DNA from: a virus
Taxonomy: Duplodnaviria > Caudoviricetes
Virus record (IMG/VR): IMGVR_UViG_3300034198_027116
Coordinates: 1,766 to 65,765 of that record
Direction: 5' to 3' (one strand)
Length of the DNA: 64,000 nucleotides
In this document: one piece after another, positions 1-64,000 of the stretch
How the letters are laid out: every line of letters starts with the position of its first letter
How positions within the stretch are numbered: the first letter of the stretch is position 1
The notes under the pieces: generated by a model
What the model was told of the DNA's origin: nothing
The model's input: the letters and a program-made list of their open reading frames with translations, nothing else
The model's database searches: none
Position numbers and translations under genes: made by a program

Positions 1-1
1 C

Positions 2-304
2 AGCGCCCTCGGCGTTACCTTCCGCGTCGATGTCCCTCGCCGCGATACCGAGCGCCGTTACCACGACGTCGGAACCCTCTATACGGATACCTACGAGGTT
101 CTTCTTCTCGCCGGGGATACCGAGTACGGGGATTCCTCGGGCGTCGTTCTCGTCGCTCGTAACCCCGAGGGGGGATTCCTCGACGACGAGAAGCTCGCGC
201 CGCTTTTCTGGTTCGGTTATACCGCCTACGGAACCCTCGCCGAGTACGACGAGAACGGTTACGTCAGGAACGGCTGGCGCGCCGGCTTCCTCGCCGGCGA
301 ATAA
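2..304 (+). CDS. 5'-truncated hypothetical protein (SALGVTFRVDVPRRD...GWRAGFLAGE*), not in the ORF track
   Basis: Open frame 2 from the window edge to TAA at 302-304, followed by a hairpin; more gene-like than the listed 30..479 ORF. Confidence 0.7.
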   Translation, partial: SALGVTFRVDVPRRDTERRYHDVGTLYTDTYEVLLLAGDTEYGDSSGVVLVARNPEGGFLDDEKLAPLFWFGYTAYGTLAEYDENGYVRNGWRAGFLAGE

Positions 305-310
305 GCGACG

Positions 311-340
311 AGCCGGCTATCCGATCGGAGATAGCCGGCT
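311..340 (+). terminator. GC hairpin after first gene
   Basis: AGCCGGCTATC (311-321) / GATAGCCGGCT (330-340); no U-tract. Confidence 0.5.
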
Positions 341-459
341 ATCGCGCAATCGAAAACGTCGCGCTTGCCGCGGCGCGATTACGGTTACGCGTCGAAGTAC
401 ATCCAAGTTCTACAACCAAATCGGGAAAGCGATTTCCCGGCAACCCGGAAGGAACAACC

Positions 460-837
460 ATGAGCGACAACCAAGATAACGCCAACCGCCTCGCTGGCAT
501 CTACCTCGCGAGTCTCCGTAGGAGGATTGCGAGTACGAAGAAAATCACGATCGAGTATGTCCGGGAGGATACACTCGAGATCCTGGATACGGCAACGATC
601 CCGGTGGATACCCGGATCACGCTGGCGCTAACGATCCTGCGCCGGCTCGACATCCCCTGTCCCGTCAAGGCCGAGATCCTCAGCGCCGACGAGGTTGGCC
701 ATGACGAGCACCCCGAATGGCTTGTCATGACCTACGCCAACCAGAACGGCTCCAGCTCCAAGATCCGCAGCGCCAGCAGCGCCGACGTCAAGCGCGGCCG
801 GCTGGTGCCCGAGATCCCACTCCGAAACCGAATGTAG
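460..837 (+). CDS. hypothetical protein
   Basis: ORF with GGAAGGA RBS. Confidence 0.75.
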   Translation: MSDNQDNANRLAGIYLASLRRRIASTKKITIEYVREDTLEILDTATIPVDTRITLALTILRRLDIPCPVKAEILSADEVGHDEHPEWLVMTYANQNGSSSKIRSASSADVKRGRLVPEIPLRNRM

Positions 838-851
838 AAAGGACTACAACG

Positions 852-1313
852 ATGAACGACAATCACGAGAACGACCTGCCGCAGTACTGCCATCGCATCG
901 ACGCCAACCCGCCGATGTACTGGCAGGCTTACCCAGGCGAGGGCTGGTATCTCCTCGTCGTCAACGAGGGGAACGCCTGGGACGACGCGCTGGAGGAAGC
1001 GATTGAGCCGGGCCACAGCGAGTACCCGTACTCGTCCGGCGCGTTGCCCTGGACGGCTTATACCGTCGCCCTCAACCCGCCCGGCAGGATGACGCATCGG
1101 CCATCGGCAAGCGACGTAGCCGCCATCCCGGAACTCGTCAAGTGCCTCTGCGCCAACGTCGCGTCGTTGCCGCCTGAGGTGGTTGGGACTCTGCTCAAGC
1201 ACGTCTACGACAACGCTCAGGAGTTGTGTAACGAAGCGATTGCCCTCGACGTCGAGTGGCACTACGCGACTGCTGCGGAGGCGTTTGCCTCTTCGGTGAC
1301 AACCAGCGTCTAG
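852..1313 (+). CDS. hypothetical protein (start moved to ATG 852)
   Basis: AAAGGA RBS before ATG 852; coding-like codon usage. Confidence 0.75.
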   Translation: MNDNHENDLPQYCHRIDANPPMYWQAYPGEGWYLLVVNEGNAWDDALEEAIEPGHSEYPYSSGALPWTAYTVALNPPGRMTHRPSASDVAAIPELVKCLCANVASLPPEVVGTLLKHVYDNAQELCNEAIALDVEWHYATAAEAFASSVTTSV

Positions 1314-1319
1314 CGCAAC

Positions 1320-1347
1320 GGGGCGAGCGGTTGCTGCCGCTCGCCCC
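1320..1347 (+). terminator. GC hairpin
   Basis: GGGGCGAGCGG / CCGCTCGCCCC immediately after the stop codon. Confidence 0.5.
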
Positions 1348-1392
1348 AAGCGTCGAAGCGGTTGCTGTTACGAAACTGTTACAGCAATCGCC

Positions 1393-1421
1393 TTGACTTT
1401 GGTTCGGCAATATGGTACAAT
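1393..1421 (+). promoter_or_regulatory. early promoter P1
   Basis: TTGACT-17 bp (ending CAATATGG)-TACAAT. Confidence 0.85.
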
Positions 1422-1472
1422 AGGTTGTAAGTGTTCGAGATGTCACCGACAACCGCAACCAAGGGAGGGATT

Positions 1473-1571
1473 GTGAGTGAGTTGATTGAGGAGTTCGTGT
1501 TCTGGACAATCGTCGTAGCGGGTGGCCTGTTCTCCGCTGCGACGTCCGCCTGGCTGCTGCTGGCAGCCTGA
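1473..1571 (+). CDS. 32-aa small membrane protein
   Basis: GGGAGGG RBS, GTG start, hydrophobic FVFWTIVVAGGLFSAATSAWLLLAA. Confidence 0.55.
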   Translation: MSELIEEFVFWTIVVAGGLFSAATSAWLLLAA

Positions 1572-1597
1572 CCCAACCAAGACTGGAAGGAACAATC

Positions 1598-1798
1598 ATG
1601 AGCAACACCATCGTCAAGCCGCGCATCTACACCACGATCAGCGCGAGCCACCGCAACGTCGAGACCGACTGGGCCGAGCGGCGTGTCGCGTTCTACCGCA
1701 AGCGCGCCGAGCGCAAGTGGGAGTACGGATTCCTCGTCGGGCTGGCCATGGCGACCGCAATCACCGTCGCCTGGTTCTACCCGATGGTCAACCCGTAG
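1598..1798 (+). CDS. small protein with C-terminal TM helix
   Basis: GGAAGGA RBS; YGFLVGLAMATAITVAWFY. Confidence 0.7.
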   Translation: MSNTIVKPRIYTTISASHRNVETDWAERRVAFYRKRAERKWEYGFLVGLAMATAITVAWFYPMVNP

Positions 1799-1872
1799 GA
1801 GGGCACTGCGCGGGGGCTTACTGCCCCCGCGCAACCCTTCGTAACGGTTAGGTAACGATGATGCACAGTACC

Positions 1873-1901
1873 TTTCATTTGGTTACACAGTATGGTAATC
1901 T
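1873..1901 (+). promoter_or_regulatory. early promoter P2
   Basis: TTTCAT-17 bp (ending CAGTATGG)-TAATCT. Confidence 0.75.
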
Positions 1902-1907
1902 TGAAGA

Positions 1908-2010
1908 GTGAGAAGTTTCCGTTATCGCTTTCGCAACCCGGCAGCGACAAGGGCAACTGATTGCCTCAGCTCGATTGACCCGTCGAGCGCCAATCTCTTA
2001 CAGGGTCAAC
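1908..2010 (+). ncRNA. candidate structured 5' leader with pseudoknot next to the RBS
   Basis: Hairpin GCTCGA/TCGAGC (1969-1988); its loop TTGACCC is complementary to GGGTCAA (2003-2009); additional small stems. Confidence 0.45.
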
Positions 2011-2026
2011 AGGAAGGATGGTTGTC

Positions 2027-2527
2027 ATGACCACCAGCAACGAGATCGTCCCCAGCAGCCTCACCGACATCGAGGGACTGGACACCAACGACCCGGCGGT
2101 TGCCGCGCTGCTCCAGCGCTACGCCGACCTGGAGGCCAAAGCGCAGCGCTCCCCGCGCCAGCGCAAGTCCTTCGGCGAGATGTGGAACAAGCGCATCGCC
2201 ACTCCCGTCGAGAAGATGCCGGCCGGCTACAAGATCATCGTCGAGTGGCTCATCGACGAGGGCCACATCGAGCAGGAGCAGGCCGGGCTGGTGTACGCCG
2301 CCTGCTGGTCGTACCAGTGCGCCGAGGGCAAGGAGGTCCGCCACGCCGGGGGCGCCAGCCGCGAGGCGCTGAAGGAGGCGCGGGAGGCGCTGGAGAAGGC
2401 CGCGCACTCGCGCATGACCAGCCAGCCCGAGGCCAACGCCGACGACGACACCGACGACGACGACATTGAGGACGAGGACATCGACCTCGACGACATCGAC
2501 GACGAGGACATCGACGACGAGGAGTAG
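2027..2527 (+). CDS. acidic-tailed early protein, paralog A
   Basis: AGGAAGG RBS; LDTNDPAVAALLQRYADLE N-terminal motif; D/E-rich C-terminal tail. Confidence 0.85.
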   Translation: MTTSNEIVPSSLTDIEGLDTNDPAVAALLQRYADLEAKAQRSPRQRKSFGEMWNKRIATPVEKMPAGYKIIVEWLIDEGHIEQEQAGLVYAACWSYQCAEGKEVRHAGGASREALKEAREALEKAAHSRMTSQPEANADDDTDDDDIEDEDIDLDDIDDEDIDDEE

Positions 2528-2534
2528 CGCAACC

Positions 2535-2561
2535 GGGGCGGCCGGCAACGCCGGCCGCCCC
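2535..2561 (+). terminator. GC hairpin abutting hammerhead 1
   Basis: GGGGCGGCCGGC-AAC-GCCGGCCGCCCC. Confidence 0.6.
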
Positions 2562-2619
2562 TGCGTCGCCCCGGGGTGGTGCCCGGCGGCCTGATGAGGC
2601 AGCCCTTGCCGAAACGCAG
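2561..2619 (+). ncRNA. type III hammerhead ribozyme (HHR1), predicted cleavage after C2567 (GUC)
   Basis: Stem III CUGCGU/ACGCAG; stem I GCC-CCGGG/CCCGG-c-GGC; core CUGAUGA (2591-2597); stem II GGCA/UGCC; GAAA (2611-2614). Confidence 0.9.
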
Positions 2620-2698
2620 CAACTACCAACCTCCTATGGCCTAGCCGATTGCCGTTTCTGACGGCAATCGGCTAGCGGCCAAGGAGAAGGGAGATGGA

Positions 2699-2929
2699 AT
2701 GGACCCGCAACTGCGAGCGTATTGGGAGATCGCCATTCTCAAGCGCACCTGCGCCGAGCACGCGCAACGCAGGATTCAGCTGGAGCAGAATCGCCTGACG
2801 ATCCGCTCCGCAACCGATCAGATCGGCTGCCGCATCTGGCACGTTCGCGCGCTCCAAGCGACGCGGCGTGCCATTCGTGATTGCGAGCGCGACATCAAGG
2901 AGTGCCTCGGATGCGCGTGCGGCGACTGA
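2699..2929 (+). CDS. hypothetical protein
   Basis: AAGGAGAAGGGAG RBS. Confidence 0.6.
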   Translation: MDPQLRAYWEIAILKRTCAEHAQRRIQLEQNRLTIRSATDQIGCRIWHVRALQATRRAIRDCERDIKECLGCACGD

Positions 2930-3111
2930 TCGAACTCGGACAACTCACGCGCGCAACGGAGCCGGCGCTGGTCGAGCTGTGGCAGCGTCAGCTGGAGTTG
3001 CCCTACCTCGGCGATGCCACGATCGGGATGCTGAAGCTCAGCAACGGCGCGTTGGCAACCAACGTCGAGGCAATCAACGCTCTGGTAAGAGGAGGTCGCA
3101 TCGATGCCTGA
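2911..3111 (+). CDS. hypothetical protein
   Basis: AAGGAG RBS before ATG 2911; fills the operon. Confidence 0.55.
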   Translation: MRVRRLIELGQLTRATEPALVELWQRQLELPYLGDATIGMLKLSNGALATNVEAINALVRGGRIDA

Positions 3112-3703
3112 CATCGAGCGCTGCAACTGCGGCGACGACTGGCGCCGCTGCGACTGCAGCTGCGCGCCAACCGAGAACCCGCAGTTCATCGGCGAGTACG
3201 CGGCCGGTCAGCTGGCCGAGGGCGACGTTGCCGCTCCGTGGATGTACCCGGAGACCGACATCCAGTGCTACCGCAGCGTGCCCTGGTTGTACGCGGACGG
3301 CAAGTTGGAGGACGTACTGCGGCACGACCTGCTGTACGTCCTCAACGACCACCGCGCAACCAGCCTCATCTGGCGTCGCAGGGAAACCTTCGACGGCGAT
3401 GTCTACTGGTTCGCAGCCATGCTGCCCGGCATCCACCACGTGACTGTCGAGCGCATCCCCTGCGTGGCCTACGTGTGGCACCGCATGGTTGACGTAGGCT
3501 TCAGCGGTGAGATCCGCAACCTGCACGAGACAAGCGGCCACGTGATGATGCTGGACGACAGCGAAGCCATCGCCAACGCGGCTGAGATCCAGGCGCAGCA
3601 CAACGCAAGAGCGCTGCCGTTGCTCAACGCAGCGACTGGCGAGGAGCGGCGTGCGCTGGACCGCGCAGCCTACCTCGCCGACATCCTCTCCGACACCAAC
3701 TAG
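3104..3703 (+). CDS. hypothetical protein with N-terminal Cys cluster
   Basis: GGAGG RBS; CNC...CDCSC. Confidence 0.8.
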   Translation: MPDIERCNCGDDWRRCDCSCAPTENPQFIGEYAAGQLAEGDVAAPWMYPETDIQCYRSVPWLYADGKLEDVLRHDLLYVLNDHRATSLIWRRRETFDGDVYWFAAMLPGIHHVTVERIPCVAYVWHRMVDVGFSGEIRNLHETSGHVMMLDDSEAIANAAEIQAQHNARALPLLNAATGEERRALDRAAYLADILSDTN

Positions 3704-3718
3704 AACAGGAGCAAGACT

Positions 3719-4009
3719 ATGCCCAAGAAGCCCCCGAAGCGCACTCGCGAGCGCGACACCCTCAACAAGGCAGCCAAGATGGAGCGCAACCGTTTCATCC
3801 GGGTGGTGCGCGGCGCACGCAAGGTCGGCAACCCCGATCCCGGCTACGGCGCGTGGCGCAACGAGTGGCTCGATGCCACCGAGCACAGCGGCAAGCGGGT
3901 CAACCGCGACGGCCGCATCCTGACCGACCACTCCCAGGTCGTCAGCCAGACGGAGCGGCTGCGCGCCGAGTTCCAGCGCTTCGCCGCACCGCACTTCGGC
4001 CTGCGCTAG
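3719..4009 (+). CDS. basic hypothetical protein
   Basis: AGGAG RBS. Confidence 0.75.
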   Translation: MPKKPPKRTRERDTLNKAAKMERNRFIRVVRGARKVGNPDPGYGAWRNEWLDATEHSGKRVNRDGRILTDHSQVVSQTERLRAEFQRFAAPHFGLR

Positions 4010-4030
4010 CTGCTCAAGCGCGACCCACCA

Positions 4031-4064
4031 GCCCCGGTAGACGGCAACGTCTACCGGGGCTTTC
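4031..4064 (+). terminator. intrinsic terminator-like hairpin
   Basis: GCCCCGGTAGACG-GCAA-CGTCTACCGGGGC followed by TTTCGTGCTTT. Confidence 0.7.
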
Positions 4065-4236
4065 GTGCTTTCTGGGTGCGCGCCGAGGGCTGCTGAGCCT
4101 GGTTGCCGCCCTCGCGCAATCGAAAACGCGCAGATTGCGGACAACGACGCATCCCGCTTTGCGAAAGTGAAAGCCGGTTGTCTTGGTGCGCGCAGTTGTT
4201 GCGTGCTTAGCCAGACGAAAGCAAGTCGTACAGGGA

Positions 4237-4265
4237 TTTCCTTTCTATCGACAGTATGGTATAAT
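4237..4265 (+). promoter_or_regulatory. early promoter P3
   Basis: TTTCCT-17 bp (ending CAGTATGG)-TATAAT. Confidence 0.85.
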
Positions 4266-4347
4266 CTAATCAGACAGAAGAAACGTCTCGCAGATGTACA
4301 ATCCCCGATGCATCCGCTATCACCAATCAGGGGAAGGGAGAACCATC

Positions 4348-4950
4348 ATGTCCAATGTCGACGAGATGCCGGATCTGGATACCAGCGATCCGGCGATCGC
4401 AGAACTGGTTGACCGGCTGGAAGACCTCGAACAGCAGGTGGAGGCCAAGGAGCAGGCCAAACTGGCAAAGGCGAACCGCAAGCGCCCGGGTCAGTCCGTG
4501 CCGCGCATGACGCTCGAGGAGCAGTTCGTCTACGACCTGGCCCTCACCGAGGTGGACGTGCCGGGTGGCCGTCGCCGCGATGCCATCGCGGACGGATACG
4601 CCAAGATCTACGACCTGCTCATGTCGCGCGTGGGCACCGAACTGGAGGAGTACGTCGAGGCCAACGGCTTCACGCTCCAGCTGCTCATGGCAACCATGAA
4701 GGTGTACTACTCCAAGGAGGGTCGCATCGTGCGCGGTGAGCAGCCGCGCGCCAAGGGTGACCAGACCCCGCAGCCGGCCGCTCCGATCGCCACTCCTGGT
4801 CCTACCACGGACGGCAACACGGAGGACGAGCAGCCGACTCAGGAGGCAGACGTTCTCGGCATCGACGCTGACGACATCGGCATCGACCTGAGCGACCTGG
4901 TCGGCGACGACGTGCTCGCCGGCTTCGTGTTCGGCGACGACGATGACTGA
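4348..4950 (+). CDS. acidic-tailed early protein, paralog B
   Basis: GGGAG RBS before ATG 4348; LDTSDPAIAELVDRLEDLE motif; acidic tail ending FGDDDD. Confidence 0.85.
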   Translation: MSNVDEMPDLDTSDPAIAELVDRLEDLEQQVEAKEQAKLAKANRKRPGQSVPRMTLEEQFVYDLALTEVDVPGGRRRDAIADGYAKIYDLLMSRVGTELEEYVEANGFTLQLLMATMKVYYSKEGRIVRGEQPRAKGDQTPQPAAPIATPGPTTDGNTEDEQPTQEADVLGIDADDIGIDLSDLVGDDVLAGFVFGDDDD

Positions 4951-4955
4951 TCGCT

Positions 4956-4986
4956 CGCAGCCGCCCGGCGTTGCCGGGCGGCTGTG
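4956..4986 (+). terminator. GC hairpin abutting hammerhead 2
   Basis: CGCAGCCGCCCGGC-GTT-GCCGGGCGGCTGTG. Confidence 0.6.
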
Positions 4987-5047
4987 GCTTCGCTGGAAAC
5001 TAATCCAGCCTGAACGAGCGCTGGGTAGTTACCAGCCGAAAAGCCAC
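4984..5047 (+). ncRNA. variant type III hammerhead ribozyme (HHR2), predicted cleavage after C4991 (UUC)
   Basis: Stem III GUGGCUU/AAGCCAC; stem I GCUGGA/UCCAGC; core CUGAACGA (one extra nt); stem II G(c)GCUGG/CCAGCC; GAA; loop I AACUA complementary to loop II UAGUU. Confidence 0.75.
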
Positions 5048-5156
5048 GCGTGGACGATCTGGTCGGTACGGGCACTGCCACCCCATTCCTTGGTGAACCC
5101 GTGCGCGTGTCATCGACTGCTATCCAGCGCTCGTTCATCAACCAACAGGAGGGGTT

Positions 5157-5237
5157 ATGCGAATCCAGATGCTGATGATCGGAATCGTGGTGCTAGCGTT
5201 GCTGATCGGCGCCGCAGCCAGCGGCGATAGCAAGTGA
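5157..5237 (+). CDS. 26-aa hydrophobic peptide
   Basis: AGGAGG RBS; MRIQMLMIGIVVLALLIGAAASGDSK; GTGA overlap with next gene. Confidence 0.55.
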   Translation: MRIQMLMIGIVVLALLIGAAASGDSK

Positions 5238-5488
5238 CGAGTGCGGAGATCGTTGCGGAGGAGGCGCCAACCGCTACGATAGAGCCAGTGGTAAAGGAAC
5301 TGGACTCGCGCATCGTCGATACCGACAAGGGTCGCTACAGCGTCAGGTTGCTGTGGCGCAGCACCGACAACACCCTAGTCGTCACGGCGTCAGTTATCGG
5401 TGGCGAGGAAGTCGCCACCCGCAAGGTACCCCGGCACATGGCCAGCGAGGCCATGCGACATCCGGTCGTGTACCTGAACCTCATCTGA
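5234..5488 (+). CDS. hypothetical protein
   Basis: ORF coupled to upstream peptide. Confidence 0.7.
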   Translation: MTSAEIVAEEAPTATIEPVVKELDSRIVDTDKGRYSVRLLWRSTDNTLVVTASVIGGEEVATRKVPRHMASEAMRHPVVYLNLI

Positions 5489-5509
5489 TTCGCTCAAAGG
5501 AGAGAAGCG

Positions 5510-5869
5510 ATGTCCGAGCAACTGCCCTATCGGGTAACCCTGCGCTTTGAGATCCCTGTCGACGTGACGGCAAGCACCGAGGCGTCTGCGGTTGACCGCG
5601 CAATGGCCGAGTGCTACAGGCAGCACCCCTCGCTGGAGTCTCGCGACTTCGAGCACGAGGTCGAGAGCAGCCTGTGCGCAGACTGCGGCAAGCAGTTTCC
5701 CTTCCAGCGCTTTGAGGCTGGCTACGAGAACTGTCTGGCCTGCAGCCAGGCCAACCCGATCGTTGACACGTACGTGCTCAGCGCCAGCGGGTTCAAGAAC
5801 AACGGCGCCGAGCTGGTGCGCGTCGAGCAGCACTTCAAGAACCAGCAGGACAATCACGTCCGCGGATAG
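5510..5869 (+). CDS. zinc-finger protein (CADC...CLAC, DksA/TraR-like spacing)
   Basis: AAGGAG RBS; C4 motif. Confidence 0.7.
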   Translation: MSEQLPYRVTLRFEIPVDVTASTEASAVDRAMAECYRQHPSLESRDFEHEVESSLCADCGKQFPFQRFEAGYENCLACSQANPIVDTYVLSASGFKNNGAELVRVEQHFKNQQDNHVRG

Positions 5870-5893
5870 CCAGATCGAAACTCCACACAATCA

Positions 5894-5922
5894 TTTAGTT
5901 TCTAGCCGCAATATGGTATACT
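5894..5922 (+). promoter_or_regulatory. early promoter P4
   Basis: TTTAGT-17 bp (ending CAATATGG)-TATACT. Confidence 0.8.
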
Positions 5923-5934
5923 ACCTCTAGGCAA

Positions 5935-5973
5935 GAAATCTAGGAAATCTAGGAAATCTAGGAAATGTAGGAA
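5935..5973 (+). repeat. 9-bp tandem repeat (TAGGAAATC, about 4 copies) in a 5' UTR
   Basis: gaaatc-taggaaatc-taggaaatc-taggaaatg-taggaa. Confidence 0.9.
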
Positions 5974-5984
5974 GGGGAACTGCG

Positions 5985-6410
5985 ATGTACGAAACGCATT
6001 GCGAACTACGGCTTCAGGAGTTGCGGCGCAGGCTCGCCGCGATGCTAGAGGATGACAGGCGCTGCGGCGTCGATGGCCTAGCCACGCATACCAGCCACGT
6101 GCTGGAGCGCGGCCATGCGCTGTTCAGCATCTTCAGCGACTACCACGCACTCTTCTCGGTCATCGAGGAGATGGTCGCTGGCATGGAGGCTAATGAGGCG
6201 CGCGACCTGTACTCGGTGCGCTTCGACTGTCAGACCGAGGGGCACTTCACCGGCTCCTACAGCCAGTGCGAGGACTGGATCGAGCAGGACCAGGATGCCG
6301 TCGCCTCTGACATCCGCTACGTCATCGACGACGCCACGCAGGACGAGGTTGCCGAGTGGCGCAAGCAGCGCACCGACCTGGCGATGGCTCGGCTGGAGGC
6401 GACATCGTGA
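5985..6410 (+). CDS. hypothetical protein
   Basis: First gene after P4; GGAAGGGG RBS. Confidence 0.75.
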   Translation: MYETHCELRLQELRRRLAAMLEDDRRCGVDGLATHTSHVLERGHALFSIFSDYHALFSVIEEMVAGMEANEARDLYSVRFDCQTEGHFTGSYSQCEDWIEQDQDAVASDIRYVIDDATQDEVAEWRKQRTDLAMARLEATS

Positions 6411-7186
6411 GCGCCGTCGACGCATTCGCAGAGGCGCAGCGCCGCCTGGAGCAGCTCGAGCTGCTGGTGGACGAGCGCAAGGTGCGGTCCAACGCCAAGC
6501 CGTGGGACGGTAGCCTGCTGGACCTCGTGCAGAAGTACGTCGAACTCACCATCGACAACGGTTCGCATCACGAGACCGTGCGCTTTCGCGCCTGGGGCAA
6601 CCTCAGCGACAAGCTGAACGAGCGCAAGACGTTTCTCAAGCCTGCCTTCTACTTCGTGGACCTTGGCAGCGGATGGAACGCGCTGAACATCGCTCGCGTC
6701 CAGGTGTACTACGCCAAGGACGATAACGGTGAGGAGATCATCGACCAGCGCACGTACCGCTTCAACCTCAACCAGGAACTGGTCAGGGACTCGCGCTTGC
6801 ACGGTCGGGTCAACGAGCGCATGCACAACGTGATCGCTCGCAAGCTGGGCGTTCACGTCGACAGCCCCATGGGTTTGGCGTCTAGCGACGAAGCCATGGC
6901 AGCCGTCCTGCGCTACACGCGCAGCGGTGCCTACGCGGCGCACCTCTGCTTCCTGGCGCTGACCGGCACTGACCTGGAGCAGGACGCGTACACCGACGTA
7001 CTGGGCGTGCACCGCCAGCCGTCGTCGAAGTACACCATCCAACCCGTGACGCGTTGCGTGCGTTGCGCTCGCAAGTTGACGGCGCCTGCGTCCATCGACG
7101 CAGCCTTCGGCCCAGACTGCCAGCGCATCGTGTTCGGCTCCACCGAGGCGTACAACACGCGAGTGCTGGGAGGGAAGCGACGATGA
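6407..7186 (+). CDS. protein with C-terminal DUF6011-like zinc finger
   Basis: GGAGG RBS, GTG 6407; CVRCARKLTAPASIDAAFGPDC. Confidence 0.75.
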   Translation: MSAVDAFAEAQRRLEQLELLVDERKVRSNAKPWDGSLLDLVQKYVELTIDNGSHHETVRFRAWGNLSDKLNERKTFLKPAFYFVDLGSGWNALNIARVQVYYAKDDNGEEIIDQRTYRFNLNQELVRDSRLHGRVNERMHNVIARKLGVHVDSPMGLASSDEAMAAVLRYTRSGAYAAHLCFLALTGTDLEQDAYTDVLGVHRQPSSKYTIQPVTRCVRCARKLTAPASIDAAFGPDCQRIVFGSTEAYNTRVLGGKRR

Positions 7187-7380
7187 GCAGAAAGTACGAC
7201 CACGGGCAACCCTTCGTCAGCAACACCGAGACATGGTCCGAGACTGCTCCATCCAACGGGATCGGCAAGGGGCCATGGCGATGGCGGTGCATGAGTTGCG
7301 AGCGCACCAGTTCGGTCAAGTACAGCACGTTCGTCAACGCCCGCAACGCAGCGGTCACGCATCAGAGGTCACACAAGTGA
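7183..7380 (+). CDS. small C2H2-like zinc-binding protein
   Basis: WRCMSC...HQRSH; ATGA coupling. Confidence 0.6.
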   Translation: MSRKYDHGQPFVSNTETWSETAPSNGIGKGPWRWRCMSCERTSSVKYSTFVNARNAAVTHQRSHK

Positions 7381-7532
7381 GCCAGGACATCACCCATCAT
7401 CCAGACTGTCCCAAGCACCGCGAATGGCCCATGTGCTGCGGGTCGCCTGCCCAGGTCGAGGAGCACTTCGACGAGCACTTCGACGACTACTACGCCGAGG
7501 ACTACAACCTCGCAGAAGCAGAGGAGAACTGA
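7377..7532 (+). CDS. small acidic protein
   Basis: GTGA coupling. Confidence 0.5.
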   Translation: MSQDITHHPDCPKHREWPMCCGSPAQVEEHFDEHFDDYYAEDYNLAEAEEN

Positions 7533-7533
7533 C

Positions 7534-7764
7534 ATGAGCGACAAGATCTTCGATGGTGTCGATTGTTCCACAGTCCTACGAGGAGGCATGATGCGTCACA
7601 ATGTTCAGTTCATTGGCGACTACTTCGTCCACCACACCACGATGACTGACACCGAGGGAATGGACGAGGAGCAGATCATCGCCAAGGCTAACGAGTTGCT
7701 GAAGCAATACTACGGCTGGGATGTTGCAGCCGCATCCAACGATATCGAAGTGGAGGAAGCATGA
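7534..7764 (+). CDS. hypothetical protein
   Basis: GAGGAG RBS. Confidence 0.65.
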   Translation: MSDKIFDGVDCSTVLRGGMMRHNVQFIGDYFVHHTTMTDTEGMDEEQIIAKANELLKQYYGWDVAAASNDIEVEEA

Positions 7765-7982
7765 GCGTACAGATCGAAACGAATGCGGTCAGTGAGAACT
7801 TTGTCATTGACTACAGCGAGGAGCAGGTGACGGTTCGCCTGCATCCTGATTGCACTGGCTGTTTCAGTGTTCACGTTGTCGATGACACCGCAGAGACGCT
7901 AGAGTTCACTCTCCAGCATGATGGTGAGTCCTGCCCGGTCCACTCGGTTTCCACCGGGTTGGCGCCGCGAGAGGGGGCGTGA
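7761..7982 (+). CDS. hypothetical protein
   Basis: GGAGG RBS; ATGA coupling. Confidence 0.65.
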   Translation: MSVQIETNAVSENFVIDYSEEQVTVRLHPDCTGCFSVHVVDDTAETLEFTLQHDGESCPVHSVSTGLAPREGA

Positions 7983-8206
7983 TGCGCGCCGTGTGCAAGG
8001 TCATCCTCAACGACGAGCAGTGGGCCGAGGTGCTGCAGTGCTTGTGGTGGCAGACCGTCAGCAGCCAATCCTCGCACCTCGCCGCGATTGCCCACTCCGT
8101 ACAGGAGCAGGTAGAGCGCCAGCAGGAGGCCTCGCTCATCGACCTCGACCCACGCGAGGTCGAGTTGCGTCGGTGGGATGGCGAGCGCGAGGTGCCGGCA
8201 CTGTGA
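7979..8206 (+). CDS. hypothetical protein
   Basis: Coupled ORF. Confidence 0.65.
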   Translation: MMRAVCKVILNDEQWAEVLQCLWWQTVSSQSSHLAAIAHSVQEQVERQQEASLIDLDPREVELRRWDGEREVPAL

Positions 8207-8985
8207 ACTCGCAAGACCCGACGACCTGGCCAGCCTTCGCACTCTGCGCCGAGGCAGAGGCGCTTCCGCGCAACGCGGGAGAGCGCCTCTGGCAGCGCAA
8301 GGCAGATGGGTGCCGCGCTTACCTGACGAAAGAGCTGCTGATGTTTCGGGGCGGCAAGCCCACGCGGCACAACCTCGCCATCGCGGAGCGGATGCCTAGC
8401 GACTGGTTGCTGGACGGAGAGCTGGTGTCTCCCGCGCAAAACGTAGGCGAGTGCACCTCGCTCGTGGCATCTAGGTCCTGGCAGTCGCTCTCGTTCCAGG
8501 TATTCGATGCGCTGACGATGAGCGGCATCGACCTTCGCGTCCTGCCCTACTACAAGCGGTGGGATGCGCTCAACCAGGTCTTGCCAAACGACGTGGTAGA
8601 GGTGCACTGCCTGCCCAACCACGAGATGCCTCCCATCCCCGAGGGATGGGAGGGCATCGTGGGCAAGGACCTCAACGCGCGCTGGCAACCGGGGCGTACC
8701 CGTGCTTCCGTCAAGTGGAAGATCACCGGCGAGCTGCAGGCGATCATCACAGGCTTTAGCGAGGGCAGCGGGTCGTGGCGTCACAGCGTTGGCAAGGTGC
8801 ACTTTGGCCTCGCTAACGCTCAGGGCGAGATCGTTGAGGTAGGCGTCGCTGGCGGCCTCGGCACCTTCGATCGGCGGCGCTTCTGGGCAACGCCCGAGCA
8901 GTTCGTAGGTAGAGGGTGCGTCATCCGTCACTACGGCATGAACCGCAACAAGCTGCGCAATCCCATCTTCGTGGGACTGCGCTGA
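8203..8985 (+). CDS. minimal ATP-dependent DNA ligase
   Basis: KADGCR (KxDGxR), LDGEL, FQVFD, WEGIVGK, VKWK, OB-fold ending LRNPIFVGLR. Confidence 0.88.
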   Translation: MNSQDPTTWPAFALCAEAEALPRNAGERLWQRKADGCRAYLTKELLMFRGGKPTRHNLAIAERMPSDWLLDGELVSPAQNVGECTSLVASRSWQSLSFQVFDALTMSGIDLRVLPYYKRWDALNQVLPNDVVEVHCLPNHEMPPIPEGWEGIVGKDLNARWQPGRTRASVKWKITGELQAIITGFSEGSGSWRHSVGKVHFGLANAQGEIVEVGVAGGLGTFDRRRFWATPEQFVGRGCVIRHYGMNRNKLRNPIFVGLR

Positions 8986-9009
8986 AATGTGCCACATTGG
9001 CACGTTTCG
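8983..9009. repeat. 27-bp palindromic element, copy 1
   Basis: TGAAATGTGCCA-CAT-TGGCACGTTTCG. Confidence 0.8.
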
Positions 9010-9186
9010 AGCACTCGCATGAACTGCTCTCGCAGTCATGCTCCGATGCTTTCGCACGGAGGTTCTCGCTGCGCCAGGTGCCGCGCATGGCTTCTGCCGC
9101 TAGGCATATCAAACCCAACCCACACGGCCTTTACCCCAAGGCCGTGCGCGGTATCCTATAGGGGTAACTATCCACGAGGAGAGATT

Positions 9187-9735
9187 ATGACAACCGGAGA
9201 TGAGTTGCGCGGCAGATGCCGTGGCCTCAGCATCGAGCAGTTAGAGGAACTGATCGAGGAGCAGGAGAGCGACGAGATGCGCGAGGTGCTGGTGGACGTG
9301 CTGCAGCAGCGACGCGATCGGCAGACCGGCGAAGCACCCGCTCCCGCTCGCAAGAAGCGCGGACGAACCGCACTTCGCGCGGAGCAGCCCCGAGACATCG
9401 CAACCAACTCCGCTGACCTGTTCATGCAGGATGAGGAGCGCGCGGCTGCCTGGCGCGAGGCTCTCGTGGAAGCGACTGACGAGAACGGCAACGTCGCCCT
9501 GACCGGACGCATCGTGCAGCTGGCGGTGGGCGCTTACTACGCTGAGCGTCGCGCGCAGAAGCGCAAGCGAGTGAGCGAGGCAAAGGTTGTCTCCGAGGCC
9601 GCACCTGAGCCGGTTGCTGCTCAGGCCGAGGCCGAACCGGCGCAGCTCGATGACGTCAATCCCGACGACCTGCTGCTCTCGGCGGATCTGGTAGCGGACG
9701 GCTTCCTGCCCATCCGCGCACCCGGAGAGGAGTGA
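9187..9735 (+). CDS. acidic-tailed protein, possible distant paralog C
   Basis: GAGGAG RBS; similar layout to the 4348 protein. Confidence 0.75.
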   Translation: MTTGDELRGRCRGLSIEQLEELIEEQESDEMREVLVDVLQQRRDRQTGEAPAPARKKRGRTALRAEQPRDIATNSADLFMQDEERAAAWREALVEATDENGNVALTGRIVQLAVGAYYAERRAQKRKRVSEAKVVSEAAPEPVAAQAEAEPAQLDDVNPDDLLLSADLVADGFLPIRAPGEE

Positions 9736-9736
9736 T

Positions 9737-10141
9737 GTGGTCGCTCAGTTCGCAGCGGCGATAGCAATCGTACTTCTGATTGCCTTCATCATCGGTTGTG
9801 CGATCGAGCAGATTACGCCGGAGATTCACGTCATCGAAGTGATAGAGCGCGTTGTCGAAAAGCCAGCACCAACCACCGCCAAGAGCAATAAGTCAAAGCC
9901 GAAGCCCACGCCTCGGCCAGCAAGACCAACGCCAACAAGCCAGCCAGCGCCGCAGCAACCCCCGCCACCTACTCCACCACCGCCAGAGGTAGACGAGACA
10001 GACAAGCAAGCGCTGGAGGAAACCGCGATGGGTCTGCGCTCCTTGGGCTTCCCCGCCAAGACGGCAAAGGCGATGGCCGAAGGCACCAGCGGTACGGTCG
10101 AGCAGCGAATCAAGCAAGCACTCAACGGAGGTAAGACATGA
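9737..10141 (+). CDS. membrane-anchored Pro-rich protein with RuvA C-terminal (domain III)/UBA-like domain
   Basis: N-terminal TM helix; PT/PP linker; EETAMGLRSLGFPAKTAK...VEQRIKQAL. Confidence 0.65.
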   Translation: MVAQFAAAIAIVLLIAFIIGCAIEQITPEIHVIEVIERVVEKPAPTTAKSNKSKPKPTPRPARPTPTSQPAPQQPPPPTPPPPEVDETDKQALEETAMGLRSLGFPAKTAKAMAEGTSGTVEQRIKQALNGGKT

Positions 10142-10329
10142 CAGTCCTGGGACCCAACGACGATATGCGCATCATCATCGGAAACCGACCGGTGCGACGC
10201 GTCGGCGTGGATGTCTCGTTCGACGAGTTGATGAGCGGGATGATCAACCGCCTGAGCAACCCGCAGCATCGCATCGCAACCCCGCACGTAGATCGCCTCG
10301 GTCGCCCCAAGGCCGAGGACGGTGAGTAG
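10138..10329 (+). CDS. hypothetical protein
   Basis: GGAGG RBS; coupled. Confidence 0.6.
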   Translation: MTVLGPNDDMRIIIGNRPVRRVGVDVSFDELMSGMINRLSNPQHRIATPHVDRLGRPKAEDGE

Positions 10330-10335
10330 GGCGAG

Positions 10336-10509
10336 ATGTTCAACCTACAGGCCGAGGTCTCGGAGTGGCTCGTGCAGATGGTGTTCAAGCATCTGCAGAT
10401 CGACCCCGCAGATCAGAAGGAGTTCAATCGCATCATCACCGATGCGCGGTTCCACGAGACAGTTCTCTACTTACAGGAAGGTCAAGACGATGAACACACC
10501 GCAGGCTAA
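10336..10509 (+). CDS. small hypothetical protein (57 aa, not in the ORF track)
   Basis: MFNLQAEVSEWLVQMVFKHLQID... fills the gap before Ku. Confidence 0.5.
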   Translation: MFNLQAEVSEWLVQMVFKHLQIDPADQKEFNRIITDARFHETVLYLQEGQDDEHTAG

Positions 10510-11338
10510 GGCACCCAGCCGAGCCACCACCACGACCGTGCTAAGCCTCGGGCTAGCCAGCATCTCGGTCGAGCTGCTGACGGGATCGGAGGAGTCGCGT
10601 GTCTCGCGCTCGCAGTTCGTGGTCGTGAGCAGCGACGGCGAGCACCCGCTGCCCGAGTACCACCCGGTCGGTACCAAGCCGTACGACAAGGTCACCGGCG
10701 AGGACGTCAGCCGAGACGCCATCGTCAAGGGTGTGACGGTCGGCAGTGACGTCGTCCTCGTGAGCGACGAGGAGATGGCATCCTTCGGCATGGAGCGCGG
10801 CGAGACTCCCATCCTGGGCTTCGTGCGCCGCGCAGACCTGACCGCCGAGCAGCTGCGCTGGCTGGTCCCCACCAAGATCTACCAGGTGCGCCCCGCCGCT
10901 CTGCGCGTCGGCAAGGACAAGCGCCCCAACCGCTCGGCGCAGAAGCTGTTCACGCTGCTGATGGGATCGCTGGAGCGCAGCGACGCGTGGGCGCTCGTCG
11001 CCCTGACGCTGCGCGACGGCGGCGCCAAGCGGTACGGGATGCTCGACCATCACGGGCGCCTATCCGTGATGGCGTACGCGCAGGATCTGCGCGAGGAGGC
11101 TGACCTGCCGGTGATCGACACCACGGAACAGGAGCAGGCGCTGATGGATCAGATGATCGCCGGCAACGTCCTCTCGGATCTGCCGTCCTTCGACAACGAG
11201 TCCCGCCAGATGCTCGACGATCTGGTGACGCGCAAGCTCAACGGCGAAGAGATCGTGCAGGTCGCCGCCGTGACCGCGACCGAGCAGGAGCAGGATGTCG
11301 CTGAGCTGCTGCGCAAGAGCCTGGGGCTGGACTCGTGA
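10490..11338 (+). CDS. ku: Ku DNA end-binding protein (NHEJ)
   Basis: LSLGLASISVEL, DKVTGEDVSRDAIVKG, ILGFV, YQVRP, DLR...EQEQAL, KLNG...LLRKSL are typical of prokaryotic Ku. Confidence 0.88.
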   Translation: MNTPQAKAPSRATTTTVLSLGLASISVELLTGSEESRVSRSQFVVVSSDGEHPLPEYHPVGTKPYDKVTGEDVSRDAIVKGVTVGSDVVLVSDEEMASFGMERGETPILGFVRRADLTAEQLRWLVPTKIYQVRPAALRVGKDKRPNRSAQKLFTLLMGSLERSDAWALVALTLRDGGAKRYGMLDHHGRLSVMAYAQDLREEADLPVIDTTEQEQALMDQMIAGNVLSDLPSFDNESRQMLDDLVTRKLNGEEIVQVAAVTATEQEQDVAELLRKSLGLDS

Positions 11339-11604
11339 CCCTCATCGTACGCTACGGGGTCTCGCGCCAGCGTCCCGACTCGCCAGAGTTCTACTCCGTC
11401 ACCGAGGAGAGCGGGCAGCTGGCGTGCGACTGCCCGGGCTTTGTATTTCGCCAGACGTGTCGTCACGTGACTGCCGTTCAGCGCTATCGCAAGTGGCGCA
11501 TCAACCTGCCTACCGATCGCGTGCTACCGCCTCCTGCTGCTTGGCTAGAGCGCGAGATTCACATCGCCGGCGACGACGGTCAGACCGATTCAAGCGCACA
11601 GTGA
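11335..11604 (+). CDS. SWIM zinc-finger protein
   Basis: CDCPGFVFRQTCRH. Confidence 0.8.
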   Translation: MTLIVRYGVSRQRPDSPEFYSVTEESGQLACDCPGFVFRQTCRHVTAVQRYRKWRINLPTDRVLPPPAAWLEREIHIAGDDGQTDSSAQ

Positions 11605-11605
11605 C

Positions 11606-11634
11606 TTTATTCTTAGTACGCAGTATGGTATGAT
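11606..11634 (+). promoter_or_regulatory. early promoter P5
   Basis: TTTATT-17 bp (ending CAGTATGG)-TATGAT. Confidence 0.8.
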
Positions 11635-11660
11635 GAATCAAAGGGAAAGGAAGGGGTTTC

Positions 11661-12230
11661 ATGAGCAGGCGATACGTGATGAAGGTCAGCGAACTGACCG
11701 AGCTCGCCAGCAAGCAGGTACAGGCGATCAACGCGATCGAGCGCCAGGCCAACGCGCGCGTCAAGGCAGCCTACGAGACGCACGCCAGCGATGCGGTGCG
11801 CGAAGCGCTGGGCCGGCTGGACGTGCTGGACGACTTCAAGCGCATCGGCCAGCTGCAGCAGGAACTCAACGTGCTGCAGCGCCGGGTGCGCGAGAACCTG
11901 GGTGATACCACCCAGTCCTACGCCTACCACAGCATCGTATACGCCGCGAACGCAGAGGACGCGATCGCTGCGTGCTCTCGCTTCGGTACGCAGCTCCCGC
12001 CGTATCTGGCCGAGGAGATCCAGCAGGTCATGCTGGAGCGCGGCGTGCAGATCGCCCTGGGCTACAGAGCCCCGGATACCGCGCAACTCGTGCGCGAGTT
12101 CAAGCAGTGTCAGTCCTTGGCTGAACTCAAGAACGTCATGCACAAGCACCACCAAGAGGCACTGACCCACTTCGGTCCAGTACTCAAGGCCACCACGCCC
12201 ACCCACCAGGAAGGACACATCCATGCCTGA
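11661..12230 (+). CDS. coiled-coil hypothetical protein
   Basis: Strong RBS; first gene after P5. Confidence 0.8.
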   Translation: MSRRYVMKVSELTELASKQVQAINAIERQANARVKAAYETHASDAVREALGRLDVLDDFKRIGQLQQELNVLQRRVRENLGDTTQSYAYHSIVYAANAEDAIAACSRFGTQLPPYLAEEIQQVMLERGVQIALGYRAPDTAQLVREFKQCQSLAELKNVMHKHHQEALTHFGPVLKATTPTHQEGHIHA

Positions 12231-13272
12231 TCTGACCCACCTCATCCCCGCCAAGCGCTTCGGCAGCAAGGCTACCGGCGGCTCGTACATCTCGCGCCGG
12301 CTGCCCGGCTTCGACCAGCCCGACACCGAGGTGCTCACCACCGCGGTCAAGGAGGGCTGGAACGTGCTCAAGCTGGGCCCAACCGGCAACGGCAAGACGT
12401 CGGCCATCCAGGCCACGTGTGCCGACAACGAGTGGCCGCTGGCCATCGTCAACTGCAACGGCATGACCACCGTCGAGGATCTGGTCGGCCAGGTGCTGCC
12501 CAGCGAGGGTGCTGATCGCGACTCGCAGGCGCTCATCGACCGCGTGGCGAAGGCCAAGCAGCAGACGCTGGTTTGCAAGGCGAAGTCCGACACGCAGGGC
12601 TTCTTCGCCGCGCAGCTCGAGCAGACGCGTGCGGAGCTGGAGCTGGAGGTCGCCTACAAGGAGGGCGCGTCCGGGCTGGAGTGGCACGACGGCGTGCTCG
12701 TCGCGCTGATGAAGGGCGACCCCAACTACGAGCACACCGTGCTGCTCGCTGACGAGATCAACTTCGGCCCAGCCAAGGTGCTGTCCGTGATCAACGGCGT
12801 CACCGACGATCGGCGGCAGCTGACCCTCGCCCAGCACAAGGGCGAGGTGGTCCAGGCACACGACGGGTTCGCGTTCATGGCAGCCATGAACCCCAACTAC
12901 GAGGGCACTCGTCCGCTGAACAAGGCGCTCCGCGACCGGTTCCACCTCACGCTGTCCTACGACTACGATGAGGAGATCGAGGCGCAGCTGATCCCGAACG
13001 ACAAGCTCCGCGGCCTCGCCAAGAAGCTGCGCGACATGCACGCCAAGGAGGAGTTGCTGACGCCGACTTCCACCCGCGGCCTACTTCACTTCATGGAGAT
13101 CGAACGCGTGCTGGGCACGACCGCAGCCATCGAGTCGTTCGTCGCCATGTTCGAGGAGGACGAGCGCGCTGCGGTGCGCGAGAGCATGATGCTTCATCTG
13201 CGCGGTGGCGCAGGCACGACCCGCGGCGGCATCGGCCGCACGGACATCAACGACCCGAACGAGGTGCAGTAG
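12223..13272 (+). CDS. MoxR/CbbQ/NorQ-like AAA+ ATPase
   Basis: Walker A GPTGNGKT, Walker B LLADEIN, AMNP, ALRDRF, STRGL. Confidence 0.92.
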   Translation: MPDLTHLIPAKRFGSKATGGSYISRRLPGFDQPDTEVLTTAVKEGWNVLKLGPTGNGKTSAIQATCADNEWPLAIVNCNGMTTVEDLVGQVLPSEGADRDSQALIDRVAKAKQQTLVCKAKSDTQGFFAAQLEQTRAELELEVAYKEGASGLEWHDGVLVALMKGDPNYEHTVLLADEINFGPAKVLSVINGVTDDRRQLTLAQHKGEVVQAHDGFAFMAAMNPNYEGTRPLNKALRDRFHLTLSYDYDEEIEAQLIPNDKLRGLAKKLRDMHAKEELLTPTSTRGLLHFMEIERVLGTTAAIESFVAMFEEDERAAVRESMMLHLRGGAGTTRGGIGRTDINDPNEVQ

Positions 13273-15440
13273 TGGAGGCCGCCGACCAGCAGGTGCACGG
13301 CAAGCGCCACAAGGGTATGACGTCGGCTGAGCGCGAGCACATGCGCCGCAACGCCATCTGCGCCGTGCTCCAAAAGACGGATCGCATCCTGCTGGGCGAC
13401 GTGGACCTGGCCGTGCAGCATCGCGACAACCCGGACATGCCGCCTGGCTGGACCACCGGCACCGAGATCGTCGTGAACATGCACGCGATCCCGTCCGTCA
13501 CCGACGAGGACTTGGTGGCCCTGTGGGGTCTCAACTACCACGAACTCGCCCACGTGATGCTCACCCCGCGCATCAAGGGCAAGTTCCGTGACCTCGTGCG
13601 CGAGCACGAGTTTCGAGTGGCCATGAACCTCGCGGAGGACTGGCGCATCGAGACCCAGTTCGCCTCTCTGTTCGAGGCCGCAGACCGCTACTTCAAGTGC
13701 ACGTTCAAGAAGCTGGTGATCGACGGCAACGACGAGACCAAGGCCATGACGTACCCGCTGGCAGTGGGTCGGGTGTACCTCGCCACCACTGACCGCGAGC
13801 GCTACAGACGGCGCTTCGTCCAGGAGCACGCCGGCAAGACGCCGCGCGACAGCTTCAACGAGGAGCAGATCCAGCAGATCGAGGGTGGCCCTAACGCGCA
13901 CCTGCTCGACCTCGATGCAGAGGCGTGGTCGCTCGCTCTGCGCGACCTGGCCCATCGGTACGTGAGCGTGTCGTGGTCGCGTGACGACCGCGAGCATAAC
14001 CAGAAGCTCATCGGCATCATCGAGCAGATCAAGATCCTCGTGCCCTGGGAAACCTCCAAGGACGCCGACAACCACGGCATGCCGGTGGCAGGTAACGAGA
14101 GCGGCGTGTACGGCCCAGACCTTCCCTCGTCTGGCCAGACCTCGCCAGAGCTGGAGAGCGATGCGGCCGAGGCTGCGATGCGCGTCGTCGCTCGCAGCGA
14201 GGAGGAGGCCGAGCGCATCGCCGAGATGCTGGAGGAGATCGAGAACGCCAGCCTCTCCGACGCACCCGATGACGGTGCAGGCAGCGCGCCCGACGGCACC
14301 GATGGAGATACCACGAGTGCACAGGGCGAGGGTGCCAGCGGCGAGAGCCGGGTGGGTGGCGCCCCGCAGGACCACAACGAGGTCATCGTCGATCCCAACC
14401 AGTCCATCTCTACCTCTGGCGGCGGCGGCAGCGTCGGCGGCTCTACGGTATCGGGCGGTGCTAGCGCCGGCGGTTACACCGGCGAGGCCGTGCGTACCGC
14501 TCAGCTCAGCGACGAGCAGCGCCAGCTCATCGACCGGATGTTCTCCAACGACGAGCAGTATGACGCGCTGCTCAGCGATGAGGTGCGCGACGAGATGGAG
14601 GGACGGGCGATCAAGCGCGATCTCCAGTCCATGCGTCGAGCTGTCTCCGAGGCGCTGGGCGAGGGCATGCACCTGCGCCCCGAGGACAACGGCTCCCTGA
14701 TGGTCGCTCCGAGCGACGTGCGCGTCGAGCGCAATCGCCTCGCGCGTGAACTCAAGCAGCTGCGCGCCTCGCTGGAGGGCACCTACGTCAACGAGCAGCC
14801 GAGCGGCAAGGTCCACGTGCGTTCGTGGATCAACGCTTCTCCCGCGCAGCGCACATCGGCGTTCCGCTCCTGGCTGCCCGACGAACTCGATGCCGCTGGC
14901 ACCGAGGTGGTCGGGCTCATCGACCGCTCTGGCTCGATGTCGGGCGTGAGCGATCACGCGTCTCAGGTGACCTGGGCGCTGGCGTCTGCCATCCAGGAAG
15001 CCGATGGCCACGTGACGGTGATCGGCTTTGCCGATCCTGGCAAGGACGAGGTGCTCATCGGCCGTGAGACGCGGATGGACAAGCATCGCTACGCCTCGTA
15101 CGGCACGTACGGCGGTACCACGATCGCCCCCGCGTTGGTCAAGGCGCGACAGGTGCTCGTCGCCTCGCCGATGCCTAACCGCCTGCTCTACATCGTGACG
15201 GACGGCGGCTGGTCGGACATGCCGCAGGCTGCCGACGAGCTGCGCAAGATCAACGCGGCCGGCATCGACACGGTGCTCGTGCTGCTCGGCATGCATCTCG
15301 AGCGTGAGACGCGCGGGTGCCGCCACGTCGTGCAGGCCAACGACGTAAGCCAGATGGGGCACGAACTCCAGAAGATCGTGCGCCGCATCAACCGCGACGT
15401 GGTGCGCCGCGTCGCCTCAGAGAGGGGACTGATGGTATGA
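13272..15440 (+). CDS. vWA-domain protein with N-terminal HEXXH metallopeptidase-like domain (CobT-like AAA partner)
   Basis: YHELAH; MIDAS DRSGSM, GGT, VTDG; acidic/Gly linker. Confidence 0.88.
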   Translation: MEAADQQVHGKRHKGMTSAEREHMRRNAICAVLQKTDRILLGDVDLAVQHRDNPDMPPGWTTGTEIVVNMHAIPSVTDEDLVALWGLNYHELAHVMLTPRIKGKFRDLVREHEFRVAMNLAEDWRIETQFASLFEAADRYFKCTFKKLVIDGNDETKAMTYPLAVGRVYLATTDRERYRRRFVQEHAGKTPRDSFNEEQIQQIEGGPNAHLLDLDAEAWSLALRDLAHRYVSVSWSRDDREHNQKLIGIIEQIKILVPWETSKDADNHGMPVAGNESGVYGPDLPSSGQTSPELESDAAEAAMRVVARSEEEAERIAEMLEEIENASLSDAPDDGAGSAPDGTDGDTTSAQGEGASGESRVGGAPQDHNEVIVDPNQSISTSGGGGSVGGSTVSGGASAGGYTGEAVRTAQLSDEQRQLIDRMFSNDEQYDALLSDEVRDEMEGRAIKRDLQSMRRAVSEALGEGMHLRPEDNGSLMVAPSDVRVERNRLARELKQLRASLEGTYVNEQPSGKVHVRSWINASPAQRTSAFRSWLPDELDAAGTEVVGLIDRSGSMSGVSDHASQVTWALASAIQEADGHVTVIGFADPGKDEVLIGRETRMDKHRYASYGTYGGTTIAPALVKARQVLVASPMPNRLLYIVTDGGWSDMPQAADELRKINAAGIDTVLVLLGMHLERETRGCRHVVQANDVSQMGHELQKIVRRINRDVVRRVASERGLMV

Positions 15441-16090
15441 GCGATACACCGATCATCACGCCGGAGCAGCACGAGGAGATCCTTCGTGCCGTTCAACCTC
15501 GGCTGTCGTATGCCGAGCAGCGCGCGCAGCAGCGCGAGGCGATGCGCGAGGTCGCTGGGGAGATCTGCGGCGCGCTCACCGACTACGGCATCGAGGCCAT
15601 CTGGGCAGAGTTCAACGGCTCAGGAGACTCGGGCGACGTGGCCGAGGTGGCGTTGCAGCGCACCGCGCCCACCATGATGTACCAGCGCGGGGAGGACGGG
15701 CACGCCCGATTCGATCTTCCGCAGGTGCCGATGCTCGATGACAAGGGCGAACCGGTAATGCAGCTGGAAAACGTGTATGTAGGTGAGGAGTACCAACCCC
15801 AGCCAGTCATTCAGGCAAATGAGTTCCCGCTGCCCGACGAGCTGCAGGGAACCCCGCTGCCCGACTTCACCAAAGAGATGGAGAAGGCACTCTGCGACAA
15901 GATGGAGACGCTGACCTTCATGGTGCTGAGCCAGGAGCGCGGGGGCTGGGAGAACAACGACGGTGCCTTCGGGTCCATGACCCTACACGCCAACGGTCGG
16001 CTCGTCTGTGACTACAACGAGCGCGTCACGGAGACGCTCGACAACTCGTTCGAGCTGGAGAACCCGTTTCAGATGGAGCAGGTCTCGTGA
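15437..16090 (+). CDS. DUF6878-like protein
   Basis: FNGSGDSG...GWENNDGAFG. Confidence 0.7.
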   Translation: MSDTPIITPEQHEEILRAVQPRLSYAEQRAQQREAMREVAGEICGALTDYGIEAIWAEFNGSGDSGDVAEVALQRTAPTMMYQRGEDGHARFDLPQVPMLDDKGEPVMQLENVYVGEEYQPQPVIQANEFPLPDELQGTPLPDFTKEMEKALCDKMETLTFMVLSQERGGWENNDGAFGSMTLHANGRLVCDYNERVTETLDNSFELENPFQMEQVS

Positions 16091-16524
16091 GCGCTAGGTA
16101 CCACTACGAACCGGCTACGGAACTGACGCGAGACCTTCGTTCCGCGAGTGGCGACGTACTCAAGTCGGAGCTGCAGGTGTCGTTCGGCCTACCCCTGCCT
16201 ACTGACTTCGAGGCCTGGGTTGGCGAGGTGATGCGGTTGGCCCAGCTGCACAACGTCCCGCTATCCGTGAATCGCTACGGCAGCTACGACCCGTACGTGT
16301 GGATGAACAACCTGGTGCGCTACTACACGCAGGACTCAGAGAAGCTGTCTAGGTTGATCAAGTCCTACGCCGCCTGCCGCGTGACGCAAGCGCAGCACGC
16401 CAAGCGCATGAGCGCGCGGGTTTCATCGATGCTGGGCATCATCGACGAGGTGCGAAAGCTCGACCATAGGGTAGGAAGCCAGCTCTACGGGAAGCCTGCG
16501 GCGGCATCGGAGTTTCCTCTGTGA
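16087..16524 (+). CDS. hypothetical protein
   Basis: Coupled ORF. Confidence 0.65.
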   Translation: MSARYHYEPATELTRDLRSASGDVLKSELQVSFGLPLPTDFEAWVGEVMRLAQLHNVPLSVNRYGSYDPYVWMNNLVRYYTQDSEKLSRLIKSYAACRVTQAQHAKRMSARVSSMLGIIDEVRKLDHRVGSQLYGKPAAASEFPL

Positions 16525-17210
16525 TCGCTACCGCGACATCTCAGCAGACGCGCCTGTCAGCGCCAGCAATAGCGGCGATGATCATGCGCGAGTCCTGCAG
16601 GCGCTCGCTCAAGAGCCAGAGCCGCATGTCCTTCGACGCGCTCATTCAAGAGTACGCAGACGGCAACGCGCCTGTCATCGAGGGTGGCGTGCGCAGCGCT
16701 CGCATCAACGATACCGTCGCGTGGACGGTCGTCAGCGGCAGCAGCGGCGGCCTGCGCCCCCACTCTCACGCCTGGCACCTGTTCTCCTCCGGCTTATCTA
16801 AGCAGGTCGATGAGGAACTCACCGAGTGTACCTTCCTGCTGCACTACGGGACTCCGATGCTCGCGTGGCGCAACTACGACGACGGCGAGTTCCCGCTGGA
16901 CGACGGCGGCAAGCAGCGAGTGCCCTACCTGGTGTCCTGCGGACGCGTGAGCGCCACCGACCAGCGCGGCTTTCACAAGGCCTGCGAAGCGCTGGGGTTT
17001 GAACTGCGGTTCGTGCGTAGCAAGCAGCGCTTCGACCAGATGGTCAAGCGCCTGTCCAAGGAGGAGCAGCCAGCCGAGTACTGGTCGCACCCTCACTCCA
17101 AGTGCATGGTGTTAGACGCTAGCGGTCGCGTTCTCAACCGAGAGCACAACATCGTGCACATCTGTGGTGCTAGGTGCCACGTCATCGACCTACCAGGAGG
17201 ATTGCGATGA
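16521..17210 (+). CDS. hypothetical protein
   Basis: Coupled ORF. Confidence 0.7.
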   Translation: MIATATSQQTRLSAPAIAAMIMRESCRRSLKSQSRMSFDALIQEYADGNAPVIEGGVRSARINDTVAWTVVSGSSGGLRPHSHAWHLFSSGLSKQVDEELTECTFLLHYGTPMLAWRNYDDGEFPLDDGGKQRVPYLVSCGRVSATDQRGFHKACEALGFELRFVRSKQRFDQMVKRLSKEEQPAEYWSHPHSKCMVLDASGRVLNREHNIVHICGARCHVIDLPGGLR

Positions 17211-17485
17211 TCTCGCTCAAGACACGTCCCGACGGCATCCAGGTGGTAGACCTGGGTGACCTCTGCACCCACTGCCTGTGCGACACGTCGCCGGGCAGCG
17301 GGGCGTTCGTCAACCGCGTTCCTAGTACGCGTCACGACGCACTCGAGCTGCCCGAGTTCGACGGGTGGATGTGCGCCGACTGCCAGGCGACCAAGTGCGA
17401 CGCCTGTTCTGAACGATCCATCGACTGCACCCAGTACGGAGATCACTGGCTCTGCGAGGAGTGCGCTCCTGAGGAGGAGAACTGA
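17207..17485 (+). CDS. Cys-rich zinc-binding protein
   Basis: GGAGG RBS; four CxxC motifs. Confidence 0.7.
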   Translation: MISLKTRPDGIQVVDLGDLCTHCLCDTSPGSGAFVNRVPSTRHDALELPEFDGWMCADCQATKCDACSERSIDCTQYGDHWLCEECAPEEEN

Positions 17486-17652
17486 TGAGCAAGATGTCTG
17501 ACCTGCATATCGACATGCAGGAACTGATTCACCTGGGCGTCACCGCCGAGGACGCCAGGGAGATGTTGCAGGAGGAGGGCGACTCCATCGACCCGGGTCG
17601 TAAGATCATCCTGGAGTGGATCGCCGACGGCAACGAGCAGGAGGAGAACTGA
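17485..17652 (+). CDS. small acidic protein (55 aa, not in the ORF track)
   Basis: GAGGAG RBS; TGATG coupling on both sides. Confidence 0.6.
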   Translation: MSKMSDLHIDMQELIHLGVTAEDAREMLQEEGDSIDPGRKIILEWIADGNEQEEN

Positions 17653-18032
17653 TGGCTCACAGCTACCACCACGCAGTCTCCAGCGCCAAGCGCTACGGAG
17701 GCACGCCCGTGGACTACCTGGAGATCCACGCCTGGTTCGACGAGACGAAGGCCATCCTGGCCGACGCGCGACACCGCGCCCTGCGGCACCACGCCGAGGG
17801 CATCTTCCTGTGCGAGCGCATCTTCGGCGTCACCATCACGAACTCGGCTGGCAAGGAGATCCCCGTGCGGCTCATCGGCGAGCAGCACGTGCTCGAGGAC
17901 ATGGGGTGCATCCCCAGCGCCGTCGACTGGCTGCGCAAGATGTCGATCGAGGAGTGGATGAACAAGCCCAAGCGCCTGCAGGTGGAGATCGACATGCTGG
18001 CAGACGTGCGAAAGCCGCAGCCGGTAGCATGA
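17652..18032 (+). CDS. DUF6915-like protein
   Basis: MAHSYHHAVSSAKRYGG...HRALRHHAEGIF...EQHVLED. Confidence 0.8.
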   Translation: MAHSYHHAVSSAKRYGGTPVDYLEIHAWFDETKAILADARHRALRHHAEGIFLCERIFGVTITNSAGKEIPVRLIGEQHVLEDMGCIPSAVDWLRKMSIEEWMNKPKRLQVEIDMLADVRKPQPVA

Positions 18033-18151
18033 ATGGTCTGTGGATGCTGCGCGTACTTCTGGCTATAACGCTGGGAGTGCTGGCCCTAAACGCTGTAGCG
18101 TCTCTAGCGATTTGCTGGGTCATCATGCGTGAGCGAAGGCGCCGATGCTAA
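18029..18151 (+). CDS. small membrane protein
   Basis: Single hydrophobic helix followed by a basic tail. Confidence 0.5.
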   Translation: MNGLWMLRVLLAITLGVLALNAVASLAICWVIMRERRRRC

Positions 18152-18218
18152 ACTGAGGTATCCACTCACACGAATCGCGCGCCGGGTACGCCTGGCACTC
18201 GCGAGTCTGGAGGCTTCC

Positions 18219-18644
18219 TTGCGAACCATCGCACTCATCATCACGTTGCTATTCATGTATCTGTTTCTCCCAGCATCCGCGCTCGCGCTCGCTCCGCCAA
18301 ACCCATGGCGCCACGACGCCAAGACGAGGCAGATGTACGCGTGTAACCATCGCCCCGCAGCGTGGACGGAGCGCGAACTCCGCTGCGTCGTGCGGTTGGG
18401 GTTCGGGGCGCAGTCGGAAAACGCCGCCGCTGTCGTAGCGTGCGAATCCGTCTGGAATCCTCGCGCCGTGTCCCCAACCTCGGACTACGGACTGTTTCAG
18501 ATCAACCGTAACTACAACCAGGAGGGCTGGAGGTTGGGCGCAAACATCTTTGATCCGGTCTGGAACACTCGCATCGCCTATTACTTCTGGGAGACACGGG
18601 GATGGGGAGACTGGACCTGCGGACGCATGACGGGAGCGGCGTGA
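18219..18644 (+). CDS. secreted lysozyme-like/SLT transglycosylase
   Basis: Signal peptide; ACES.WNP, DYGLFQIN, FDPVWN, GW.DW. Confidence 0.82.
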   Translation: MRTIALIITLLFMYLFLPASALALAPPNPWRHDAKTRQMYACNHRPAAWTERELRCVVRLGFGAQSENAAAVVACESVWNPRAVSPTSDYGLFQINRNYNQEGWRLGANIFDPVWNTRIAYYFWETRGWGDWTCGRMTGAA

Positions 18645-19138
18645 TGCGGTGGTTCGCGTTGGCAGCGCTGATCTGCACCGTGGGTCTCATCGCCGCTACC
18701 AACAGCCCCGCTGACGCTACCCGCGTGGGGGCTGCGTCCATCAGCCGTCCTGCTCCTCGCGTAGCCGAGCGCAGCTGGCCTCCGGTAGCACGAAAGGCGA
18801 AGGCAAAACTCCCGAAGAACTGGCGCTTCTTCGTGGCCATCGGCCGGTGCGAGCAGCCGGCACCCGAGACCCGCAAGCGGCACGGGCGGTGGCCGAAGCG
18901 CTACGCGTGGGGCATCGACTGGCACCAGACCCGTAACTACTCATATCCAGGAGGCTTGGGCGTGTGGGCTCCTCTCTGGAGCGAGAAGGGAATCGCCGGT
19001 ACCAAGATGGCTCCCTCCGCAGATCGGGCGACCCCGATCCAGCAGATGATCCAGGCCCAGCGCATCGTTGACCGATATGGCAAGTACGCGTGGGGTTGTA
19101 CTGGGGTAGCGCTCGCGCAGGCGAAGTTCGTCCCCTAA
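18644..19138 (+). CDS. secreted resuscitation-promoting-factor (Rpf)-like transglycosylase
   Basis: Signal peptide; IGRCE, YPGGLG, W..., ATPIQQMIQAQRI, AWGC match the Rpf core pattern. Confidence 0.75.
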   Translation: MRWFALAALICTVGLIAATNSPADATRVGAASISRPAPRVAERSWPPVARKAKAKLPKNWRFFVAIGRCEQPAPETRKRHGRWPKRYAWGIDWHQTRNYSYPGGLGVWAPLWSEKGIAGTKMAPSADRATPIQQMIQAQRIVDRYGKYAWGCTGVALAQAKFVP

Positions 19139-19294
19139 GTACAGATAGAAACTGCTAGCAGTTGCTGGCAGCTGATCGCTCAAGATGCTATCTTGAGCCT
19201 AGTAAGTAAGAGGGAGATACCGTGGAACTCATAGCCATGCTCATCGTGGTCGTCATCCTGGCGCCCCTGTGGCCCTTTGGAAGAAGGTAGTACC

Positions 19295-19669
19295 GTGACC
19301 GAAACGCTAGACGACATGATCGAACGCCTCGCTCGTGCAGAAGCGGAGCTGATGGCGCAGAAGGAGATCGTCGAGCAACTACGCGTGAGCCTGGTCGAGC
19401 AGCTCGGCGCACTGGGCGTGTCCTCCACCGTTACGGAATCCGGCCGTCGGGTGACGGTCGTCCGCAGCACCTCTACCTCCTGGGACGTCGAGGTGCTCAA
19501 GGACATCCTGGCGCCGCGCGGTCTCTGGGAGCAGGCGCGCATCGTGCAGGAGGTCGTGGACGACAAGGCGATCGAACGACTGGTCGATCGGGGCGACGTC
19601 CGGCTCGAGGAAATCGAACCGGCGCTCAGCGTCAAGGAGCGCAAGCCCTACCCGAAGGTCAGCGGATGA
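19295..19669 (+). CDS. conserved phage coiled-coil/beta protein (Gam/Gp157-like)
   Basis: Helical N-terminus, TESGRRVTVV, VDDKAIERLV pattern. Confidence 0.6.
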   Translation: MTETLDDMIERLARAEAELMAQKEIVEQLRVSLVEQLGALGVSSTVTESGRRVTVVRSTSTSWDVEVLKDILAPRGLWEQARIVQEVVDDKAIERLVDRGDVRLEEIEPALSVKERKPYPKVSG

Positions 19670-20118
19670 ACTACGACATCAGCGACGAGACGTTCGCGGA
19701 CATCAGCTACTGCATCGAGGTTACGGCGTGGCTTGCCATGACGCACGGGAACGACGCTCTTCGCAACGCCTGCAACGCCATCACGCGGCAGCTCAACGCG
19801 GCGTGGCCAGACTCGGTTCCGCCTCATTATCTGCCGAGCAACCTATCGGCGCTCGCGATGGAGCACCACCGCAACGACCTCGAAGAAAGATGGATCAGGC
19901 TATCTGGCGCAGACGTCAACGCAATCATCCTCAGCGCCGAGCGCTTGCAGCAAATGACGCCAGACGTGATCGTCGTCGGTACCGAGCCCTTCACCGAAAC
20001 GAGCCTCATGCTTTCCGGGATCGCCCGGCGATGGGAGGACGCACCCAGCTGCTGCCCATCGGAAGTGCGATGCTCGTCTTACCCCGAGTGCGCATGCTCG
20101 GGTGGAGTACCCGTCTAG
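19666..20118 (+). CDS. hypothetical protein
   Basis: Coupled ORF. Confidence 0.65.
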   Translation: MNYDISDETFADISYCIEVTAWLAMTHGNDALRNACNAITRQLNAAWPDSVPPHYLPSNLSALAMEHHRNDLEERWIRLSGADVNAIILSAERLQQMTPDVIVVGTEPFTETSLMLSGIARRWEDAPSCCPSEVRCSSYPECACSGGVPV

Positions 20119-20156
20119 GCAATACCGCCTAGCACCTAGCAGGGAGAACGAACCTC

Positions 20157-20894
20157 ATGACCAAGAACCAGCGCACGCTACTTCACAAGCTGGAACCCCT
20201 CGGCTATCGCGCCACGGGGTACGACCGCAGGGGGCACCTCGTGGTGCAGCACCCGGAGGCCGGCTACGTGTCGATCGCCGGAACCCCGGGCAACCACCGC
20301 GACACCGTCAACACGCTGCTCGAAGCCAAGCGCCGCCTGCGCTTTGCTCGCAGTCACCACGCTCAGTTCCTACAGTACCTGTACGAGAAGTTCGAGATCC
20401 TGCCGGGTGAGACCAAGATCGTCGAGATGAACGCGCAGAGCTTGCTTCGAGAGTACCTGGATACCAACCAGGTGACGTGCGACCGCAAGCAGTTTCATTC
20501 CGTGTACGAGAACGCGAGGCGCAACATGACGTGCATGCGTCGGGGCGCGAACGGTCAGTGGAAGATTCAGCGCCCAGCAGAGCCGAAGGTACAGCACCCC
20601 TACGCCGCAGAACGCGATAGCGCCGCTCTCGCGCCCGTCGCGCCGAAGGGTACCCCGCTCCCGGTGATCGCGCCGAAGGCCGCTAGCGACGCGGGAAAGG
20701 CTCCCGACGCCGATTTGGGCGGCCTCTCGCCCGTCGTGGTCGCCGAGTTGCGGCGCGTTCTAGAGCTGCCGGACGATCGCGAGCGCCTCGTGCTCGCCCA
20801 GTCCACGGCGAGTCAGCTGGCAGATCGCATCGAGGCCGATGCCCGGCACGTCGTCGCTGAGCTGCGCGCCCTGGCCAGTCTGCTCGCTGTGTGA
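20157..20894 (+). CDS. protein with N-terminal HicA-like domain
   Basis: LGY...RRGHLVVQHPEAGYVSIAGTPGNHR..N. Confidence 0.6.
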   Translation: MTKNQRTLLHKLEPLGYRATGYDRRGHLVVQHPEAGYVSIAGTPGNHRDTVNTLLEAKRRLRFARSHHAQFLQYLYEKFEILPGETKIVEMNAQSLLREYLDTNQVTCDRKQFHSVYENARRNMTCMRRGANGQWKIQRPAEPKVQHPYAAERDSAALAPVAPKGTPLPVIAPKAASDAGKAPDADLGGLSPVVVAELRRVLELPDDRERLVLAQSTASQLADRIEADARHVVAELRALASLLAV

Positions 20895-20918
20895 AACATG
20901 CCAACGTGGCATGTTTCA
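20892..20918. repeat. 27-bp palindromic element, copy 2 (perfect)
   Basis: TGAAACATGCCA-ACG-TGGCATGTTTCA. Confidence 0.85.
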
Positions 20919-20928
20919 GGAGACTAAG

Positions 20929-21390
20929 ATGCAGACCTTTGTTCCAGAGTACGACTACGCAGTATGCGCGCGCGTGCTCGATCGCCAGCGCCTAGGTAAG
21001 CAGCGCGTAGAGTGCCTGCAAATCCTCAAGACGATCGTCGCAGGTGACTCGGCGCGTGGCTGGCGCAACCATCCTGCGGTCGCGATGTGGAGGGGACACG
21101 AGTACGCGCTCGTGCAGTACTCCAACGCGGTATGCGACGAGTGGACTCGCAGGGGGTACCGCGATACCTGCCGGGAGAGCATCAGGCAGATCTTCGACGA
21201 GTGGCAGGAGGGCAAGTGCCTATCCTGGCACGAGTACCCGTCGTGGTGGCTCGAAGCTGACATCCACGAGTCGCACAAGTCCAACCTCGTGCGTAAGCTG
21301 CCCGAGCACTACAAGAAGCTGTGGCCATCCGTAGCGGACGATATTTCGTATGTATGGCCGATATTTCGTACACAAGGAGAAACGAAGTGA
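20929..21390 (+). CDS. pyrimidine-dimer DNA glycosylase/endonuclease V-like (MSMEG_6728 family)
   Basis: MQTF...LDRQRLGKQRVE...HPAVAMW...EWTRRGY...HESHKSNLVRK. Confidence 0.85.
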   Translation: MQTFVPEYDYAVCARVLDRQRLGKQRVECLQILKTIVAGDSARGWRNHPAVAMWRGHEYALVQYSNAVCDEWTRRGYRDTCRESIRQIFDEWQEGKCLSWHEYPSWWLEADIHESHKSNLVRKLPEHYKKLWPSVADDISYVWPIFRTQGETK

Positions 21391-21890
21391 ATCGCACCGA
21401 TGACATCCTCAGCATGAGAAGGGAAGGCATGACGCTCAAGGCAATCGGTGATCGCTATAACATCACGCCGCAGCGGGTGCAGCAGATCTGCAAGCAGCAC
21501 GCTCCTGATCTAGCGAGCGAGCGTAACTGGCGATCGATCAGCGCGAGCAAGAAATACGACGATCGGCGCCAGCGTGTGCTTGACCTGTACCGAGGCGGCA
21601 CGCGCAACCTCCACGAGATCGGCCGTCAGACCAACAGCTCCTACAAGTTCGTACGCACAACGCTCTCTGACAGCGGGGACATCCAGATCAAGGAACCTTG
21701 GACGCAAGATCAGGTCGTCTCAGCGATGATCGAGTGGCGTCGTCTGCACGGCTCATGGCCTCGCAGCGATCAGTGGATGCGCCGAGGCTCGTGGTGGCCG
21801 TGTCGCGCTACCGTCGTCGGCCGATTCGGATGGAAGTCGTGCCTAGATCACGCCAAGGTACGGTGGGCGCAGAGAGAGATGGCGAAATGA
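21387..21890 (+). CDS. HTH DNA-binding protein with homing-endonuclease-associated repeat
   Basis: TLKAIGDRYNITPQRVQQI (sigma4-like HTH); WT...P...W...PCRATVVGRFGW. Confidence 0.7.
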   Translation: MNRTDDILSMRREGMTLKAIGDRYNITPQRVQQICKQHAPDLASERNWRSISASKKYDDRRQRVLDLYRGGTRNLHEIGRQTNSSYKFVRTTLSDSGDIQIKEPWTQDQVVSAMIEWRRLHGSWPRSDQWMRRGSWWPCRATVVGRFGWKSCLDHAKVRWAQREMAK

Positions 21891-21979
21891 TGTCCTTCAT
21901 CTCTCACGTCCTCGGCATCCTGCTGGTGCTATCCATCGCACTCTTCATCATCACGGGGTTGATGGGACGAGATAGATAG
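21887..21979 (+). CDS. small membrane peptide
   Basis: Hydrophobic, 30 aa, coupled. Confidence 0.45.
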   Translation: MMSFISHVLGILLVLSIALFIITGLMGRDR

Positions 21980-22081
21980 GCTCCGCGGGTGCGCCCGAGG
22001 GAGGGGAGGCGCGTCGCATTTTGCCTTGCGGCTTTACCCTATCTGCCGGCGGAGGGGATACGCCAGCAGCTGGTCGTGGAG

Positions 22082-22750
22082 CTACGCAATCTTACCGTGC
22101 GGCATACCCAGGCCAGCCGTCACCGTACCGTCCTTGAGCACGACCTCCGTAACGCGAGCGCGCTTTCTGCCAGCGCAGATGTTAGAGACGTGAGCCCACG
22201 AGCAGTTGAAACGCTTGGAAATCTCCTCGAGCGTGGCTCCGTCCCTGCGCATGCGCCTAATCTGCACCACGTCCTCGTCGGATAGCGACTTGCCGCGCGG
22301 GATGAACATCCTGCCCTTGGCCGCCGCGTCTCGAAGGTTCTCGGCCTGCGTACCGGCGACCAGATGCTCGGGCGCCACGCACCAGCGGTTGTCGCAGGTG
22401 TGCATGACCACCTGTGGCATGACCTGACCAGGGTTGCTCAGGGCCCAGGCTACCCGGTGGGCCTTGCGCTTCCCGCCTGCTGCTCGGCAGGTGCCGTATC
22501 CGAGTCGGTCGAAGGTGCCCTTCCAGCGGCGGCACCCGTTGTCGTCCGCGACCTCAACGTGGTCCCAGAAGTTCGCGGATTCGGCCGCGATGTCCCCGCT
22601 CAGCGCAGCGTCGCGATGACGCTTTAGCTTTCGCCGGCTACTAGGAGTAGCGGCTCGAACGACGTGATCTGGCTTGACAAAGCGCCCGTTCGCACCGCGC
22701 CAGATGCGAGTGTCGCCGAATCCCCTGAGCTCTGTGAGCTGCGCCTGCAT
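22082..22750 (-). CDS. HNH homing endonuclease with C-terminal HTH (leaderless ATG 22750)
   Basis: CRRWKG...GYG...AHRVAW...VMHTCDNRWCVAPEHL..GT..EN; TGTTACAAT 6 nt upstream of the ATG. Confidence 0.88.
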   Translation of the reverse strand: MQAQLTELRGFGDTRIWRGANGRFVKPDHVVRAATPSSRRKLKRHRDAALSGDIAAESANFWDHVEVADDNGCRRWKGTFDRLGYGTCRAAGGKRKAHRVAWALSNPGQVMPQVVMHTCDNRWCVAPEHLVAGTQAENLRDAAAKGRMFIPRGKSLSDEDVVQIRRMRRDGATLEEISKRFNCSWAHVSNICAGRKRARVTEVVLKDGTVTAGLGMPHGKIA

Positions 22751-22788
22751 AACGGTATTGTAACAACTCGTATTACCGATTTCGCTGT

Positions 22789-22986
22789 CTATAGATAGAT
22801 GGCGCTGAGCACCTCTCCACACTTGACGGCGCACTCCATGTCCCAGGTATAGACCACAAGCTGCACGGACTTCGAGTCTCTAGCTGCATACGGCCTGATC
22901 CTCAGGAGGTAGGCGGACACGCGGCCGTCCTCACCCTCATCCCACTCCCCTTCGTCGCAGTCGTCCCAGTCGCCCCAGTCAGACAT
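22789..22986 (-). CDS. small acidic protein
   Basis: Coupled ORF. Confidence 0.55.
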   Translation of the reverse strand: MSDWGDWDDCDEGEWDEGEDGRVSAYLLRIRPYAARDSKSVQLVVYTWDMECAVKCGEVLSAIYL

Positions 22987-23182
22987 CGTCTAGGTCATCT
23001 TCGCCTAGATCGCGATGCCCGATCAGCTCGTCGACGTTAGCTGCGATGCTACCCAGCGTAACCTCAAGACGCTCGAGCGTGTCCAGAGCGGTCAACCATG
23101 CGCATACCATCGCCCGATGATATGGATTATGGATCTCCTCCAGCGTCATGCGGAGTTCGTCTAGCGGTTCGTATTCGCTCAC
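22979..23182 (-). CDS. small hypothetical protein
   Basis: Coupled ORF. Confidence 0.55.
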   Translation of the reverse strand: MSEYEPLDELRMTLEEIHNPYHRAMVCAWLTALDTLERLEVTLGSIAANVDELIGHRDLGEDDLDDV

Positions 23183-23207
23183 CCGCGCATTGTACTCAAC
23201 GTCCAGG

Positions 23208-23903
23208 TCAAGCCGGGTACCAGACGCCGGCGACGGCCGCTAGGAAGTACCATGCCCCAAATAGCATCGCCAACGCGCTGCCCCAGATCACGATTAGTCG
23301 AGGACTAGCTACGTCGTCTAGGCGGTCAACGCCCCTGCACATGAGCCACGAGCAGAACATCATCGAGAGGCCTGCGAACGTCGCGATCACGACCAGCGCT
23401 ACGCAGGCAAGCGTTCGATCATCTAGCGCAGACAGGATCAGCGCCACGGCTCCCGCGCTACCCCCGGCCCCGTGCATCATGCCTACCAGAAAAGCGCTAC
23501 GTGGCGTGCGATGGACGTGCTCTCCGCCGTGCGTATGAGAGTGCGCTACGCCCTGGTGGTGATAGTGCTGGTGTCTGTGCGGCAGCCTAAACAGAGCTCG
23601 AGTAGCCATTACCATGATGACAACGCCGACGCCAGCTTCGAGCCCCTGCTGAACCTTCTCGGGAAGCTCGGCCAAGAACAAGATGGCTGGTACGCCGAGG
23701 GCAATCATGGTAACGGCGTGACCCAGACCCCAACCCATCCCGATCAGGTGCGGGTTTCTGCGTTTTGCCCCGAGCCTGAGGGTTAGCAACGCGGTCAGAT
23801 GATCGGGATCGGTGGCATGACGTAACCCCAACAGCACCGCAAAGAGGCACACGAATACCCAACCGCTCCCGAGAGAGGCCAACCAGTGATCGAGGCCTAG
23901 CAT
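23208..23903 (-). CDS. HoxN/HupN/NixA (NiCoT)/UreH-like Ni/Co transporter
   Basis: GLRHATDPDH signature, WGLGH, His-rich loop HRHQHYHH..HSHTH..EHVH, GMMHGAGGS; about six hydrophobic segments. Confidence 0.85.
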   Translation of the reverse strand: MLGLDHWLASLGSGWVFVCLFAVLLGLRHATDPDHLTALLTLRLGAKRRNPHLIGMGWGLGHAVTMIALGVPAILFLAELPEKVQQGLEAGVGVVIMVMATRALFRLPHRHQHYHHQGVAHSHTHGGEHVHRTPRSAFLVGMMHGAGGSAGAVALILSALDDRTLACVALVVIATFAGLSMMFCSWLMCRGVDRLDDVASPRLIVIWGSALAMLFGAWYFLAAVAGVWYPA

Positions 23904-24358
23904 CAGCGAGCCAGATTTGCCTCTACCTGCCGGCGAGTGAGCTCGCGCGAACAGGCCTCTGCGTACCGCTTGTGGGCTTCTACCAAGCCAGAGACCATGG
24001 CGTCTGCGGCATCTACCCGCGCAAACTCAGCCTCGATCTGCAGGCGTCGATCGTTGACTCGGTCTCCCCCTAGTTGATCGCCGATAGAACGGAGTCGTCC
24101 TAGCTCGAACTTCAGCGATCGCTTCTGCGCTACGACGATGCCGTGCAAGCTGGTGGTGCGAGCGAACTGCGCCGTGTAGTACGAGTGCATCTCGCCTAGC
24201 TCCAGCAGGCTAACGCTCGTGATGTCGGACGGGAAGGGCATCTCCTCTGCCTCTACCGCGCGCGGGAAGAACAGGCCTAGATCCTCCAGCATCGTCACTA
24301 CCTGGTTGGTGATGGCGTCCAGGTCTCCCACTCCCACTCCGCCCTTGAGCCTCGTCAT
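23903..24358 (-). CDS. helical recombination-associated protein (UvsY-like, tentative)
   Basis: ATG 24358 coupled to the exonuclease stop; ends SRELTRR. Confidence 0.55.
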   Translation of the reverse strand: MTRLKGGVGVGDLDAITNQVVTMLEDLGLFFPRAVEAEEMPFPSDITSVSLLELGEMHSYYTAQFARTTSLHGIVVAQKRSLKFELGRLRSIGDQLGGDRVNDRRLQIEAEFARVDAADAMVSGLVEAHKRYAEACSRELTRRQVEANLAR

Positions 24359-25188
24359 AGCGGCAACTCTCCTTCGATGTAGTCCTTGGTCCACTCGGCG
24401 GCGACGCAGTCGATCTGAAAAGAGCAGGATCGGCAGTCTGGGTTTGCTGGCGCCTGCGGCAGGGGATCCGGCAACTTCTCTGCGTCGTAATAGTGACGTA
24501 ACGCTGCGAGACGAGCCTCCAGAGCGGCCGCTACGTCGGAGTCTGCGTCCACCTTCACCTCTAGGTAGTCCTGCGATCCCTTGTCCTCGTAGAACAGCAT
24601 CGCCTTGTCGATGCCCGACGCCTGCATGTAAGCCAGCAGCTGCATCTGATACGCGCGGTACGGTGCGGCGTCCTGCTTGATCGACGAAAAAACTCGGGGG
24701 TTCGCCCCCTTGATGTCGACTATCCATAGCTCGCCGTCGATCAGCAGCACGCAGTCGATGGTGCCACGAACCATCTGATCTGGCATCTCTACCCCGACCT
24801 CTAGGAGTAGTTCGCCTCCTTCGTCGAGCACGATGCCCGTTCCGGGCACCCAGCTTCCGCGCGCCACCAGACCCATCTCCACGAACAACGCCTGCCACCG
24901 CAGATGGCGCCAGTTACCGTCGAAGAAGATGTTTGCCAACCTCGCGTCTGGCACCTCCTCCTGCGGGTATCCCAGCAGCTGGAAGAACTGTTGCCGCATG
25001 CAGCGATCTAGCCCACTCGCGCTAAAGCTACGAGAACGAGAGCGCGGGGGCTTGACAGCCAACGCTACTATCGCTTGCAAGGTATCGCTGGAGAACTGTG
25101 GAGTACCCAGGCGCAGAAACGCGTCTACTCGGGGCGTCAGCACGTCACCCCGTCGGTGCTGCAGCAGCCTCTTTCTGATGTTACTCAT
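24355..25188 (-). CDS. Cas4-like PD-(D/E)xK exonuclease
   Basis: SASGLDRC, GTID, DIK, Q..AY, CRSC....DC. Confidence 0.85.
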   Translation of the reverse strand: MSNIRKRLLQHRRGDVLTPRVDAFLRLGTPQFSSDTLQAIVALAVKPPRSRSRSFSASGLDRCMRQQFFQLLGYPQEEVPDARLANIFFDGNWRHLRWQALFVEMGLVARGSWVPGTGIVLDEGGELLLEVGVEMPDQMVRGTIDCVLLIDGELWIVDIKGANPRVFSSIKQDAAPYRAYQMQLLAYMQASGIDKAMLFYEDKGSQDYLEVKVDADSDVAAALEARLAALRHYYDAEKLPDPLPQAPANPDCRSCSFQIDCVAAEWTKDYIEGELPL

Positions 25189-25543
25189 CGCCGCGCTCTA
25201 ACTCGCGCAAGTCGTCCAGCCTCACGACGGCCCAGGTCTCCCCGCGATCTCCGTCCTTCCAAAAGGTAACCGCTAGCATCGGGCGGCGACCCTCTCGCAG
25301 CGCTCGTTCGGTCAGATCCTTGGTCAGCGATAGCTTGACGCCGTACGAGGCGGCCGAGGTCTCCTTGGAGTCCACGAGCCAGCGATCTGCAGCTACGTCA
25401 AAGGGCAGGTTCCCCGCCCCGGACATGGCTCGACGACGTCCTCCGCTGAGCTTAGCGGCGATGTCGCTCTCACCTGGCAGAGAGCTGAAGCCCTTCTTGC
25501 CCGGCTCCGGGCGTTCTGGGCGAGCCCAGTTAGGCAGCTTCAC
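25181..25543 (-). CDS. Hjc-like PD-(D/E)xK Holliday-junction resolvase
   Basis: SGAG...DV...LVDSKET. Confidence 0.65.
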   Translation of the reverse strand: MKLPNWARPERPEPGKKGFSSLPGESDIAAKLSGGRRRAMSGAGNLPFDVAADRWLVDSKETSAASYGVKLSLTKDLTERALREGRRPMLAVTFWKDGDRGETWAVVRLDDLRELERGDE

Positions 25544-25812
25544 AGCGGTAGCACTCCCTTGGCGGCGGAGCGATAACGCTGAACAAGCTCTATCGCGTCG
25601 CTCGTGGTCGTTGCCTCCTTGGCGTGCTCCATCACCTCTTCGGCAACCGAGCTAGCAGCCATCTCGTCGAGGCCTAGCACCGTGATCCCGTACGTCATCA
25701 GCGATACGTGCATCGCCATGTTGGCGGCCATACGCGTGCTCTGAGCGCCCATGGCCGTATCGTAGATCATGGGGGCGATGGTACCGACGCTGCTGGTGGT
25801 GCCGTTACTCAT
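25540..25812 (-). CDS. hypothetical protein
   Basis: Coupled ORF. Confidence 0.65.
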   Translation of the reverse strand: MSNGTTSSVGTIAPMIYDTAMGAQSTRMAANMAMHVSLMTYGITVLGLDEMAASSVAEEVMEHAKEATTTSDAIELVQRYRSAAKGVLPL

Positions 25813-26881
25813 CAGCTTCGTCTTCTGCGTCGTCGTCCTCGGGTACGCCGTCGTCGCTGTCGTCGGTCATGGGCAGCACGCCGTCGCGGAGTAGGTCATC
25901 GACCATCTGCCCAAGCTCGTCCGGGTTCTCGGCGATCTTCTTGAGCGCCCCCTTGGCGAAGCGCACCCTGTTGTCTCCCCACACGTAGTACTGGCCCTCG
26001 ATCTTGATCAGGCCCATCTCCAACCCGAGGTTCAGGAGCTCGTTGGCCTCGTCGACCAACCCACGCTCCAGGTCAAACAGGAAGATCGCCTCCTGGAAGG
26101 GCTGCCCTACCTTCGACTTCTCGATCTTGGCCTGGATCATCTGAGCAACCTCTACCTTGCCGTTGACGACCTTGCCACCTCTCCAGCGCTTGCGCTCTTC
26201 CTTGATGGTCTCGATGCGGCTAAAGCGCACGCGATGAGTCGCGTAGAAACCGAGAGCCTTTCCGCCCGGCGCGCGCACCGGAGACCCAAACATCACTCCC
26301 ACCGCTTCGCGTAGCTGGTTGATGCAGATCAGAATCGAGTCGGTGTTGGCGCTCGTCAACTTGCGCATCGCCTTGCTCATGAGCGCGGCCTGGCGCGCCA
26401 TCGTCTCCTCGCCCATGCGCCGTTCGGCCTCGGCCTTTGGGACCAAGGCAGCGATGGAGTCCACGACGATGATGAAGTCCCCCTGCAGCAACAGCTGCTC
26501 GATCACGTCGAGCCCCTCGTCACCTCGCAGCGAGCGATCGATGAGCAGCAGGTTCTCTACGTCTACCCCCAGCTGCTCGGCGCGTTCCGGCTCGAAGCTA
26601 CCCTCTAGGTCGTAGAACGCGGCTCGCATGCCGGCGGCCTGAGCGTTTGCGATCGCCTTCAGGGAGAAGTAGGTCTTCAGGGTGGATAGCTCGCCGGAGA
26701 ACTCCACCGTGCGCCCCTTGACGAGGCCACCTCCGAGCGCGCGGTCTAGGGAGCGCGAGCCCGTTGAGACAAAGTCGAGCACGATCTCAGAGGCTCCCAC
26801 GAGAACGTCTCGCTTAGCTCCGCCCTCCTTCCGATAGAAGTCATTGATCTGCTTACGCAGGTCTTCGATGTCAGCTCTCAC
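25805..26881 (-). CDS. recA: RecA/UvsX recombinase
   Basis: STGS..LD.ALGGG, GELSTLKT, VVDSIAAL, INQLR, PGGKALGFYA. Confidence 0.95.
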   Translation of the reverse strand: MRADIEDLRKQINDFYRKEGGAKRDVLVGASEIVLDFVSTGSRSLDRALGGGLVKGRTVEFSGELSTLKTYFSLKAIANAQAAGMRAAFYDLEGSFEPERAEQLGVDVENLLLIDRSLRGDEGLDVIEQLLLQGDFIIVVDSIAALVPKAEAERRMGEETMARQAALMSKAMRKLTSANTDSILICINQLREAVGVMFGSPVRAPGGKALGFYATHRVRFSRIETIKEERKRWRGGKVVNGKVEVAQMIQAKIEKSKVGQPFQEAIFLFDLERGLVDEANELLNLGLEMGLIKIEGQYYVWGDNRVRFAKGALKKIAENPDELGQMVDDLLRDGVLPMTDDSDDGVPEDDDAEDEADE

Positions 26882-29555
26882 CGTGATTCTCCTTTGCTGT
26901 CTTCTTCTTCTGAGCGGTTAGCTCGGCCACCGCGTCTACCAGAGCCTGCTCGTCCTCGATTCCGAGGCTAGCTAGGGCGCGGGCGCGAGCCAGCTTCTTG
27001 AGCACGCCGACGTTGCACGCGGTCGGGCTCACGTTGTTACGCAGTTCTTCGAGAGAGTGGAAGGGGCGAGCGGCAGCGATCGCCTGGGCTGCCTTCTCGC
27101 CTACCCCGCCTACCGACGTGAGGCCGCGCCGAAGTGCCGTACCCTCGATCTGCCAGGTGACTCCCGACCGCATGATGCAGGCCGGCAGCACCTTGATGTT
27201 GTCCTTGCGAGCCAGGCGAACGTACAGCTGCTGATCGGTCTTGGCCGTCTGGGTCTCGAGCGTTGCGCAGTAGAACTCCAGCGGGTGGTTGGCCTTCAGA
27301 TAGGCCATGCGGTACCCGAAGCGTGCGTATGCGTACGAGTGCGAGCGGTTGAAGCCGTATCGGGTGTAGCCCTCCATCAGCTCCCAGAGCTGCTCTACTA
27401 GGTCGGGCTCCTTCTCGGCGATGCGCCGACGCACCTCAGCCATGAGCGTGGCGTCCTTCTTCTTGACCGCTCGCAGCATGGTCATCACGTCGTCGGCTGA
27501 AAATCCCAGGCCCTTCATCACCTGGATGACCTGCTCCTGGTACACCGCGATGCCGTAGGTCTCCTTGAGCACCGAAGCGAGCACGGGATGCCAGCTATCC
27601 GGCGGCACCCACTTGGCAGCTCGTCGATCTAGGTAGAGCTGCTCGAGGCCTAACTCTAGGCACGACGGGCGCCACATGGCGGCTACGAGTGAGCAGTCAT
27701 CGATGTTCTTCGGCTTGAGCAGCTTGCATCCCTTCTTGGCCGACCATCCCTGGAACGTAAAGACTCCATCGGTATCACCACGCCCGATCAACTTGATGGT
27801 CTCTCGGTCGCGCTCAGGAATCCAGTTCCAGTCTCGCTTCTCCATCAACTCTAGGCAGCGGCGAACGGTGCGCAGGCTGCGAACGCCCAGGATGTCCACC
27901 TTTACGAATCCCAGAGATTCGATCGCATCCATGCTGTACTGCGTTACCCAGCGATCAGACGACGAGATCATCATCATGGGAACCAGGTCAGCTACCGGGC
28001 GACGCGCCGTCTCGGCGATGACGCCCGCGGGGTGCCCACCGAAGGCTCGCTTGAGCCCTGTGATCTTAGAGAGCATCAGCCTACCTCGCTCACTATCGAG
28101 GGCGTCGTCGTCGGTCTCGAGCTCAAGCGCGGGGTTCTCCCGCTTGAGCTGTGCAGCTATCTCGTTGCGCGCGGATCGATCTGCGTAGGTCAGGTTGGTG
28201 CCGATCTGCGTAGTGGCAAAGCGGCGCGACACGTACTCGAGCACCTCGTCGCGCCGATGATCTTCCACGTCTAGATCGATGTCCGGCGGCTTAGAGCGAT
28301 CGTTCGACAGGAATCGCTCGAACAACAGCTTGTGCTCGATGGGATCCATCTGAGTGATGTTGAGCAGGTGGCACACCAGCGAACCACTCGCCGAACCGCG
28401 GGCGATTACGAAGATATCGTTGTCCTCGCAGAACTTGACGATGAGGCGTACCAGCAGGAAGTACTGGGCGAAGCCGGTATCGCGGATCACCCCCATCTCG
28501 GTCGCGTAGCGCTGACGGTAAGCCTCGCGCTTCGAGGCTGGAGCTGACTCCACAAGGGCCTTGAGCGGAGGCTGGGTGATGGCGAGCAGCGCTCTTAGCG
28601 CGTCGCCCTCGACGACCTCTGGAACCTCGTAGGAATAGGTATCCAACGGCGGGAAGGACATGCCGGAGCAGTCTGCGCGAAGGGCGTCTAGACCGCGAAG
28701 GGCTTCGGCGAATCGCGTCGCTCCGAGCTGCTGTTCAAGCAACTCTGGGCCACAGAGGTGAAAGCCGGTCGTGCCGTTGAACTGAGCCCCGCTGGCCTTC
28801 TTGTAAGCCAATCCCTTGAAGAAGTTATGCACCTCGAGATCATCTGGTTCTAGATAGTGCACGTCGTGCGCGGCGATTACCGGAATGGACAGGCGCTGAC
28901 CGAGGTCCCAGAGGTAGTCGACCACCTGGTCGTCTTCCTCGATGCCGTGATGCTGAAGTTCGATCGCGAACCGCTCGCCGTATAGGTCGCGGTAGTGGCG
29001 CGCTCGCCGCTCGGCGTGTTCCTCGCGTCCCTGGATGATGAGTTTGGGGATCTCGCCGTTGAGACACCCCGTCGTTAGCCATACGTGACCGCCCTGAGCC
29101 AGTTCTTCGATGTCGGAAAACTGAAAGAGAGGCTTGAAGTAGCCCTGCTGAAATGATCTACTAGCCGCTCGGCACAACATCTGGTAACCGGTAAAGTCTC
29201 TCGCCATCAGCAGGCAGTGACGACGCATCTTGGCCGCCTGCCCAGCGACCGTGGTCGCGTGCTTGCGCTGGCCGTTCTCCCTAGCCTCCTTGTTTATCGC
29301 GTCGGTCTTCTCCTTGGCGAGAGCGCGGTGCTCTTCGACGTCGGGAACCATGTAGGCCTCGATGCCAAGGATGGGTAGCACGTCGAAGCTTCTGCAGGCC
29401 TGATAGAACTCCACGCATCCCGCCATGGTGCCGTGATCGGTCAACGCCATGGCGGGCTGACCCATCTCCGCGGCTCGCTTCGCCGCCTCCTTGATCCTGA
29501 GGATCGCATCGTTGACGCTGTACTCAGAGTGAAGGTGTGAGTGAAAGAAGCTCAA
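26871..29555 (-). CDS. dnaE: DNA polymerase III alpha subunit (DnaE-type; PHP + polymerase + HhH)
   Basis: HLHSEYS, ALTDHG, RGSASGS, FERFL, PDIDLD, KVDILG, YQEQ, YGFNRSH; TTG start at 29555. Confidence 0.95.
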   Translation of the reverse strand: MSFFHSHLHSEYSVNDAILRIKEAAKRAAEMGQPAMALTDHGTMAGCVEFYQACRSFDVLPILGIEAYMVPDVEEHRALAKEKTDAINKEARENGQRKHATTVAGQAAKMRRHCLLMARDFTGYQMLCRAASRSFQQGYFKPLFQFSDIEELAQGGHVWLTTGCLNGEIPKLIIQGREEHAERRARHYRDLYGERFAIELQHHGIEEDDQVVDYLWDLGQRLSIPVIAAHDVHYLEPDDLEVHNFFKGLAYKKASGAQFNGTTGFHLCGPELLEQQLGATRFAEALRGLDALRADCSGMSFPPLDTYSYEVPEVVEGDALRALLAITQPPLKALVESAPASKREAYRQRYATEMGVIRDTGFAQYFLLVRLIVKFCEDNDIFVIARGSASGSLVCHLLNITQMDPIEHKLLFERFLSNDRSKPPDIDLDVEDHRRDEVLEYVSRRFATTQIGTNLTYADRSARNEIAAQLKRENPALELETDDDALDSERGRLMLSKITGLKRAFGGHPAGVIAETARRPVADLVPMMMISSSDRWVTQYSMDAIESLGFVKVDILGVRSLRTVRRCLELMEKRDWNWIPERDRETIKLIGRGDTDGVFTFQGWSAKKGCKLLKPKNIDDCSLVAAMWRPSCLELGLEQLYLDRRAAKWVPPDSWHPVLASVLKETYGIAVYQEQVIQVMKGLGFSADDVMTMLRAVKKKDATLMAEVRRRIAEKEPDLVEQLWELMEGYTRYGFNRSHSYAYARFGYRMAYLKANHPLEFYCATLETQTAKTDQQLYVRLARKDNIKVLPACIMRSGVTWQIEGTALRRGLTSVGGVGEKAAQAIAAARPFHSLEELRNNVSPTACNVGVLKKLARARALASLGIEDEQALVDAVAELTAQKKKTAKENHGES

Positions 29556-29896
29556 GACTGGATCGCCCGGAGCACGCACAGTCCCGTAAGCGCGCCGCCG
29601 AGAGCGAGAAAGCCTCCGCCTACTCCCCAGATGGCAGTCGCCCCCGCAGCAAGAGACATCGTCGCAGCCAGTCCATAGAAGTGGCTGTGCTCGGTCATGC
29701 GAGCCTGGCGATCTCGATGGTACTGGATGCTGTCGTCCAGCTGACGCTTGACGTCGTAAACACTTTCGGTGCATGCCGCGCAGGCGGTGACCATCCTGTT
29801 GTCACCGTTCCCGGTGGGGAGGAGCATGAAGGTCAAGCGCTCCTCCCCACCGCAGAACTGACAGGCGATCCCAGTGGGCTCGTCGTCTTCGTCCAT
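29552..29896 (-). CDS. zinc-finger membrane protein
   Basis: CQFC...CAAC; C-terminal hydrophobic helices. Confidence 0.6.
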   Translation of the reverse strand: MDEDDEPTGIACQFCGGEERLTFMLLPTGNGDNRMVTACAACTESVYDVKRQLDDSIQYHRDRQARMTEHSHFYGLAATMSLAAGATAIWGVGGGFLALGGALTGLCVLRAIQS

Positions 29897-30750
29897 TACT
29901 TCTTAGCGACCAGGCACTCGGAGACGTCGAAGGAGCAGATGGTGCACTTCCCGTCGGCGCCCTTGTCGCACGGGAGACCGTTGGCCTTGGCTGCGGCCCA
30001 CGCGTCGTCGGCGGGGGCATCCTCCTCCCAGGGGAGAGGATCGGTCTCGGCATCTCCGAACTTGGCCTTCAGCTCGGCCTCCTTCTTCGCGTCCTCGTCC
30101 GCCTTGCGCTGGGCGCGCTCGGCCGCCGCGTCCTGGGCGCGCTGCGTCGCGTCGGCATCCTCGTCGAGGGTGTTGCCGCCGTTGCTGCGCTCGTACTCCT
30201 CGGCGTAGTCCGTGCCGTGGTAGCGGTCCGCCTCCTGAAGCAGGAAGAGGGTCATGTCGTGCAGCTTGCTAGAGAAGCGGGCCAGGTCCATCGGTTCCGG
30301 GTCGTCCGGCTCGATGTCGTAGACGGTCTGCAGGCCGGTGCCTGAGCGCACGATCTCGTAGTTGCGGTCGGTGAGGTTCTCGTACCGGTTGAACCGCATC
30401 ATCAGGCGATTGGTCAGGTCCTGGTTCATCTTCAGGAGCTGCACCTGCATGGTCTCGATGTTGAGGACGTTGGCCATGTGGCGCAACGACGTGCGCCGAA
30501 CGCGCTCGTCGGGATGAGACGAGAGTGGGTCAGGATCGAGAGCCGGCACGAACATCTTGCTATCGGGCACGTAGTGCTCGTAGAAGATCATCCACTCGTC
30601 GGGGTTCTGGAGAAAGCGAACCTTGACCGGCTCGTCTTCCCTGATCAGCAGCAGCTTTCGCGAGTTCCCCGCTCCGCTCGCCGCGGTGAGATTCTGGCGC
30701 AGCTTCTGCACCGAGCCGGCGATACCGCCGGCCAACGGACTATTGGACAT
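29896..30750 (-). CDS. phage single-stranded DNA-binding protein (gp32-like)
   Basis: GGAGG RBS; KVRFL...YEHY...DRNYEIVRSGTGLQTVY; acidic tail; located between primase and polymerase. Confidence 0.72.
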   Translation of the reverse strand: MSNSPLAGGIAGSVQKLRQNLTAASGAGNSRKLLLIREDEPVKVRFLQNPDEWMIFYEHYVPDSKMFVPALDPDPLSSHPDERVRRTSLRHMANVLNIETMQVQLLKMNQDLTNRLMMRFNRYENLTDRNYEIVRSGTGLQTVYDIEPDDPEPMDLARFSSKLHDMTLFLLQEADRYHGTDYAEEYERSNGGNTLDEDADATQRAQDAAAERAQRKADEDAKKEAELKAKFGDAETDPLPWEEDAPADDAWAAAKANGLPCDKGADGKCTICSFDVSECLVAKK

Positions 30751-30784
30751 CCTCAGCCTCCTTGGGCTTCCCTTTTGACTAACT

Positions 30785-31744
30785 CTACCAGGTGTGGTCG
30801 CGGGACAGTAGCATGCTGCGCGACCAAGTGGAACTAGGAATCGCTCTGTCGATAGCCCCTGCGATCTCCTCATCGCTCAAGCCATCAGGGTCCTTGGCCT
30901 CCGAGTTGCGCGGGTACCTGGCGATGCGGAACAACCTGCTGTGCTGGGCGACCATTCGACGAGTAGCCGCCTCGCCGGCAGGATCGCGATCGAAGAAGGT
31001 GACTACCCGCAGACTACGGAGCGCCGCTAGCTGCTGATCGAACACGCCGCTACCCAGCAGGGCCACGACGTTCGTGTATCCGGCTTGCCACACGCGCATC
31101 GCGTCGATGGACCCCTCGGTGACTATAACCTCGCGTCGAGGATCTACTCGATGCAGGTTGAAGACTGCCGATCTAAGGGGAAATCCCTTCGGATATCGGT
31201 AGCGTGGACCATCGTGGTCTGGCAGAGTAGCTCGCCGAATGAGATAACGTGCGACCCCGTCGGCGTCGCGATAAGGAATCACGGCGGTCGACGTCTCGTC
31301 ATCGAACCCGAGATCGAACGCGTCGATAGTAGCCGAAGCTAGTCCGCGCTCCGAAGCCCAGTAGCGCGTGCTTCGCATCTCGTCTATCAGCGCCTGCGAG
31401 ATTTGGCGTGGCGCCACCTCGGGCGAGCGAAACTCCGCGAGTCGTTCGCGAACCGCCTGGACGCGCCGCTTGCCGCCCATCGATAGCTCGGCTGCCACGG
31501 CCTCTAGATCGATGCCGCTGATCTTGGCCACGAGCTCAAACGCAGAACCCTTTTCGCCGCAGGCTGTGCTCATGCAGATGAAGACACCCTTGCGTACGTT
31601 TAGGTACAGGTCGGGCTTGTTGGTGCCAGAGTCCTGATGGAAGGGGCATACGCACTGCCACTCGTCGCCCATGCGGTTACGCACATCGAGTTCCGCCTCA
31701 GCCCATTCCGCCAGGCGATCGGGATCAACGCGCCGTTTGTTCAC
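30785..31744 (-). CDS. dnaG: DNA primase (CHC2 zinc finger + TOPRIM)
   Basis: CPFH..., CMSTAC, VTEGSIDA, FDRDPAG, KDPD. Confidence 0.92.
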   Translation of the reverse strand: MNKRRVDPDRLAEWAEAELDVRNRMGDEWQCVCPFHQDSGTNKPDLYLNVRKGVFICMSTACGEKGSAFELVAKISGIDLEAVAAELSMGGKRRVQAVRERLAEFRSPEVAPRQISQALIDEMRSTRYWASERGLASATIDAFDLGFDDETSTAVIPYRDADGVARYLIRRATLPDHDGPRYRYPKGFPLRSAVFNLHRVDPRREVIVTEGSIDAMRVWQAGYTNVVALLGSGVFDQQLAALRSLRVVTFFDRDPAGEAATRRMVAQHSRLFRIARYPRNSEAKDPDGLSDEEIAGAIDRAIPSSTWSRSMLLSRDHTW

Positions 31745-32067
31745 AGCGGAATATCCTCTTGCTCGTGCTCGACCGCGGTCTCAGATCGCAGAAACTCGAC
31801 GTAGACGGCCGCCTGATCAGGGGTGATCTTCTCCGTCAACTCGACGCCGCTCGACTGCTCGCAGAAGCGCAGCAGCGCACGCTGGCTCGGAGAACACCAC
31901 TCGTTGACCTTTACCAGCTGGCGCGCTAGCTGACTGCTAGCCCAGCCCGGATCGAACATCATCTCGCGTAGTCCCTCGGGCACGGTAGCCACCTCTAGGT
32001 GATGAGCTAGGGCTGACTCGACCTTGCGCAGCAGGGACGCCGAGTTCACTGATCGAGTGCTCGCCAC
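31741..32067 (-). CDS. hypothetical protein
   Basis: Coupled to primase. Confidence 0.6.
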   Translation of the reverse strand: MASTRSVNSASLLRKVESALAHHLEVATVPEGLREMMFDPGWASSQLARQLVKVNEWCSPSQRALLRFCEQSSGVELTEKITPDQAAVYVEFLRSETAVEHEQEDIPL

Positions 32068-32240
32068 AGCTTCTCTAGATCGCCGGGGAATGTGATCACC
32101 CGCACCTCGCCATCTCGGAAGAATCGCAGTTCCGGCATGCGCTCGGTGATCCGAGCGTCTACCCTGCGCTCAATCTCCCAGATTTCCAGTCGATTCCCCT
32201 CGCGCGGAATCGAGCAGATCAATCTCTCTTTTGTCATCAT
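32046..32240 (-). CDS. hypothetical protein
   Basis: GAGGGGG RBS. Confidence 0.55.
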   Translation of the reverse strand: MMTKERLICSIPREGNRLEIWEIERRVDARITERMPELRFFRDGEVRVITFPGDLEKLWRALDQ

Positions 32241-32430
32241 GAGCCCCCTCGAGCTTCTCGACTCTCAACCTAAGATCCACCAGCATCAGCAGCATGCTGA
32301 GGATGACCTCGCTGCCGATCTCCTTGCCGTCCTGCAGCAGGCGCAGCATGCGCATCTCGAGCTCCTTGACGTCCTCTGCAGCCGGCCTCATGCACTCGAC
32401 TATAGCGCGAATGCTCGCGAAATCTGCCAC
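32170..32430 (-). CDS. hypothetical protein, first gene of the leftward replication operon
   Basis: ORF; its start overlaps palindrome copy 3. Confidence 0.5.
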   Translation of the reverse strand: MADFASIRAIVECMRPAAEDVKELEMRMLRLLQDGKEIGSEVILSMLLMLVDLRLRVEKLEGAHDDKREIDLLDSARGESTGNLGD

Positions 32431-32444
32431 GTTGGCATGTTTCG
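32418..32444. repeat. 27-bp palindromic element, copy 3
   Basis: CGAAATCTGCCA-CGT-TGGCATGTTTCG at the primase-operon/helicase divergence. Confidence 0.75.
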
Positions 32445-32547
32445 GTCTGACTAGTACGCTAATCGCTTAGAAGACCTACCGACCCTGGAGAAGTGTGGTA
32501 CCGTCCAATCACTTTCGAGGAGGCAACGGTGCGAACAGGAGAGGAAA

Positions 32548-33831
32548 GTGCGTGACTTTCAACGGCTAGCGCTAGCGGCCATGATCGATTCGGGGTCGAT
32601 CAAATCTGCCCTGGAGGAGGGGGTAAACGAGGAGCACTTTCCCGCGTATGCCGATATCTGGCGCTTCGTTGAGCAGTACGTTCGGCGCAACGGCAAGGCG
32701 CCAACGCGGCAGATCATGGAGGCTCGCTACCCGAAGCTGGATCTTCCTATCGGCCAGCAAGAGGAGGTCGGCGCCCTGCTGGAGCACCTCAAGCACGACT
32801 GGCTGTTTGAGCGCGCCTCTACCATGCTAGACGAAGCGTCGCAGCTGCTGCTCAAGGATGAGCCTCAGCAGGCCGTTGCGTTTCTGCAGGGCAAGGCGCG
32901 CGACCTGTCGGCGTTTGCGAGCACCGGGCAGCAGGACTCAAACCTGCTCCAGGACTGGGACAAGTTCTTCCAGGACGCGGTGGGTCGCATGGCCGCCGTT
33001 CAGGGAGGCGCCATTCGCGGAACGACGACCGGTTTTGCGACGCTCGACGAACGCACCGGTGGCCTAGACTCTGGCGAGCTGGTTACCGTGGTAGCTCGCC
33101 AGGGAGAGGGCAAGTCGTGGGCGCTCATGCACATGGCCGTCTCGGCCGTCATGCAGGGCAAGAAGGTGTGCTTCTTCCCGCTGGAGATGAGCCCTACTCA
33201 GGTCGCGTTTCGCATGCACGTGATGTTTCAGCATCGCCTCGACCCCAGCGGCGCATTGCGCAACAACTCACTCGTTCAGGGCAAGGGCTACAATCTCGCC
33301 GCCTACCGCGCGTTTCTTGAGCGGCTCGCCGAGGAGGTGCCTGGTCAGCTGATTATGTGTCAGTCCGATCGCCGCTTCAGCACCACCCAGGTACTGGCCA
33401 AGCTGCAGGAGCACCAGCCCGACCTAATCGTCATCGACTACCTGACGCTGATGGCGCTAGACAGCCGTGAGCTGGAGGGCTGGAGTGACATCCGCATCCT
33501 GACTAAGGAGCTGAAGTCCCTCGCTACGGAGTTTCAGATCCCCATCATCGTAGCTGCGCAGGCAAACCGCGTTGCTACCAACCGCAAGGGCCCGCCCGAG
33601 CTAGCTGACATCGCTTTCGGAGACGCGATCGGCATGGACTCGGATCGGGTATTGTCGTTCAAGAAGGTGAGCAACCGAGTTACGCACGGACGCGTCATCA
33701 AGAACCGGCATGGCGACGACATGCGGAAGGATCTGTGGCTGTACACGGACTACAACCGGGGGCAGATCATGGAGATCGACCAGAACAGAGCTAGCGAGAT
33801 CATCGACGAAGACAAGGACCACAGCGAATGA
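32548..33831 (+). CDS. dnaB: DnaB-like replicative helicase
   Basis: TGFATLD, ARQGEGKS, LEMS, IDYLTLM, AQANR, DSD..., KNRHG. Confidence 0.95.
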   Translation: MRDFQRLALAAMIDSGSIKSALEEGVNEEHFPAYADIWRFVEQYVRRNGKAPTRQIMEARYPKLDLPIGQQEEVGALLEHLKHDWLFERASTMLDEASQLLLKDEPQQAVAFLQGKARDLSAFASTGQQDSNLLQDWDKFFQDAVGRMAAVQGGAIRGTTTGFATLDERTGGLDSGELVTVVARQGEGKSWALMHMAVSAVMQGKKVCFFPLEMSPTQVAFRMHVMFQHRLDPSGALRNNSLVQGKGYNLAAYRAFLERLAEEVPGQLIMCQSDRRFSTTQVLAKLQEHQPDLIVIDYLTLMALDSRELEGWSDIRILTKELKSLATEFQIPIIVAAQANRVATNRKGPPELADIAFGDAIGMDSDRVLSFKKVSNRVTHGRVIKNRHGDDMRKDLWLYTDYNRGQIMEIDQNRASEIIDEDKDHSE

Positions 33832-34169
33832 ACCTCGACGACCTCCTCAGCCAGTCAGATGAGAGCGATGCGCGCAGGCGCAGCATTCTCTCCGCGTCAA
33901 ACAGAGCGTACGCTAGAGACGGGGACGCGCTCGCGAACTTCAAGAACACCGCGAGCCTCCTGACGCAGGCCGGAATGCCTACGTCGCCCGCTCAGGTCTG
34001 GGGAGTGTTCTTCTTCAAGCACCTCACCGCGATTCTCAAGGCCGCCAGCGATAGCGGCTTCCAGGACCGCGAGCCGATCGGGGGGCGAATCGACGACGCG
34101 CAGATCTACCTAGAGTTGCTTCGGGCCATCCACAGCGAGGGGGACGGGGATGCTGCTCTACGAGAATGA
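33828..34169 (+). CDS. nucleotide-modification-associated (DUF1599/MazG-like) protein
   Basis: AYARDGDALANF...KHL...EPIGGRIDDAQIYL. Confidence 0.65.
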   Translation: MNLDDLLSQSDESDARRRSILSASNRAYARDGDALANFKNTASLLTQAGMPTSPAQVWGVFFFKHLTAILKAASDSGFQDREPIGGRIDDAQIYLELLRAIHSEGDGDAALRE

Positions 34170-34905
34170 TCGGTTCGACGACCTCCCCCTAGAGATACAG
34201 GGCGGGCACCACGTCATGCAACACGAGTTTGAGGAACGCGACGATCCGCGAGAGATGATGATCGAGCGTATGAGCTGGCTCTCGCAAACGCCTACCGACG
34301 GCGTGCTCCTCAGAGCCAACATGATCACCCCGCTACTCGCCCACTTTCACGAGCGCACCGTGATCGAGATGATGCTGATGACGCGAGGCTGCTCTCTGCT
34401 GCTCTCCTACCTACCTGGCTCGATCCTAATGCCCGCCGGAGAGCACGGAGAGGACGATCACGCCTCCTTAGCGGCGGCCTATCGCCGCGCGTTCCCCGGC
34501 ATGCCCGGGATCGGCAGCCTCGCGCCCTACGTCGTGTTGGTAGGCGAGACGCCGAACCCTCGCACCCTAGACAAGACGCTGGGGGTACCGTTCTCAAACG
34601 GCCCCTCGGGCGAGTGGCTCATGACTAGCGTCGGCTGCATAGACATTCGCCCAACCGCGTACATCACCAACGCGATCAAGGCGGACGGCGACGAACGCAC
34701 GGCGGCGCAGGAAATCCGATGGTTGCGTCCACAGGCCGTGGTCGCCCTAGGGCAGGTGGCCTCGAAGATGCTGCGCAAGGCCAAGATCGAGCACACCACT
34801 ATCGTTCATCCTCAATACGCGCGACGATTTCACTTTAAGGAGCAGGGAGCATATGTCGACCAGATTCGCCGAGCCATCCTCGAGTCAGCCCGCCATCGAG
34901 CCTAG
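34150..34905 (+). CDS. uracil-DNA-glycosylase-like protein with degenerate kinase-like N-terminus
   Basis: LVGETP, PFSNGPSG..L, YITNA, VVALG..A, HPQY. Confidence 0.72.
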   Translation: MLLYENDRFDDLPLEIQGGHHVMQHEFEERDDPREMMIERMSWLSQTPTDGVLLRANMITPLLAHFHERTVIEMMLMTRGCSLLLSYLPGSILMPAGEHGEDDHASLAAAYRRAFPGMPGIGSLAPYVVLVGETPNPRTLDKTLGVPFSNGPSGEWLMTSVGCIDIRPTAYITNAIKADGDERTAAQEIRWLRPQAVVALGQVASKMLRKAKIEHTTIVHPQYARRFHFKEQGAYVDQIRRAILESARHRA

Positions 34906-35389
34906 TGGCCTGTGCATGTGCGGTTGCGGAGAGCGTACGCAGCCCTGGATCGTGGACGGCAAGATCGACGGATACAGGATGTACGCGACGGGTCACGCAG
35001 AGCTAGACACCGACCCCGCCGCCAAGATGCAGGACGACGAGAGCATGCGCGTTGACCCACTGTGCCTTTGCGTCGGAGACCCGATGGGAGTAGAGCTGAT
35101 CAATCGGTGCATCGAGCACTATGGCACAGCCATGAACCTTGAGGATCATCTAGGGCTGTCGCACGGTGGGCTCAACCGATACCGAGGTGAGCGTTACATT
35201 CACCTAGACCTGGTCGACAAGCTACTCGTGATGATGGGTGATCAGCACATGCTCGAGGACTTCGACTTCCGTCGTCGGAGTGAATGGGGCAGGTCGCCGG
35301 CGACGGACGCTAGAAACGAGCGGCGCAAGGCCGATCGCGAACGGCGACGCAAGCAGCGAGCAGCTAAGAAGACTTCTGCTGCTGCCTAG
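34853..35389 (+). CDS. hypothetical protein (CxCGC motif + HTH-like)
   Basis: CMCGCGE; LEDHLGLSHGGLNR. Confidence 0.6.
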   Translation: MSTRFAEPSSSQPAIEPSGLCMCGCGERTQPWIVDGKIDGYRMYATGHAELDTDPAAKMQDDESMRVDPLCLCVGDPMGVELINRCIEHYGTAMNLEDHLGLSHGGLNRYRGERYIHLDLVDKLLVMMGDQHMLEDFDFRRRSEWGRSPATDARNERRKADRERRRKQRAAKKTSAAA

Positions 35390-35597
35390 TCGCTAGATAG
35401 GCGTCAAAGCGCACCATCTTGTCGAGGTCGTCCTCGATCAGGATCATCCACTGTTGCACGATGGCGTCGTGCAACCAGCGCTTCTGCTTCTCGGAGATGG
35501 CCTGTAGCTGGGCTGAGCGCTCGCAGGCAGCACACCTACCTTCAATCGTGAAGGCGGTATGCGCCAGCGAGGTGCGGCAGTCTCGGCAGAAAGCCAT
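35364..35597 (-). CDS. small zinc-finger protein
   Basis: CRDC...CAAC. Confidence 0.55.
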   Translation of the reverse strand: MAFCRDCRTSLAHTAFTIEGRCAACERSAQLQAISEKQKRWLHDAIVQQWMILIEDDLDKMVRFDAYLATRQQQKSS

Positions 35598-37148
35598 CTA
35601 CTGAATGACGAGAGGCACCGACTCCACCGACTCGCTCAACTTGACGCGATGCGTGGCGATGAGCCCGTGCTCCGGGTGAAGCACGTGCATGTTCTGACTC
35701 GGGGCGCTAGCTCCACCGCGGCCGATCGAGAGGTTGTTAGTGCCGATCCATGCGCCTGACCAGATGGTCATGCTGTCGGCGCCGACCGTTATCTGGGTAG
35801 GGCGATGGTAGTGGCCCTTGAGGTGAAGGTAGTGCTGAATCCCGGTAGAAAGACGAACCTGCAGGTCGTTCTTGAGACCCGTGACCACCGGGGCGCCGAC
35901 TAGTCCGCCTCCTCGGTCCTGGTCTCCGTGCGTCAGCAGGATGATGCCCCCAGAGGTCTCGAAGTAGACGGCCTTGCGCGCCTCCGGGTCGTACCAGTCC
36001 ACGCCACCGTTGTCTGGAAGAGCGGCGAGCTGGTGGCGCACCGACTCGTAGCACAGATAGTCGAACGACAGCGACGGGGGCAGCGCGCCTCCCTTTCGCC
36101 CCTGAGGAACGCCATGGTTGCCGACCACCGACACCACAGCCACTCGATCTGCGCCAACCGACTTAGCTCGAGTAGCGATGCGCGCTACGGCTCCTGCCCA
36201 GGCGCGCGAAAGGCGTACTACCTGGGAGCCGGCGTCCAGCGCGAGGTGCCACTCCTGCCCATTGAAAACTCCGTGACCCTCGACGAAGTCGCCACCCTGC
36301 GCGAACCAGACGGTTCCGATGGGGTTGGAGTAGCTGACGTTCTCGAGCAGAGCCTCGACGGCCTCGACGTACCTCGGCAGGCGCTCGTCCTCGTAGACCT
36401 CAGGCGAGTAGCGGCCGCCCGGAGTGTCCTCGGCGTGCACGATCTCGCCGTACTGCTTGTCCGAGACGTGTAGCACGACGTCTACCGGAGTCTGACGCTT
36501 ACGCTTGCGATCGGCCACAGGCAGCGGTGGAGGCGGCGTCACGCTCACGGTCTCGGCTGCGTAGCGCAGCTCGTCGATGAGCTCGCGAATCGCGTTTCCC
36601 TCGGTCTCGAGCTCGCGAACTCGGCGCTGCAACATGGCAACCTTGGGCGTGCTGGTGGCGCGCACCGAGATGTCTCGATCCGAAGCGATGGCTGCCAGAT
36701 GACTACGCGACACGCCGAAGACCGCAGCTGCGCGCTCGTACCCCATCGCCCCTAGGATCGCCTCCAGCTCGGCGTTCGTCATGCGGTCTACCACCAGGCG
36801 ATCATCGCTCTTGGGAGTATCGCGGTGAGTTGGCACCCCTCGCTCACGACACCAGCGTAGAGCCGTGTTGTAGGCCACGTTGTGATGTCGGGCCATCTCG
36901 GCCACCGAACCTAGTTCGTCGAGCCCGGCCTTGAGCTCGTCGGCAGAGGCGTACGGGCACCCTGCGCGAGGAGCGCCCACCTTGCCCGTGCGAGTAGACG
37001 CGCCCATCTCGCGGCACCACTTACGCACGGTAGAGGGAGAAGCGGCGATTTGCTGAGCGAGGATGTCTACGCTTCCTGCGGCAGCGATGGCCTCTTGCAG
37101 TTCATCGGTGTTGGCGTACGGACACTCACGCCTGCGACGGTTTGTCAT
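35598..37148 (-). CDS. calcineurin-like metallophosphoesterase with tandem N-terminal HTH repeats
   Basis: SDKQ, GGD, GNHG, HGD, GHYH; duplicated CPYA..DEL...W CRE.G units; leaderless ATG 37148. Confidence 0.85.
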   Translation of the reverse strand: MTNRRRRECPYANTDELQEAIAAAGSVDILAQQIAASPSTVRKWCREMGASTRTGKVGAPRAGCPYASADELKAGLDELGSVAEMARHHNVAYNTALRWCRERGVPTHRDTPKSDDRLVVDRMTNAELEAILGAMGYERAAAVFGVSRSHLAAIASDRDISVRATSTPKVAMLQRRVRELETEGNAIRELIDELRYAAETVSVTPPPPLPVADRKRKRQTPVDVVLHVSDKQYGEIVHAEDTPGGRYSPEVYEDERLPRYVEAVEALLENVSYSNPIGTVWFAQGGDFVEGHGVFNGQEWHLALDAGSQVVRLSRAWAGAVARIATRAKSVGADRVAVVSVVGNHGVPQGRKGGALPPSLSFDYLCYESVRHQLAALPDNGGVDWYDPEARKAVYFETSGGIILLTHGDQDRGGGLVGAPVVTGLKNDLQVRLSTGIQHYLHLKGHYHRPTQITVGADSMTIWSGAWIGTNNLSIGRGGASAPSQNMHVLHPEHGLIATHRVKLSESVESVPLVIQ

Positions 37149-37194
37149 TGCCACACACTACCACAAAATGTACCTAGTATGGTATGCTATTTAC
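37149..37194. promoter_or_regulatory. divergent leaderless promoters
   Basis: + strand TATGG-TATGCT (37183-37188) 6 nt before ATG 37195; - strand TGTGG-TAGTGT 6 nt before ATG 37148. Confidence 0.7.
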
Positions 37195-37491
37195 ATGGAC
37201 AAGCTGTACAGCATCGGAGAAGCGGCAACGGAACTGGGTACGTCTTCGCAGCAGCTGCGCCGCTGGGAACGCGAGGGCCTGATTCCTCCTCCGTCCTCGC
37301 GCATTCAGAGAGGCAAGCGCCTTGACCGACGCTACACGCAGGACGACATCGACCAGCTCAAGGAGCTGCGCTGGCTGTTCAAGGTCGGCGCGCCCACGGC
37401 AGAAGAGGTCGAGGAGCGGGAGCGCCGGCGGCGTGAGTTTCTGCCCATGCGCAGTCAGGTCCAGGACCAGGGCAAAAAGCTAGGGGAGTAA
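37195..37491 (+). CDS. MerR-family HTH protein
   Basis: YSIGEAA.ELG....LRRWEREGLIP...RRYTQDDI. Confidence 0.88.
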   Translation: MDKLYSIGEAATELGTSSQQLRRWEREGLIPPPSSRIQRGKRLDRRYTQDDIDQLKELRWLFKVGAPTAEEVEERERRRREFLPMRSQVQDQGKKLGE

Positions 37492-37492
37492 C

Positions 37493-37693
37493 ATGAGTCA
37501 GATCGACGAGGGAGACGAGCTGGAGTACGGGCTCTCGATCGAGGCCGCCCCGGGCGTCTGGGTGAAAGCGGCATTGAAGGTAAAGGCTCGTCCGGGCGAG
37601 ACTCCGATGGCTTGCTGGGAGCGAGCTAGCGAAACGGTGGACTCGCTGCTGCGCTTTCACGCAGACCGATTAGCCTCAGAACTCTCGAAGTAG
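37493..37693 (+). CDS. hypothetical protein
   Basis: GGGGAG RBS. Confidence 0.65.
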   Translation: MSQIDEGDELEYGLSIEAAPGVWVKAALKVKARPGETPMACWERASETVDSLLRFHADRLASELSK

Positions 37694-37708
37694 CCGCTAT
37701 AATAGGTA

Positions 37709-37829
37709 GCGGATAAGGCGCGAGAGTCCTAGCTACGAGCCGTCATGTCATGGCCCTTCCAGGGGTGGCCCAGCCTCCAGCTATCCGCGCAGGGCAGGCG
37801 GGGGACGTTATAGTCCCCCGCCATCCCTG
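37709..37829 (+). ncRNA. candidate small structured RNA plus hairpin
   Basis: TATAAT at 37698-37703; closing stem GCGGATA/TATCCGC (37709/37788); then GGCGGGGGAC/GTCCCCCGCC hairpin. Confidence 0.4.
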
Positions 37830-37842
37830 ATATCCTTTAGGC

Positions 37843-38163
37843 ATGGCTCTCTACTACCTAGCAGGTCCCATGAGCGGTATCCAGGACTTCAACTATCCTG
37901 CGTTTGACGCGGCCGCGCGCGACCTAAGGGCGCAGGGATTTGAGGTACTCAACCCAGCGGAGCAGTTTGAGGGCGATCAGAGCCTGCCTCGCTCCGTCTA
38001 CCTGCGAAGAGCGGTCGAGAACCTGCTGCAGTGCGAGGCCATCGTGATGCTGCCGGACTGGCAGCGGTCGCCTGGAGCCATCTTCGAGATGACCGTGGCG
38101 AGCGCCCTCGAACTCAGCATTCATCGCTACGTGGCACACATGCCTCCGGCCTCGCTGCTGTGA
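37843..38163 (+). CDS. DUF4406 / nucleoside deoxyribosyltransferase-like protein
   Basis: YLAGPMSG..DFNYPAF...LNPA...W..SPGA..E. Confidence 0.85.
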   Translation: MALYYLAGPMSGIQDFNYPAFDAAARDLRAQGFEVLNPAEQFEGDQSLPRSVYLRRAVENLLQCEAIVMLPDWQRSPGAIFEMTVASALELSIHRYVAHMPPASLL

Positions 38164-38657
38164 TCGTCGGCGTTGACTTCTCCACCAAGGCGCTGCATTG
38201 CTGCTTTGCAGCTGACTCGGTACCTCAGATCGCTCGACTAGAGATCGCCTCTGCGGAGACCGAGGTGCAGGCCTCCTTGGTCTACGAGTTGCTAGGGGGT
38301 CTGTTGCGGACGCTGGAAGAGCGCTACGAGCAGGGGCCAGGGCTTTTGGTCATCGAGCGCCCATGGGCTGGTTCTAACGCCCGCTCGGTGGTAAAGCTCG
38401 GCCAGGTGCAGGGCGCAGTGATGGCGACCGCCTACGCGCATGGGTGGGTGGTACGCGAGGAAGACCCTTCGGCCATTCGCAAGGCGGTGGTAGGGGTCGG
38501 AACCGCGAAGGGCAAGGGCGCCATCAAGCAGATCGTGCGCGACTGGGTGAAGATGGTGTACAAGATGGACCTGTCCGAGGACGCGGCCGACGCCGTGGTC
38601 ATCTGGTCGTATGGAGCGGTACTGCAGAAACCTCGGCCGAGAGGTCTCGGGGCGTAA
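38160..38657 (+). CDS. ruvC: RuvC-like Holliday-junction resolvase
   Basis: IVGVD, VIERP, KLGQVQG, DAADA. Confidence 0.8.
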   Translation: MIVGVDFSTKALHCCFAADSVPQIARLEIASAETEVQASLVYELLGGLLRTLEERYEQGPGLLVIERPWAGSNARSVVKLGQVQGAVMATAYAHGWVVREEDPSAIRKAVVGVGTAKGKGAIKQIVRDWVKMVYKMDLSEDAADAVVIWSYGAVLQKPRPRGLGA

Positions 38658-38994
38658 AGTGCGCAGCCGTGCGCCAGGCGAACTCCTCCGGCAGCGTATC
38701 TAGGCGCGACCGCAACCAGAACGCAGCGTCTTCACCCCAGGCCCAGAGCTCGCGCCCGAACTGGCGCCGGTCAAAGGGCGATTCTATGCCAAAGCAGATC
38801 GAACCAACCGCAGCGTCGCGCGCGAGGTGAGCGTGAGCATCGTGCGTAGGACAGAGCTGAAAGGAATCGAGGATGCGCATCTCGCCGTACAGCTGAAGCT
38901 GCCAGCGCACGGGGATCAGATGATGCTGGCGAAAGGTGTATGGCAGCGGAAGATGGTGCGTCCGCACCGTACATCCGTGGTCAAGACTACTCAC
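38599..38994 (-). CDS. small HNH-like nuclease
   Basis: HHLIP..WQ...LCPTHDAHAH. Confidence 0.55.
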   Translation of the reverse strand: MSSLDHGCTVRTHHLPLPYTFRQHHLIPVRWQLQLYGEMRILDSFQLCPTHDAHAHLARDAAVGSICFGIESPFDRRQFGRELWAWGEDAAFWLRSRLDTLPEEFAWRTAAHFTPRDLSAEVSAVPLHTTR

Positions 38995-39217
38995 CGATCA
39001 GCTTGTTCAGCTCGAAACGCAGGCGCTCGAGCTGGCGGTCGATCCGAGCGATTCGTGCCGCTGCGGTCTCTCCTGGCCCCACGATGACCTGGTCGCCGTC
39101 ATCGCTCATCTTGGAGTTGAGCTCCGCCTCAAAGCGGGTAGCTTCGAGCTGACGAAGGGCGTCGTGGATCATCTGGGCTCGATCGGGCACATCGAGAGCT
39201 TGGTACTCCGGGTTCAT
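38987..39217 (-). CDS. hypothetical coiled-coil protein
   Basis: GGGAGA RBS. Confidence 0.6.
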   Translation of the reverse strand: MNPEYQALDVPDRAQMIHDALRQLEATRFEAELNSKMSDDGDQVIVGPGETAAARIARIDRQLERLRFELNKLIGE

Positions 39218-39225
39218 GCTTCTCC

Positions 39226-40002
39226 CTAGCCGGTGACGACCAGCTGGTTCGAGTTGTTGATGGTAATCGTGGCGGACGTGCCGTCTGGCTTGTACAGCAG
39301 GATGGCGCTCTGAGCGGTATTGTTGCCAACCTCCAGCGTCTTAGCTCGCACGCACAACGATACGGTACCGGTATAGGTGCCGCTCGAGGTAGCGATCGAA
39401 GCCCCGTTGCTAAACGCGATGCCGCCCGTAGCCGCCGATCCGATCGAGATACCGTTGGTGGTAACCGAGAGCAGCGAACCTCCCGTAGACAGCTTGACGT
39501 CCAGCAGGTTGCCGGTCTGAGACGACGCCCCCTGCACGGTGAGCGGCACGTCGGAGGGAACCAGCGGCCGCAGTACGAAGGCGTTGTACTGGTCAGCGCT
39601 GGCCTGCACCCCGTTGAGCAGCCTCAGGCTCGTGATGGTAGAACCACTCCACGTAGCGGTTCCTACCTTGCGATAGAAGTCGCTAGTAGGCGTACCGTTG
39701 TTGATCTCGAGGGTAGCCGACTTGGGCGAGGCCACATCATCGCTAGTCACGTAAACGTCGTAGCCGCCCGCGCTACCGGTAGCGGTAGCGCTGACCGTGC
39801 TGGCGCCGTAGCGAGTCTTAGCTCCGATCCTAACCGCGTAGGCACCCTCGGTCAAAGCGTCCCCGTACAGCGTTACCTGATTGGTAGAGTCTCGGCGCAA
39901 CCGCATACCCCAGCTCAGACCGGTGTTGATCTCCTGGGAGTCATTGAGCCACTCGGCGGTTACGGCGGTGGTGGCATCGCTGAAGTTGATGTCTCGACTC
40001 AT
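39226..40002 (-). CDS. tail fibre/baseplate-distal structural protein
   Basis: Ser/Thr/Gly-rich beta protein, VTAEWLN motif, downstream of baseplate genes. Confidence 0.65.
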   Translation of the reverse strand: MSRDINFSDATTAVTAEWLNDSQEINTGLSWGMRLRRDSTNQVTLYGDALTEGAYAVRIGAKTRYGASTVSATATGSAGGYDVYVTSDDVASPKSATLEINNGTPTSDFYRKVGTATWSGSTITSLRLLNGVQASADQYNAFVLRPLVPSDVPLTVQGASSQTGNLLDVKLSTGGSLLSVTTNGISIGSAATGGIAFSNGASIATSSGTYTGTVSLCVRAKTLEVGNNTAQSAILLYKPDGTSATITINNSNQLVVTG

Positions 40003-40016
40003 GGGTACATTCTATC

Positions 40017-41240
40017 CTACGTGCGAGTTGCCGAGGAGTCGGTGGCGGTGGCCTGCTCCCCCTGTCGGTTGGTGGTAGATTCGAGCACGTCGCCGTGAGT
40101 ATCCACGAAGTGGGTGGCGAGGGTGCTGCCCGCTAGATCGCCAGCGTAGAACACGTCGTAGTAGATGGTGACGCCTAGGTGAGCGGGCACGAGCCGATGG
40201 CAGCACGAATAGAAGTCAAAGCGCGCTCCATCCAGCGGCACGGAGACGTCGAGCGAGTAGTTCGCAAAGTCCTCGTGCAGGCGCACCTGCTGACCCGCGG
40301 CCAGGCTCAAGGCCTGCTGAAGCTCTGCGGTCGTCACGGGCATCGACAGCAGCCCCTTGATGAGGTTGCGGCGGCGCACGTCGGAGTATAGGTAGGGTTC
40401 GGCCGGAAGACCCAAGGCGTCCTCGTGTCGCAGCAACATTCTGCCGGCTAGCCCCGGGATACCTTGTGGCAGGCTCTCGTTGATAGCTGCCCACAGAGCG
40501 TCTAGCTCATAGCCCGCCCCCTGAGCGATGGCATCGTTGACGCTCTGATCCCAGTGATACTCGGGCAAGCGCTCGATGAAGGCGTTGGCTCTCGCCTCCT
40601 CTCGCGGAAGCTGAGTCCATCCAGAGAGTACGTCGAAGAAGATGGTACCGCCCGCCGTACTCTCCAGCGTGATCTCTACGGCCTCGATACGCCCCCAGGA
40701 CGGAGTGCCTACGGCGCGAAAGCTAGTCTTGGCGACGAGGGTGGTGACCCAGTCGCCAAAGGTAATCGACTGAGCGTAGCCATAGGAGGCCGCGCCCATC
40801 GAGGGATCTGCCTCGTCGTAGTAGGTAGCGGTGCCGTAGATCGAGGTACCTCCGCTCCCCGCTGCCGACGGAGACCAGCTAAACTCGAAGTAGCTGGCCG
40901 CGGCGCCCGGCATGTATGGCATCGGCGGAGGCATCGGCACCATGGGCACGTAGCTGGTATAGAGCCGCAGCGTGGCCTGAGCGAGCGGGGTGGCGTCGGG
41001 CGTATACGTCACGATGCCTACGCCGTGAAAGTCCGCGAAGTCCGTGGGATAGCGACTGGTGGCCGTGAGTACCTCGGTTCCCAGCGTGGTCAGCTGCAAC
41101 GAATAGTCACCCTGTAGCTTGGGGTAGGTGGCAAGCTGCACGCTGCCGCCCACGGGATCAGACTCGCCCGTCCAGCCCTCGGACCGGCGCGCCAGGTAGA
41201 GAGGGGTCAGATACCCGCCGTCGAGAGAGGTATAGCTCAT
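40017..41240 (-). CDS. baseplate wedge protein (C-terminal XkdU/DUF2313-like)
   Basis: LPEY...L.RHE..LGL...RR..I...PAHL; follows baseplate J. Confidence 0.7.
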   Translation of the reverse strand: MSYTSLDGGYLTPLYLARRSEGWTGESDPVGGSVQLATYPKLQGDYSLQLTTLGTEVLTATSRYPTDFADFHGVGIVTYTPDATPLAQATLRLYTSYVPMVPMPPPMPYMPGAAASYFEFSWSPSAAGSGGTSIYGTATYYDEADPSMGAASYGYAQSITFGDWVTTLVAKTSFRAVGTPSWGRIEAVEITLESTAGGTIFFDVLSGWTQLPREEARANAFIERLPEYHWDQSVNDAIAQGAGYELDALWAAINESLPQGIPGLAGRMLLRHEDALGLPAEPYLYSDVRRRNLIKGLLSMPVTTAELQQALSLAAGQQVRLHEDFANYSLDVSVPLDGARFDFYSCCHRLVPAHLGVTIYYDVFYAGDLAGSTLATHFVDTHGDVLESTTNRQGEQATATDSSATRT

Positions 41241-42343
41241 GGCGTGCTTAGGATGATCGAGCCGAAGTAGCCCTTGGTGTTGCTGGCCAGCTGGTAGTTG
41301 GTGTTAGTGCCCTCGATCGTCAGCGACGCCCACGTGACGTCCTTGACGCCGTGCGTCTGAACGATCACAGCTAGCACCTCCGACAGGTACACGACGCCAC
41401 CCGGGCTAACGGTCTTGAGGTAGCCCGCTACGTTGAGCTCGCACTCGGTCTGGACGTCGGCGATCCCGTACCCACTCTCCAGGGAGATCTGCGCGACGAA
41501 GTCCAGCCCAGCTAGGCTCGGAGTCGTGACGGTGACGTCAGCTCCCACCGGCGTTACTGCCGCGATGGCCGCCGTAGCCTGCGCTAGCACGGCGCTCGAC
41601 ACCGGGGCGTAACCCGCGTCCATCACGATGACGCGCACGGTACCGTTCCCGGCCCAGAGCGGCTCTACCACTATCACTCCCACTCCGGCTACCGAGGTGC
41701 CTGCCGCTTCGTAGTCAGCGGTCGTACCTGCGCCGCGGCCCAGCCGCATCCGCTCTAGCAGAACCGTACGCAGATCGTCGTCGCTCTGCTCGTCGCTTCC
41801 TCCCGTAGCCGGAACAGAGTTATTGATCGAGGTGATGCCGTCGATCGGATCCTCGAGGCGCACGACCGCGTTAGCCGCGACGTTACCTACCACGCCGCCG
41901 GTTGTGCACTGCGTGGCGATCGTCGCGGTCGTATCGCTCAGCGTAGTTTCGTTGAGAGTCTGAAAGTAGATGGGCTCGCCGAGGTTCGCAGAATCGAGCA
42001 GAGTGGACACCCTGGTACCGGCGGGCACGACCGTGCCGATGGTGCCGGTGAAGTCGACGTCTAGCGTGGCGTAGGCCGCGAGCTTACGAGACACGCCGAA
42101 GGACTCGGCGATGGCCTCCAGGTACACGTCCGTGGCTGTCTGCGGATACACCTGCGTGGCAACCTGGTCCATGGACTGATAGAAGGTCTCGAGCTCGGCT
42201 GCAAAGGTCGCGATCAGATCGTAGGCAAACGAACCCTCCGTGCGATCGTAGCTCGAGGGCAGCGAGACCAGCATGCGGGAGATGATCTCGGAGATGGTGT
42301 TGCGCGACGCGTACTCGGGGTCGCTGATGAAGGTGACGGTCAT
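41237..42343 (-). CDS. baseplate J-like protein (XkdT-like)
   Basis: DRTEGSFAYD, TAT..YL, GG.DEQSD..LR, G..ADY, P.WAG.GTV. Confidence 0.92.
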   Translation of the reverse strand: MTVTFISDPEYASRNTISEIISRMLVSLPSSYDRTEGSFAYDLIATFAAELETFYQSMDQVATQVYPQTATDVYLEAIAESFGVSRKLAAYATLDVDFTGTIGTVVPAGTRVSTLLDSANLGEPIYFQTLNETTLSDTTATIATQCTTGGVVGNVAANAVVRLEDPIDGITSINNSVPATGGSDEQSDDDLRTVLLERMRLGRGAGTTADYEAAGTSVAGVGVIVVEPLWAGNGTVRVIVMDAGYAPVSSAVLAQATAAIAAVTPVGADVTVTTPSLAGLDFVAQISLESGYGIADVQTECELNVAGYLKTVSPGGVVYLSEVLAVIVQTHGVKDVTWASLTIEGTNTNYQLASNTKGYFGSIILSTP

Positions 42344-42351
42344 GGGGTCTC

Positions 42352-42825
42352 CTACAGCGTTACGACGAGCCTGGTCTCGCCGGCAAGCTTGTCATAGATG
42401 GTCATGTAGATCACGGCAGAATCGCTCGATAGCTGCTCGAGCCTCACGTCCTTGACCTGCAGGATGAGGGGGTGCATGAGCAGGCATCGCTCTAGATCGT
42501 CCTGCAAACCCATCTTGAGCTCGCTAAACGATCGCTTACCGATCTGAAGCGCGAAGTCCGTTCCGTAGTCGTCGCCGTAGATGACGTACGTGCCCCTGGG
42601 AGTTCGCAGCGCCTTTTCGATCCATACCAGAAGGGATCGTTGGTCCTTTGACAGCACCAGGGTCTGCCGTCCCGCCTGCACGTAGCCGACCGCGCCAGGC
42701 CCAAACCTAAAGATGGGAGTCAGCGGATAGGCGGTCATCTCCTGCTCGATGGGCGCGTTGCTATCGGCCGTCTCGAGGTTGAAGAAGAACTGATCGTCTG
42801 GCAGCAGGGTTCCGAAGGTCGTCAC
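42352..42825 (-). CDS. baseplate gp25/XkdS (DUF2634)-like protein
   Basis: WIEKALRT.RG.Y.IY..DYG. Confidence 0.82.
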   Translation of the reverse strand: MTTFGTLLPDDQFFFNLETADSNAPIEQEMTAYPLTPIFRFGPGAVGYVQAGRQTLVLSKDQRSLLVWIEKALRTPRGTYVIYGDDYGTDFALQIGKRSFSELKMGLQDDLERCLLMHPLILQVKDVRLEQLSSDSAVIYMTIYDKLAGETRLVVTL

Positions 42826-42834
42826 TTGGGTATC

Positions 42835-43578
42835 TTACTCGCTTACCTGTTGAGCCGTGAGGATGACGGAGGGAATGGCTGGTACCGGTGACGCCGCCGG
42901 CACCGCCTTGAGCTGAACGCGGTTATCGCTAACCGACCACATCAGCTCCGCGTACTGACCAGCCTCAGCCACCGTAACGAAGAAGTTCCAGGCGGCGATG
43001 TTCTGGGCGTTGGTTCCCTGGATGGCTACCTCGCTGGCGGAGTTGGCGACGTCGATACCGTCCTGGCGCAGCCAGATGTAGATGAGACCGGTAGAGCCAG
43101 CGCTCTTGTCTAGCTGAACCGAAAACTGCAGGTTGTAGACGCCGGGATGCTCGAAGACCACGTGGCTGGTGTGGGTAGGATCGATGTGCACCCCGTCGCT
43201 AGCGTCGGTATGGTTGTACGTCATCGCGTAGGCCGTGCCGGTAGCCGCGGCAGACTGCGTGGTCGTATCGTAGAACGAACCGTAGTAAGCGCGAGCGGGA
43301 ACGCTCACGCCGGTGGCGTCTCCGATGAAGCCGACGATGAAGTGACGTTCGTTCTGGTACAGCACGAGCACACGGTCTCCCACGGACAGCCCGCCGATGA
43401 CGCCCATCGTCAGGCAGTCCCCGGCTAGTCCCACGCTGCTGTCGGGCCGTACCACGATGCCGTCCACGGGATCGTCCGTCGCTACCACCGTAGCGGTATC
43501 TAGCGTGGTGGTGCTCATGCGCGCCGCCAGCCTAGCCTCCTGGTGGATGACGCCGAGTAGGTCGCGGTAGGCGTTCAA
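42835..43578 (-). CDS. baseplate spike-like protein with C-terminal beta domain
   Basis: ATVV...LSVGDRVLV...FIVG OB-like N-terminus; synteny. Confidence 0.6.
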   Translation of the reverse strand: MNAYRDLLGVIHQEARLAARMSTTTLDTATVVATDDPVDGIVVRPDSSVGLAGDCLTMGVIGGLSVGDRVLVLYQNERHFIVGFIGDATGVSVPARAYYGSFYDTTTQSAAATGTAYAMTYNHTDASDGVHIDPTHTSHVVFEHPGVYNLQFSVQLDKSAGSTGLIYIWLRQDGIDVANSASEVAIQGTNAQNIAAWNFFVTVAEAGQYAELMWSVSDNRVQLKAVPAASPVPAIPSVILTAQQVSE

Positions 43579-43579
43579 C

Positions 43580-45022
43580 TCATACCTCCTTGACCGCTAC
43601 TGCCTTGACCTGGCTGCCGTTCGTCACGACGGGCCGCAGCGACTGAGCAGCCACCTTGGCGAGGCGGATCACGGCCTGGCTACTAGCCCTGGAATGCGTG
43701 TGAATGATCGATACGCGCTTGCCGGTCTTGCCCGAGTAGATCTCGACGGCCGGAAACTTAGCCAGCGGGTGATCGGCGCGAATCGTACAGATCGACTCAG
43801 TGCCCTTGTAGCTCGGCTCCGCGAGCTGAAAGTCGACAACCGCTACGGTCACGTTGGGATAGGTATGCGCCTTATCCATCTTGTACTTGGTCTTCGCGGC
43901 GCTGGCCTTGAACGGGTCGGTCACGTCCGGGTACTTGATGTCGGCCTCGCGGCGGCGAAGCGTGAGCTGCGTCGACCCGCTGGCCGGGCCGATCTGGTGC
44001 GAGACGGCCTCGACCCAGAACAGCTGCGAGAAGCGCAGGTCATCGTCGTAAACGTACACTCCTAGACCCGGCTCCAGCGAGTTGATGACTGGTACCGTGA
44101 GCTGAATGCTCTCGTCTGGCTTACTGTGGTCGCGCAGGACCGTCTGCACCACCCTGCGCGTCTCGCTTGCCGAGTAGTCGCCGATGTCCGCGTACTTGTG
44201 CACCACGCCATACTTCTGCTCCGCCTGGTTCGAGACGTAGTTCTTGAGGCGAATGGCCTTGTTCTTGTGACTCTTGACCGTGAGCCTCGTGGTCAGGTCC
44301 ATGATCGACGTGCTGTGCGATCCGCTCTGGATGTTAAAGCGCGAGTCGAACGTCCAGGTGTCGTCGGGGTCGGCGCGCTGCCACAGGCAGACCTTGCCAT
44401 ACTTGGAGTGAAGGCGGAAGCGCTTTCCCGTGAGCTTCTGATTCTTCTGCAGCGCCAGCACGCAGCCGTCGTACAGCGTGAGCTCACGGGTAACGACTCG
44501 GCTGATGCGAGGTCCCGTCTCCTGAAACGGGGATCCCACCTTGAGCCCGGACTGACTGGCCAGACGGCGAATGATCTGATCCGCGCGCAGCTTCTTGAAG
44601 GCCAGGTCTGACTCGTTGAGCGACAGGTAGATCATCGGATCGTAGGCGGTGATCGCCATCGAGTCCTGCAGAGAGGTGGAGGTGTTGTCTCGCGTAAAGA
44701 CGTAGCCGCGGAACAGCTCGTTCTTGAGCGCTGGGGTATCGGACTTCATCGGAAGCGGATGGGTGCCGTCGAAGGTGTCCGCCATCACGCGAATGATGCC
44801 GCCCATCTGGATGATCGAGCGGAGCTGGTTGCCGGCCGCAGCGGTCGACAGCGTCAGCGAGACCTCCTTGGCAGGCTGCGCAAACGAGTCGGAGATGGTG
44901 ATCTCCTCGACGAACTGCGAGATGTTGTATCGATCGGCCTTGCCGCTCTTGTCGTAGCGAGGCGCGTAGTACCAGACCAGGTATCGCCCAAACTCCGAGC
45001 TGAGCGTCGTGAAGTTATCCAC
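43580..45022 (-). CDS. baseplate hub protein (XkdQ/YqbQ-like)
   Basis: LFRGYVF...ITAYDPMIYL...KYGV; synteny; GTG 45022. Confidence 0.8.
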   Translation of the reverse strand: MDNFTTLSSEFGRYLVWYYAPRYDKSGKADRYNISQFVEEITISDSFAQPAKEVSLTLSTAAAGNQLRSIIQMGGIIRVMADTFDGTHPLPMKSDTPALKNELFRGYVFTRDNTSTSLQDSMAITAYDPMIYLSLNESDLAFKKLRADQIIRRLASQSGLKVGSPFQETGPRISRVVTRELTLYDGCVLALQKNQKLTGKRFRLHSKYGKVCLWQRADPDDTWTFDSRFNIQSGSHSTSIMDLTTRLTVKSHKNKAIRLKNYVSNQAEQKYGVVHKYADIGDYSASETRRVVQTVLRDHSKPDESIQLTVPVINSLEPGLGVYVYDDDLRFSQLFWVEAVSHQIGPASGSTQLTLRRREADIKYPDVTDPFKASAAKTKYKMDKAHTYPNVTVAVVDFQLAEPSYKGTESICTIRADHPLAKFPAVEIYSGKTGKRVSIIHTHSRASSQAVIRLAKVAAQSLRPVVTNGSQVKAVAVKEV

Positions 45023-45023
45023 G

Positions 45024-45974
45024 CTAGAAGACGTTGACGTTGGCGATGTTGGGCCGACCGCCCTGCACACCACCGTAGTTGCTGACGATGACCTTCTGTC
45101 CCGGCTTGAGCTTGTCGCCCACCAGCAGAGCCTTCTTGCCGTTGGCCTTCTTGACGTCCTTGTTCTGGCTCATCAACCACTTGCCTCCCAGAGCAGCCCA
45201 GTCCTTGCCGTAGAACTGTCCGGCGATGCCGGCGAACGTCGACCCCCATGCCCCCTTGGTGGTGGTAACGGGGAAGTCGTTGGGGTGCTTCTTGCCGCCC
45301 ACCGGGTTGCGAGGAGCCTTGGACCGCGTAAAGGTCTGGCTGAAGATCGGCTGCTCGACGTACTCGGTCAGCTCTAGGTCGTAGAACAGATCGAGGGGAT
45401 GCCCGGCCTTGCGCGAGACGGAGAAGTTGGTCACGAAGCACGTCATGGACTCCAGCTTGGACTGGCTCTGGTCTATCGGAGCAGCCTCGGGCTGGACGCT
45501 GAGGTAGACGGGATCGGTGCGGTTCATGGTGTTCTCGATGAACGCTCGGCACTCCTCCGGCGTCCGCTCGAGCGCGTTCCCTCGACAGTAGTCGGGATCG
45601 AACGTGGCCGGAAAGAAGCTGGTCAGGGTGAGCGAGCGCAGCTGTACCTGACCCATCTGGGAGCGCTGGCGCCCGCCCACGACGTCGATGCCGCTGGAGG
45701 AACGCTGACGGGGTAGCGTGATCTCCTCGGGGTTGACCGGGAATACCAGGCGGCTGCTCATGTCGCTCAGGTTGAGCGTCTCGCTGAGGTGCAGGACGTA
45801 GTAAAAGGCGTAGTCGTAGCTAGCGGCTACCTGTCGACCGTTGTCGTCAACGCTGGTCAGCCCCATGCGACCGAAGTGGTTCCAGATCGAACCAGTGGTC
45901 GAGGCGCTACCGCTGTCGGTCGGGGACGGCGCGACAGGCGGCAGACCGTCGATGGTGGCAACCGTGATCGCCAT
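45024..45974 (-). CDS. tail tube initiator (XkdP-like, C-terminal LysM)
   Basis: FPVNPEEI, SFFP, Y.LEL.EY, IAGQFYG..W...N...LKPGQ. Confidence 0.82.
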   Translation of the reverse strand: MAITVATIDGLPPVAPSPTDSGSASTTGSIWNHFGRMGLTSVDDNGRQVAASYDYAFYYVLHLSETLNLSDMSSRLVFPVNPEEITLPRQRSSSGIDVVGGRQRSQMGQVQLRSLTLTSFFPATFDPDYCRGNALERTPEECRAFIENTMNRTDPVYLSVQPEAAPIDQSQSKLESMTCFVTNFSVSRKAGHPLDLFYDLELTEYVEQPIFSQTFTRSKAPRNPVGGKKHPNDFPVTTTKGAWGSTFAGIAGQFYGKDWAALGGKWLMSQNKDVKKANGKKALLVGDKLKPGQKVIVSNYGGVQGGRPNIANVNVF

Positions 45975-48900
45975 TAGCCCGGACCCTTGACGGGCTCCGC
46001 AGCCCCACCGTTACCCTGCACGGACTTGAGCTTGTCCTTAAGCGCCTGGGCGATCTGGTCGGGGCTCATGCCATTCGTGTTGATGGTCACGTAGACCGTC
46101 TGGCCGCCCGTGTACGGCGAGCCCTGCGGGAACTTGGGTACCCCGAAGGTGGTGGCGCCCGAGAGGCTGTTGGAGAACACGCCGCCCAGCGTCTTGCCGG
46201 CCATGATCGCGGCGTTGTAGGCGGCAGAATCGGTGGTCGCGAGCTTGGTGAAGCCGGCGGCCGTGCCCGCGTTCAACGCGTGCTGTACGGTACCGACCAG
46301 CGACTGCGAGTAGTGCTTGCCGACGGCCTTGCCGCTATGAGCGGCTTTCTGCAGCGTCTCCTCGGTGACCTCCAGTTGCATCGCCTGCGGAATCTGCAGC
46401 CCCTTGATGTGCTTGCCAGCTCCCTTGATCGACGCCAGGTAGGGGTCGCGCCCCTCCATCTTGCTACGAGTCTTCTTATACTCTCGCATGGCCTTGCGGT
46501 TGGATCGGGCGATCTGCTTATTAGCTAGCTCGACGGTGATACGATTGGCCTCGCCCTGGTACACCGCGGCGACCGCGGCGCTGACCTGCGGCGAGTTGAT
46601 GGCGGTGAGCACCGTGTTGAGCTGATCGTGCACCGCAGCTAGACCCTTGGTGCCGCGAACGTGCGCCAGCTTGTTCAGCAGCGGCTGCAGGTTGTTAACC
46701 GCCTTGACGGTGGCGACACCGTTCGTGCCGATGATGCCGTCGAGCGTCAGCTTGTCGCGGCCGATTATCTTACCGCTCATGTCGGTGGTGTAACCGATCT
46801 TCTGACCCGTCACTGCCTGGGCGAAGGCATAGGTGGCCTGGCTTCGGTTGCCACCAAACTGGTTGTTGCGCAGCATGCCCATGTAGTTCTTGAGGCGGCC
46901 CTTGGCGGCGTCGCTGGCCTTGCCCTGCTGCCACGAGTCGTAGCCGCCTCCAGCCATGCCGCCCAGCATCCCGCCGACGCCGCTGAGCGCCATGGCGACC
47001 GGCGCCATCTCAGGTCCTAGCGCTAGCAAGGCCATCGGAAGCGTGGCTCCGGCGATGCTGCCTACCTTCTGCCCCGTACCGCCTCCGCCCGCCAGACCCA
47101 TGGCGATGTTGGCCGCCGCCATGGCGAGCGGGCCACCGTAGGTCTTGCCGAACTTGAGCCCCTTGCCGATGCCGTAGCGCAGGCGCTGGAAGCGGTTGCC
47201 CTTGAGCATCGCCTGCTCGTCGAGCCGCATCTGAGCTCCGCCTCCGACGGGCGGTTTGGGCCCTGCGCCGCCGCCGATCATCAGCATGCCGTCGGTCTGG
47301 GTCGCTACCACCGGGCCGCGACCGGCGGGCGTGCCGCTGATCGGGAAGCCGTTGGCGTCGCGGTAGATCGGCTGGCCATGCACGCGGTAGACGCCGTCGG
47401 CGCCCTGAGTGAGCTGTGGCGTCGGTCCGCCGCGAACGACGCCCAGCGCGTCGAGGCGGCCGCCGATGGGAGGCATCGGGTAGGGCGACATGGGCATCAC
47501 GCCTGGCCCCAGCAGCAGCGGCTGGTGGCCCGCTCCGATCTGAGCCTGTGGGTTCATGGCGCGCTGACGAGCGCCGCCTCCCCCGATCCTACCGTTGACG
47601 ATGACGGTGTTGGCGTTGACGATCATCTGGCTGATGATGTCGCTGGCGGCAGCGCCGCCGATGGCCTTCTTGACCGCGGCCGCTGCCTCAGGGGCAGCGG
47701 GCGGGAAGAACATGCGGCTAAAGAGACCCTTGGCCGCACCTCCGATGCCGCCGGCGTACTGCTTTCCCATCGCTCGAATGCCGCCGCCCTTACCAAACAT
47801 GCCCTGCGGCAACATCAGCCCCAGCATGCCCAGGAGCGCGGAGGTCTGCATGTCGGCGCCGCTCAGGGCGCCCGCTCCGCCCATCAGCGCTCCCATCTGA
47901 GCGCGGTTGCGGAGGCCACCGCCCGAGAACCGGCCGGCGAGGCCGGTGAACGCGGTGAGACCGATCGCTCCGGCGGTGAGCGTCTCGCTGAGGTTGCCGC
48001 CCGTGAACAGCTTGCTCGGTCCGCCGCTGAGGAAGCCGCTGACGCCACCGGTGCCGTTCCACGACTTCTTGAGCTGGTGCAGCATGCCCGTGGCGATCTG
48101 CGCGCCCATCTTGACCGCGAAGGAGTAGACGCCCGGGGAGCTGTCGAGCGCCTTGCCCAGGCTCTTGAACGTCAGGTCGATGATCGAGCTCACGAGGTCG
48201 AGGAACGTCTGGCGACCGCCGTTGTCCCACCATCCACTGAGCGCGCCGCTGATGGCGCCGAAGGCCGACTGCACGATGGCCCCGCCGTTCATGGACGAGA
48301 ATGCGCGATACTGGTTGAACGCCTTGGCCTGCCCGGGCTGGAGCGTCTGGGCGTACTCGCTGGGCGACATGTACTTGCTGAACCCGCCACCGTAGTAACG
48401 CGAGTTAGCCTTCATGCCCTTCTGGCCGCCGGTGATCTGGTTGATGATGCTCGTGCCGGTGTTGAGCATCCCCTTGACGTACGGCATCAGCGAGATGCCC
48501 AGGCCGATCTTAAAGGTGTCGAACAGCGTCTGGAACTGCTTGATCATGCCGTCTAGCGAGTTGCCCTGCTCGTCGAACGCCGCCTTGGTAGCCTTGACCG
48601 ATCGCTCGATCAGTCCCAGCACACCGGCCTGGTCCTTGAGGGAGGTGTTGAACAGCGTGGTCGCCATGCGATAGCCGCGCTGGTCGTGAAAGAGCACGTT
48701 GAGCGCTGCGGCGGCGTCCTTGGCCGCTACCTTGTGGGCCTTCATCGCCTTGGTGATCTTGTCCATGGCGCTGCCGGGGCCGAAGATGCCCCCGGAGATG
48801 AGCGGCGCGCCGGGTGTCAGACCGAGCGCCTGGTACTCCTTCTCGGCCGCCTTCGTCGGGTTGAGCAGCTTGTCCAGCATCATGTTCATGCCGATGCTGG

Positions 48901-49813
48901 ACTTAGACGCCGTCAGGCCCTTCTGCGAGCCGATGACGATGCCGCCGAGGATCTGGTTGAGGCCCATCTGGCCCCGGCTCTTCTTGCCGGTCGGGTTGAG
49001 GGCGGTACCGATCGGTCCGATGACGTTCGAGAGGCTAGCGGCGAGGTCCGAGTAGGTGACGTTGACGCCGTAGTTGACCGCGGCGAACATGCGATCGATG
49101 ATGCGCTCCGGGCTGAGGTTTCCTCCCAGCGGAGCACCGGCTCCGGCCGAGCCGATCTTCTTGCCCTTGAGGCCCAGGGCGTTCATGATCTGGATGAGCG
49201 CGCGAGTAGAGGTCTGGACGTCGCCGCCGCCGGCCGTGGCGCCCATGGCACCGGCGCTGAGGATGTTCATCGCAGCGGAGCGGGCGCGAGGTCCGCGACC
49301 CGTGTAACCGGCCGAGATGACCTCCTTGAGGCCGCCGGTCAGGTCGGTCGGGGACTGACGCAGGCCGACCGACATCGCCAGGATGTCGCGACGATAGGCG
49401 AGGTACTCCTTCTGCGAATCCTTGCGAGCCTTCTTGAGACGAGCCGCCATGGAGCCCGCCCCTCCTCCCGCCGCTATCGAGCCCGCAATGAGCGCGGTGG
49501 ACTCTCGCAGCTTCTTATCGAAGTCGCGGAAAGACTTGATGGCGTTGACGGCAAAGCCCGAGATCGCCGCGCCGCCCATGATGGCCCAGATGCGGAGGCC
49601 AAAGAAGAACGATCGGAAGACGTTGCCGACCTGACGAGAGAAGAAGCGCATGACCCCGCTCATGGCCTTGGTCGTCATGCGCCCAAAGCCGTTCATCGCG
49701 CGAGCCGAGACGGCCGACTCGCGGGTAAGCGTTCGCATAGAGCGGTTGGCCTCGTTGAAGGCGCGCGCTCCCGAGAAGACGCCATCGATGATGAACTTTG
49801 CGCGGGGGTTCAT
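45974..49813 (-). CDS. tape measure protein
   Basis: 1279 aa, Ala/Gly-rich, TP901-type core, directly after the chaperone genes. Confidence 0.92.
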   Translation of the reverse strand: MNPRAKFIIDGVFSGARAFNEANRSMRTLTRESAVSARAMNGFGRMTTKAMSGVMRFFSRQVGNVFRSFFFGLRIWAIMGGAAISGFAVNAIKSFRDFDKKLRESTALIAGSIAAGGGAGSMAARLKKARKDSQKEYLAYRRDILAMSVGLRQSPTDLTGGLKEVISAGYTGRGPRARSAAMNILSAGAMGATAGGGDVQTSTRALIQIMNALGLKGKKIGSAGAGAPLGGNLSPERIIDRMFAAVNYGVNVTYSDLAASLSNVIGPIGTALNPTGKKSRGQMGLNQILGGIVIGSQKGLTASKSSIGMNMMLDKLLNPTKAAEKEYQALGLTPGAPLISGGIFGPGSAMDKITKAMKAHKVAAKDAAAALNVLFHDQRGYRMATTLFNTSLKDQAGVLGLIERSVKATKAAFDEQGNSLDGMIKQFQTLFDTFKIGLGISLMPYVKGMLNTGTSIINQITGGQKGMKANSRYYGGGFSKYMSPSEYAQTLQPGQAKAFNQYRAFSSMNGGAIVQSAFGAISGALSGWWDNGGRQTFLDLVSSIIDLTFKSLGKALDSSPGVYSFAVKMGAQIATGMLHQLKKSWNGTGGVSGFLSGGPSKLFTGGNLSETLTAGAIGLTAFTGLAGRFSGGGLRNRAQMGALMGGAGALSGADMQTSALLGMLGLMLPQGMFGKGGGIRAMGKQYAGGIGGAAKGLFSRMFFPPAAPEAAAAVKKAIGGAAASDIISQMIVNANTVIVNGRIGGGGARQRAMNPQAQIGAGHQPLLLGPGVMPMSPYPMPPIGGRLDALGVVRGGPTPQLTQGADGVYRVHGQPIYRDANGFPISGTPAGRGPVVATQTDGMLMIGGGAGPKPPVGGGAQMRLDEQAMLKGNRFQRLRYGIGKGLKFGKTYGGPLAMAAANIAMGLAGGGGTGQKVGSIAGATLPMALLALGPEMAPVAMALSGVGGMLGGMAGGGYDSWQQGKASDAAKGRLKNYMGMLRNNQFGGNRSQATYAFAQAVTGQKIGYTTDMSGKIIGRDKLTLDGIIGTNGVATVKAVNNLQPLLNKLAHVRGTKGLAAVHDQLNTVLTAINSPQVSAAVAAVYQGEANRITVELANKQIARSNRKAMREYKKTRSKMEGRDPYLASIKGAGKHIKGLQIPQAMQLEVTEETLQKAAHSGKAVGKHYSQSLVGTVQHALNAGTAAGFTKLATTDSAAYNAAIMAGKTLGGVFSNSLSGATTFGVPKFPQGSPYTGGQTVYVTINTNGMSPDQIAQALKDKLKSVQGNGGAAEPVKGPG

Positions 49814-49983
49814 GCTCCGCTAGCTGCCTTCTGGTTCTCTTCCTGCTCGACCAGGATCGCCGCGTAGACCAACGCGCGCTCCCCACGAGGCAGATCGAGC
49901 ACCTCGTGGGGAAAGCGACCGGTCTTCAGGAAGATCGATGCCAAGATAGCTGCTTCCGCGTGGCACCTGATCAGTCTTTTCCC
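49810..49983 (-). CDS. -1 frameshift extension of the tail assembly chaperone
   Basis: Slippery GGGAAAA (49983-49977); -1 frame reads KRLIRCH...FPHEVLDLPRGERALVYAAI...SGA* and ends on the TMP ATGA overlap. Confidence 0.8.
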   Translation of the reverse strand, partial: GKRLIRCHAEAAILASIFLKTGRFPHEVLDLPRGERALVYAAILVEQEENQKAASGA

Positions 49984-50513
49984 GTGTCCTCGAGGTCCTC
50001 GTCGAAGCCGGACAGCGTCAGGATCTTGGCTGCGAGGCCGTCGACCTCGCCCGGCAGCAGCGACAGCGCGATGATGTCGTGAGCCTGCGTGTTGGGGTAG
50101 CGCTTGGCCAGCTCGGGGCTAGCGAAGTCGGGCGAGACGGTACCCGACAGGCAGACGAGGAGGCTCATCGTCGTAGCGTCGAGGTCCCGATCCATGCGAC
50201 CCGAGCGCTTGTTGCGGGTGAAGCGCGTCGAGCGCTCCTGGATCTGGTTGTACTCGCGGCTCGTCAGTGCCTTGATCGTGAACTCGGTGTTCAGACGCGG
50301 GCAGGCCCACTTGTCGGTGACGGGGCCCACGGGTGCGTCGAGCAGCGCGCGTAGCGGGTCGATCAGCTCGGTGATGCCGAGCTTCTCGCGCACCTCGGCC
50401 ATGCCGCTGTCGCCACGGTCGGCGTCGTCGGTCTCGACCTCGTGCACCTCGTCGTCGAGGGCATCGATGGCCGCTTCGGCGAGGGAGTCCTCGGGGATGA
50501 TGTTGGTTTCCAC
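49971..50513 (-). CDS. tail assembly chaperone (XkdN-like)
   Basis: FTIKALT..E...PDF..PEL...LLPGE...I..LSGF. Confidence 0.88.
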   Translation of the reverse strand: METNIIPEDSLAEAAIDALDDEVHEVETDDADRGDSGMAEVREKLGITELIDPLRALLDAPVGPVTDKWACPRLNTEFTIKALTSREYNQIQERSTRFTRNKRSGRMDRDLDATTMSLLVCLSGTVSPDFASPELAKRYPNTQAHDIIALSLLPGEVDGLAAKILTLSGFDEDLEDTGKD

Positions 50514-50559
50514 TTGCTTGCTCTCCTGGGTTGGGGTGATCTCTCCGGGTGACTAACTA

Positions 50560-51114
50560 CTAGACGTTCGGGACGAAGACGCCGCCCGCCGAGTACGTGC
50601 CGTCGCTGCGCGTGCCGCTCGGGAGCGTGACGGCGTCGCCGCCGGTCGCGCTCTGAGCACCGTTGATGACGGAGTTCCAGACGATGTTCTGGAACGTGAA
50701 GGGGGTGTCCTCCTCGATGATCTGGTTGACGGCCCAGCCGAGGTTGATGCCCCACCACTTGCAGCGGGTGAGCGTGATGCTCTCAGACTGACCGTTCATG
50801 ATCTCGGGGTCGTTGAGCTTCATCGTGATCTGACCGACGTACTGCGGCGTGCGCTCGTTGGTCATCACGTTGGCGATGCGCTGGGCCATGAGGGACGTGA
50901 CGCGGAAGCCGCGCATCGTGCCCTCGCCGTGGACGGCCGTGTACTTGTAGCCGACCTTGCGGGACCCAGACATCATGATGTCCTGGCGATCGATCGTGAT
51001 CGATGCCGAGACCTCCTGAATGTGGCTCAGGAAGTTGTTGTTCTCGTCGTACAGCTCGCCGAACGATCCGAGGATCGTGTACTCCGGCGTCAGCTGACCG
51101 GGATTGGTTGCCAT
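50560..51114 (-). CDS. tail tube protein (XkdM-like)
   Basis: I.GSFGEL, GEGTM, KLNDP, EEDTPFTF. Confidence 0.88.
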   Translation of the reverse strand: MATNPGQLTPEYTILGSFGELYDENNNFLSHIQEVSASITIDRQDIMMSGSRKVGYKYTAVHGEGTMRGFRVTSLMAQRIANVMTNERTPQYVGQITMKLNDPEIMNGQSESITLTRCKWWGINLGWAVNQIIEEDTPFTFQNIVWNSVINGAQSATGGDAVTLPSGTRSDGTYSAGGVFVPNV

Positions 51115-51140
51115 GGTAGTGACTTGCTCGCTTTCTGGGC

Positions 51141-52613
51141 CTAGAGGACCCGGGCGGTGATGAAGACCTTCTCGATGGAGTCGATCGGGGTGAGGCCGAT
51201 CGTGACGAAGAACTCGTCGGAGTTCCCCGTCGCGCCGGGAGTGGGCTCGACCGTGAAGCCGGGCTCGATGGCCCCGGCGGCGCGGAACACGTCGAGGGCC
51301 GAGCGGATCAGGCCCATCGTGTACAGCTGACCATCCTGGTCGTTGTTGACGTAGCCGATCACCGACGAGTTGAGTGCCGTGTTGATCGTCTCGGCGACCG
51401 CATCGAGCGCGCGCACGACGCGGATCTTGCGGAAGTCGCGGCTCTTGGTCTGCGTGAACGTCGTCAGGGTGTTGATGCCCGACTCGACGACCGCGCTGCC
51501 AGCCTGAACCGTGAGGATGCAGAGGCCAGCGGCGAGGCCGGTCTTGATGTCCGCGTTGGTCAGGCGGGCCGTCACCTCCGCGGCACCCGTGGGGTGCTTG
51601 GTGATCGAGGAGTTGAAGCTACCGAGGCCGATCATGCCGGCCACGCGAGCGGCCGACTCAGCGCCGGAGAGCGAGTCGCCGGAGACCTCGTCGACGATGC
51701 CCGGGAACACCATGACCACGCCCTCGTGGTTGCCGGTGTTCGAGGAGGTCGCCTTGGACTTCATGGCGGCGAACTCGGTCGCGAGGTCGCTGCTGTTCAT
51801 CCCGGCGACCGACTGGCCGCCCATGACGGCGATGACCTTGCGGCCCTCGTTGCGCATGCGCGCCACGTAGGCGCGGACCGTCTGCTGCGTGGTGTTGCTG
51901 GTCGTGCTCGAGGGAACGAGGATGTTCCACTCCTGGGTCTCGAGGGCGGCCAGCGCGGCGACGAACTCGGAGTTCGTCACGGAGAGGCCGGAGTTGCCAC
52001 CCGTCATCGCCGTAGCGGACAGGTCGCCCAGCGAGCGGTTCGAGGAGCCGGAGATGGCGGCGGTCATGTACTGCGAAGCGTTGACCTCGCCGCTACCGTT
52101 GATCTGCGCCACCAGATCGTCGTTGTCCACGTGAGTGAACGTCTCGAGGATCTGACCGTTCTCGACGACCGTGAGATCCTTGAGATCGCTGTCGTTGGCG
52201 TTGACGCCGACGCTGACCTCGAAGCCGTTGGCGCGGATGCCCACGTACTTGGCGGTCAGAACGACCGCTGCGGCGGGGGTGAGGTCAGCGTCGTTGAGCG
52301 TGATCGACGCCGTCGCATCGGCCGAGGCCAGCGAGATGCGGTAGGCCTTGACCGTGGCCGCACCGCCGCGCAGAGCCTGGCGGCACAACAGCGGAAGCGT
52401 GCCGCCCGTGCCGAAGAGGCCCTCGACCTGCATCTCCGAGGTCAGCTCGGTGACGGAGCCGACGGAGCCCCAGTCAGAGGTACCGATGATCGCCACGACG
52501 CCGTTCGCGCCGAGCGACACGCCACCCTGGGCCTGCGAGAGAAAGTTGATGTAGACGCCCGGACGCGTGGCGGTGTTGCCCGCATCGGAAGCGCTCCAGA
52601 TACCACCAGACAT
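51141..52613 (-). CDS. tail sheath protein (XkdK-like)
   Basis: RPGVYINF, DWG, AKY.G.R.N, GINTLT, KIRVVR..D, DSIEK. Confidence 0.93.
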   Translation of the reverse strand: MSGGIWSASDAGNTATRPGVYINFLSQAQGGVSLGANGVVAIIGTSDWGSVGSVTELTSEMQVEGLFGTGGTLPLLCRQALRGGAATVKAYRISLASADATASITLNDADLTPAAAVVLTAKYVGIRANGFEVSVGVNANDSDLKDLTVVENGQILETFTHVDNDDLVAQINGSGEVNASQYMTAAISGSSNRSLGDLSATAMTGGNSGLSVTNSEFVAALAALETQEWNILVPSSTTSNTTQQTVRAYVARMRNEGRKVIAVMGGQSVAGMNSSDLATEFAAMKSKATSSNTGNHEGVVMVFPGIVDEVSGDSLSGAESAARVAGMIGLGSFNSSITKHPTGAAEVTARLTNADIKTGLAAGLCILTVQAGSAVVESGINTLTTFTQTKSRDFRKIRVVRALDAVAETINTALNSSVIGYVNNDQDGQLYTMGLIRSALDVFRAAGAIEPGFTVEPTPGATGNSDEFFVTIGLTPIDSIEKVFITARVL

Positions 52614-52632
52614 GAAAGATCAGTCTCCTGTG

Positions 52633-53013
52633 TTAGACGGGGAGTTGCAGGTAGGCGTTGATCGCCTGGTTGACCTGCGAGACGGTTGCCTTGTCCTCGA
52701 TTTCGGCGTGCGCGAGCGCGCCGACGACGACCTCCGGGTTGACGCCGAACAGACTCCGAGCAGAACCGACGAGCGAAGCGACCAGGTAGGCCTCCTCGTC
52801 GCGGGACCGCGCGGCCTGAGCGTCCTGCACTTCAGACTTGGCTTCGGGCTGGGCTTCGGGCTGGACTTCGGTCGCCAGTTCGGGCTGCTCTGGGACCTGC
52901 GAGGTGACGTCCTCGTCGGCAGCGGTCTCCTCGACCACGGCCTCCTCGGTCGTCACCTCGGACGCTTCCTTGGCCGCCTGCTGGCGGCGATTGCTGTTGG
53001 ACTTGGTGCTCAT
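52633..53013 (-). CDS. YqzN/YkzM-like protein with acidic N-terminus
   Basis: RSLFGV.PEVV.GAL...INAYL..PV; upstream of sheath as in PBSX-like modules. Confidence 0.7.
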   Translation of the reverse strand: MSTKSNSNRRQQAAKEASEVTTEEAVVEETAADEDVTSQVPEQPELATEVQPEAQPEAKSEVQDAQAARSRDEEAYLVASLVGSARSLFGVNPEVVVGALAHAEIEDKATVSQVNQAINAYLQLPV

Positions 53014-53034
53014 GAGAGAAATGCTCCTGTTGAC

Positions 53035-53883
53035 CTAGTTGATTGTAGTCGATGCCGTGACGTTCGCGAGCAAGGACTCTGGATCTCGACGATGGTAAGA
53101 ATGACACAGCGCCTTGAGCTGAACGTAGCCGTGAAAGGCGTCCTCCAGCATCATGCTCTCGGTGATGTTCATGGTAGCCTCCTGCACCTTCATGTAACCA
53201 TGTCGGATACGACAGGTAGTAGGTGGCGTGTGCCCCAGGCTCGAGAGCGAGGTGATCTCGATCTCCGTGGTGCTGTTGCCCTGCAGCGTTCCGTCTCGCA
53301 GCCAGATGCTTTGCTCCGCTACGCACGTCCAGGACTGGCCTGCGCTCTCGCGCGTGTAGACGCGGTAGGCCGAGGCAAAGGGGCTCTGCGAGGGCCAGTT
53401 GCCAGCCAACACGATCAACCGCTTGCCGCCAGGAACGTCGTAGTTTACCGGCATCGAGAGCAGGCTCTCGTCTCCGCCGCTGGTCAGAGCGGTGATCGCA
53501 AACTGACGCGTGCCGGAGGGGAACGAGCCGCCGGAGCGCAGGGTAACCGCCACCGACGGGTAGACCAGGTTGTAGAAGTAGTGCGGAATCACGCGCTCTT
53601 CCTGCAGGCGATTGGCCAGAAAGTCCAGCACCTCGCGCGTCCTCCAGTACACGTCAGAGGTCGGCGAGTTGACCGCGTTGCCCTCGGTGATCAGGTGGAT
53701 GCGCATCGTTCGCAGCACGTCGTGGTAGTTGCGGCCGCGGTCCGTGTACTGGTCGTTGATGTGCTCTAGGTAGAAGTAGGGCTTGTCCGTGCGGGCGGCG
53801 TTGCGCTGCACGTGGATGGCCGAGTCTGGGTACATGGCGTTCAGCCACGACCGCAGGGACCTGACGTCGTCGCTCGAGCTCAT
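53035..53883 (-). CDS. tail terminator/neck protein
   Basis: YPD..IH......PYFYL; synteny. Confidence 0.6.
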   Translation of the reverse strand: MSSSDDVRSLRSWLNAMYPDSAIHVQRNAARTDKPYFYLEHINDQYTDRGRNYHDVLRTMRIHLITEGNAVNSPTSDVYWRTREVLDFLANRLQEERVIPHYFYNLVYPSVAVTLRSGGSFPSGTRQFAITALTSGGDESLLSMPVNYDVPGGKRLIVLAGNWPSQSPFASAYRVYTRESAGQSWTCVAEQSIWLRDGTLQGNSTTEIEITSLSSLGHTPPTTCRIRHGYMKVQEATMNITESMMLEDAFHGYVQLKALCHSYHRRDPESLLANVTASTTIN

Positions 53884-54206
53884 ACCTCAAACTCCATCGT
53901 TCCGCCGGCGGGGATCATGGGCATACCCTCTGCGCCGCGGTGCGCGACGGTAACCGTCATGCGATGGCCGTCTCGCTGCACCAGCACGCTAATCGACTGC
54001 ACATTTCGATTGTCCACCTGCACGCGCTCCACCATGGTCTTGCCGCGGCTGGCGGCGTGCGTGCGCAGCAGGTACTCGTCGGCGGCACGCAGCTGGTCGC
54101 GCAGGTCGCTGAGAGCGCGGTACGCGCGGTCGATGTTGATGAGCCCAACCTCGGCAAAGCTGAGATCCTGCTCCTCGGGTACCTCGTTCATCGGCTCCTC
54201 GCTCAC
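53880..54206 (-). CDS. hypothetical protein
   Basis: GAGG RBS, GTG 54206; coupled on both sides. Confidence 0.6.
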   Translation of the reverse strand: MSEEPMNEVPEEQDLSFAEVGLINIDRAYRALSDLRDQLRAADEYLLRTHAASRGKTMVERVQVDNRNVQSISVLVQRDGHRMTVTVAHRGAEGMPMIPAGGTMEFEV

Positions 54207-55549
54207 TGTGGCCTCTTCGAGAACTGGCCGGTGTTGGCCGGGTTGCCGCCGCGGTACGAGAAGCCGCCACCGAACGCGTGCACCGCGGTCTGCACCGGTC
54301 CCGTTACGCGGAGCTGGCGCACGATCATGCGCTCCGCCTCCATGACGCTGCGCTTCTGACGCCAGACGTGGTCGAGGCCGCGCTGAGCCAGCGCGCCCCA
54401 TTGTAGTCCCAGCTTGGTGGCGAAGTCGTCGAGCCCCTTCTCGAGCATGTGAAAGCCCTCGGTATGACCGTTGTCCTGCTGCCTAAACATGATGAACTCG
54501 AACGTGGTCGAGCCGCTAGGCTTGCCGTCCTTGCCCAAGGTGACGTTGCCGGCGGCCTCGTTGCGCGCACCCATCATGGCGCCGAAGTAGGGGTAGTCGC
54601 CGAGCTGCGCCGCGTGCACGAACACCTCGTTGCCGTAGTAGCGCTTGGTTCCCACGACGGGCTTGAGCACTCGATCAGCGCCGTGCTCCATGAACCAGCC
54701 GTAGTACGAGAGCGTCTGCGCCATCATCACGGCGTTAGGCCCGTCTCCCACGCAGGTGACGTCGATGGACTGAAAGAGGTTGCCCTCGGCCTCTCCGGGC
54801 GCGTGCACGAGACCGCCCCTGCCCTTGACGTTGGTGATGTAGCGTCCGCCGCCGCCGGCGGACTGGCCGCGCGAGCTAGCGAGCTTGGCGATCTCGCGCT
54901 CGTAGGCCGCGCCCATGTCCTCGGCACCCTTGAGCGCCTTGTGCAGCTCCGGCAGATTGATGCCCTCTGCCGAGGCGGCCTGCTCGATGTTGCGCTTCAT
55001 GGAACCGGAGGCGCGGCTGTAGGCGTCGTAGTACTTGCCCAGCTCAGCGGCGGTCATCTTGAAGTCGTTGGTCATCTGGCTAGTCTTGGGCCCACCTCGA
55101 CGATTGAGGTCCTGGATCAACGCTGCGCGGGACGCGGAGGCGTCGGAGTTCTGCGCTAGGCCCACGTAAGCCCGGTTCTGGGTCGGCTTGTAGGCAGAAC
55201 CGCGCGGTGGTCCGATGGGCGTGTGCACCTGGATCGAGTGCTTCAACCCGAACGCCGCCTTCTCGCTCACCATGGCCGTGGTCGGATAGTTGCTGAGTAC
55301 TCCGTAGGCCTTGGCGAGCGCGGTGGCCAGCTCGCCGACGTCCCACAGGACGTTGAAGCCCATACCCGCGCCCATGTAGTGGTACTTGCCACTGCCCAGG
55401 TAGGCGCCCGTGCCGAGGTCCTGGCGACCGGTCGAGAACTGCGGCATGCCCTGAGGGCCACCCGGTGCGCCGGAGACGCCGTAGGTTCCCAGGTGGGAGG
55501 CGGATCCTCCCATCGGCTGGGAGACGCCGGGGATCTGGCTAGCTTGCAT
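54203..55549 (-). CDS. enlarged HK97 gp10-like neck protein
   Basis: HTP...GNL.QSI...YG.FMEHG...GFHMLEKG. Confidence 0.6.
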   Translation of the reverse strand: MQASQIPGVSQPMGGSASHLGTYGVSGAPGGPQGMPQFSTGRQDLGTGAYLGSGKYHYMGAGMGFNVLWDVGELATALAKAYGVLSNYPTTAMVSEKAAFGLKHSIQVHTPIGPPRGSAYKPTQNRAYVGLAQNSDASASRAALIQDLNRRGGPKTSQMTNDFKMTAAELGKYYDAYSRASGSMKRNIEQAASAEGINLPELHKALKGAEDMGAAYEREIAKLASSRGQSAGGGGRYITNVKGRGGLVHAPGEAEGNLFQSIDVTCVGDGPNAVMMAQTLSYYGWFMEHGADRVLKPVVGTKRYYGNEVFVHAAQLGDYPYFGAMMGARNEAAGNVTLGKDGKPSGSTTFEFIMFRQQDNGHTEGFHMLEKGLDDFATKLGLQWGALAQRGLDHVWRQKRSVMEAERMIVRQLRVTGPVQTAVHAFGGGFSYRGGNPANTGQFSKRPQ

Positions 55550-56201
55550 TGAGCACCCGCTCGACCTCTACCTCGTTGTGATGCGCGCCAAAGGCCGCGA
55601 GAATCTGCTGGCCAGAGATGGTCTGTAGCACGTAGCCGGCGTGCGCACCGACGGTGATGGCGATGTGGTCAGACGGAAGTACCTCGACCTCTGGCGGCAG
55701 GTAGCAGACGCCGTGCTCCAGACTGGTGGTCGTCATGTTGGTGCGGTACAGAGCGTCGCGGCGACCGCCCACGGGGTCGTACCGGCACGGCACGCTGGAC
55801 TCGAGGATGCTAAGCCCCTGGATCGGCGTGCCCTCGTCGCTGCCGATCTGGAGGTATCGCATGATGGAGCAGCGCTCGCTGAGAAAGCGGTTCATCGTGC
55901 CGAAGCGGTTGGGATAGACCCCGGTCGGACCGGTAGTCGGCTGGTCGGCCGGTAACGAGCCGCTTACCACCAGCTCCTCTACCGCGATCAGGTTCGCGTT
56001 GCTTCCGCGATCCCAGATGATTGAGTAGGTACCGTTGGTCGTGGGTGCCGTACCAGCCCAGTGATACAGACCGCTATCGGCGGGGTTCTCCACGATGCCG
56101 ATCGTCGTCGGATGGAGAAAGACGGCTCCGTTAGGCGTGTCGACGATCGAGATGCGGATCGTCCCGGCCAGGCCGGAGCTACCCGGCATCGCGGTGAGCA
56201 A
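55539..56201 (-). CDS. head closure/adaptor protein with N-terminal Ig-like domain (start uncertain)
   Basis: VPCR...YLPPEVEV.P.D.I.I...H.EV; frame stays open upstream to CTG 56243. Confidence 0.65.
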   Translation of the reverse strand: MLTAMPGSSGLAGTIRISIVDTPNGAVFLHPTTIGIVENPADSGLYHWAGTAPTTNGTYSIIWDRGSNANLIAVEELVVSGSLPADQPTTGPTGVYPNRFGTMNRFLSERCSIMRYLQIGSDEGTPIQGLSILESSVPCRYDPVGGRRDALYRTNMTTTSLEHGVCYLPPEVEVLPSDHIAITVGAHAGYVLQTISGQQILAAFGAHHNEVEVERVLNAS

Positions 56202-56373
56202 GCTAGCCTCGAGGCTAGAGCGGGGTGCGACGTAGATCGTCAGCGCTCTGGCCTATCATGGTGGCAGGCTGCGCCTACGAATGCTGTCAATGCGATGCCT
56301 CGGTGCTCGACCTAGACGATGGACTCACCCTCGGCGCTCGGCCTCAACAGGTGAGACCTCATCATAGCAAACT

Positions 56374-56400
56374 TGAAACGTGCCAGCGTGTCGCGTTTCA
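56374..56400. repeat. 27-bp palindromic element, copy 4
   Basis: TGAAACGTGCCA-GCG-TGTCGCGTTTCA; on the - strand followed by TGCTATGAT (-10-like). Confidence 0.75.
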
Positions 56401-57105
56401 GGCCTTGATCAGGTGCCAGATACGAGCGTGATCGGGCTGAGTGCTGCCCGAGGAGATCGTCTGGGAGCTGTCTTGCGACACAGAGACTCCGTGGCCGTGT
56501 GAGCCCTCGGCGCCCACGGATGGAGCGTTTTGGGTATGCGTGTGATCGCCATGTGCCTGAGCGTTGCCAATGAGAGCGTGGTAGTGGGCGTCGGCGGCGT
56601 CGTAGAAGCTAGTTCCTCCGTACGTGATGCCGGTAGCGCTCGGCCCACCGAGATTGGTGTTGGTGGCGTAGTGAGAACCCATGGCGGCCGCTCCATCACC
56701 GGAAGGATTCTTAGCGTTGGTGTTCACGGAGCCTGTGTTCATGTCGTGAGTATGGTTCGCAGCTGTGTTGTTGTTCTGGGTGGTGCCCGGGAGACCCGCC
56801 GCTACAGTGATGCTCGACGTGAACCGATGCGACGTAGAGTGGGTCCAGGCGCCGGGCGTGGCGGACGTCAGGTGGTTGTTGCCCGAGGCGTAGGCCGCCT
56901 GCGCCGTCCCAGGTAGCGCGAAGGTGGTGGAGCCGTCACCTACGCCGTAGGTCGTGCCAACGGCGGCAAAGAGCGCGGCGTAGGTCGTGCGGCTTCGAGG
57001 AAGCCCGTCGCACAGCAGCCAGCCCGCGGGGATCATGGAGCTCGATAGGCCCAACCAGGGCACGATCGTGCCGACCGGAACGTATGGCTGGTTGGAGTCG
57101 CTCAT
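56398..57105 (-). CDS. tail-collar-domain fibre protein 3 (HxH repeats)
   Basis: PVGTIVPW...GWLLCDG...YAALFAAVGTTYGVGDGSTTFALP. Confidence 0.85.
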   Translation of the reverse strand: MSDSNQPYVPVGTIVPWLGLSSSMIPAGWLLCDGLPRSRTTYAALFAAVGTTYGVGDGSTTFALPGTAQAAYASGNNHLTSATPGAWTHSTSHRFTSSITVAAGLPGTTQNNNTAANHTHDMNTGSVNTNAKNPSGDGAAAMGSHYATNTNLGGPSATGITYGGTSFYDAADAHYHALIGNAQAHGDHTHTQNAPSVGAEGSHGHGVSVSQDSSQTISSGSTQPDHARIWHLIKA

Positions 57106-57782
57106 GCGTATCGAATGTAGTAGCGCACCAGGTGATACGGCGGATCGTTAGATCCGCTCACGCTGTGGTTTGACTGGGTTACCGTGAGCTTGTGGCTGTG
57201 GGCCCCGGAGGTATTTACCGTTCCCAAGTTGGCGTCGTGGGTATGGTTCCACCCCGTGTTGTCGGTGTTCCCGGCGTTCCAGCCGTGGGTGTGCTGAGCG
57301 GCGTTGTTGTAGGCCGTGGTGGTATAGGAAGATCGAGCGTCGTTCTGCAGCGAGCTGGAGTTCCCGGAGGTGCCCGCGTTATAGCTGTGCCCGTGGTCTC
57401 CGCTAGCGTACAGGGTCTGGGCTGGCACGTTGTGGGAATGGCCGCCGCCGCCGAGCGCGGTGCTCGAGACCGCGTTGGTGACGTTGTGGGAGTGCGTCAT
57501 CGCGCCTCCCTGTGCGGCAAGGTTGCCGTTGGAAACCGCTCCCCTCAGCATCCTTGGGCTGTTGTCGCTGGAGTTGAGTAGCGGAAGCTTGAAGTATCCC
57601 GCCGTGGCGCTGCCGTACGTCGTCGTGATGACGTTGTACAGCTGCTGGTAGGTCGCGATCAGCTGCTCAGAACCGTCACAGGGCAGATAGCCGGGCATGG
57701 CGGTGACCTTGCCGGCCATGATGACGGCTCCTATGGGCAAGCCTAGCTGCGGACTGAGGGGTTGAGCTAGCCTGAGCGTCAC
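57102..57782 (-). CDS. tail-collar-domain fibre protein 2 (HxH repeats)
   Basis: PIGAVI...GYLPCDGS...Y..LY.VI.TTYG...FKLP. Confidence 0.85.
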   Translation of the reverse strand: MTLRLAQPLSPQLGLPIGAVIMAGKVTAMPGYLPCDGSEQLIATYQQLYNVITTTYGSATAGYFKLPLLNSSDNSPRMLRGAVSNGNLAAQGGAMTHSHNVTNAVSSTALGGGGHSHNVPAQTLYASGDHGHSYNAGTSGNSSSLQNDARSSYTTTAYNNAAQHTHGWNAGNTDNTGWNHTHDANLGTVNTSGAHSHKLTVTQSNHSVSGSNDPPYHLVRYYIRYA

Positions 57783-58471
57783 GGGGTGCCACCAGCGTAT
57801 ACGACGTAGTGGAGCTGCAGGTTGCGCGGCAGGTGGTCCTGCGCCGCGGTGTTGACGGTGACGCCCTGCGTAACGGTGCCAGAGGTATGAAGGTGAAGGT
57901 CGGAGCTCGTGTTGTTGTCGCCCGGGGTCGTAGAGGCGATCGTGTGCCCGTGGCTCACCGAGCTGCTGCTCAGAGCGATGGAGTGCGAGTGGGTCTCGAA
58001 CGAGCGAACCGTGCTGCCTCCCGATGCGCGCTTGACGTTGGTGGCCGTGTCGTTGTTACCGCTGCCACCTACCCCGTGGCTGTGGTCGCCGGCGGCCGCG
58101 AGGTTACCTGGGGTGTGCGAGTGAGCGTGGCTGCTACCGCCGCTGGTAGCGGTGAAGGCGGCGAAGTTGGAGTTGAACGTGTGCGTGTGCGTCGCGGCAC
58201 CGGCGTACGTTCCTACGTCGCTGTCCTTGAGGGGATTGAGTACGATGCGGCCGCTGAGGTCAGGCAGCTTGCCCTTGCCCGTCGCTCCTGTTCCAAACGT
58301 CGTGGAGATCAGCGCCGCTAGTCGTGGGTACGCCGCGGGGTCCACCTCCTGCCCGTTGCATAGCAGAAAGTTCTTGGGCGGCGTAGCGCTGTGCCAGGAG
58401 ATCAACGCCCCTACGGGCAGCACGTCGTCCTTAGACGTCACGCTGCTGCCGTAGGGGGTGGTGACCGACAC
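57779..58471 (-). CDS. tail-collar-domain fibre protein 1 (HxH repeats)
   Basis: PVGALISW...FLLCNGQ...YPRLA..I..TFG...LPDL.GR. Confidence 0.85.
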   Translation of the reverse strand: MSVTTPYGSSVTSKDDVLPVGALISWHSATPPKNFLLCNGQEVDPAAYPRLAALISTTFGTGATGKGKLPDLSGRIVLNPLKDSDVGTYAGAATHTHTFNSNFAAFTATSGGSSHAHSHTPGNLAAAGDHSHGVGGSGNNDTATNVKRASGGSTVRSFETHSHSIALSSSSVSHGHTIASTTPGDNNTSSDLHLHTSGTVTQGVTVNTAAQDHLPRNLQLHYVVYAGGTP

Positions 58472-59700
58472 TAGCCGATGACGATGACGCGGTAGGCGTT
58501 AGCGGTCGGCGCGCTGGCGAAGTTGAGCGTGACCGAGTTAGCCGTGGTGTACTCGACATCGACCTGAACCTGAGCGTAGGAGCCACCGTTCTCGCGCACC
58601 TGCACGATGCAGTCTCGCGTGTCCATGTCGTGCGTGATCACGAAAGACGTGTCGCTGCTATTACCGACGTTCGCCGCATAGGTCGTCGTGAAGCCAAGGT
58701 TCGTCTTCGCGCCCGCCGCGTCCGTGGCGCCGGTGCCACCGTAGTCGACCGCGATCGTATCGGCCTCCCAGGTGCCCGTCGCAACCGTGCCGAGGGTGTC
58801 GATCGAGGCCTGGCCGGCGTAGTTCTCGTCGATGTCGACCGAGTCGGAGTTGACGACGATACGGTCGGTGGTGCCGCCCACGTCGAGGCGGTTGCCGTCC
58901 TTGGTGAGGCCGTCGCCTGCCGTGATCTCGCCCGCACCAGAGAACTGCACCCACGTGATGTCATCGTCACCGATCGTGACGGGGTTCGGGGTGGAGAGCA
59001 CGTAGCCGTTGCTCGCGTTGAGATCGCCCTCCTCGACGAACACAAACGCGCCGGCATTGAGCTTGCCCTGCACCGCGTCGTCGGCACGCGTCCACGCGCC
59101 GCCGGCGACGACGACGTAGATGCCATTCTCGGTGGCATCGTCCTGGTCCTTGACGAGCACGCGGTCGCCGGCGATTAGGGTGACGCTCGTATCGAGCGTC
59201 TGCAGGTTGGCAAGCACGATGTCCGCGGTAGTCGCGGCGCGCGCGGACTGCTTAACGTCAAGGCCGATTGAGACGGCGTCGACGTACGCCTTGGTGGCGG
59301 CGTCTTGCGGATCATCTGGATCGGCGAGACCGGTGATCTTGTAGTCGTTCCAATCGACGTCCGCCTCGGGGGCCGCCATCTGATCAAGGCGGCTCGTGTG
59401 AACCTGGTCGTCGAAGTCCGAGATCGTCGAGGCGGTCTGCGTACCGGTGTGATTGGCGCGATCAAGCGGATCCGTCTCAAGCTTCGAGAGCTCGATGGCG
59501 GCGCTCGAGGAGATGTCGGCGTTGGTGAACAGCGCCGAGGCGTAGCGCCAGTCGGTGCCGTCGTAGATCTTGAGGCGGCCGTCAGAGCTGTTGAAGTAGA
59601 TCTGCCCGGCAACGGGGCTCTCTGGGTCGGTACCCAGAACGTGGATCTTGGCCTTCTGCAGTTCGTTCTGCTGAAGATCGATGTTGTTGAGAAACTTCAT
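58471..59700 (-). CDS. virion fibre/decoration protein
   Basis: GQIYFN, DAATKAYVD, GDRVLVKDQ..ATENGIY, ITH.M.T motifs typical of large-phage fibres. Confidence 0.78.
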   Translation of the reverse strand: MKFLNNIDLQQNELQKAKIHVLGTDPESPVAGQIYFNSSDGRLKIYDGTDWRYASALFTNADISSSAAIELSKLETDPLDRANHTGTQTASTISDFDDQVHTSRLDQMAAPEADVDWNDYKITGLADPDDPQDAATKAYVDAVSIGLDVKQSARAATTADIVLANLQTLDTSVTLIAGDRVLVKDQDDATENGIYVVVAGGAWTRADDAVQGKLNAGAFVFVEEGDLNASNGYVLSTPNPVTIGDDDITWVQFSGAGEITAGDGLTKDGNRLDVGGTTDRIVVNSDSVDIDENYAGQASIDTLGTVATGTWEADTIAVDYGGTGATDAAGAKTNLGFTTTYAANVGNSSDTSFVITHDMDTRDCIVQVRENGGSYAQVQVDVEYTTANSVTLNFASAPTANAYRVIVIG

Positions 59701-59709
59701 GCGCCGCTC

Positions 59710-60159
59710 CTAGCAGACGTAGGCTTTGCCCCCAAAGGGGGCTGTAAAGATGATGTTCAGGGTGTTCGAGTCGATGTACACGACGTTGCCATAGACTACC
59801 GAATCTCCGCTGTCTACTACACTCACGCCGCCCGGATGAACGCCTAGGTTGTGCTCTACGACCCACGCGTCAGACGCCGTGCTCTGCACGTGGGTGTAGC
59901 GGACGGGCTTGCCCGTCCACAGCGACGTAGCCTCGTCGTAGACGATGGCGTTGCCGTCTTGATCGGCGGATAGATCAAAGTTATGCGAAAAGCCGCTGTC
60001 GTTGAGCGGGATGCCCTCGCCCCATCCTGCCTGGCTCTTGGGTCCGTACAGCACGATGTCGGTGCTATCGAGCCAGTAGTCTCCGATCGTTCCCACGCCA
60101 GGATCTGGCGCTCCGGTTCCCTTGATGATCCGGGATCCTTGTGGTTCGATGGCGGTCAA
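59710..60159 (-). CDS. virion structural protein
   Basis: G.GAP..G..GDY.LD...YGPK; YTHVQ..ASD.W.V.HNLG. Confidence 0.7.
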   Translation of the reverse strand: MTAIEPQGSRIIKGTGAPDPGVGTIGDYWLDSTDIVLYGPKSQAGWGEGIPLNDSGFSHNFDLSADQDGNAIVYDEATSLWTGKPVRYTHVQSTASDAWVVEHNLGVHPGGVSVVDSGDSVVYGNVVYIDSNTLNIIFTAPFGGKAYVC

Positions 60160-60245
60160 GAGCGCCTATCCTTCAGAACTAGCACAGAATACCTCGAATC
60201 GCCAACAAGGAGCATCATAGCAGCGCTCCGTGGCTACAGCGAACG

Positions 60246-61055
60246 CTAGAGAGGAAGAGTTCCCCAACGAGACGGATCGCTGAGACGCTCAGTGATGGGC
60301 TGCCACCACTCGGGATACTCGACCCACAGACCCGGAGCCATGACGCTCTGAACGTGCTCGCGGAAGTACTTGATGATGGCGTCGATGCTGGTGACGCCAT
60401 AGAGATCTACCTCGGTATCGATCTTCTTGAGCTCGTAGTCATAGGAGCCGATCGACTCCTTCTGGAAGGGGCCGTAGACCACCGATGGCTGCTGAACGAT
60501 GAGCAGAGCTGCCAGCTGAGCGGTCAGGTCACGCAGCATGTTGGTCTGTAGCGGTGTGAGATCTGCGCCAACCAATAGGAAGATGTGACACTGGATGTAG
60601 GCCAAGCGGCGGGCGCGGTTGATGGCGGTCATCATCACGTCACCGTCGATCTGGCTGCCGGCGTTCCCCATCGCCAGAGCTACCTCGTAGGAGGTGGGCA
60701 CCGGCATCACGGCGTCTAGCGTGGCGTCGCGCTCGTCGAAGTCGTTAGGCAGGACCTCGACGTGCATCTGAGGGGGCGTCTCGAGCGACTGGCGAATCGT
60801 CGGAGAACCCACGGGAGAGAGCTGAATGATGGCGTGGTAGGCACCCGGCACCGTGAGATCTCCCTCCTCCCACTCGTAGGCGCACACCCCGTTGCTAGCG
60901 TCTACCTTAGCAGCAAGGCGTTCTGCGATCTCCGTCTGGTCCGCGCGCTGCCAACGCACGTATACGTTGATGTTCGTGACGTCGATGATCATGCCTGAGT
61001 CTCGAATCAAGATCTGCAGGTTGGGGCGAACGTCTCCTACGCGGTAGTAGTTCAT
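60246..61055 (-). CDS. BppU-like N-terminus fused to a head-tail connector-like domain
   Basis: GD.RP.L...Y.W..GDL..PG.Y; KESIGSYDY. Confidence 0.65.
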   Translation of the reverse strand: MNYYRVGDVRPNLQILIRDSGMIIDVTNINVYVRWQRADQTEIAERLAAKVDASNGVCAYEWEEGDLTVPGAYHAIIQLSPVGSPTIRQSLETPPQMHVEVLPNDFDERDATLDAVMPVPTSYEVALAMGNAGSQIDGDVMMTAINRARRLAYIQCHIFLLVGADLTPLQTNMLRDLTAQLAALLIVQQPSVVYGPFQKESIGSYDYELKKIDTEVDLYGVTSIDAIIKYFREHVQSVMAPGLWVEYPEWWQPITERLSDPSRWGTLPL

Positions 61056-61492
61056 GCCAGCGTCACCGAGGCGGTCAGCGTCCACGTACCGCTGCTCTTG
61101 GTACCGAGGTTCTGCACGCGTCGCGAGAGCATCTTGGCGCCGCTAGCGCCCCAGAAGATCGCGTATTCGCGCCAGGTAAAGTTGGCCTCGCCGGTGGTAA
61201 ACTGGGAACGAAGCGTGACCGTCTGAGATGCCCTGGACGGATAACCGGCCACCATGCCCTTGCGCAGCTTGCTGCTCGATGCCTGCAGGTCCGTCTGCGA
61301 CGGCACAAAGGCCGTGGAGGAGTCTCCGACCCCGATGTAGGCGTTGGTCGCGCTAACTGCCGTTCCACCCAGGCCAAAGGCGACGTCCAGCATGTTGTTG
61401 AGACCCGCGGTCGTAATCTCGTTGTGCCCGAGCTGCTCGACAACGCCGTCGCGCTCGAGTTCCCAGGTAATCACGAGAGCGCGCTCTTCCAC
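61052..61492 (-). CDS. virion structural protein (leaderless GTG)
   Basis: N.IT.AG...YIGVGD...EANF.W.E..LGTK; TATACT 6 nt upstream. Confidence 0.7.
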   Translation of the reverse strand: MEERALVITWELERDGVVEQLGHNEITTAGLNNMLDVAFGLGGTAVSATNAYIGVGDSSTAFVPSQTDLQASSSKLRKGMVAGYPSRASQTVTLRSQFTTGEANFTWREYAIFWGASGAKMLSRRVQNLGTKSSGTWTLTASVTLA

Positions 61493-61522
61493 AGCGCAAG
61501 TATACCGCAGATGGAGGCTAGC

Positions 61523-62734
61523 TCATCGACGCGCGTAGATGACTCGGATGTCGGGGTTGACCGTCATCTGGCCCGTCCATACCGTCGCGTAGCCGTGGCG
61601 CTCGAGAGCGGCTAGTGCCCGCTCGTAGAGCTCGATGGTGTGCGTCTCGATGGCGTACGCCTCGGGTACCGCAAAGAGCTGCGGAGACATCGCTAGGAGG
61701 TGCGCCTCGCCGCCCTCGAGGTCGCACTTGATCACCTGCGGTCTATGAACCAGCACCATCTTCTCGAGGTCGGCGCTGGTGCTGATCTCCGCGACTATCG
61801 GCGTGATGCGGGGATCGTCGTAGCGCTCGAGGTCCTCGGCCCTCATGTCCACCGCTAGCACGCGACTAGCGCCCTCCGAGAGCCAGTGATCCGCCGTGGC
61901 GGGGTAGGGGCGGAGTCGATTGACGCCGAAGTCGCCAGCGCCGAGGTCGAGCACCACCCGATCGCGCACCTCCACGCCCGCCCAGTGCTCGCTCGGCTCC
62001 TCGCCGTAGATCAGGCGCGTCGTCGGCCATAGTTCCGCAAAGCGCGCTTGGTCGCGAGCGATCTTCGCCGCCTTATCGTGGTTGGAAGCGTCGCTACCGC
62101 TTCCGAGGTGGTCGCATCCCACTCCCCGGACGGTGCAAGCGCGCCCGCCGCGCACGTGGAGACGCCGCATGAGGTCGTCATCGCCGTACCACCACTCGAG
62201 CCGCGGATGCACGGCGTAGAGCTCGTCCCGCCAGAACTCCGCCGCGACGACGAACGCCCACCCGATGACCTCGGTCTCGAGGAGCGGCACCGCGTGGGGC
62301 GCGACGGGCTCGGTGAGCGCGTGCAGGTCGGGGTGCCACCACCGGTGGTGCTGCGAGTACAGGGCGGGGCGGGCGGGATCCACGGCGGCGAGCTGATAGC
62401 CCCCGGCGCGCATGACCTCGCAGAGGGTGCGCACGCCGTCGGGCGGGAGGCGGATGTCGGAGTTGAGGATCGCCACGTTGGTGGGCTCGTCGGCGTGCTC
62501 TCGGATCACCGCATTCCAGGTCTCGTGGATGCCCCGTCCACGGTTGTCTATCCACGTTAGGCGCTTGTCGGTGAGCCGGCGATGAAGCGCCCATGCCTCG
62601 GTGCCGTCCGCACCCGCGTCGTAGAGCCGCACCTCGTCTACCTCGTCGCAGAGGAGGAGATGCTCCGCGAGGGTCGCCGTCCACCCGAGCGTGTTGATCG
62701 TCGGGATGACCGCGACGGTCCTAGGCGCGCTCAC
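61523..62734 (-). CDS. GT2-like glycosyltransferase fused to an FkbM-like SAM methyltransferase
   Basis: VIPT, WN, ILNSDI, GWAF, WYGDDDL; then VLDLGAG, IKCDLEGGE. Confidence 0.78.
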   Translation of the reverse strand: MSAPRTVAVIPTINTLGWTATLAEHLLLCDEVDEVRLYDAGADGTEAWALHRRLTDKRLTWIDNRGRGIHETWNAVIREHADEPTNVAILNSDIRLPPDGVRTLCEVMRAGGYQLAAVDPARPALYSQHHRWWHPDLHALTEPVAPHAVPLLETEVIGWAFVVAAEFWRDELYAVHPRLEWWYGDDDLMRRLHVRGGRACTVRGVGCDHLGSGSDASNHDKAAKIARDQARFAELWPTTRLIYGEEPSEHWAGVEVRDRVVLDLGAGDFGVNRLRPYPATADHWLSEGASRVLAVDMRAEDLERYDDPRITPIVAEISTSADLEKMVLVHRPQVIKCDLEGGEAHLLAMSPQLFAVPEAYAIETHTIELYERALAALERHGYATVWTGQMTVNPDIRVIYARR

Positions 62735-63776
62735 CGCGGTACCAAGCGAGGTTCTCGATGAGGCGCTCGTTGTCGGGTTCGAGCGTGAGGGCGCAGAGTC
62801 CGTGCTCAACGGCCACGGTGAGACGCCCGAGGTGATAAGCGGAGAGCGCCATGAGGTCGTGCGGACGCGCGCCCCATGCCTCCTTCTCGGTGAGGTACGA
62901 GTGCTGGCCATCGGTGATGCTCAGCATGCGCTGGCAGACGATGAAGCACTTCTCCCAGTCCGCGCGGTCGTGGTAGAACTGGGCGAGCTCGAGCATGGGC
63001 TCGCGCTCGTTCGACTCGTCACAGGCCATGATCAACCAGCGCTCGCGGTTCTCAGGATCGTCGACCTTGGCGAGCCCGCGATAGGAGGCGGCGCGCTCGG
63101 CTGGCCAGGTCGCCGTGGGCAACGCCAGGTGGCGTTTGTACGCCTCCACCGCCTCCGCGTTGCGCCCGTAGAACATCAGCTCCCGCGCGTAGTAGTAGGC
63201 GTTGCGGTCGTTGGTGGGCTCCTCGCGCACCGCGAGCTCGAGGAGGTCGAGGTACTGACCCCGCGACTTGGTCGGGTCGGGGTAGTGGTGCACCTCCATG
63301 CCCTCGACGTTCACCCACCGCTCCTCGGTGCGGTCGGGCTGGAGGATCTCGTGCACGGGGTTCTTCCAGCGAAAGCCGTGCCGCGCGTGGATCTTCTCGT
63401 ACCAGTAGGTGACGCCCGGGTTGCCGTCCTCGTCGTGGTTCCACGTGTAGAGGTACCGTCCGTGGTTTGCTTGGCCCCACTGCGCTTCGAGCGCCTCGCG
63501 CCAGCCCGGGCGGAGCACCTCGTCTACGTCCACGCTCACGCACACGTCGGCGTCGGCCGGGAGCAGTGCGAGCGCGGCGTTGCGCGCGTCGTCGAAGCGC
63601 CACGGGCTCACGCTGATCCGGTGAACCGTGATGCCGAGGGTCTCAGCGGCGATCACGGTGTCGTCGGTGGAGCCGGTGTCCACGAGGACGATCTCGTCGG
63701 CGTCCTTGGCGGAGTCCCACCACCGCCACACGAACTGCGCCTCGTTCTTGGCGATCGTATAGACGACGATCTTCAC
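62721..63776 (-). CDS. GT2 glycosyltransferase with TPR repeats
   Basis: IAKNE, DTGSTD.T, FDDARN, DVDE, W..PVHE; TPR C-terminus. Confidence 0.9.
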   Translation of the reverse strand: MKIVVYTIAKNEAQFVWRWWDSAKDADEIVLVDTGSTDDTVIAAETLGITVHRISVSPWRFDDARNAALALLPADADVCVSVDVDEVLRPGWREALEAQWGQANHGRYLYTWNHDEDGNPGVTYWYEKIHARHGFRWKNPVHEILQPDRTEERWVNVEGMEVHHYPDPTKSRGQYLDLLELAVREEPTNDRNAYYYARELMFYGRNAEAVEAYKRHLALPTATWPAERAASYRGLAKVDDPENRERWLIMACDESNEREPMLELAQFYHDRADWEKCFIVCQRMLSITDGQHSYLTEKEAWGARPHDLMALSAYHLGRLTVAVEHGLCALTLEPDNERLIENLAWYRGERA

Positions 63777-64000
63777 GAAAACCTCTTGAGGACGCGGAAG
63801 TTATCCTTGTAGCGGTGGATGGACTGCCGCGTGGCGCGAAGCCAGGCACGGCGATGCTCGTCGGTGTTGACTCCGGTGCGTGCCGTCCAGTCGTCGCGCT
63901 TGAAGGGAATGAGCTGCACGAACGGCAACCCGTTCTCGAGCGTGCCGGTGTAGCCCTGGCGCACGAGGAACGGGAAGTTGACCGGCTGCGGGTAGGTGTC
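63773..64000 (-). CDS. 3' end of a DUF6065-like protein (truncated by the window)
   Basis: VNFPF...G.PFVQLIPFKRD.W. Confidence 0.55.
   Translation of the reverse strand, partial: DTYPQPVNFPFLVRQGYTGTLENGLPFVQLIPFKRDDWTARTGVNTDEHRRAWLRATRQSIHRYKDNFRVLKRFS

What the first reader, a model, noticed from the sequence alone, without database searches (positions are those of the whole stretch)
1873..5047. Candidate new system: duplicated cassette of promoter, acidic protein, GC hairpin and hammerhead ribozyme
The same architecture appears twice. Cassette 1: P2, paralog A (2027-2527), 12-bp hairpin, HHR1 (2561-2619). Cassette 2: P3, paralog B (4348-4950), hairpin, HHR2 (4984-5047). The two ribozymes have unrelated stem sequences but the same type III topology and position, which argues for long-term selection. 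Hammerhead cleavage is known to leave a 2',3'-cyclic phosphate upstream and a 5'-OH downstream. Inference: self-cleavage releases a hairpin-protected monocistronic mRNA for each acidic protein and gives the downstream cistrons a 5'-OH end that is a poor substrate for monophosphate-stimulated RNases. This would be host-independent operon processing in the earliest transcripts. Hammerheads in phages are known, but I do not know of this gene-family coupling.
Basis: partly seen in the sequence, partly recalled or inferred. Interest (0 to 1): 0.92.

Follow-up and report, generated by a model that had tools for sequence, protein, structure and literature searches.

The report
Two hammerhead ribozymes in phage early operons
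An uncultivated tailed phage carries two self-cutting hammerhead RNA motifs, each right behind a strong hairpin that follows the first, very acidic, gene of an early operon; this is a new example of a known habit of phages, and cutting has not been tested.

Summary
My hammerhead descriptor finds exactly two loci in the 64-kb window, 2561-2619 and 4983-5048. Shuffles gave a mean of 0.015 hits; 0 of 200 gave two.

HHR1 has the full type III consensus. It fails Rfam's thresholds and could not be compared with relatives.

HHR2 has one extra core base and a bulged C. The one relative I could fetch (L003) keeps it behind the paralog B homologue. Of 19 shared pairs, 7 changed on both sides and none broke, and the core is identical.

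A and B are weak but probable paralogs. Both have a net charge near -25. Each is the first gene behind a shared promoter box.

Most likely, co-transcriptional cleavage separates a hairpin-ended first-cistron mRNA from the downstream cistrons. That idea is already published for clustered phage hammerheads (PMC3088659, PMC6765202), so this is a new member of a known kind.

The gene-family coupling rests on one relative for B and is untested for A.

The more unusual feature is a conserved 18-19-bp antisense arm that can unfold HHR2.

There are no RNA data.

The parts
1888..1901 (+). Promoter box P2 (CAGTATGG fused to a -10-like hexamer), upstream of A
   Evidence: one of 6 matches with <=3 mismatches, all on the + strand, against 0.74 expected. 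This copy has 3 mismatches. The generic sigma-70 scan does not flag it.
2027..2527 (+). CDS A, 166 aa, net charge -26, with an acidic C-terminal tail. No known family.
   Evidence: Homologues P0009-P0011. AF2 model of low confidence, helical with a disordered tail.
2535..2561 (+). 12-bp GC hairpin with a 3-nt loop and no U-tract. Its last base is the first base of HHR1 stem III.
   Evidence: I2, 100% complementary; fold; sequence.
2561..2619 (+). HHR1, a type III hammerhead motif with full consensus core. Predicted cleavage is between 2567 and 2568.
   Evidence: descriptor; the MFE of the 59-mer is the hammerhead fold, -27.2 kcal/mol, z -0.99. RF02276, 30.2 bits, below gathering.
2630..2687 (+). 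58-nt hairpin between HHR1 and the next start codon. Its outer arms pair a CCUCCU stretch with the AGGAG Shine-Dalgarno region.
   Evidence: I1, 15-nt perfect arms 2641-2655/2661-2675; fold (z -4.34); alignment.
2699..4009 (+). Downstream cistrons of operon 1: 2699-2929, 2911-3111, 3104-3703, 3719-4009. No known families.
4030..4066 (+). Terminator-like hairpin with a U-rich tail that ends operon 1
   Evidence: Read. The scan does not flag it (4 T in the 8-nt tail).
4252..4265 (+). Promoter box P3, the best copy
   Evidence: 0 mismatches. The same box, with one difference, lies upstream of the B homologue in L003.
4348..4950 (+). CDS B, 200 aa, net charge -25, with an acidic tail. Distant paralog of A.
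   Evidence: Homologues P0002-P0007. Rare family: 9 representatives at E<=0.001 among 1.84 billion.
4957..4985 (+). GC hairpin (12 perfect pairs plus a G-U) with a 3-nt loop and no U-tract. It overlaps HHR2 stem III by 2-3 bases.
   Evidence: I2; fold.
4983..5048 (+). HHR2, a type III hammerhead-like motif. It has one extra base between A6 and G8 and a bulged C after G10.1. Predicted cleavage is between 4991 and 4992. Loop I (4998-5002) is complementary to loop II (5026-5030).
   Evidence: against L003, of 19 pairs 11 are the same, 1 is one-sided, 7 are compensatory and 0 are broken. Loops read.
5119..5136 (+). Antisense arm that pairs with 5012-5029 (core, stem II 5' strand and loop II) over 18 bp
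   Evidence: The rod fold is favoured over the hammerhead fold in the full leader.
5157..5869 (+). Downstream cistrons of operon 2: 5157-5237 (26-aa hydrophobic peptide), 5234-5488, 5510-5869
   Evidence: Homologues of the first two follow the ribozyme in L003.

Best explanation
Two cis-acting type III hammerhead ribozymes are built into two host-promoter-driven early operons of an uncultivated myovirus. Each sits directly behind a GC hairpin that follows the first cistron, which encodes an acidic protein of unknown function (A or B).

Proposed mechanism:
1. As RNA polymerase reads through the hairpin (it has no U-tract in this phage), the ribozyme folds and cuts after C2567 or C4991.
2. The upstream product is a monocistronic A or B message ending in the hairpin plus 6 nt and a 2',3'-cyclic phosphate.
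3. The downstream product starts with a 5'-OH at the first base of the stem I hairpin and carries the remaining cistrons.
4. The two halves can then decay and be translated independently, without a host RNase.

Status of each step:
- Shown: motif anatomy, rarity by chance, conservation of HHR2 with covariation, operon layout.
- Inferred: cleavage itself, its extent, and the effect on stability.
- HHR2 is probably slow, and a conserved downstream arm probably gates it or traps its product.
For: - Exactly 2 descriptor hits in 64 kb, against 0.015 expected.
- The same descriptor passes 0 of 35 unrelated IMG/VR loci that contain the HHR2 core words.
- HHR1 has every consensus core base, G10.1-C11.1, A15.1-U16.1 and a GUC site, and its MFE is the hammerhead fold.
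- Hammerhead_II is the only ribozyme family to appear in Rfam E-value mode: E=0.0023 on 3.5 kb and 0.041 on 64 kb.
- An HHR2 homologue sits behind the B homologue's hairpin in L003. The core is identical, and of 19 shared pairs 7 are compensatory and 0 broken, including 4 of 8 in stem III, which has no role in the competing rod fold.
- In isolation the L003 element's MFE is the three-way junction.
- Indels of 14, 6, 10 and 6 nt in the alignment argue against coding.
- Layout: each cassette runs from a promoter box through the first gene, hairpin, ribozyme and a large stem-loop to further cistrons.
- After cleavage the 3' product begins with a base-paired 5' end in both the window and L003.
- Literature: clustered hammerheads flank single genes in prophages, and the three tandem arrangements tested (about 2-kb constructs) cleaved in vitro (PMC3088659, passages read). 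The idea of processing into transcripts of different stability is stated in PMC6765202 (passage read).
Against: - No hammerhead model of Rfam reaches its gathering score. RF02276 scores 30.2 against 37, in a register that misses the GAAA. RF00008 gives nothing at E<=10.
- HHR1 has no comparative support at all, and its folding z-score is unremarkable (-0.99; 29 of 200 shuffles fold as well).
- HHR2 departs from the consensus at two places next to the active site. An insertion after A6 was reported to give low activity (PMC3088659, section 8).
- The window's isolated HHR2 prefers a rod (-35.4) to the hammerhead fold (-26.1).
- The full leaders prefer the long-range rod by 16.1 kcal/mol (window) and 6.9 kcal/mol (L003).
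- Covariation rests on one independent relative, aligned by me from the core outward.
- No RNA data exist.
- The effect on stability is inference from recalled knowledge of 5'-end-dependent RNases.
Confidence: 0.55

Rival explanations
1. Only HHR1 is a working ribozyme. HHR2 is a decayed or attenuated hammerhead, and what is conserved is the approximately 125-nt rod-shaped leader (5012-5136) of the downstream operon. That leader would act as a structured 5' UTR or protein-binding RNA, without cleavage.
For: - Core insertion and bulged C.
- An insertion after A6 is reported as slow (PMC3088659, section 8).
- The rod is the MFE of the full leader in both phages.
- The long-range helix is kept: of 18 pairs, 11 are the same, 5 one-sided, 2 compensatory and 0 broken.
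- Inner helices covary.
- The strictly conserved 10 bases of the core are also the conserved base of the rod.
Against: - Stems I and III play no part in the rod, yet keep pairing through 6 double changes.
- N17 stays a non-G, and A15.1-U16.1 and G10.1-C11.1 are kept.
- The first 10 bp of a plain helix would be expected to covary rather than stay identical, which suggests a second constraint on that strand.
Confidence: 0.2
2. The ribozymes are regulators, not stabilisers. Cleavage removes the downstream cistrons from a protected 5' leader and lowers their expression, or cleavage is gated so that the ratio of first gene to later genes changes during infection. For HHR2 the gate would be the antisense arm. 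For HHR1 it could be pairings between the hairpin arms and stem I.
For: - The antisense arm starts in the unpaired core (a ready toehold) and lies only about 70-90 nt behind the ribozyme.
- 2533-2540 is perfectly complementary to 2567-2574, which covers the cleavage site and stem I 5' strand. 2549-2559 is 82% complementary to 2578-2588.
- The discussion of PMC3088659 raises regulated cleavage for phage hammerheads (passage read).
Against: - GC-rich sequence gives many short complementarities by chance.
- No ligand, protein or translation link is shown.
- The 12-bp hairpin should outcompete the 8-nt alternative.
Confidence: 0.15
3. The two same-sense hammerheads excise the 2.4-kb RNA between them (2568-4991). 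It would carry 5'-OH and 2',3'-cyclic phosphate ends, which a host RNA ligase could join into a circle or splice.
For: Both sites are on the same strand, 2424 nt apart. The possibility is mentioned in PMC3088659 (passage read).
Against: A terminator-like hairpin (4030-4066) and a new promoter (4252) lie between the sites. Perreault et al. looked for such products in their systems and found none (passage read).
Confidence: 0.03
4. The motifs are chance look-alikes in GC-rich intergenic hairpin clusters.
For: Rfam thresholds are not met. The HHR1 fold energy is not unusual.
Against: 0 of 200 shuffles give two hits and 3 of 200 give one. HHR2 is conserved with covariation. Both motifs sit in the same position in two cassettes.
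Confidence: 0.03

Closest known systems
Clustered cis-cleaving hammerhead ribozymes flanking single genes or short gene blocks in prophages and phages (Perreault et al. 2011, PMC3088659; also summarised in PMC6155905 and PMC6765202)
   Same: Several same-sense hammerheads lie a few kb apart in intergenic regions of a phage transcription unit, and the flanked genes are small and of unknown function. Processing of a polycistronic RNA into gene-length mRNAs has been proposed. One published cluster flanks ardA, an anti-restriction gene (passage read).
   Different: - Here each ribozyme is fused to a GC hairpin just behind the first cistron of an operon.
- The two first cistrons are distant paralogs.
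- One ribozyme carries a conserved core insertion.
- That ribozyme is paired with a conserved antisense arm.
   Same: One extra nucleotide between A6 and G8, with the rest of the core intact.
   Different: I could not see the published sequence, so identity of the variant is not established. HHR2 also has a bulged C after G10.1, and both departures are conserved in a relative.
Rfam Hammerhead_II (RF02276), the pseudoknotted type II hammerheads of bacteria and phages. L042 from IMG/VR, seen, is an example by my reading.
   Same: HHR1 shares the stem I/loop I sequence pattern, the GUC site, the core and the AGCC after the first stem II pair with the model consensus (alignment).
   Different: HHR1 is closed at stem II and open at stem III (type III). 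The model's GAAA and stem III are not matched, and the score is below gathering.
RNase III processing of the phage T7 early polycistronic transcript, whose first gene encodes the acidic DNA mimic Ocr (recalled, no call)
   Same: A functional analogy only. Early mRNAs are cut between cistrons and keep a 3' hairpin, and the first early product is very acidic.
   Different: T7 uses a host enzyme and has no ribozyme. A and B show no detectable similarity to any known protein.

Membership tests
Hammerhead ribozyme (any topology) | Conserved core C3-U4-G5-A6-N7-G8-A9 and G12-A13-A14 | tested here: met
   HHR1 has CUGAUGA at 2591-2597 and GAA(A) at 2610-2613. HHR2 does NOT meet this strictly: it has one extra base between A6 and G8 (5010-5017), conserved in L003.
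Hammerhead ribozyme (any topology) | Three helices around the core, with G10.1-C11.1 and A15.1-U16.1 closing pairs and a non-G at position 17 | tested here: met
   HHR1 has stems of 8, 4 and 6 bp and C17. HHR2 has stems of 6, 6 (with a bulge) and 8 bp and C17. L003 has U17.
Hammerhead ribozyme (any topology) | Score at or above the gathering threshold of an Rfam hammerhead covariance model | tested here: not met
   0 matches at gathering. RF02276 scores 30.2 against 37 for HHR1 only. RF00008 gives no match at E<=10, with 11 candidates scored. HHR2 gives no hit at E<=10.
Hammerhead ribozyme (any topology) | Helices supported by compensatory changes in relatives | tested here: inconclusive
   HHR2: of 19 pairs, 7 are compensatory and 0 broken, but against a single independent relative, aligned by hand from the core. 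HHR1: no relative DNA could be obtained.
Hammerhead ribozyme (any topology) | Tertiary contact between stem I and stem II loops | tested here: inconclusive
   In the window's HHR2, 4998-5002 is complementary to 5026-5030 over 5 bp. L003 and HHR1 offer only 3-4 possible pairs by my reading.
Hammerhead ribozyme (any topology) | Mg2+-dependent site-specific self-cleavage giving 2',3'-cyclic phosphate and 5'-OH ends | not testable with these tools
   No RNA run was listed. Only DNA contigs were laid.
Clustered phage hammerheads that flank genes (Perreault et al. 2011) | Two or more same-sense hammerheads within a few kb, in intergenic regions of a phage or prophage | tested here: met
   Two motifs on the + strand, 2424 nt apart and both intergenic, in a virus record with tail sheath, tape measure and DNA polymerase genes.
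   B: 1 of 1 independent relative with DNA in hand keeps it (L002 and L003); that relative's protein lacks the acidic tail. A: 0 relatives with DNA in hand.

The most novel reading that the evidence does not exclude
HHR2 with its conserved antisense arm is a natural, kinetically gated hammerhead. The ribozyme can fold only in the short time before the arm (5119-5136) is transcribed. The arm then invades through the unpaired catalytic core and unfolds stem II. This either fixes what share of transcripts is cut, or locks the cut product into a 5'-paired rod that cannot re-ligate.

Base 5024 covaries with both of its alternative partners: 5032 in stem II and 5124 in the rod. In L003 all three are changed (G to A, C to U, C to U), so both folds appear to be selected.
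Probability: 0.35. Interest if true: 0.65.

Novelty: new member of a known kind. Interest (0 to 1): 0.4.

Why it matters
What hammerheads do in phages is still called an open question in the passages I read (PMC6155905, PMC6765202). This locus is a compact test case. It has two operons with one layout, a consensus ribozyme and a conserved variant ribozyme side by side, a defined 3' hairpin on the upstream product, a 5'-paired downstream product, and a built-in competitor strand.

If cleavage is shown, reporter constructs could measure directly whether ribozyme processing changes the relative output of the first and later cistrons. They could also test whether the antisense arm tunes it.

It does not change what is known about ribozyme classes, and the scan has already noted many phage hammerheads.

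Tried and rejected
**Searches for relatives**
- GenBank phages: no match by blastn or by tblastn with A or B.
- IMG/VR with A, B, their alignments and the DNA polymerase: none.
- GTDB genomes with both alignments: none.
- JGI metagenomes with the B alignment: 2 loci, the same in the stretch used.
- An exact pattern from the conserved leader found 0 loci in IMG/VR.
- A pattern from the HHR2 core found 35 loci. All look coding and none passes the descriptor.
- A pattern from HHR1 loop I plus the core found 5 loci. By my reading 1 (L042) is a type II hammerhead, 1 is a possible truncated one, and 3 are unrelated.

**RNA evidence**
- No RNA holder was listed.
- The three DNA runs, all from one study, gave only contigs and showed no variation inside either ribozyme.

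**Protein function**
- Pfam, PHROGs and PDB profile searches gave nothing significant for A or B.
- The ESM Atlas gave no usable lead.
- The AF2 models were of low confidence (pLDDT 51.8 and 61.2), so I ran no fold search.

**Other points**
- The MAFFT alignment of the three ribozymes was structurally wrong, so I did not use it for a covariance model or for the count of structure pairs.
- The third acidic-tailed ORF (9187-9735) has no hairpin or hammerhead behind it.
- The first 1800 bases of the record hold no further motif.
- A pseudoknot between HHR1 loop I and 2622-2627 is possible on paper. I judged it geometrically unlikely for a type III fold and did not test it.
- Supplements of PMC3088659 (Figures S6, S7), which may show the A6a variant, were closed.

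Full report
**What the window is.** The window is bases 1766-65765 of a 65,765-base IMG/VR virus record, rated 77% complete. PHROG matches to a tail sheath, a tape measure, a tail protein, a family A-type DNA polymerase, an exonuclease, an ATP-dependent ligase and a Ku-like protein mark it as a tailed phage with a contractile tail. GC content is 63%. The finding lies near the left end, in a run of small + strand genes.

- *HHR1.* A 12-bp hairpin (2535-2546/2550-2561) starts 7 nt behind the stop codon of ORF A (2525-2527).
  - Its last base opens a 6-bp stem III (2561-2566 with 2614-2619).
  - Then come C17 at 2567, a stem I of 8 pairs with one bulge, the heptamer CUGAUGA, a 4-bp stem II closed by G-C, and GAAA.
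- *HHR2.* The same order appears behind ORF B. The hairpin is at 4957-4985, stem III at 4983/4984-4990 with 5041-5048, C17 at 4991, stem I at 4992-5009, and stem II at 5018-5037.
  - HHR2 departs in two ways: one extra base in the heptamer, and a bulged C after the first stem II pair.
- *Chance.* A descriptor of my own allows one or two bases at position 7 and one bulge or mismatch per hairpin.
  - It finds exactly these two loci on both strands of the 64 kb.
  - In 200 dinucleotide-preserving shuffles the mean was 0.015 hits, 3 of 200 had one and 0 of 200 had two.
  - Run on 38 fetched loci (308,449 bases), it passed only the own-genome copy of HHR1 and the two metagenome loci L002 and L003.
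  - It passed 0 of 35 IMG/VR loci that contain the HHR2 core words.

**Results against the observation.**

- Rfam gives no match at gathering score in the whole window.
- In E-value mode the only ribozyme family is Hammerhead_II at 2543-2608: 30.2 bits against a gathering score of 37, with E=0.0023 on 3.5 kb and 0.041 on 64 kb.
- That alignment uses the upstream hairpin as stem III and misses the GAAA. It reflects stem I, the core and the first bases of stem II, not the true topology.
- RF00008 (type III) finds nothing at E<=10 in the record.
- HHR2 finds no family at E<=10.
- HHR1's folding energy is unremarkable for this GC content (z -0.99; 29 of 200 shuffles fold as well), although its MFE is the hammerhead fold.

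**The cassettes.**

- *Promoters.* A promoter-like box, CAGTATGG fused to a -10 hexamer, occurs 6 times with <=3 mismatches. All copies are on the + strand, against 0.74 expected. Copies lie at 1888 before A and at 4252 before B. The generic sigma-70 scan does not flag them.
- *Proteins.* A (166 aa) and B (200 aa) have net charges of -26 and -25 and acidic tails.
- *Paralogy.* It is weak but probable: BLASTP E=9e-6 with 28% identity over 128 columns, and hhalign of the two family alignments gives probability 82%, E=1e-5 over 94 columns.
- *Function.* Neither protein matches Pfam, PHROGs or PDB sequences. AF2 models are of low confidence. The B family is rare: 9 representatives at E<=0.001 among 1.84 billion.
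- *What follows each ribozyme.*
  - In cassette 1, a 58-nt hairpin (2630-2687) whose outer arms pair with the Shine-Dalgarno region, then four cistrons and a terminator-like hairpin.
  - In cassette 2, a rod of about 125 nt (5012-5136), then three cistrons.

**Comparative evidence.**

- Only two JGI metagenome contigs, L002 and L003, could be fetched. They are the same in this stretch.
- Their B homologue lacks the acidic tail. It is preceded by the same promoter box with one difference. It is followed by a 15-bp hairpin and then, starting at the hairpin's last base, a hammerhead-like element.
- I aligned the two elements from the core outward. The heptamer with its extra base, the bulged C and the GAAA are identical. 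Of 19 shared pairs, 11 are the same, 1 changed on one side, 7 changed on both sides and none is broken. By stem, the double changes are 4 of 8 pairs in stem III, 2 of 5 in stem I and 1 of 6 in stem II. N17 is C in the window and U in L003.
- The intergenic alignment has gaps of 14, 6, 10 and 6 nt, so it is not coding.
- In isolation the L003 element's MFE is the three-way junction. The window's alternative rod fold depends on stems I and II having the same sequence, which L003 does not share.
- I take this as good evidence that the hammerhead fold of HHR2 is selected, with the caveat that it rests on one independent comparison.
- Nothing comparable could be done for HHR1.

**The competing helix.**

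- 5012-5029 (most of the core, the 5' strand of stem II and loop II) pairs with 5119-5136 over 18 bp. L003 has 19 bp at the same place.
- Of the 18 shared pairs, 11 are the same, 5 changed on one side through G-U and 2 are compensatory. The G-U pairs point to pairing in the + strand RNA.
- Base 5024 pairs with 5032 in stem II and with 5124 in the rod. All three differ in L003 in a way that keeps both pairs. The inner helices of the rod also covary.
- For the full leader the rod is favoured over an enforced hammerhead fold: -104.3 against -88.2 kcal/mol in the window, and -113.8 against -106.9 in L003.
- So HHR2 can act only before the arm is made, or the arm acts on the product.
- After cleavage both 3' products would begin with the stem I hairpin at base +1.

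**How it most likely works.**

- The hairpins have no U-tract in this phage, so I infer read-through and co-transcriptional self-cleavage.
- The upstream product would be a monocistronic mRNA for A or B with a 3' hairpin and a 6-nt tail.
- The downstream product would be an mRNA with a 5'-OH, 5'-paired end.
- From recalled knowledge, a 3' hairpin slows 3' exonucleases, and a 5'-OH or paired 5' end is a poor entry point for 5'-monophosphate-stimulated RNases.
- In L003 the hairpin is followed by a U-rich stem III strand. There it may also terminate a share of transcripts.
- All of these steps are inferred. No RNA run holds the sequence, and the laid runs are DNA contigs.

**Comparison with what is known.**

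- Perreault et al. 2011 (PMC3088659; passages of sections 6, 9 and 11, and all of section 8, read) report four relevant points:
  - Multiple hammerheads often flank single genes or short blocks in prophages.
  - The identities of those genes are not constant.
  - Processing into gene-length mRNAs is implied.
  - The three tandem arrangements they tested (about 2-kb constructs) cleaved in vitro, and one of these clusters flanks ardA.
- They also tested a natural insertion after A6, which had low activity.
- The 2017 and 2019 reviews (PMC6155905, PMC6765202; passages read) repeat the processing idea and call the function open.
- My searches of the library listed no paper on a phage hammerhead fused to a 3' hairpin or paired with an antisense arm. 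They were word searches of open-access text, so this is not proof of absence.
- The scan itself has many notes on phage hammerheads.

**Verdict.**

- The gene-family coupling is supported by one relative for B and is unknown for A.
- I file the cassettes as a new member of a known kind, with interest 0.4.
- The most novel element is the conserved antisense arm on a conserved variant-core hammerhead.

Noticed in passing
window 2630-2687: A 58-nt hairpin with 15-nt perfect arms (2641-2655/2661-2675). Its outer arms pair a CCUCCU stretch with the Shine-Dalgarno region of the next ORF (start at 2693 or 2699). It may mask translation or be a DNA palindrome for a binding protein. Its Rfam miRNA hits on both strands are spurious.
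   Followed up: partly
window 5049-5118, L003 1205-1273: The inside of the rod behind HHR2 is conserved between the two phages. Small helices inside it covary, for example 5057-5059 with 5066-5068, and a 7-bp helix around 5070-5076 with 5102-5108 (alignment columns). It matches no Rfam family.
   Followed up: partly
window 1408, 1888, 4252, 5909, 11621, 37175: Six + strand copies of a CAGTATGG box fused to a -10-like hexamer, against 0.74 expected. The same box stands before the B homologue in L003. This is probably the phage's early promoter type.
   Followed up: partly
window 2533-2540 versus 2567-2574, and 2549-2559 versus 2578-2588: The arms of the hairpin before HHR1 are complementary to the cleavage site with the stem I 5' strand (8 nt, perfect) and to the stem I 3' strand (82%). 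These could be alternative pairings, or a by-product of GC-rich sequence.
   Followed up: no
window 7918-8985 and 10322-11338: The phage encodes an ATP-dependent DNA ligase and a Ku-like end-binding protein (PHROG 114 and 4873). Together these would be an end-joining pair.
   Followed up: no
L042, minus strand, about 6900-7000 of the reverse complement: An unrelated IMG/VR contig has what I read as a type II hammerhead between a stop codon and the next Shine-Dalgarno. Its loop I is complementary to the 3' tail.
   Followed up: no
L002 1240-1455, L003 3-161: In the metagenome relative, the homologue of window ORF 5510-5869 (weak DksA-like zinc-finger hit) lies upstream of the B homologue, not downstream. 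The early region is therefore rearranged, while the unit of promoter, B, hairpin, ribozyme and small peptide stays together.
   Followed up: partly
window 9187-9735: A third ORF with an acidic tail (net charge -13) has no hairpin or hammerhead behind it, and the next ORF starts 2 nt after its stop.
   Followed up: partly

What the first reader, a model, noticed from the sequence alone, without database searches (positions are those of the whole stretch)
2561..2619. Canonical type III hammerhead ribozyme HHR1
All conserved elements are present in order: CUGCGU-C (cleavage site), stem I (8 bp, one bulge, loop GUGGUG), CUGAUGA, stem II GGCA-GCCCU-UGCC with G10.1-C11.1, then GAA-ACGCAG. The GG in loop I and CCC in loop II could supply the tertiary contact. 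The first base of stem III is shared with the upstream GC hairpin.
Basis: seen in the sequence. Interest (0 to 1): 0.8.

Follow-up and report, generated by a model that had tools for sequence, protein, structure and literature searches.

The report
Hammerhead ribozyme between phage early genes
A complete self-cutting hammerhead RNA motif sits between two early genes of an uncultured high-GC phage, right behind a strong hairpin, and most likely cuts the long early message so that the upstream gene's RNA ends in a protective hairpin; this is a good new example of a known kind of element, not a new kind.

Summary
Window 2561-2619 (+) holds every defining element of a type III hammerhead, with cleavage predicted between C2567 and G2568.

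Chance is unlikely: 0 of 300 random 64-kb sequences gave an equally good motif, about 8e-4 expected per window.

Rfam does not call it at gathering score. The best match is the type II model at 30.2 bits against a cut-off of 37. But 0 of 18 clear phage type III loci reach that score either.

The window is part of a 65.8-kb IMG/VR virus record. The motif lies on the coding strand, 33 nt after the stop of an acidic-tailed ORFan, and abuts a 12-bp GC hairpin.

That arrangement recurs. In IMG/VR, 33 of 73 type III-like hammerheads have such a hairpin, against 5 of 271 type I-like ones and 298 of 9420 random positions.

A weaker second motif (4984-5047) follows a paralogous gene and hairpin.

No orthologous copy, covariation or RNA data could be obtained.

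Earlier notes of this scan describe hairpin-plus-type-III hammerheads on other DNA.

Verdict: a new member of a known kind, of moderate to low interest.

The parts
1872..1901 (+). Promoter-like element P2 ahead of gene A (extended -10 type, ACAGTATGGTAAT)
   Evidence: One of 5 copies of ACAGTATGGTANAAT (up to 3 mismatches), all on the + strand, at 1407, 1887, 4251, 5908 and 11620. Expected 0.93; 0 of 100 shuffles gave 5 or more. Repeat family D6. Function is inferred.
2018..2527 (+). Gene A: 169-aa ORFan with a long Asp/Glu tail; stop codon TAG at 2525-2527
   Evidence: ORF list. No Pfam or PHROG match. 3 homologues besides itself at 55-72% identity. Weak paralogy to ORF 4294-4950 (31% over 55 aa, E 2e-5). 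AF2 model pLDDT 60.8, not usable.
2528..2531 (+). CGCA directly after the stop codon; can pair with UGCG 2562-2565 and so compete with stem III
   Evidence: MFE of 2528-2619 extends the hairpin this way. The hammerhead-forced fold is 2.2 kcal/mol worse, P(hammerhead helices) 0.013. Nascent-RNA fold.
2535..2561 (+). 12-bp all-GC hairpin (loop AAC), 7 nt after the stop codon, with no T tract; its last base is the first base of stem III
   Evidence: A hairpin in the same place is kept in the distant relatives L002/L003, which lack the ribozyme.
2561..2566 (+). HHR1 stem III, 5' strand (CUGCGU; U2566 = U16.1)
2567..2568 (+). Predicted scissile bond between C17 (2567) and G1.1 (2568), triplet GUC
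   Evidence: Follows from the hammerhead numbering applied; not tested
2568..2590 (+). HHR1 stem I hairpin (8 bp, bulged C2587, loop GUGGUG 2576-2581)
   Evidence: Aligns to stem I and loop of Rfam RF02276.
2591..2597 (+). HHR1 core CUGAUGA (C3-A9)
2598..2610 (+). HHR1 stem II hairpin (GGCA / GCCCU / UGCC)
2611..2619 (+). HHR1 G12-A13-A14 and stem III 3' strand (ACGCAG; A2614 = A15.1)
2631..2686 (+). Long hairpin (15-bp inner stem) whose outer pairs join CUCCU 2631-2635 to AGGAG 2682-2686, just before the next start codon
   Evidence: z = -6.5 for 2528-2700 as a whole. Role (5' stabiliser or ribosome-site mask) is inferred.
2699..2929 (+). First downstream ORF (76 aa, ORFan), preceded by GGGAG 2689-2693
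4031..4073 (+). Terminator-like 13-bp hairpin followed by a T-rich run; likely end of the P2 transcription unit
   Evidence: Read. Not flagged by the consensus scan.
4956..4986 (+). Second GC hairpin (10-bp core 4960-4982, extendable to 4956-4986), 7-9 nt after the stop of paralog B (4294-4950)
4984..5047 (+). HHR2, a weaker hammerhead-like motif: 8-nt core CUGAACGA, stem II with a bulge, 7-bp stem III, 5-bp loop-loop complement AACUA/UAGUU
   Evidence: Second-best hit of model R1, but at noise level (12.3 bits, E 0.2). No Rfam hammerhead match at E<=10. A rod-like alternative fold is 8.7 kcal/mol better.

Best explanation
Window 2561-2619 (+) encodes a functional type III hammerhead self-cleaving ribozyme in the early region of an uncultured tailed phage of 63% G+C.

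Proposed course of events. Transcription from the promoter-like element at about 1872-1901 runs through gene A, the 12-bp GC hairpin and the ribozyme, and on into the next ORFs as far as the terminator-like hairpin at 4031-4073. Once stems I, II and III have formed, the RNA cuts itself between C2567 and G2568.

The upstream product is the gene A message. It then ends in the GC hairpin plus six nucleotides and a 2',3'-cyclic phosphate. This hairpin-capped 3' end should resist 3' exonucleases.

The downstream product starts with a 5'-hydroxyl inside the stem I hairpin and carries the following genes. The two halves of the operon can then decay and be translated independently.

Shown: the motif, its position, the hairpin, and the recurrence of the hairpin-plus-type-III arrangement in other phage contigs.
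Inferred: transcription through the site, cleavage, and the stabilising role of the hairpin.
For: 1. Every conserved position and closing pair of the hammerhead is present, with the GUC triplet. The MFE of the 59 nt is the hammerhead fold.

2. Chance. There is one descriptor hit in the window. 0 of 300 random windows reach the strict criteria and 2 of 300 the loose ones. 24 of 60000 random contexts pass around a skeleton that is expected 2.1 times per window.

3. Rfam's type II model aligns stem I, its loop, the core and the following GCAGCC at 30.2 bits, E 1e-5 for the record.

4. The 18-nt core-plus-stem-II pattern that HHR1 matches is found in at least 119 IMG/VR loci. There, 115 of 118 matches with full flanks sit in a complete type I or type III fold, against 21.3 after flank shuffling. 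On strict criteria the figures are 86 of 118 against 0.9.

5. Context. The site is intergenic and on the strand of all neighbouring ORFs and of five promoter-like repeats.

6. A GC hairpin of 6 bp or more that ends within 8 nt before stem III is found in 33 of 73 IMG/VR type III-like hammerheads. It is found in 5 of 271 type I-like ones and at 298 of 9420 random positions (Fisher p 1e-20). The 33 fall in 16 of 38 stem-I clusters and carry 23 different hairpin sequences. The gap is -1 or 0 in 27 of 33. HHR1 has exactly this arrangement (gap -1).

7. The upstream stop codon ends 4-10 nt before the hairpin in 21 of 32 IMG/VR cases. In HHR1 the distance is 7 nt.

8. Only type III leaves a 5' product without a built-in terminal hairpin, because types I and II end in stem III. 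This follows from the topology and fits the type-specific enrichment.

9. A second hammerhead-like motif follows a paralogous gene and hairpin at the same spacing.

10. Perreault et al. 2011 (PMC3088659; sections 6 and 8 and search passages read) showed that clustered hammerheads flanking genes in prophage transcripts cleave in vitro. For the Agrobacterium set they also cleaved in E. coli.
Against: No cleavage data and no RNA data exist for this site.

No orthologous hammerhead could be fetched, so there is no covariation for this copy. The only related loci obtained (L002/L003, gene A homologue 53% identical) keep the hairpin but have no hammerhead.

Rfam gathering scores are not reached. RF00008 gives nothing at E<=10 in the record.

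The fold energy of the 59 nt is ordinary for its composition (z -0.99).

In sequence context the nearest-neighbour model prefers other pairings. P(all hammerhead helices) is 0.013 for 2528-2619 and 0.008 for 2528-2700, because CGCA 2528-2531 can take the 5' strand of stem III.

The loop-loop contact is only 3 pairs, so activity at low Mg2+ is uncertain.

The high score of my own model R1 (33.2 bits) is largely circular, because its training set was fished with a pattern taken from HHR1.

The IMG/VR hammerheads were classified by my own descriptor, not by experiment, and many of them are related to each other.

A scan of about 250,000 windows would yield roughly 200 chance motifs of strict quality (my extrapolation). 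The motif alone is therefore not decisive.
Confidence: 0.72

Rival explanations
1. The ribozyme is real but gated. By default the upstream hairpin extends, with CGCA 2528-2531 pairing to UGCG 2562-2565, and withholds the 5' strand of stem III. A ribosome stopping at TAG 2525-2527, only 7 nt before the hairpin, melts this extension. Cutting would then follow translation of gene A. This refines the best explanation rather than replacing it.
For: The extended hairpin is the MFE once the upstream context is included, 2.2 kcal/mol better than the hammerhead fold.

In the nascent RNA, 6 of 6 stem III 5'-strand nucleotides of HHR1 and 5 of 7 of HHR2 are paired upstream.

Both cassettes have CGCA a few nucleotides after the stop codon.

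Stop-to-hairpin spacing is tight, 4-10 nt in 21 of 32 IMG/VR cases.

Against: Across IMG/VR, the fraction of stem III 5'-strand nucleotides paired upstream is no higher with a hairpin (0.55) than without one (0.48).

2 kcal/mol lies within the error of the energy model, which also ignores the tertiary stabilisation of the hammerhead.

Tight spacing may simply reflect compact phage genomes.
Confidence: 0.15
2. The motif is intact in sequence but biologically idle. Either the 12-bp GC hairpin terminates most transcripts, so that the ribozyme is rarely made, or the RNA misfolds. On this reading the motif is a recent insertion or a relic without a role.
For: The hairpin is conserved without any hammerhead in L002/L003, so it has a function of its own.

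Alternative folds are favoured in context.

No expression data exist.
Against: The hairpin has no T tract, while the unit's likely terminator at 4031-4073 does have one.

There is no promoter-like repeat between the hairpin and the next ORFs, so those ORFs need read-through.

All 13 core positions are intact.

The same abutting arrangement recurs in 16 stem-I clusters of unrelated contigs.
Confidence: 0.1
3. It is a chance match in a GC-rich, hairpin-rich intergenic spacer.
For: The fold energy is unremarkable.

It lies below the Rfam thresholds.

A very large scan will turn up chance motifs.
Against: 0 of 300 random windows reach this quality, and the expectation is about 8e-4 per window.

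In addition the site is on the right strand, behind a stop codon, and has the abutting hairpin that random positions show only 3.2% of the time.

In viral contigs the same core pattern is almost always part of a full hammerhead.
Confidence: 0.03
4. HHR1 and HHR2 act together to release the 2.4-kb RNA between them (2568-4991), with 5'-OH and cyclic-phosphate ends that a host ligase could close into a circle.
For: Both motifs have the same orientation.

Perreault et al. 2011 (section 6 read) raised spliced or circular products as a possibility.
Against: A terminator-like hairpin (4031-4073) and a promoter-like element (4236-4265) lie between them.

HHR2 has a variant core and a strongly favoured alternative fold.

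Perreault et al. report that they could not detect such products.
Confidence: 0.02

Closest known systems
Clustered hammerhead ribozymes that flank genes in prophages and phages (Perreault et al. 2011, PLoS Comput Biol, PMC3088659; sections 6 and 8 and search passages read)
   Same: Consensus core, intergenic position on the coding strand of a phage operon, more than one motif in a short gene block, and proposed processing of a polycistronic transcript. One tested set flanks ardA. That ardA encodes an acidic DNA-mimic protein is my recollection, not stated in the passages read. Here the upstream genes have long acidic tails.
   Different: Their bacterial and phage examples are largely type II. 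This one is type III.

The main text I read does not mention a hairpin abutting stem III: the terms terminator, coaxial, additional stem and flanking hairpin each occur 0 times. I could not see their supplements.

Nothing here has been tested for cleavage.
Rfam Hammerhead_3 (RF00008) and Hammerhead_II (RF02276)
   Same: Same core and three-helix junction. Stem I, its UGG-containing loop and the GCC after the stem II 5' strand align to the type II consensus. In that family these two elements form the loop I / 3'-tail pseudoknot (Perreault section 6).
   Different: Below both gathering scores: RF02276 30.2 against 37, RF00008 no hit.

The type II reading lacks G12 and A13. The real GAAA lies after a closed stem II, so the topology is type III.
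RNase III processing sites between early genes of phage T7 (recalled from textbook knowledge, no call)
   Same: Works like it. An intergenic cut in a long early transcript leaves the upstream message with a terminal hairpin that stabilises it.
   Different: T7 depends on a host enzyme that cuts within a hairpin. Here the RNA would cut itself next to the hairpin and leave cyclic-phosphate and 5'-OH ends.
RiboJ-type synthetic insulators: a type III hammerhead followed by a hairpin ahead of the ribosome site (recalled, no call)
   Same: Ribozyme, then a hairpin, then the Shine-Dalgarno sequence. Cleavage gives the downstream gene a defined 5' end that does not depend on what lies upstream.
   Different: This is a natural element. 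Its downstream hairpin pairs with one AGGAG instead of exposing it, and it has an extra hairpin on the 5' side.

Membership tests
Hammerhead ribozyme, type III | Core C3 U4 G5 A6 N7 G8 A9 | tested here: met
   CUGAUGA at 2591-2597
Hammerhead ribozyme, type III | G12 A13 A14 and the A15.1-U16.1 pair | tested here: met
   GAA 2611-2613; A2614 pairs with U2566
Hammerhead ribozyme, type III | Cleavage-site nucleotide 17 is not G | tested here: met
   C2567, triplet GUC
Hammerhead ribozyme, type III | Three helices with standard pairs next to the core (1.1-2.1, 10.1-11.1) | tested here: met
   G2568-C2590, G2598-C2610; stems of 8, 4-5 and 6 bp; the MFE equals this fold
Hammerhead ribozyme, type III | Topology: stems I and II closed by loops, stem III open | tested here: met
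   Order of the elements; descriptor hit
Hammerhead ribozyme, type III | Tertiary contact between stems I and II (loop-loop or pseudoknot), needed for fast cleavage at physiological Mg2+ | tested here: inconclusive
   Only 3 possible pairs, GGU 2578-2580 with GCC 2602-2604. They lie where the type II consensus has its pseudoknot partners.
Hammerhead ribozyme, type III | Rfam curated gathering score (RF00008, 48.5 bits) | tested here: not met
   No match at E<=10 in the record and none at gathering. However, 0 of 18 IMG/VR loci with clear type III motifs reach it either, so the threshold does not discriminate for phage copies.
Hammerhead ribozyme, type III | Compensatory changes in the stems among orthologues | not testable with these tools
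   No orthologous hammerhead found. Contigs of other runs gave no variant in 2561-2619.
Hammerhead ribozyme, type III | Site-specific self-cleavage giving 2',3'-cyclic phosphate and 5'-OH | not testable with these tools
   No RNA run holds the stretch
Phage 'stop codon - hairpin - type III hammerhead' arrangement (defined here) | GC-rich hairpin of 6 bp or more ending within 8 nt of stem III, and an upstream stop codon a few nucleotides before the hairpin | tested here: met
   12-bp hairpin, gap -1, stop codon 7 nt before it. Background: 33 of 73 type III, 5 of 271 type I, 298 of 9420 random positions.
Hammerhead ribozyme, type II (RF02276) | GAAA lies 5' of a closed stem III; stem II is open | tested here: not met
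   In the type II alignment the model's G and A of GAAA are deleted and the score is below the cut-off (30.2 against 37). A complete GAAA follows a closed stem II instead.

The most novel reading that the evidence does not exclude
The unit 'stop codon, 4-10 nt, GC hairpin, type III hammerhead' may be a widespread phage device for making message 3' ends without termination. The polymerase reads on and the RNA cuts itself a few nucleotides after the hairpin. The upstream message then gets a terminator-like protected end, and the downstream genes get their own 5'-OH end.

The hairpin would be needed only for type III, because types I and II leave stem III at the end of the 5' product. The close spacing to the stop codon leaves room for the terminating ribosome to influence cutting.

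I found no description of this in the papers listed, nor in the main text of Perreault et al. 2011. Earlier notes of this same scan describe the arrangement on other DNA.
Probability: 0.4. Interest if true: 0.55.

Novelty: new member of a known kind. Interest (0 to 1): 0.33.

Why it matters
Hammerheads in phages and prophages have been known since 2011, but their job is still not settled. This copy adds a clean, canonical type III example in a distant, uncultured phage lineage; its DnaE-like polymerase is at most 34% identical to any phage record.

More useful than the single copy is the context statistic it led to. Type III hammerheads in viral contigs, but not type I, are strongly associated with a hairpin that abuts stem III just after a stop codon. 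This gives a concrete hypothesis that can be tested at the bench: the ribozyme makes hairpin-capped 3' ends.

If gene A and its paralog are early anti-defence proteins, as their acidic tails and first-in-operon position hint, the ribozyme would set their expression apart from the rest of the operon. That hint is not tested here.

Tried and rejected
- Orthologues. Gene A alone and the alignment A2 found nothing in IMG/VR or in genome contigs. The metagenome scan gave L002/L003 only, and these have no hammerhead. The DnaE-like polymerase found no close relative in IMG/VR. blastn of window 1-8000 against the phage records gave no match.

- An exact 24-nt stretch of HHR1 had 0 hits in IMG/VR.

- The pattern TGGTG..CTGATGAGGCAGCC gave 10 viral and 63 genome loci (74 matches). 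By eye nearly all lie in coding contexts, such as conserved enzyme motifs. Only L128 looked hammerhead-like, and it is cut by the locus end. I did not classify these formally.

- Sequencing runs: no RNA holder is listed. The three DNA runs are one study, and one of them may be the source. The contigs laid gave no difference within 2561-2619, and cover there by the other two runs is thin.

- My covariance model R1 found no further hammerhead in the window or in the first 1900 nt of the record. Rfam found nothing in L196.

- The pair counts on alignment A4 are circular, because pairing was a selection criterion. I do not use them as evidence.

- Protein function of gene A. Pfam and PHROGs gave nothing. 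The ESM Atlas gave only unnamed clusters at 0.85 and structural TM below 0.4. The AF2 model has pLDDT 60.8, so no fold search was run.

- The consensus promoter/terminator scan gave counts at shuffle level.

- The paper on a pseudoknot hammerhead structure (PMC11300833, search passages only) concerns a form in which helix II is replaced. It does not bear on this copy.

- Supplements of Perreault et al. (alignments, figures S1-S8) were not available to me. They may show hairpins next to type III copies.
Full report
**What is there**

The window is bases 1766-65765 of a 65,765-base IMG/VR virus record. It has 63% G+C.

At 2561-2619 on the + strand the sequence reads as follows:
- CUGCGU, then C;
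- a hairpin GCCCCGGG-GUGGUG-CCCGG(C)GGC;
- CUGAUGA;
- a hairpin GGCA-GCCCU-UGCC;
- GAA, then ACGCAG.

In hammerhead numbering this gives a 6-bp stem III that includes A15.1-U16.1, and C17 in a GUC triplet. Stem I has 8 bp closed by G1.1-C2.1. The full C3-A9 core is present. Stem II is closed by G10.1-C11.1, followed by G12-A13-A14.

The order of the elements is that of type III: stem III is open, and stems I and II are capped by loops. The predicted cut lies between 2567 and 2568. The minimum-free-energy fold of the 59 nt is exactly this structure.

**More than chance?**

The bare skeleton CUGANGA-gap-GAAA occurs at chance level: 2 found, 2.12 expected.

The complete descriptor, with three stems, U16.1 and a non-G at position 17, hits once in the window on both strands. 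In 300 random 64-kb sequences with the window's dinucleotide make-up, 2 had a loose hit. None had stems as good as I>=6, II>=4, III>=5. A faster estimate gave 24 strict and 458 loose passes in 60,000 random contexts around a fixed skeleton. That is about 8e-4 strict chance motifs per window.

This is small for one window but not negligible for a scan of some 250,000 windows, so context matters. The fold energy itself is ordinary for this composition (z -0.99).

**Databases of RNA families**

Rfam at gathering score finds nothing in the window.

In E-value mode the best family is Hammerhead_II (RF02276): 30.2 bits against a cut-off of 37, at 2543-2608, with E 1e-5 for the record. That alignment matches stem I, its loop, the core and the GCAGCC that follows. 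It deletes the G and A of the model's GAAA. The true GAAA follows a closed stem II, so the type II reading fails and the type III reading holds.

RF00008 (type III) gives no match at E<=10.

To see what this silence is worth, I ran Rfam at gathering score on 18 of the 20 IMG/VR loci that hold clear type III motifs; two were dropped to stay under the size limit. None was called as any hammerhead family. Rfam's threshold therefore does not discriminate for phage type III copies.

**Context in the phage**

The motif is intergenic. It lies 33 nt after the stop codon of ORF 2018-2527 (gene A) and 80 nt before ORF 2699-2929.

Gene A is a 169-aa protein with a long Asp/Glu tail. It has no Pfam or PHROG match.

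All plausible ORFs nearby are on the + strand. Five copies of a promoter-like element (ACAGTATGGTANAAT, up to 3 mismatches) are also all on the + strand, at 1407, 1887, 4251, 5908 and 11620. Only 0.93 copies are expected, and 0 of 100 shuffles gave that many (repeat family D6).

One copy precedes gene A and the next precedes ORF 4294-4950. Between them, at 4031-4073, lies a 13-bp hairpin followed by a T-rich run. The simplest reading is one transcription unit: promoter, gene A, ribozyme, three or four small ORFs, terminator.

Between the gene A stop codon and the ribozyme is a perfect 12-bp G-C hairpin (2535-2561) with no T tract. After the ribozyme comes a long hairpin (2631-2686) whose outer pairs include one AGGAG, just ahead of the next start codon.

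**A second motif**

I confirm the layout:
- ORF 4294-4950 is a weak paralog of gene A (31% over 55 aa, E 2e-5).
- A GC hairpin follows it.
- Then comes GUGGCUU-C, a 6-bp stem I, an 8-nt core CUGAACGA, a stem II with a bulge, GAAA and AAGCCAC.
- Its loops are complementary over 5 pairs.

But this motif is weak:
- No Rfam hammerhead match at E<=10.
- It is the second-best hit of my model R1, but at noise level (12.3 bits, E 0.2; the third hit scores 12.2).
- A rod-like fold is 8.7 kcal/mol better than the hammerhead fold.

Perreault et al. report low activity for a natural insertion after A6 (section 8 read), which is the nearest precedent. I treat HHR2 as possible, and as modest support for HHR1.

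**Relatives**

Gene A has three homologues besides itself, at 55-72% identity.

Scans of IMG/VR, metagenome and genome contigs gave only two metagenome loci, L002 and L003, at 53% identity. There the gene is followed by a 13-bp GC hairpin very like the window's, but no hammerhead follows it.

So the hairpin is older or more widespread than the ribozyme at this locus, and I have no covariation evidence for HHR1 itself.

The phage has no close relative in the collections searched. Its DnaE-like polymerase is at most 34% identical to phage records, with Gordonia phages the nearest. No RNA run holds the region. The DNA contigs of two other runs of the same study showed no variant in the motif, and their cover there is thin.

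**The class in viral contigs**

Of 125 matches, my descriptor called 99 type I-like, 22 type III-like and 4 neither.

With 90-nt flanks, 115 of 118 fit a full hammerhead, against 21.3 after shuffling the flanks. On strict criteria the figures are 86 of 118 against 0.9. In viral DNA this pattern is thus almost always part of a real hammerhead.

A covariance model built from 20 of the type III copies scores HHR1 at 33.2 bits. Most of that score is by construction, because the training set was selected with HHR1's own pattern. I used the model only to look for further copies, and found none.

**The hairpin next to stem III**

Looking at the 45 nt upstream of the type III copies, I saw GC hairpins ending right at stem III. 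I then counted them with a fixed rule: 6 or more consecutive pairs, at least 4 of them G-C, a loop of 3-9 nt, and the end within 8 nt of stem III.

| Sample (stem II letters) | Type III-like | Type I-like | Random positions, same loci | Call |
|---|---|---|---|---|
| First (GGC/GCC) | 11 of 22 | 2 of 90 | 163 of 4680 | 75 |
| Second (GCC/GGC) | 9 of 26 | 1 of 93 | 84 of 2420 | 83 |
| Third (GTC/GAC) | 13 of 25 | 2 of 88 | 51 of 2320 | 83 |
| Together | 33 of 73 | 5 of 271 | 298 of 9420 | Fisher p 1e-20, |

The second and third samples were fished with other stem II letters and so are independent of the first.

The 73 copies fall into 38 clusters by their stem I hairpin, and 16 of these clusters have the upstream hairpin. 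The 33 hairpins fall into 23 sequence clusters. The gap to stem III is -1 or 0 in 27 of 33.

The upstream ORF's stop codon ends 4-10 nt before the hairpin in 21 of 32 IMG/VR cases, and lies inside the 5' arm in 6 more. Type III copies without a hairpin show no such clustering.

HHR1 and HHR2 both have a 12-bp hairpin with gap -1 and a stop codon 7 nt before it. Hairpins just downstream of the motif are not enriched: 0 of 22 type III and 3 of 90 type I.

These counts rest on my own descriptor. Related copies are only partly collapsed.

**How it most likely works**

The topology offers a simple reason for the type-specific hairpin. In types I and II the 5' cleavage product ends in the stem III hairpin. 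In type III it ends in a single strand of about six nucleotides. An added hairpin directly before stem III gives that product a terminator-like end.

I therefore propose that HHR1 cuts the early transcript after gene A. The gene A message would then end in the 12-bp hairpin with a cyclic phosphate. The downstream genes would start with a 5'-OH within stem I. The two parts would have separate fates.

This matches the general proposal of Perreault et al. for phage hammerheads (section 6 read) and adds a role for the hairpin.

Alternatives that I cannot exclude are that the hairpin stacks on the short stem III and helps it form, or that it competes with it. With upstream context included, the energy model prefers an extension of the hairpin (CGCA 2528-2531 with UGCG 2562-2565) by 2.2 kcal/mol. 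The probability of the full hammerhead pairing then drops from 0.68 to 0.013.

Because the stop codon is only 7 nt from the hairpin, a terminating ribosome could remove that competition. This is the gated variant, raised earlier in this scan on other DNA. My one general test of it did not separate hairpin-bearing from hairpin-less copies: the upstream pairing of the stem III strand in the nascent RNA was 0.55 against 0.48.

**Comparison and novelty**

The closest known things are the clustered hammerheads of prophages and phages (Perreault et al. 2011) and the Rfam type II and type III families.

HHR1 meets every sequence-defined feature of a type III hammerhead. It fails only Rfam's score thresholds, which other phage copies fail too. 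It is a new member of a known kind.

The abutting hairpin and its spacing to the stop codon are not mentioned in the main text of Perreault et al.. Nor did they surface in four literature searches. I saw only listings and abstracts of the other papers, and no supplements.

Notes of this same scan describe hairpin-plus-type-III hammerheads on other DNA. Within the scan the arrangement is therefore not new either.

**Verdict**

I put the probability that the transcript self-cleaves in vitro at about 0.85-0.9. For the whole explanation, including its role, my confidence is 0.72. Interest is moderate to low (0.33).

Noticed in passing
window 4984-5047 and 5119-5137: The second hammerhead-like motif (HHR2) can instead form a rod. 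Alone, that fold is 8.7 kcal/mol better than the hammerhead fold. In context, its core and stem II pair with a downstream arm at about 5119-5137 in a long helix (MFE of 4951-5160, z -6.0).
   Followed up: partly
window 1407, 1887, 4251, 5908, 11620 (+): Five copies of a promoter-like element with an extended -10 (ATATGGTA.AAT type), all on the + strand. They divide the early region into short transcription units.
   Followed up: partly
window 5935-5970: Four tandem copies of a 9-nt unit (GAAATCTAG) directly after the promoter-like element at 5893-5922. This could be an operator or a binding array.
   Followed up: no
L003 1137-1170 (and L002, same sequence): The distant homologue of gene A is followed by a 13-bp GC hairpin almost identical to the window's (one extra pair). 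No hammerhead follows it; several other hairpins do.
   Followed up: partly
window 2428-2527: The acidic tail of gene A is built from a 15-nt (5-codon) periodic repeat, about 6 copies at 62-80% identity. This suggests growth by slippage or duplication.
   Followed up: no
IMG/VR loci L068, L255, L264, L041: Several viral contigs carry three or four hammerhead pattern matches within 1-2 kb, for example three type III-like copies within 2 kb in L255 and three type I-like copies in L068. This resembles the clustered arrangement described in 2011.
   Followed up: no
18 IMG/VR loci: Rfam at gathering score called none of the clear type III hammerheads in 18 viral loci. Phage type III copies seem to be systematically missed by the curated model.
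   Followed up: partly
window 26871-29774 (-): The phage encodes a DnaE-like polymerase III alpha (PHP, NTPase, finger and HhH domains) that is at most 34% identical to any phage record. Gordonia phages are the nearest, so this is a distant lineage, possibly of actinobacterial phages.
   Followed up: partly

Follow-up and report, generated by a model that had tools for sequence, protein, structure and literature searches.

Hammerheads are the best-studied self-cleaving RNAs, yet to our knowledge what they do in phages and bacteria is still poorly understood. In phages and prophages they lie between genes, arrangements of several hammerheads cut polycistronic RNA, and about 40% of hammerhead representatives use a pseudoknot between stems I and II (Perreault et al. 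2011, PMC3088659). The same survey also describes a natural core variant, A6a, in which a nucleotide is inserted after A6. The one example of it that was tested had low activity, put down to U4 no longer contacting the A6–N7 phosphate (PMC3088659). A divergent hammerhead-like cluster is reported to be missed by all six Rfam models, so misses by Rfam are to be expected, and the available portion of that preprint makes no mention of a core insertion (10.64898/2026.10.21.760802). Our limited search of the open-access literature found descriptions of neither a conserved CUGANNGA hammerhead nor a competing helix conserved alongside a phage hammerhead.

The element described here, HHR2, resembles the phage type III hammerheads covered in the 2011 survey (PMC3088659) in its three-stem junction, its GAAA, its A15.1–U16.1 and G10.1–C11.1 pairs and its NUH site. 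It also resembles the multi-hammerhead arrangements given there, being intergenic within an operon, with a second hammerhead a few kilobases away in the same direction. Unlike the type III elements described in that source, HHR2 has an additional nucleotide in the core box, a bulged C and a conserved distal strand that can pair with the core; it further differs from phage type III hammerheads in being unscored by any Rfam hammerhead model. The additional nucleotide lies between A6 and G8, as in A6a. Unlike A6a, for which the survey gives a single tested example, the HHR2 insertion (AC) recurs, together with the bulged C, in two phages that have diverged.

HHR2 was found in a window of 64,000 bases, the whole stretch of DNA analysed, which corresponds to bases 1766–65765 of a 65,765-base IMG/VR virus record and has a G+C content of 63%. 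A tail sheath, a baseplate, a tape measure, a large DNA polymerase, a DnaB-like helicase, a UvsX-like recombinase and a Ku-like protein are encoded in the window, and from these we assign it to a contractile-tailed phage. DNA searches of a phage GenBank collection, in near and distant modes, returned no relative of the genome. The closest phage match of the tail sheath is just 27.7% identical, so no known phage genus is usable for comparison. Bases 1–21,000 carry small plus-strand genes, the majority of which, among those scanned, are without a PHROG match.

All features discussed below lie on the plus strand. HHR2 (4984–5047) occupies a 206-base gap between the end of one gene at 4950 and the start of a small open reading frame (ORF) at 5157. 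The upstream gene, taken from the ORF list (4345–4950), encodes a protein of unknown family with an acidic C-terminus and is a paralogue of the gene at 2018–2527; neither product has a PHROG or Pfam assignment. Directly past the stop codon, sequence and folds give a GC-rich hairpin of about 11–12 bp (4958–4984), the final G of which doubles as the first base of stem III. This hairpin has no U-tract, and the terminator scan gave no terminator-like site there. A scan of 2400–5400 likewise found no sigma-70-like promoter and no U-tract terminator, which fits a long co-transcript. On the other side of HHR2, a strong ribosome-binding site (RBS), AGGAGGGG (5147–5154), precedes the small hydrophobic ORF of 26 codons (5157–5237), the stop codon of which overlaps, as GTGA, the GTG start of the gene at 5234–5488. 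The small ORF probably encodes a membrane peptide and is probably coupled in translation to this 84-aa gene. We also considered whether the intergenic region itself codes for protein. The candidate ORF at 4943–5230 was rejected, because comparison with the ORF at 1113–1379 of a related locus, L004, gave common blocks of nucleotides only, in diverging frames.

The coordinates and all HHR2 pairs were verified by script on the window sequence. The 5' strand of stem III, GUGGCUU (4984–4990), forms seven Watson–Crick pairs with 5041–5047, the innermost of which is A15.1–U16.1 (A5041–U4990). Its position relative to stems III and I identifies C4991 as C17, with cleavage of the UUC triplet predicted between 4991 and 4992. 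Stem I is a hairpin of 6 bp (4992–5009) in which 4992–4997 pair with 5004–5009 around loop I, AACUAA. It is followed by the core box CUGAACGA (5010–5017), which reads as CUGANGA plus one nucleotide at or next to position 7. The stem II hairpin (5018–5037) is built from G5018–C5037, equivalent to G10.1–C11.1, then bulged C5019, then five pairs between 5020–5024 and 5032–5036, and is capped by the loop GUAGUUA. The element is completed by GAAA (5038–5041, with A15.1 at 5041) and the 3' strand of stem III (5041–5047). The first-pass annotation of this DNA had reported three well-formed stems, two nucleotides at core position 7, a bulged C after G10.1 and a UUC cleavage triplet, all of which the script-checked pairs reproduce (7 bp in stem III, 6 bp in stem I and 1+5 bp in stem II). 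It had also stated that a strict CUGANGA pattern would miss the element, as indeed the spacing of CUGAACGA does not fit that pattern.

Judged against the features that define hammerheads, both the window and L004 have the three helices in type III order and G12-A13-A14 followed by A15.1–U16.1. The N-U-H site, in which position 17 is not G, reads UUC in the window and GUU in L004. G5018–C5037 supplies the G10.1–C11.1 pair, with an atypical bulged C adjoining it. The exact CUGANGA spacing is absent, since an extra nucleotide lies between A6 and G8, while the seven named nucleotides are all present. On these grounds HHR2 is placed in the hammerhead family (Rfam clan CL00010) by its architecture, and it departs from the family in two formal respects, the exact core spacing and the Rfam score.

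No hammerhead match to HHR2 was returned by the search at gathering score, by a 251-base search of 4900–5150 at E <= 10, or for the related loci L003 and L004 at E <= 5. A canonical type III hammerhead, HHR1, is present in the same genome at 2561–2619, with CUGAUGA at 2591–2597, GAAA at 2611–2614 and C17 at 2567, and its minimum free energy (MFE) structure is the hammerhead fold. Rfam Hammerhead_II scored HHR1 at 30.2 bits over 2543–2608, under the gathering score of 37, and RF00008 missed it completely. Because RF00008 misses even the canonical element, the silence of Rfam is weak evidence in this genome. As a control for chance, a descriptor, CUGA-N(1-2)-GA, was run on both strands of the real 65,765-base genome and on 300 dinucleotide-preserving shuffles of it. 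The real genome gave two matches, HHR1 and HHR2. The shuffles gave 0.017 canonical and 0.02 variant weak matches per genome, and none of the 300 contained a match with at least 5 bp in stem I, 5 bp in stem II and 6 bp in stem III, so that HHR2 is not a product of chance.

HHR1 lies 2.4 kb upstream of HHR2, 3' of the gene at 2018–2527 and its 12-bp GC hairpin (2535–2561). The two elements are placed alike: in each case a stop codon is followed by a GC hairpin without a U-tract and then by the ribozyme, and the last base of the hairpin falls within stem III. The products of the two upstream genes (2018–2527 and 4345–4950) share 28% identity (E = 1e-5) and strongly acidic C-terminal tails. These parallels suggest that a module of gene plus ribozyme was duplicated, and the matching placement makes it more credible from the outset that HHR2 is a true hammerhead. 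A separate feature of the HHR1 region is a long near-perfect hairpin just past the ribozyme (2630–2687), the outer arms of which pair CCUCCU with the AGGAG of the RBS of the next gene, which starts near 2696–2699. According to this pairing, the hairpin could gate translation of that gene. It is present in the fold of 2528–2705 and is also the source of a spurious mir-34 match on the minus strand.

Six relatives of the upstream protein (4345–4950), at 56–65% identity, were found in public metagenomes. The comparative evidence comes from one independent relative, represented by the metagenome loci L003 and L004, which count as one because their contigs differ at 1 of 718 compared bases. L004 has the gene order of the window: a homologue of the upstream gene, the intergenic region, the small hydrophobic ORF (about 1318–1398) and a homologue of the 84-aa gene. 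Identity to the window is 60% for the upstream protein and 43% for the product of the 84-aa gene, and the small ORF is 26–27 codons long across the two phages. The L004 intergenic region also opens with a GC hairpin, one that differs from that of the window; the hairpin at 4958–4984 has counterparts both in L004 and beside HHR1.

Within this relative, the core CUGAACGA, the bulged C and GAAA are kept exactly, and the block CCUGAACGAGCGCUG is unchanged. The stems around them have been rewritten. Stem III of L004, CUUUCGUGU/ACACGAAAG, has 9 bp compared with 7 bp in the window, has no sequence in common with it, and is followed by U17 (GUU). Stem I is GUCGG/CCGAC in L004 and GCUGG/CCAGC in the window, a difference of two double compensatory changes, and bears an additional apical hairpin. 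In stem II, one G–C pair has become A–U by a double change and one pair has been added. Compensatory conservation is thereby seen for stems I, II and III, in one independent relative. A variant core that stays constant while its surroundings are rewritten with pairing kept is the opposite of what a decaying ribozyme would show, and the core, bulged C, GAAA, NUH site and stems kept in L004 speak against the decayed copy that the first-pass annotation had proposed as the outcome if HHR2 were inactive and not conserved in relatives.

Further relatives were sought in several ways. Searches of viral_contigs with the upstream protein, the tail sheath, a 7-sequence alignment (A1) and an alignment of the 84-aa protein gave no further relative, two DNA patterns built from blocks common to the window and L004 gave nothing in viral_contigs, and a search of genome_contigs with alignment A1 also gave nothing. 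A loose DNA pattern matched at least 120 stretches in genome_contigs. Structural filtering of the 122 loci listed (L003–L124) left L003 and L004 alone as convincing. Three others were set aside as chance matches: L067, a weak canonical-core match spanning 118 nt, and L088 and L106, which have stems of 4–5 bp and a sequence resembling a conserved coding segment. In the latter two, the block CTGAACGAGCGC (282–352) lies inside a likely conserved protein-coding segment of bacterial genomes, and its occurrence in such coding-like segments is a warning of false matches for any search with a CUGANNGA descriptor. Among sequencing runs, no RNA run was listed for the region; contigs from three DNA runs of one study, one of which may be the source of the record, contained no variant within 4984–5137.

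Loop I and loop II of HHR2 are complementary, AACUA (4998–5002) with UAGUU (5026–5030), giving five Watson–Crick pairs. L004 has five Watson–Crick pairs of different sequence, GCCAC/GUGGC, of which two use the closing pairs of apical stems; the strict loops leave three. Shuffling of the loops gave p = 0.038 for the window, 0.013 for L004 with closing pairs and 0.17 for L004 with strict loops. The complementarity in the window is by itself only modestly unlikely. Of the 5-bp pseudoknot proposed in the first-pass annotation, the exact complementarity stands and is replaced by new pairs in the relative, whereas its full length there does not hold under strict loops, and with three pairs at p = 0.17 we regard the support as moderate overall and as weak in L004 when loop nucleotides alone are counted. 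If it forms, the contact of about 5 bp joining the ends of the two stems, with covariation between the two phages, would liken HHR2 to the pseudoknot hammerheads described in the survey (PMC3088659). It is unlike pseudoknot hammerheads in that loop II has the distal strand as a third, likewise conserved partner, and in that the loops of the window can extend a rod-like fold.

The conserved anti-ribozyme helix is the most interesting part of the locus, and one that was absent from the first-pass annotation. Folds of the whole intergenic region from the window and from L004 give the same long-range helix, of 19 bp in each. In the window, a distal strand (5119–5137) pairs with 5011–5029, a segment that runs from U4 to A9 of the core through the 5' strand of stem II and takes in most of loop II. 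RNAalifold over 18 aligned columns gave 11 pairs identical, 5 changed on one side, 2 changed on both sides and none broken. G5024 illustrates how both folds are maintained: it is A in L004, where its stem II partner C5032 and the distal-strand C are both U. The helix contains G–U pairs, which would be mismatches on the minus strand, and this points to selection acting on the plus-strand RNA. The 19-bp helix and the hammerhead fold, which draw on the same strand, are mutually exclusive. The distal strand ends 10 nucleotides upstream of the RBS AGGAGGGG. Folding of 2528–2705 gave no anti-ribozyme strand for HHR1.

Enclosed by the long-range helix is a structured middle domain (5045–5110), given by the consensus fold and by compensatory changes relative to L004, among them the double change from GUACGGG/CCCGUGC to GUACGAG/CUCGUGC. 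It matched no Rfam family, and might bind a factor or a ligand. A strand with two exclusive partners, both maintained by compensation, is like the pairings of terminators and antiterminators and like engineered aptazymes. The P1 helix of a typical riboswitch is far shorter than 19 bp, which makes one-way kinetic or post-cleavage refolding likelier than a reversible switch. Any switch in HHR2 would reside in the distal strand, and not demonstrably in the core deviations, to which the first-pass annotation had attributed a possible slower or switchable behaviour. That suggestion has some backing from the low activity of the natural insertion after A6 (PMC3088659) and from the conserved alternative helix, which would disable the core.

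Folding energies, which omit the tertiary and pseudoknot contributions of the hammerhead, differ between the two phages. For the 64-mer of the window, the MFE structure is a rod at -33.9 kcal/mol (z = -6.07), compared with -23.9 kcal/mol for the hammerhead secondary structure. In the rod, stem I pairs with stem II, and the nucleotides of the putative loop–loop pseudoknot become part of one long hairpin. Transcription prefixes of the window also fold as the rod and not as the hammerhead, and by these calculations the window's own hammerhead fold appears weak. For the 81-nt element of L004, the MFE structure is the hammerhead three-way junction, which also remains the lowest-energy fold of each transcription prefix for as long as the distal strand is unfinished. 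Over the full leader, the hammerhead-constrained and alternative folds are at -93.9 and -110.4 kcal/mol in the window and at -112.0 and -117.9 kcal/mol in L004, where the gap is 5.9 kcal/mol.

These results bear on what HHR2 is. The rod, as the lowest-energy structure both of the 64-mer and of the prefixes transcribed from the window, and the GCUGG/CCAGC common to stems I and II, through which they can cross-pair, would suit a long imperfect hairpin or palindrome that serves as an RNase III-type processing site, a terminator-like 3' stabiliser or a protein-binding DNA palindrome, the likeness to a hammerhead being incidental. We consider this improbable. In L004, stems I and II bear no relation to each other, which leaves the rod unable to form, and the three-way junction is the MFE; the core letters are exactly conserved where a rod would have merely an apical loop; and no U-tract lies downstream. 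Less probable still, to the point of being very hard to sustain, is a chance match or a recently decayed, functionless copy of a ribozyme. Simple hammerhead descriptors do match by chance in large databases, as the survey points out (PMC3088659), and the missing Rfam match would agree with this. Set against it are the shuffles, none of which gave comparable stems, and the variant core and bulge that are identical in a relative with compensated, rewritten stems; the same rewriting counters a recent transfer of the segment to L003/L004.

A more serious competitor, though one we hold to be rather unlikely, is an element derived from a hammerhead and catalytically crippled, in which selection keeps a two-state leader that alternates between local hairpins and the 19-bp helix. 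Such a leader would govern either the stability or the translation of the small ORF downstream, or would be a factor-binding element. The low activity of the published natural insertion after A6 (PMC3088659) agrees with this reading, as does the alternative fold, which is the thermodynamic minimum in both phages. Moreover, CCUGAACGAGCGCUG, the block with the strongest conservation, doubles as a strand of the long-range helix, so its conservation could stem from that helix alone. What this reading leaves unexplained is stem III, the non-G at position 17, C3 and the GAAA register, which are maintained without having a role in the alternative fold and for which a purely structural leader would have no need.

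We therefore favour, as the probable though by no means certain explanation, a variant type III hammerhead with a CUGANNGA core, a bulged C and a putative Watson–Crick loop–loop contact, conserved in a phage group and serving in self-cleaving mRNA processing as part of a two-state leader. We infer its self-cleavage, the timing of this and the role of the alternative helix from the anatomy and from what is established about hammerhead chemistry. During transcription of the operon, the hairpins of stems I and II would form, their loops would kiss and stem III would close, upon which the RNA would cut itself after C4991. The 5' product would end in the 12-bp GC hairpin plus 7 nucleotides and carry a cyclic phosphate, and the 3' product would begin with a 5'-OH on the nucleotide that opens the stem I hairpin, a hairpin that appears in the fold of 4992–5165. 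The distal strand (5119–5137), transcribed about 70–90 nucleotides later, would sequester the core together with the 5' strand of stem II, with the unpaired core nucleotides acting as a toehold.

The resulting 19-bp helix would be the hammerhead-off state and most likely confines cleavage to a co-transcriptional window of time. After cleavage, stem III would depart with the 5' product, shifting the balance to the 19-bp helix and preventing re-ligation, and the downstream leader would probably be locked as a compact structure before the RBS of the small membrane-peptide gene. HHR1 and HHR2 would jointly release a 2.4-kb segment, much like the multi-hammerhead arrangements that cut polycistronic RNA in prophage regions (PMC3088659). 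A weak point of this explanation is that a ribozyme which works slowly might seldom cleave when a 19-bp competitor appears within seconds.

A bolder version of the favoured explanation, which we put forward tentatively as a possibility more doubtful than the self-cleaving hammerhead itself, is that HHR2 is a hammerhead gated by nature and the first to have an anti-ribozyme strand that is both built in and conserved, in which the 15-nt block CCUGAACGAGCGCUG is dual-coded for the core and stem II and for the competing helix. If so, cleavage of the operon RNA would be decided by a race or a signal; how fast transcription proceeds or whether it pauses, the loading of ribosomes on the small ORF and the binding of a factor to 5045–5110 are the candidates. 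The additional core nucleotide and the bulged C would then owe their retention to their effect in setting the ribozyme's rate or the toehold for competition.

What is found of hammerheads is set by strict CUGANGA descriptors and Rfam models, and a core-insertion variant that selection has maintained in two diverged phages suggests that functional members are missed. HHR2 offers a natural test case for how far the uridine-turn region tolerates an additional nucleotide. The competing helix is a testable hypothesis for how a phage might time or limit ribozyme cutting in an operon transcript, and the leader that contains it suggests a route to protective end structures on both cleavage products.

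Elsewhere in the same genome, a Ku-like DNA-end-binding protein (10322–11338), a Cas4-domain exonuclease (24355–25188) and a large DNA polymerase (26871–29774), the last of which matches phrog_405 (E = 2e-202), make up a replication and repair set that is unusual in a phage without close known relatives.
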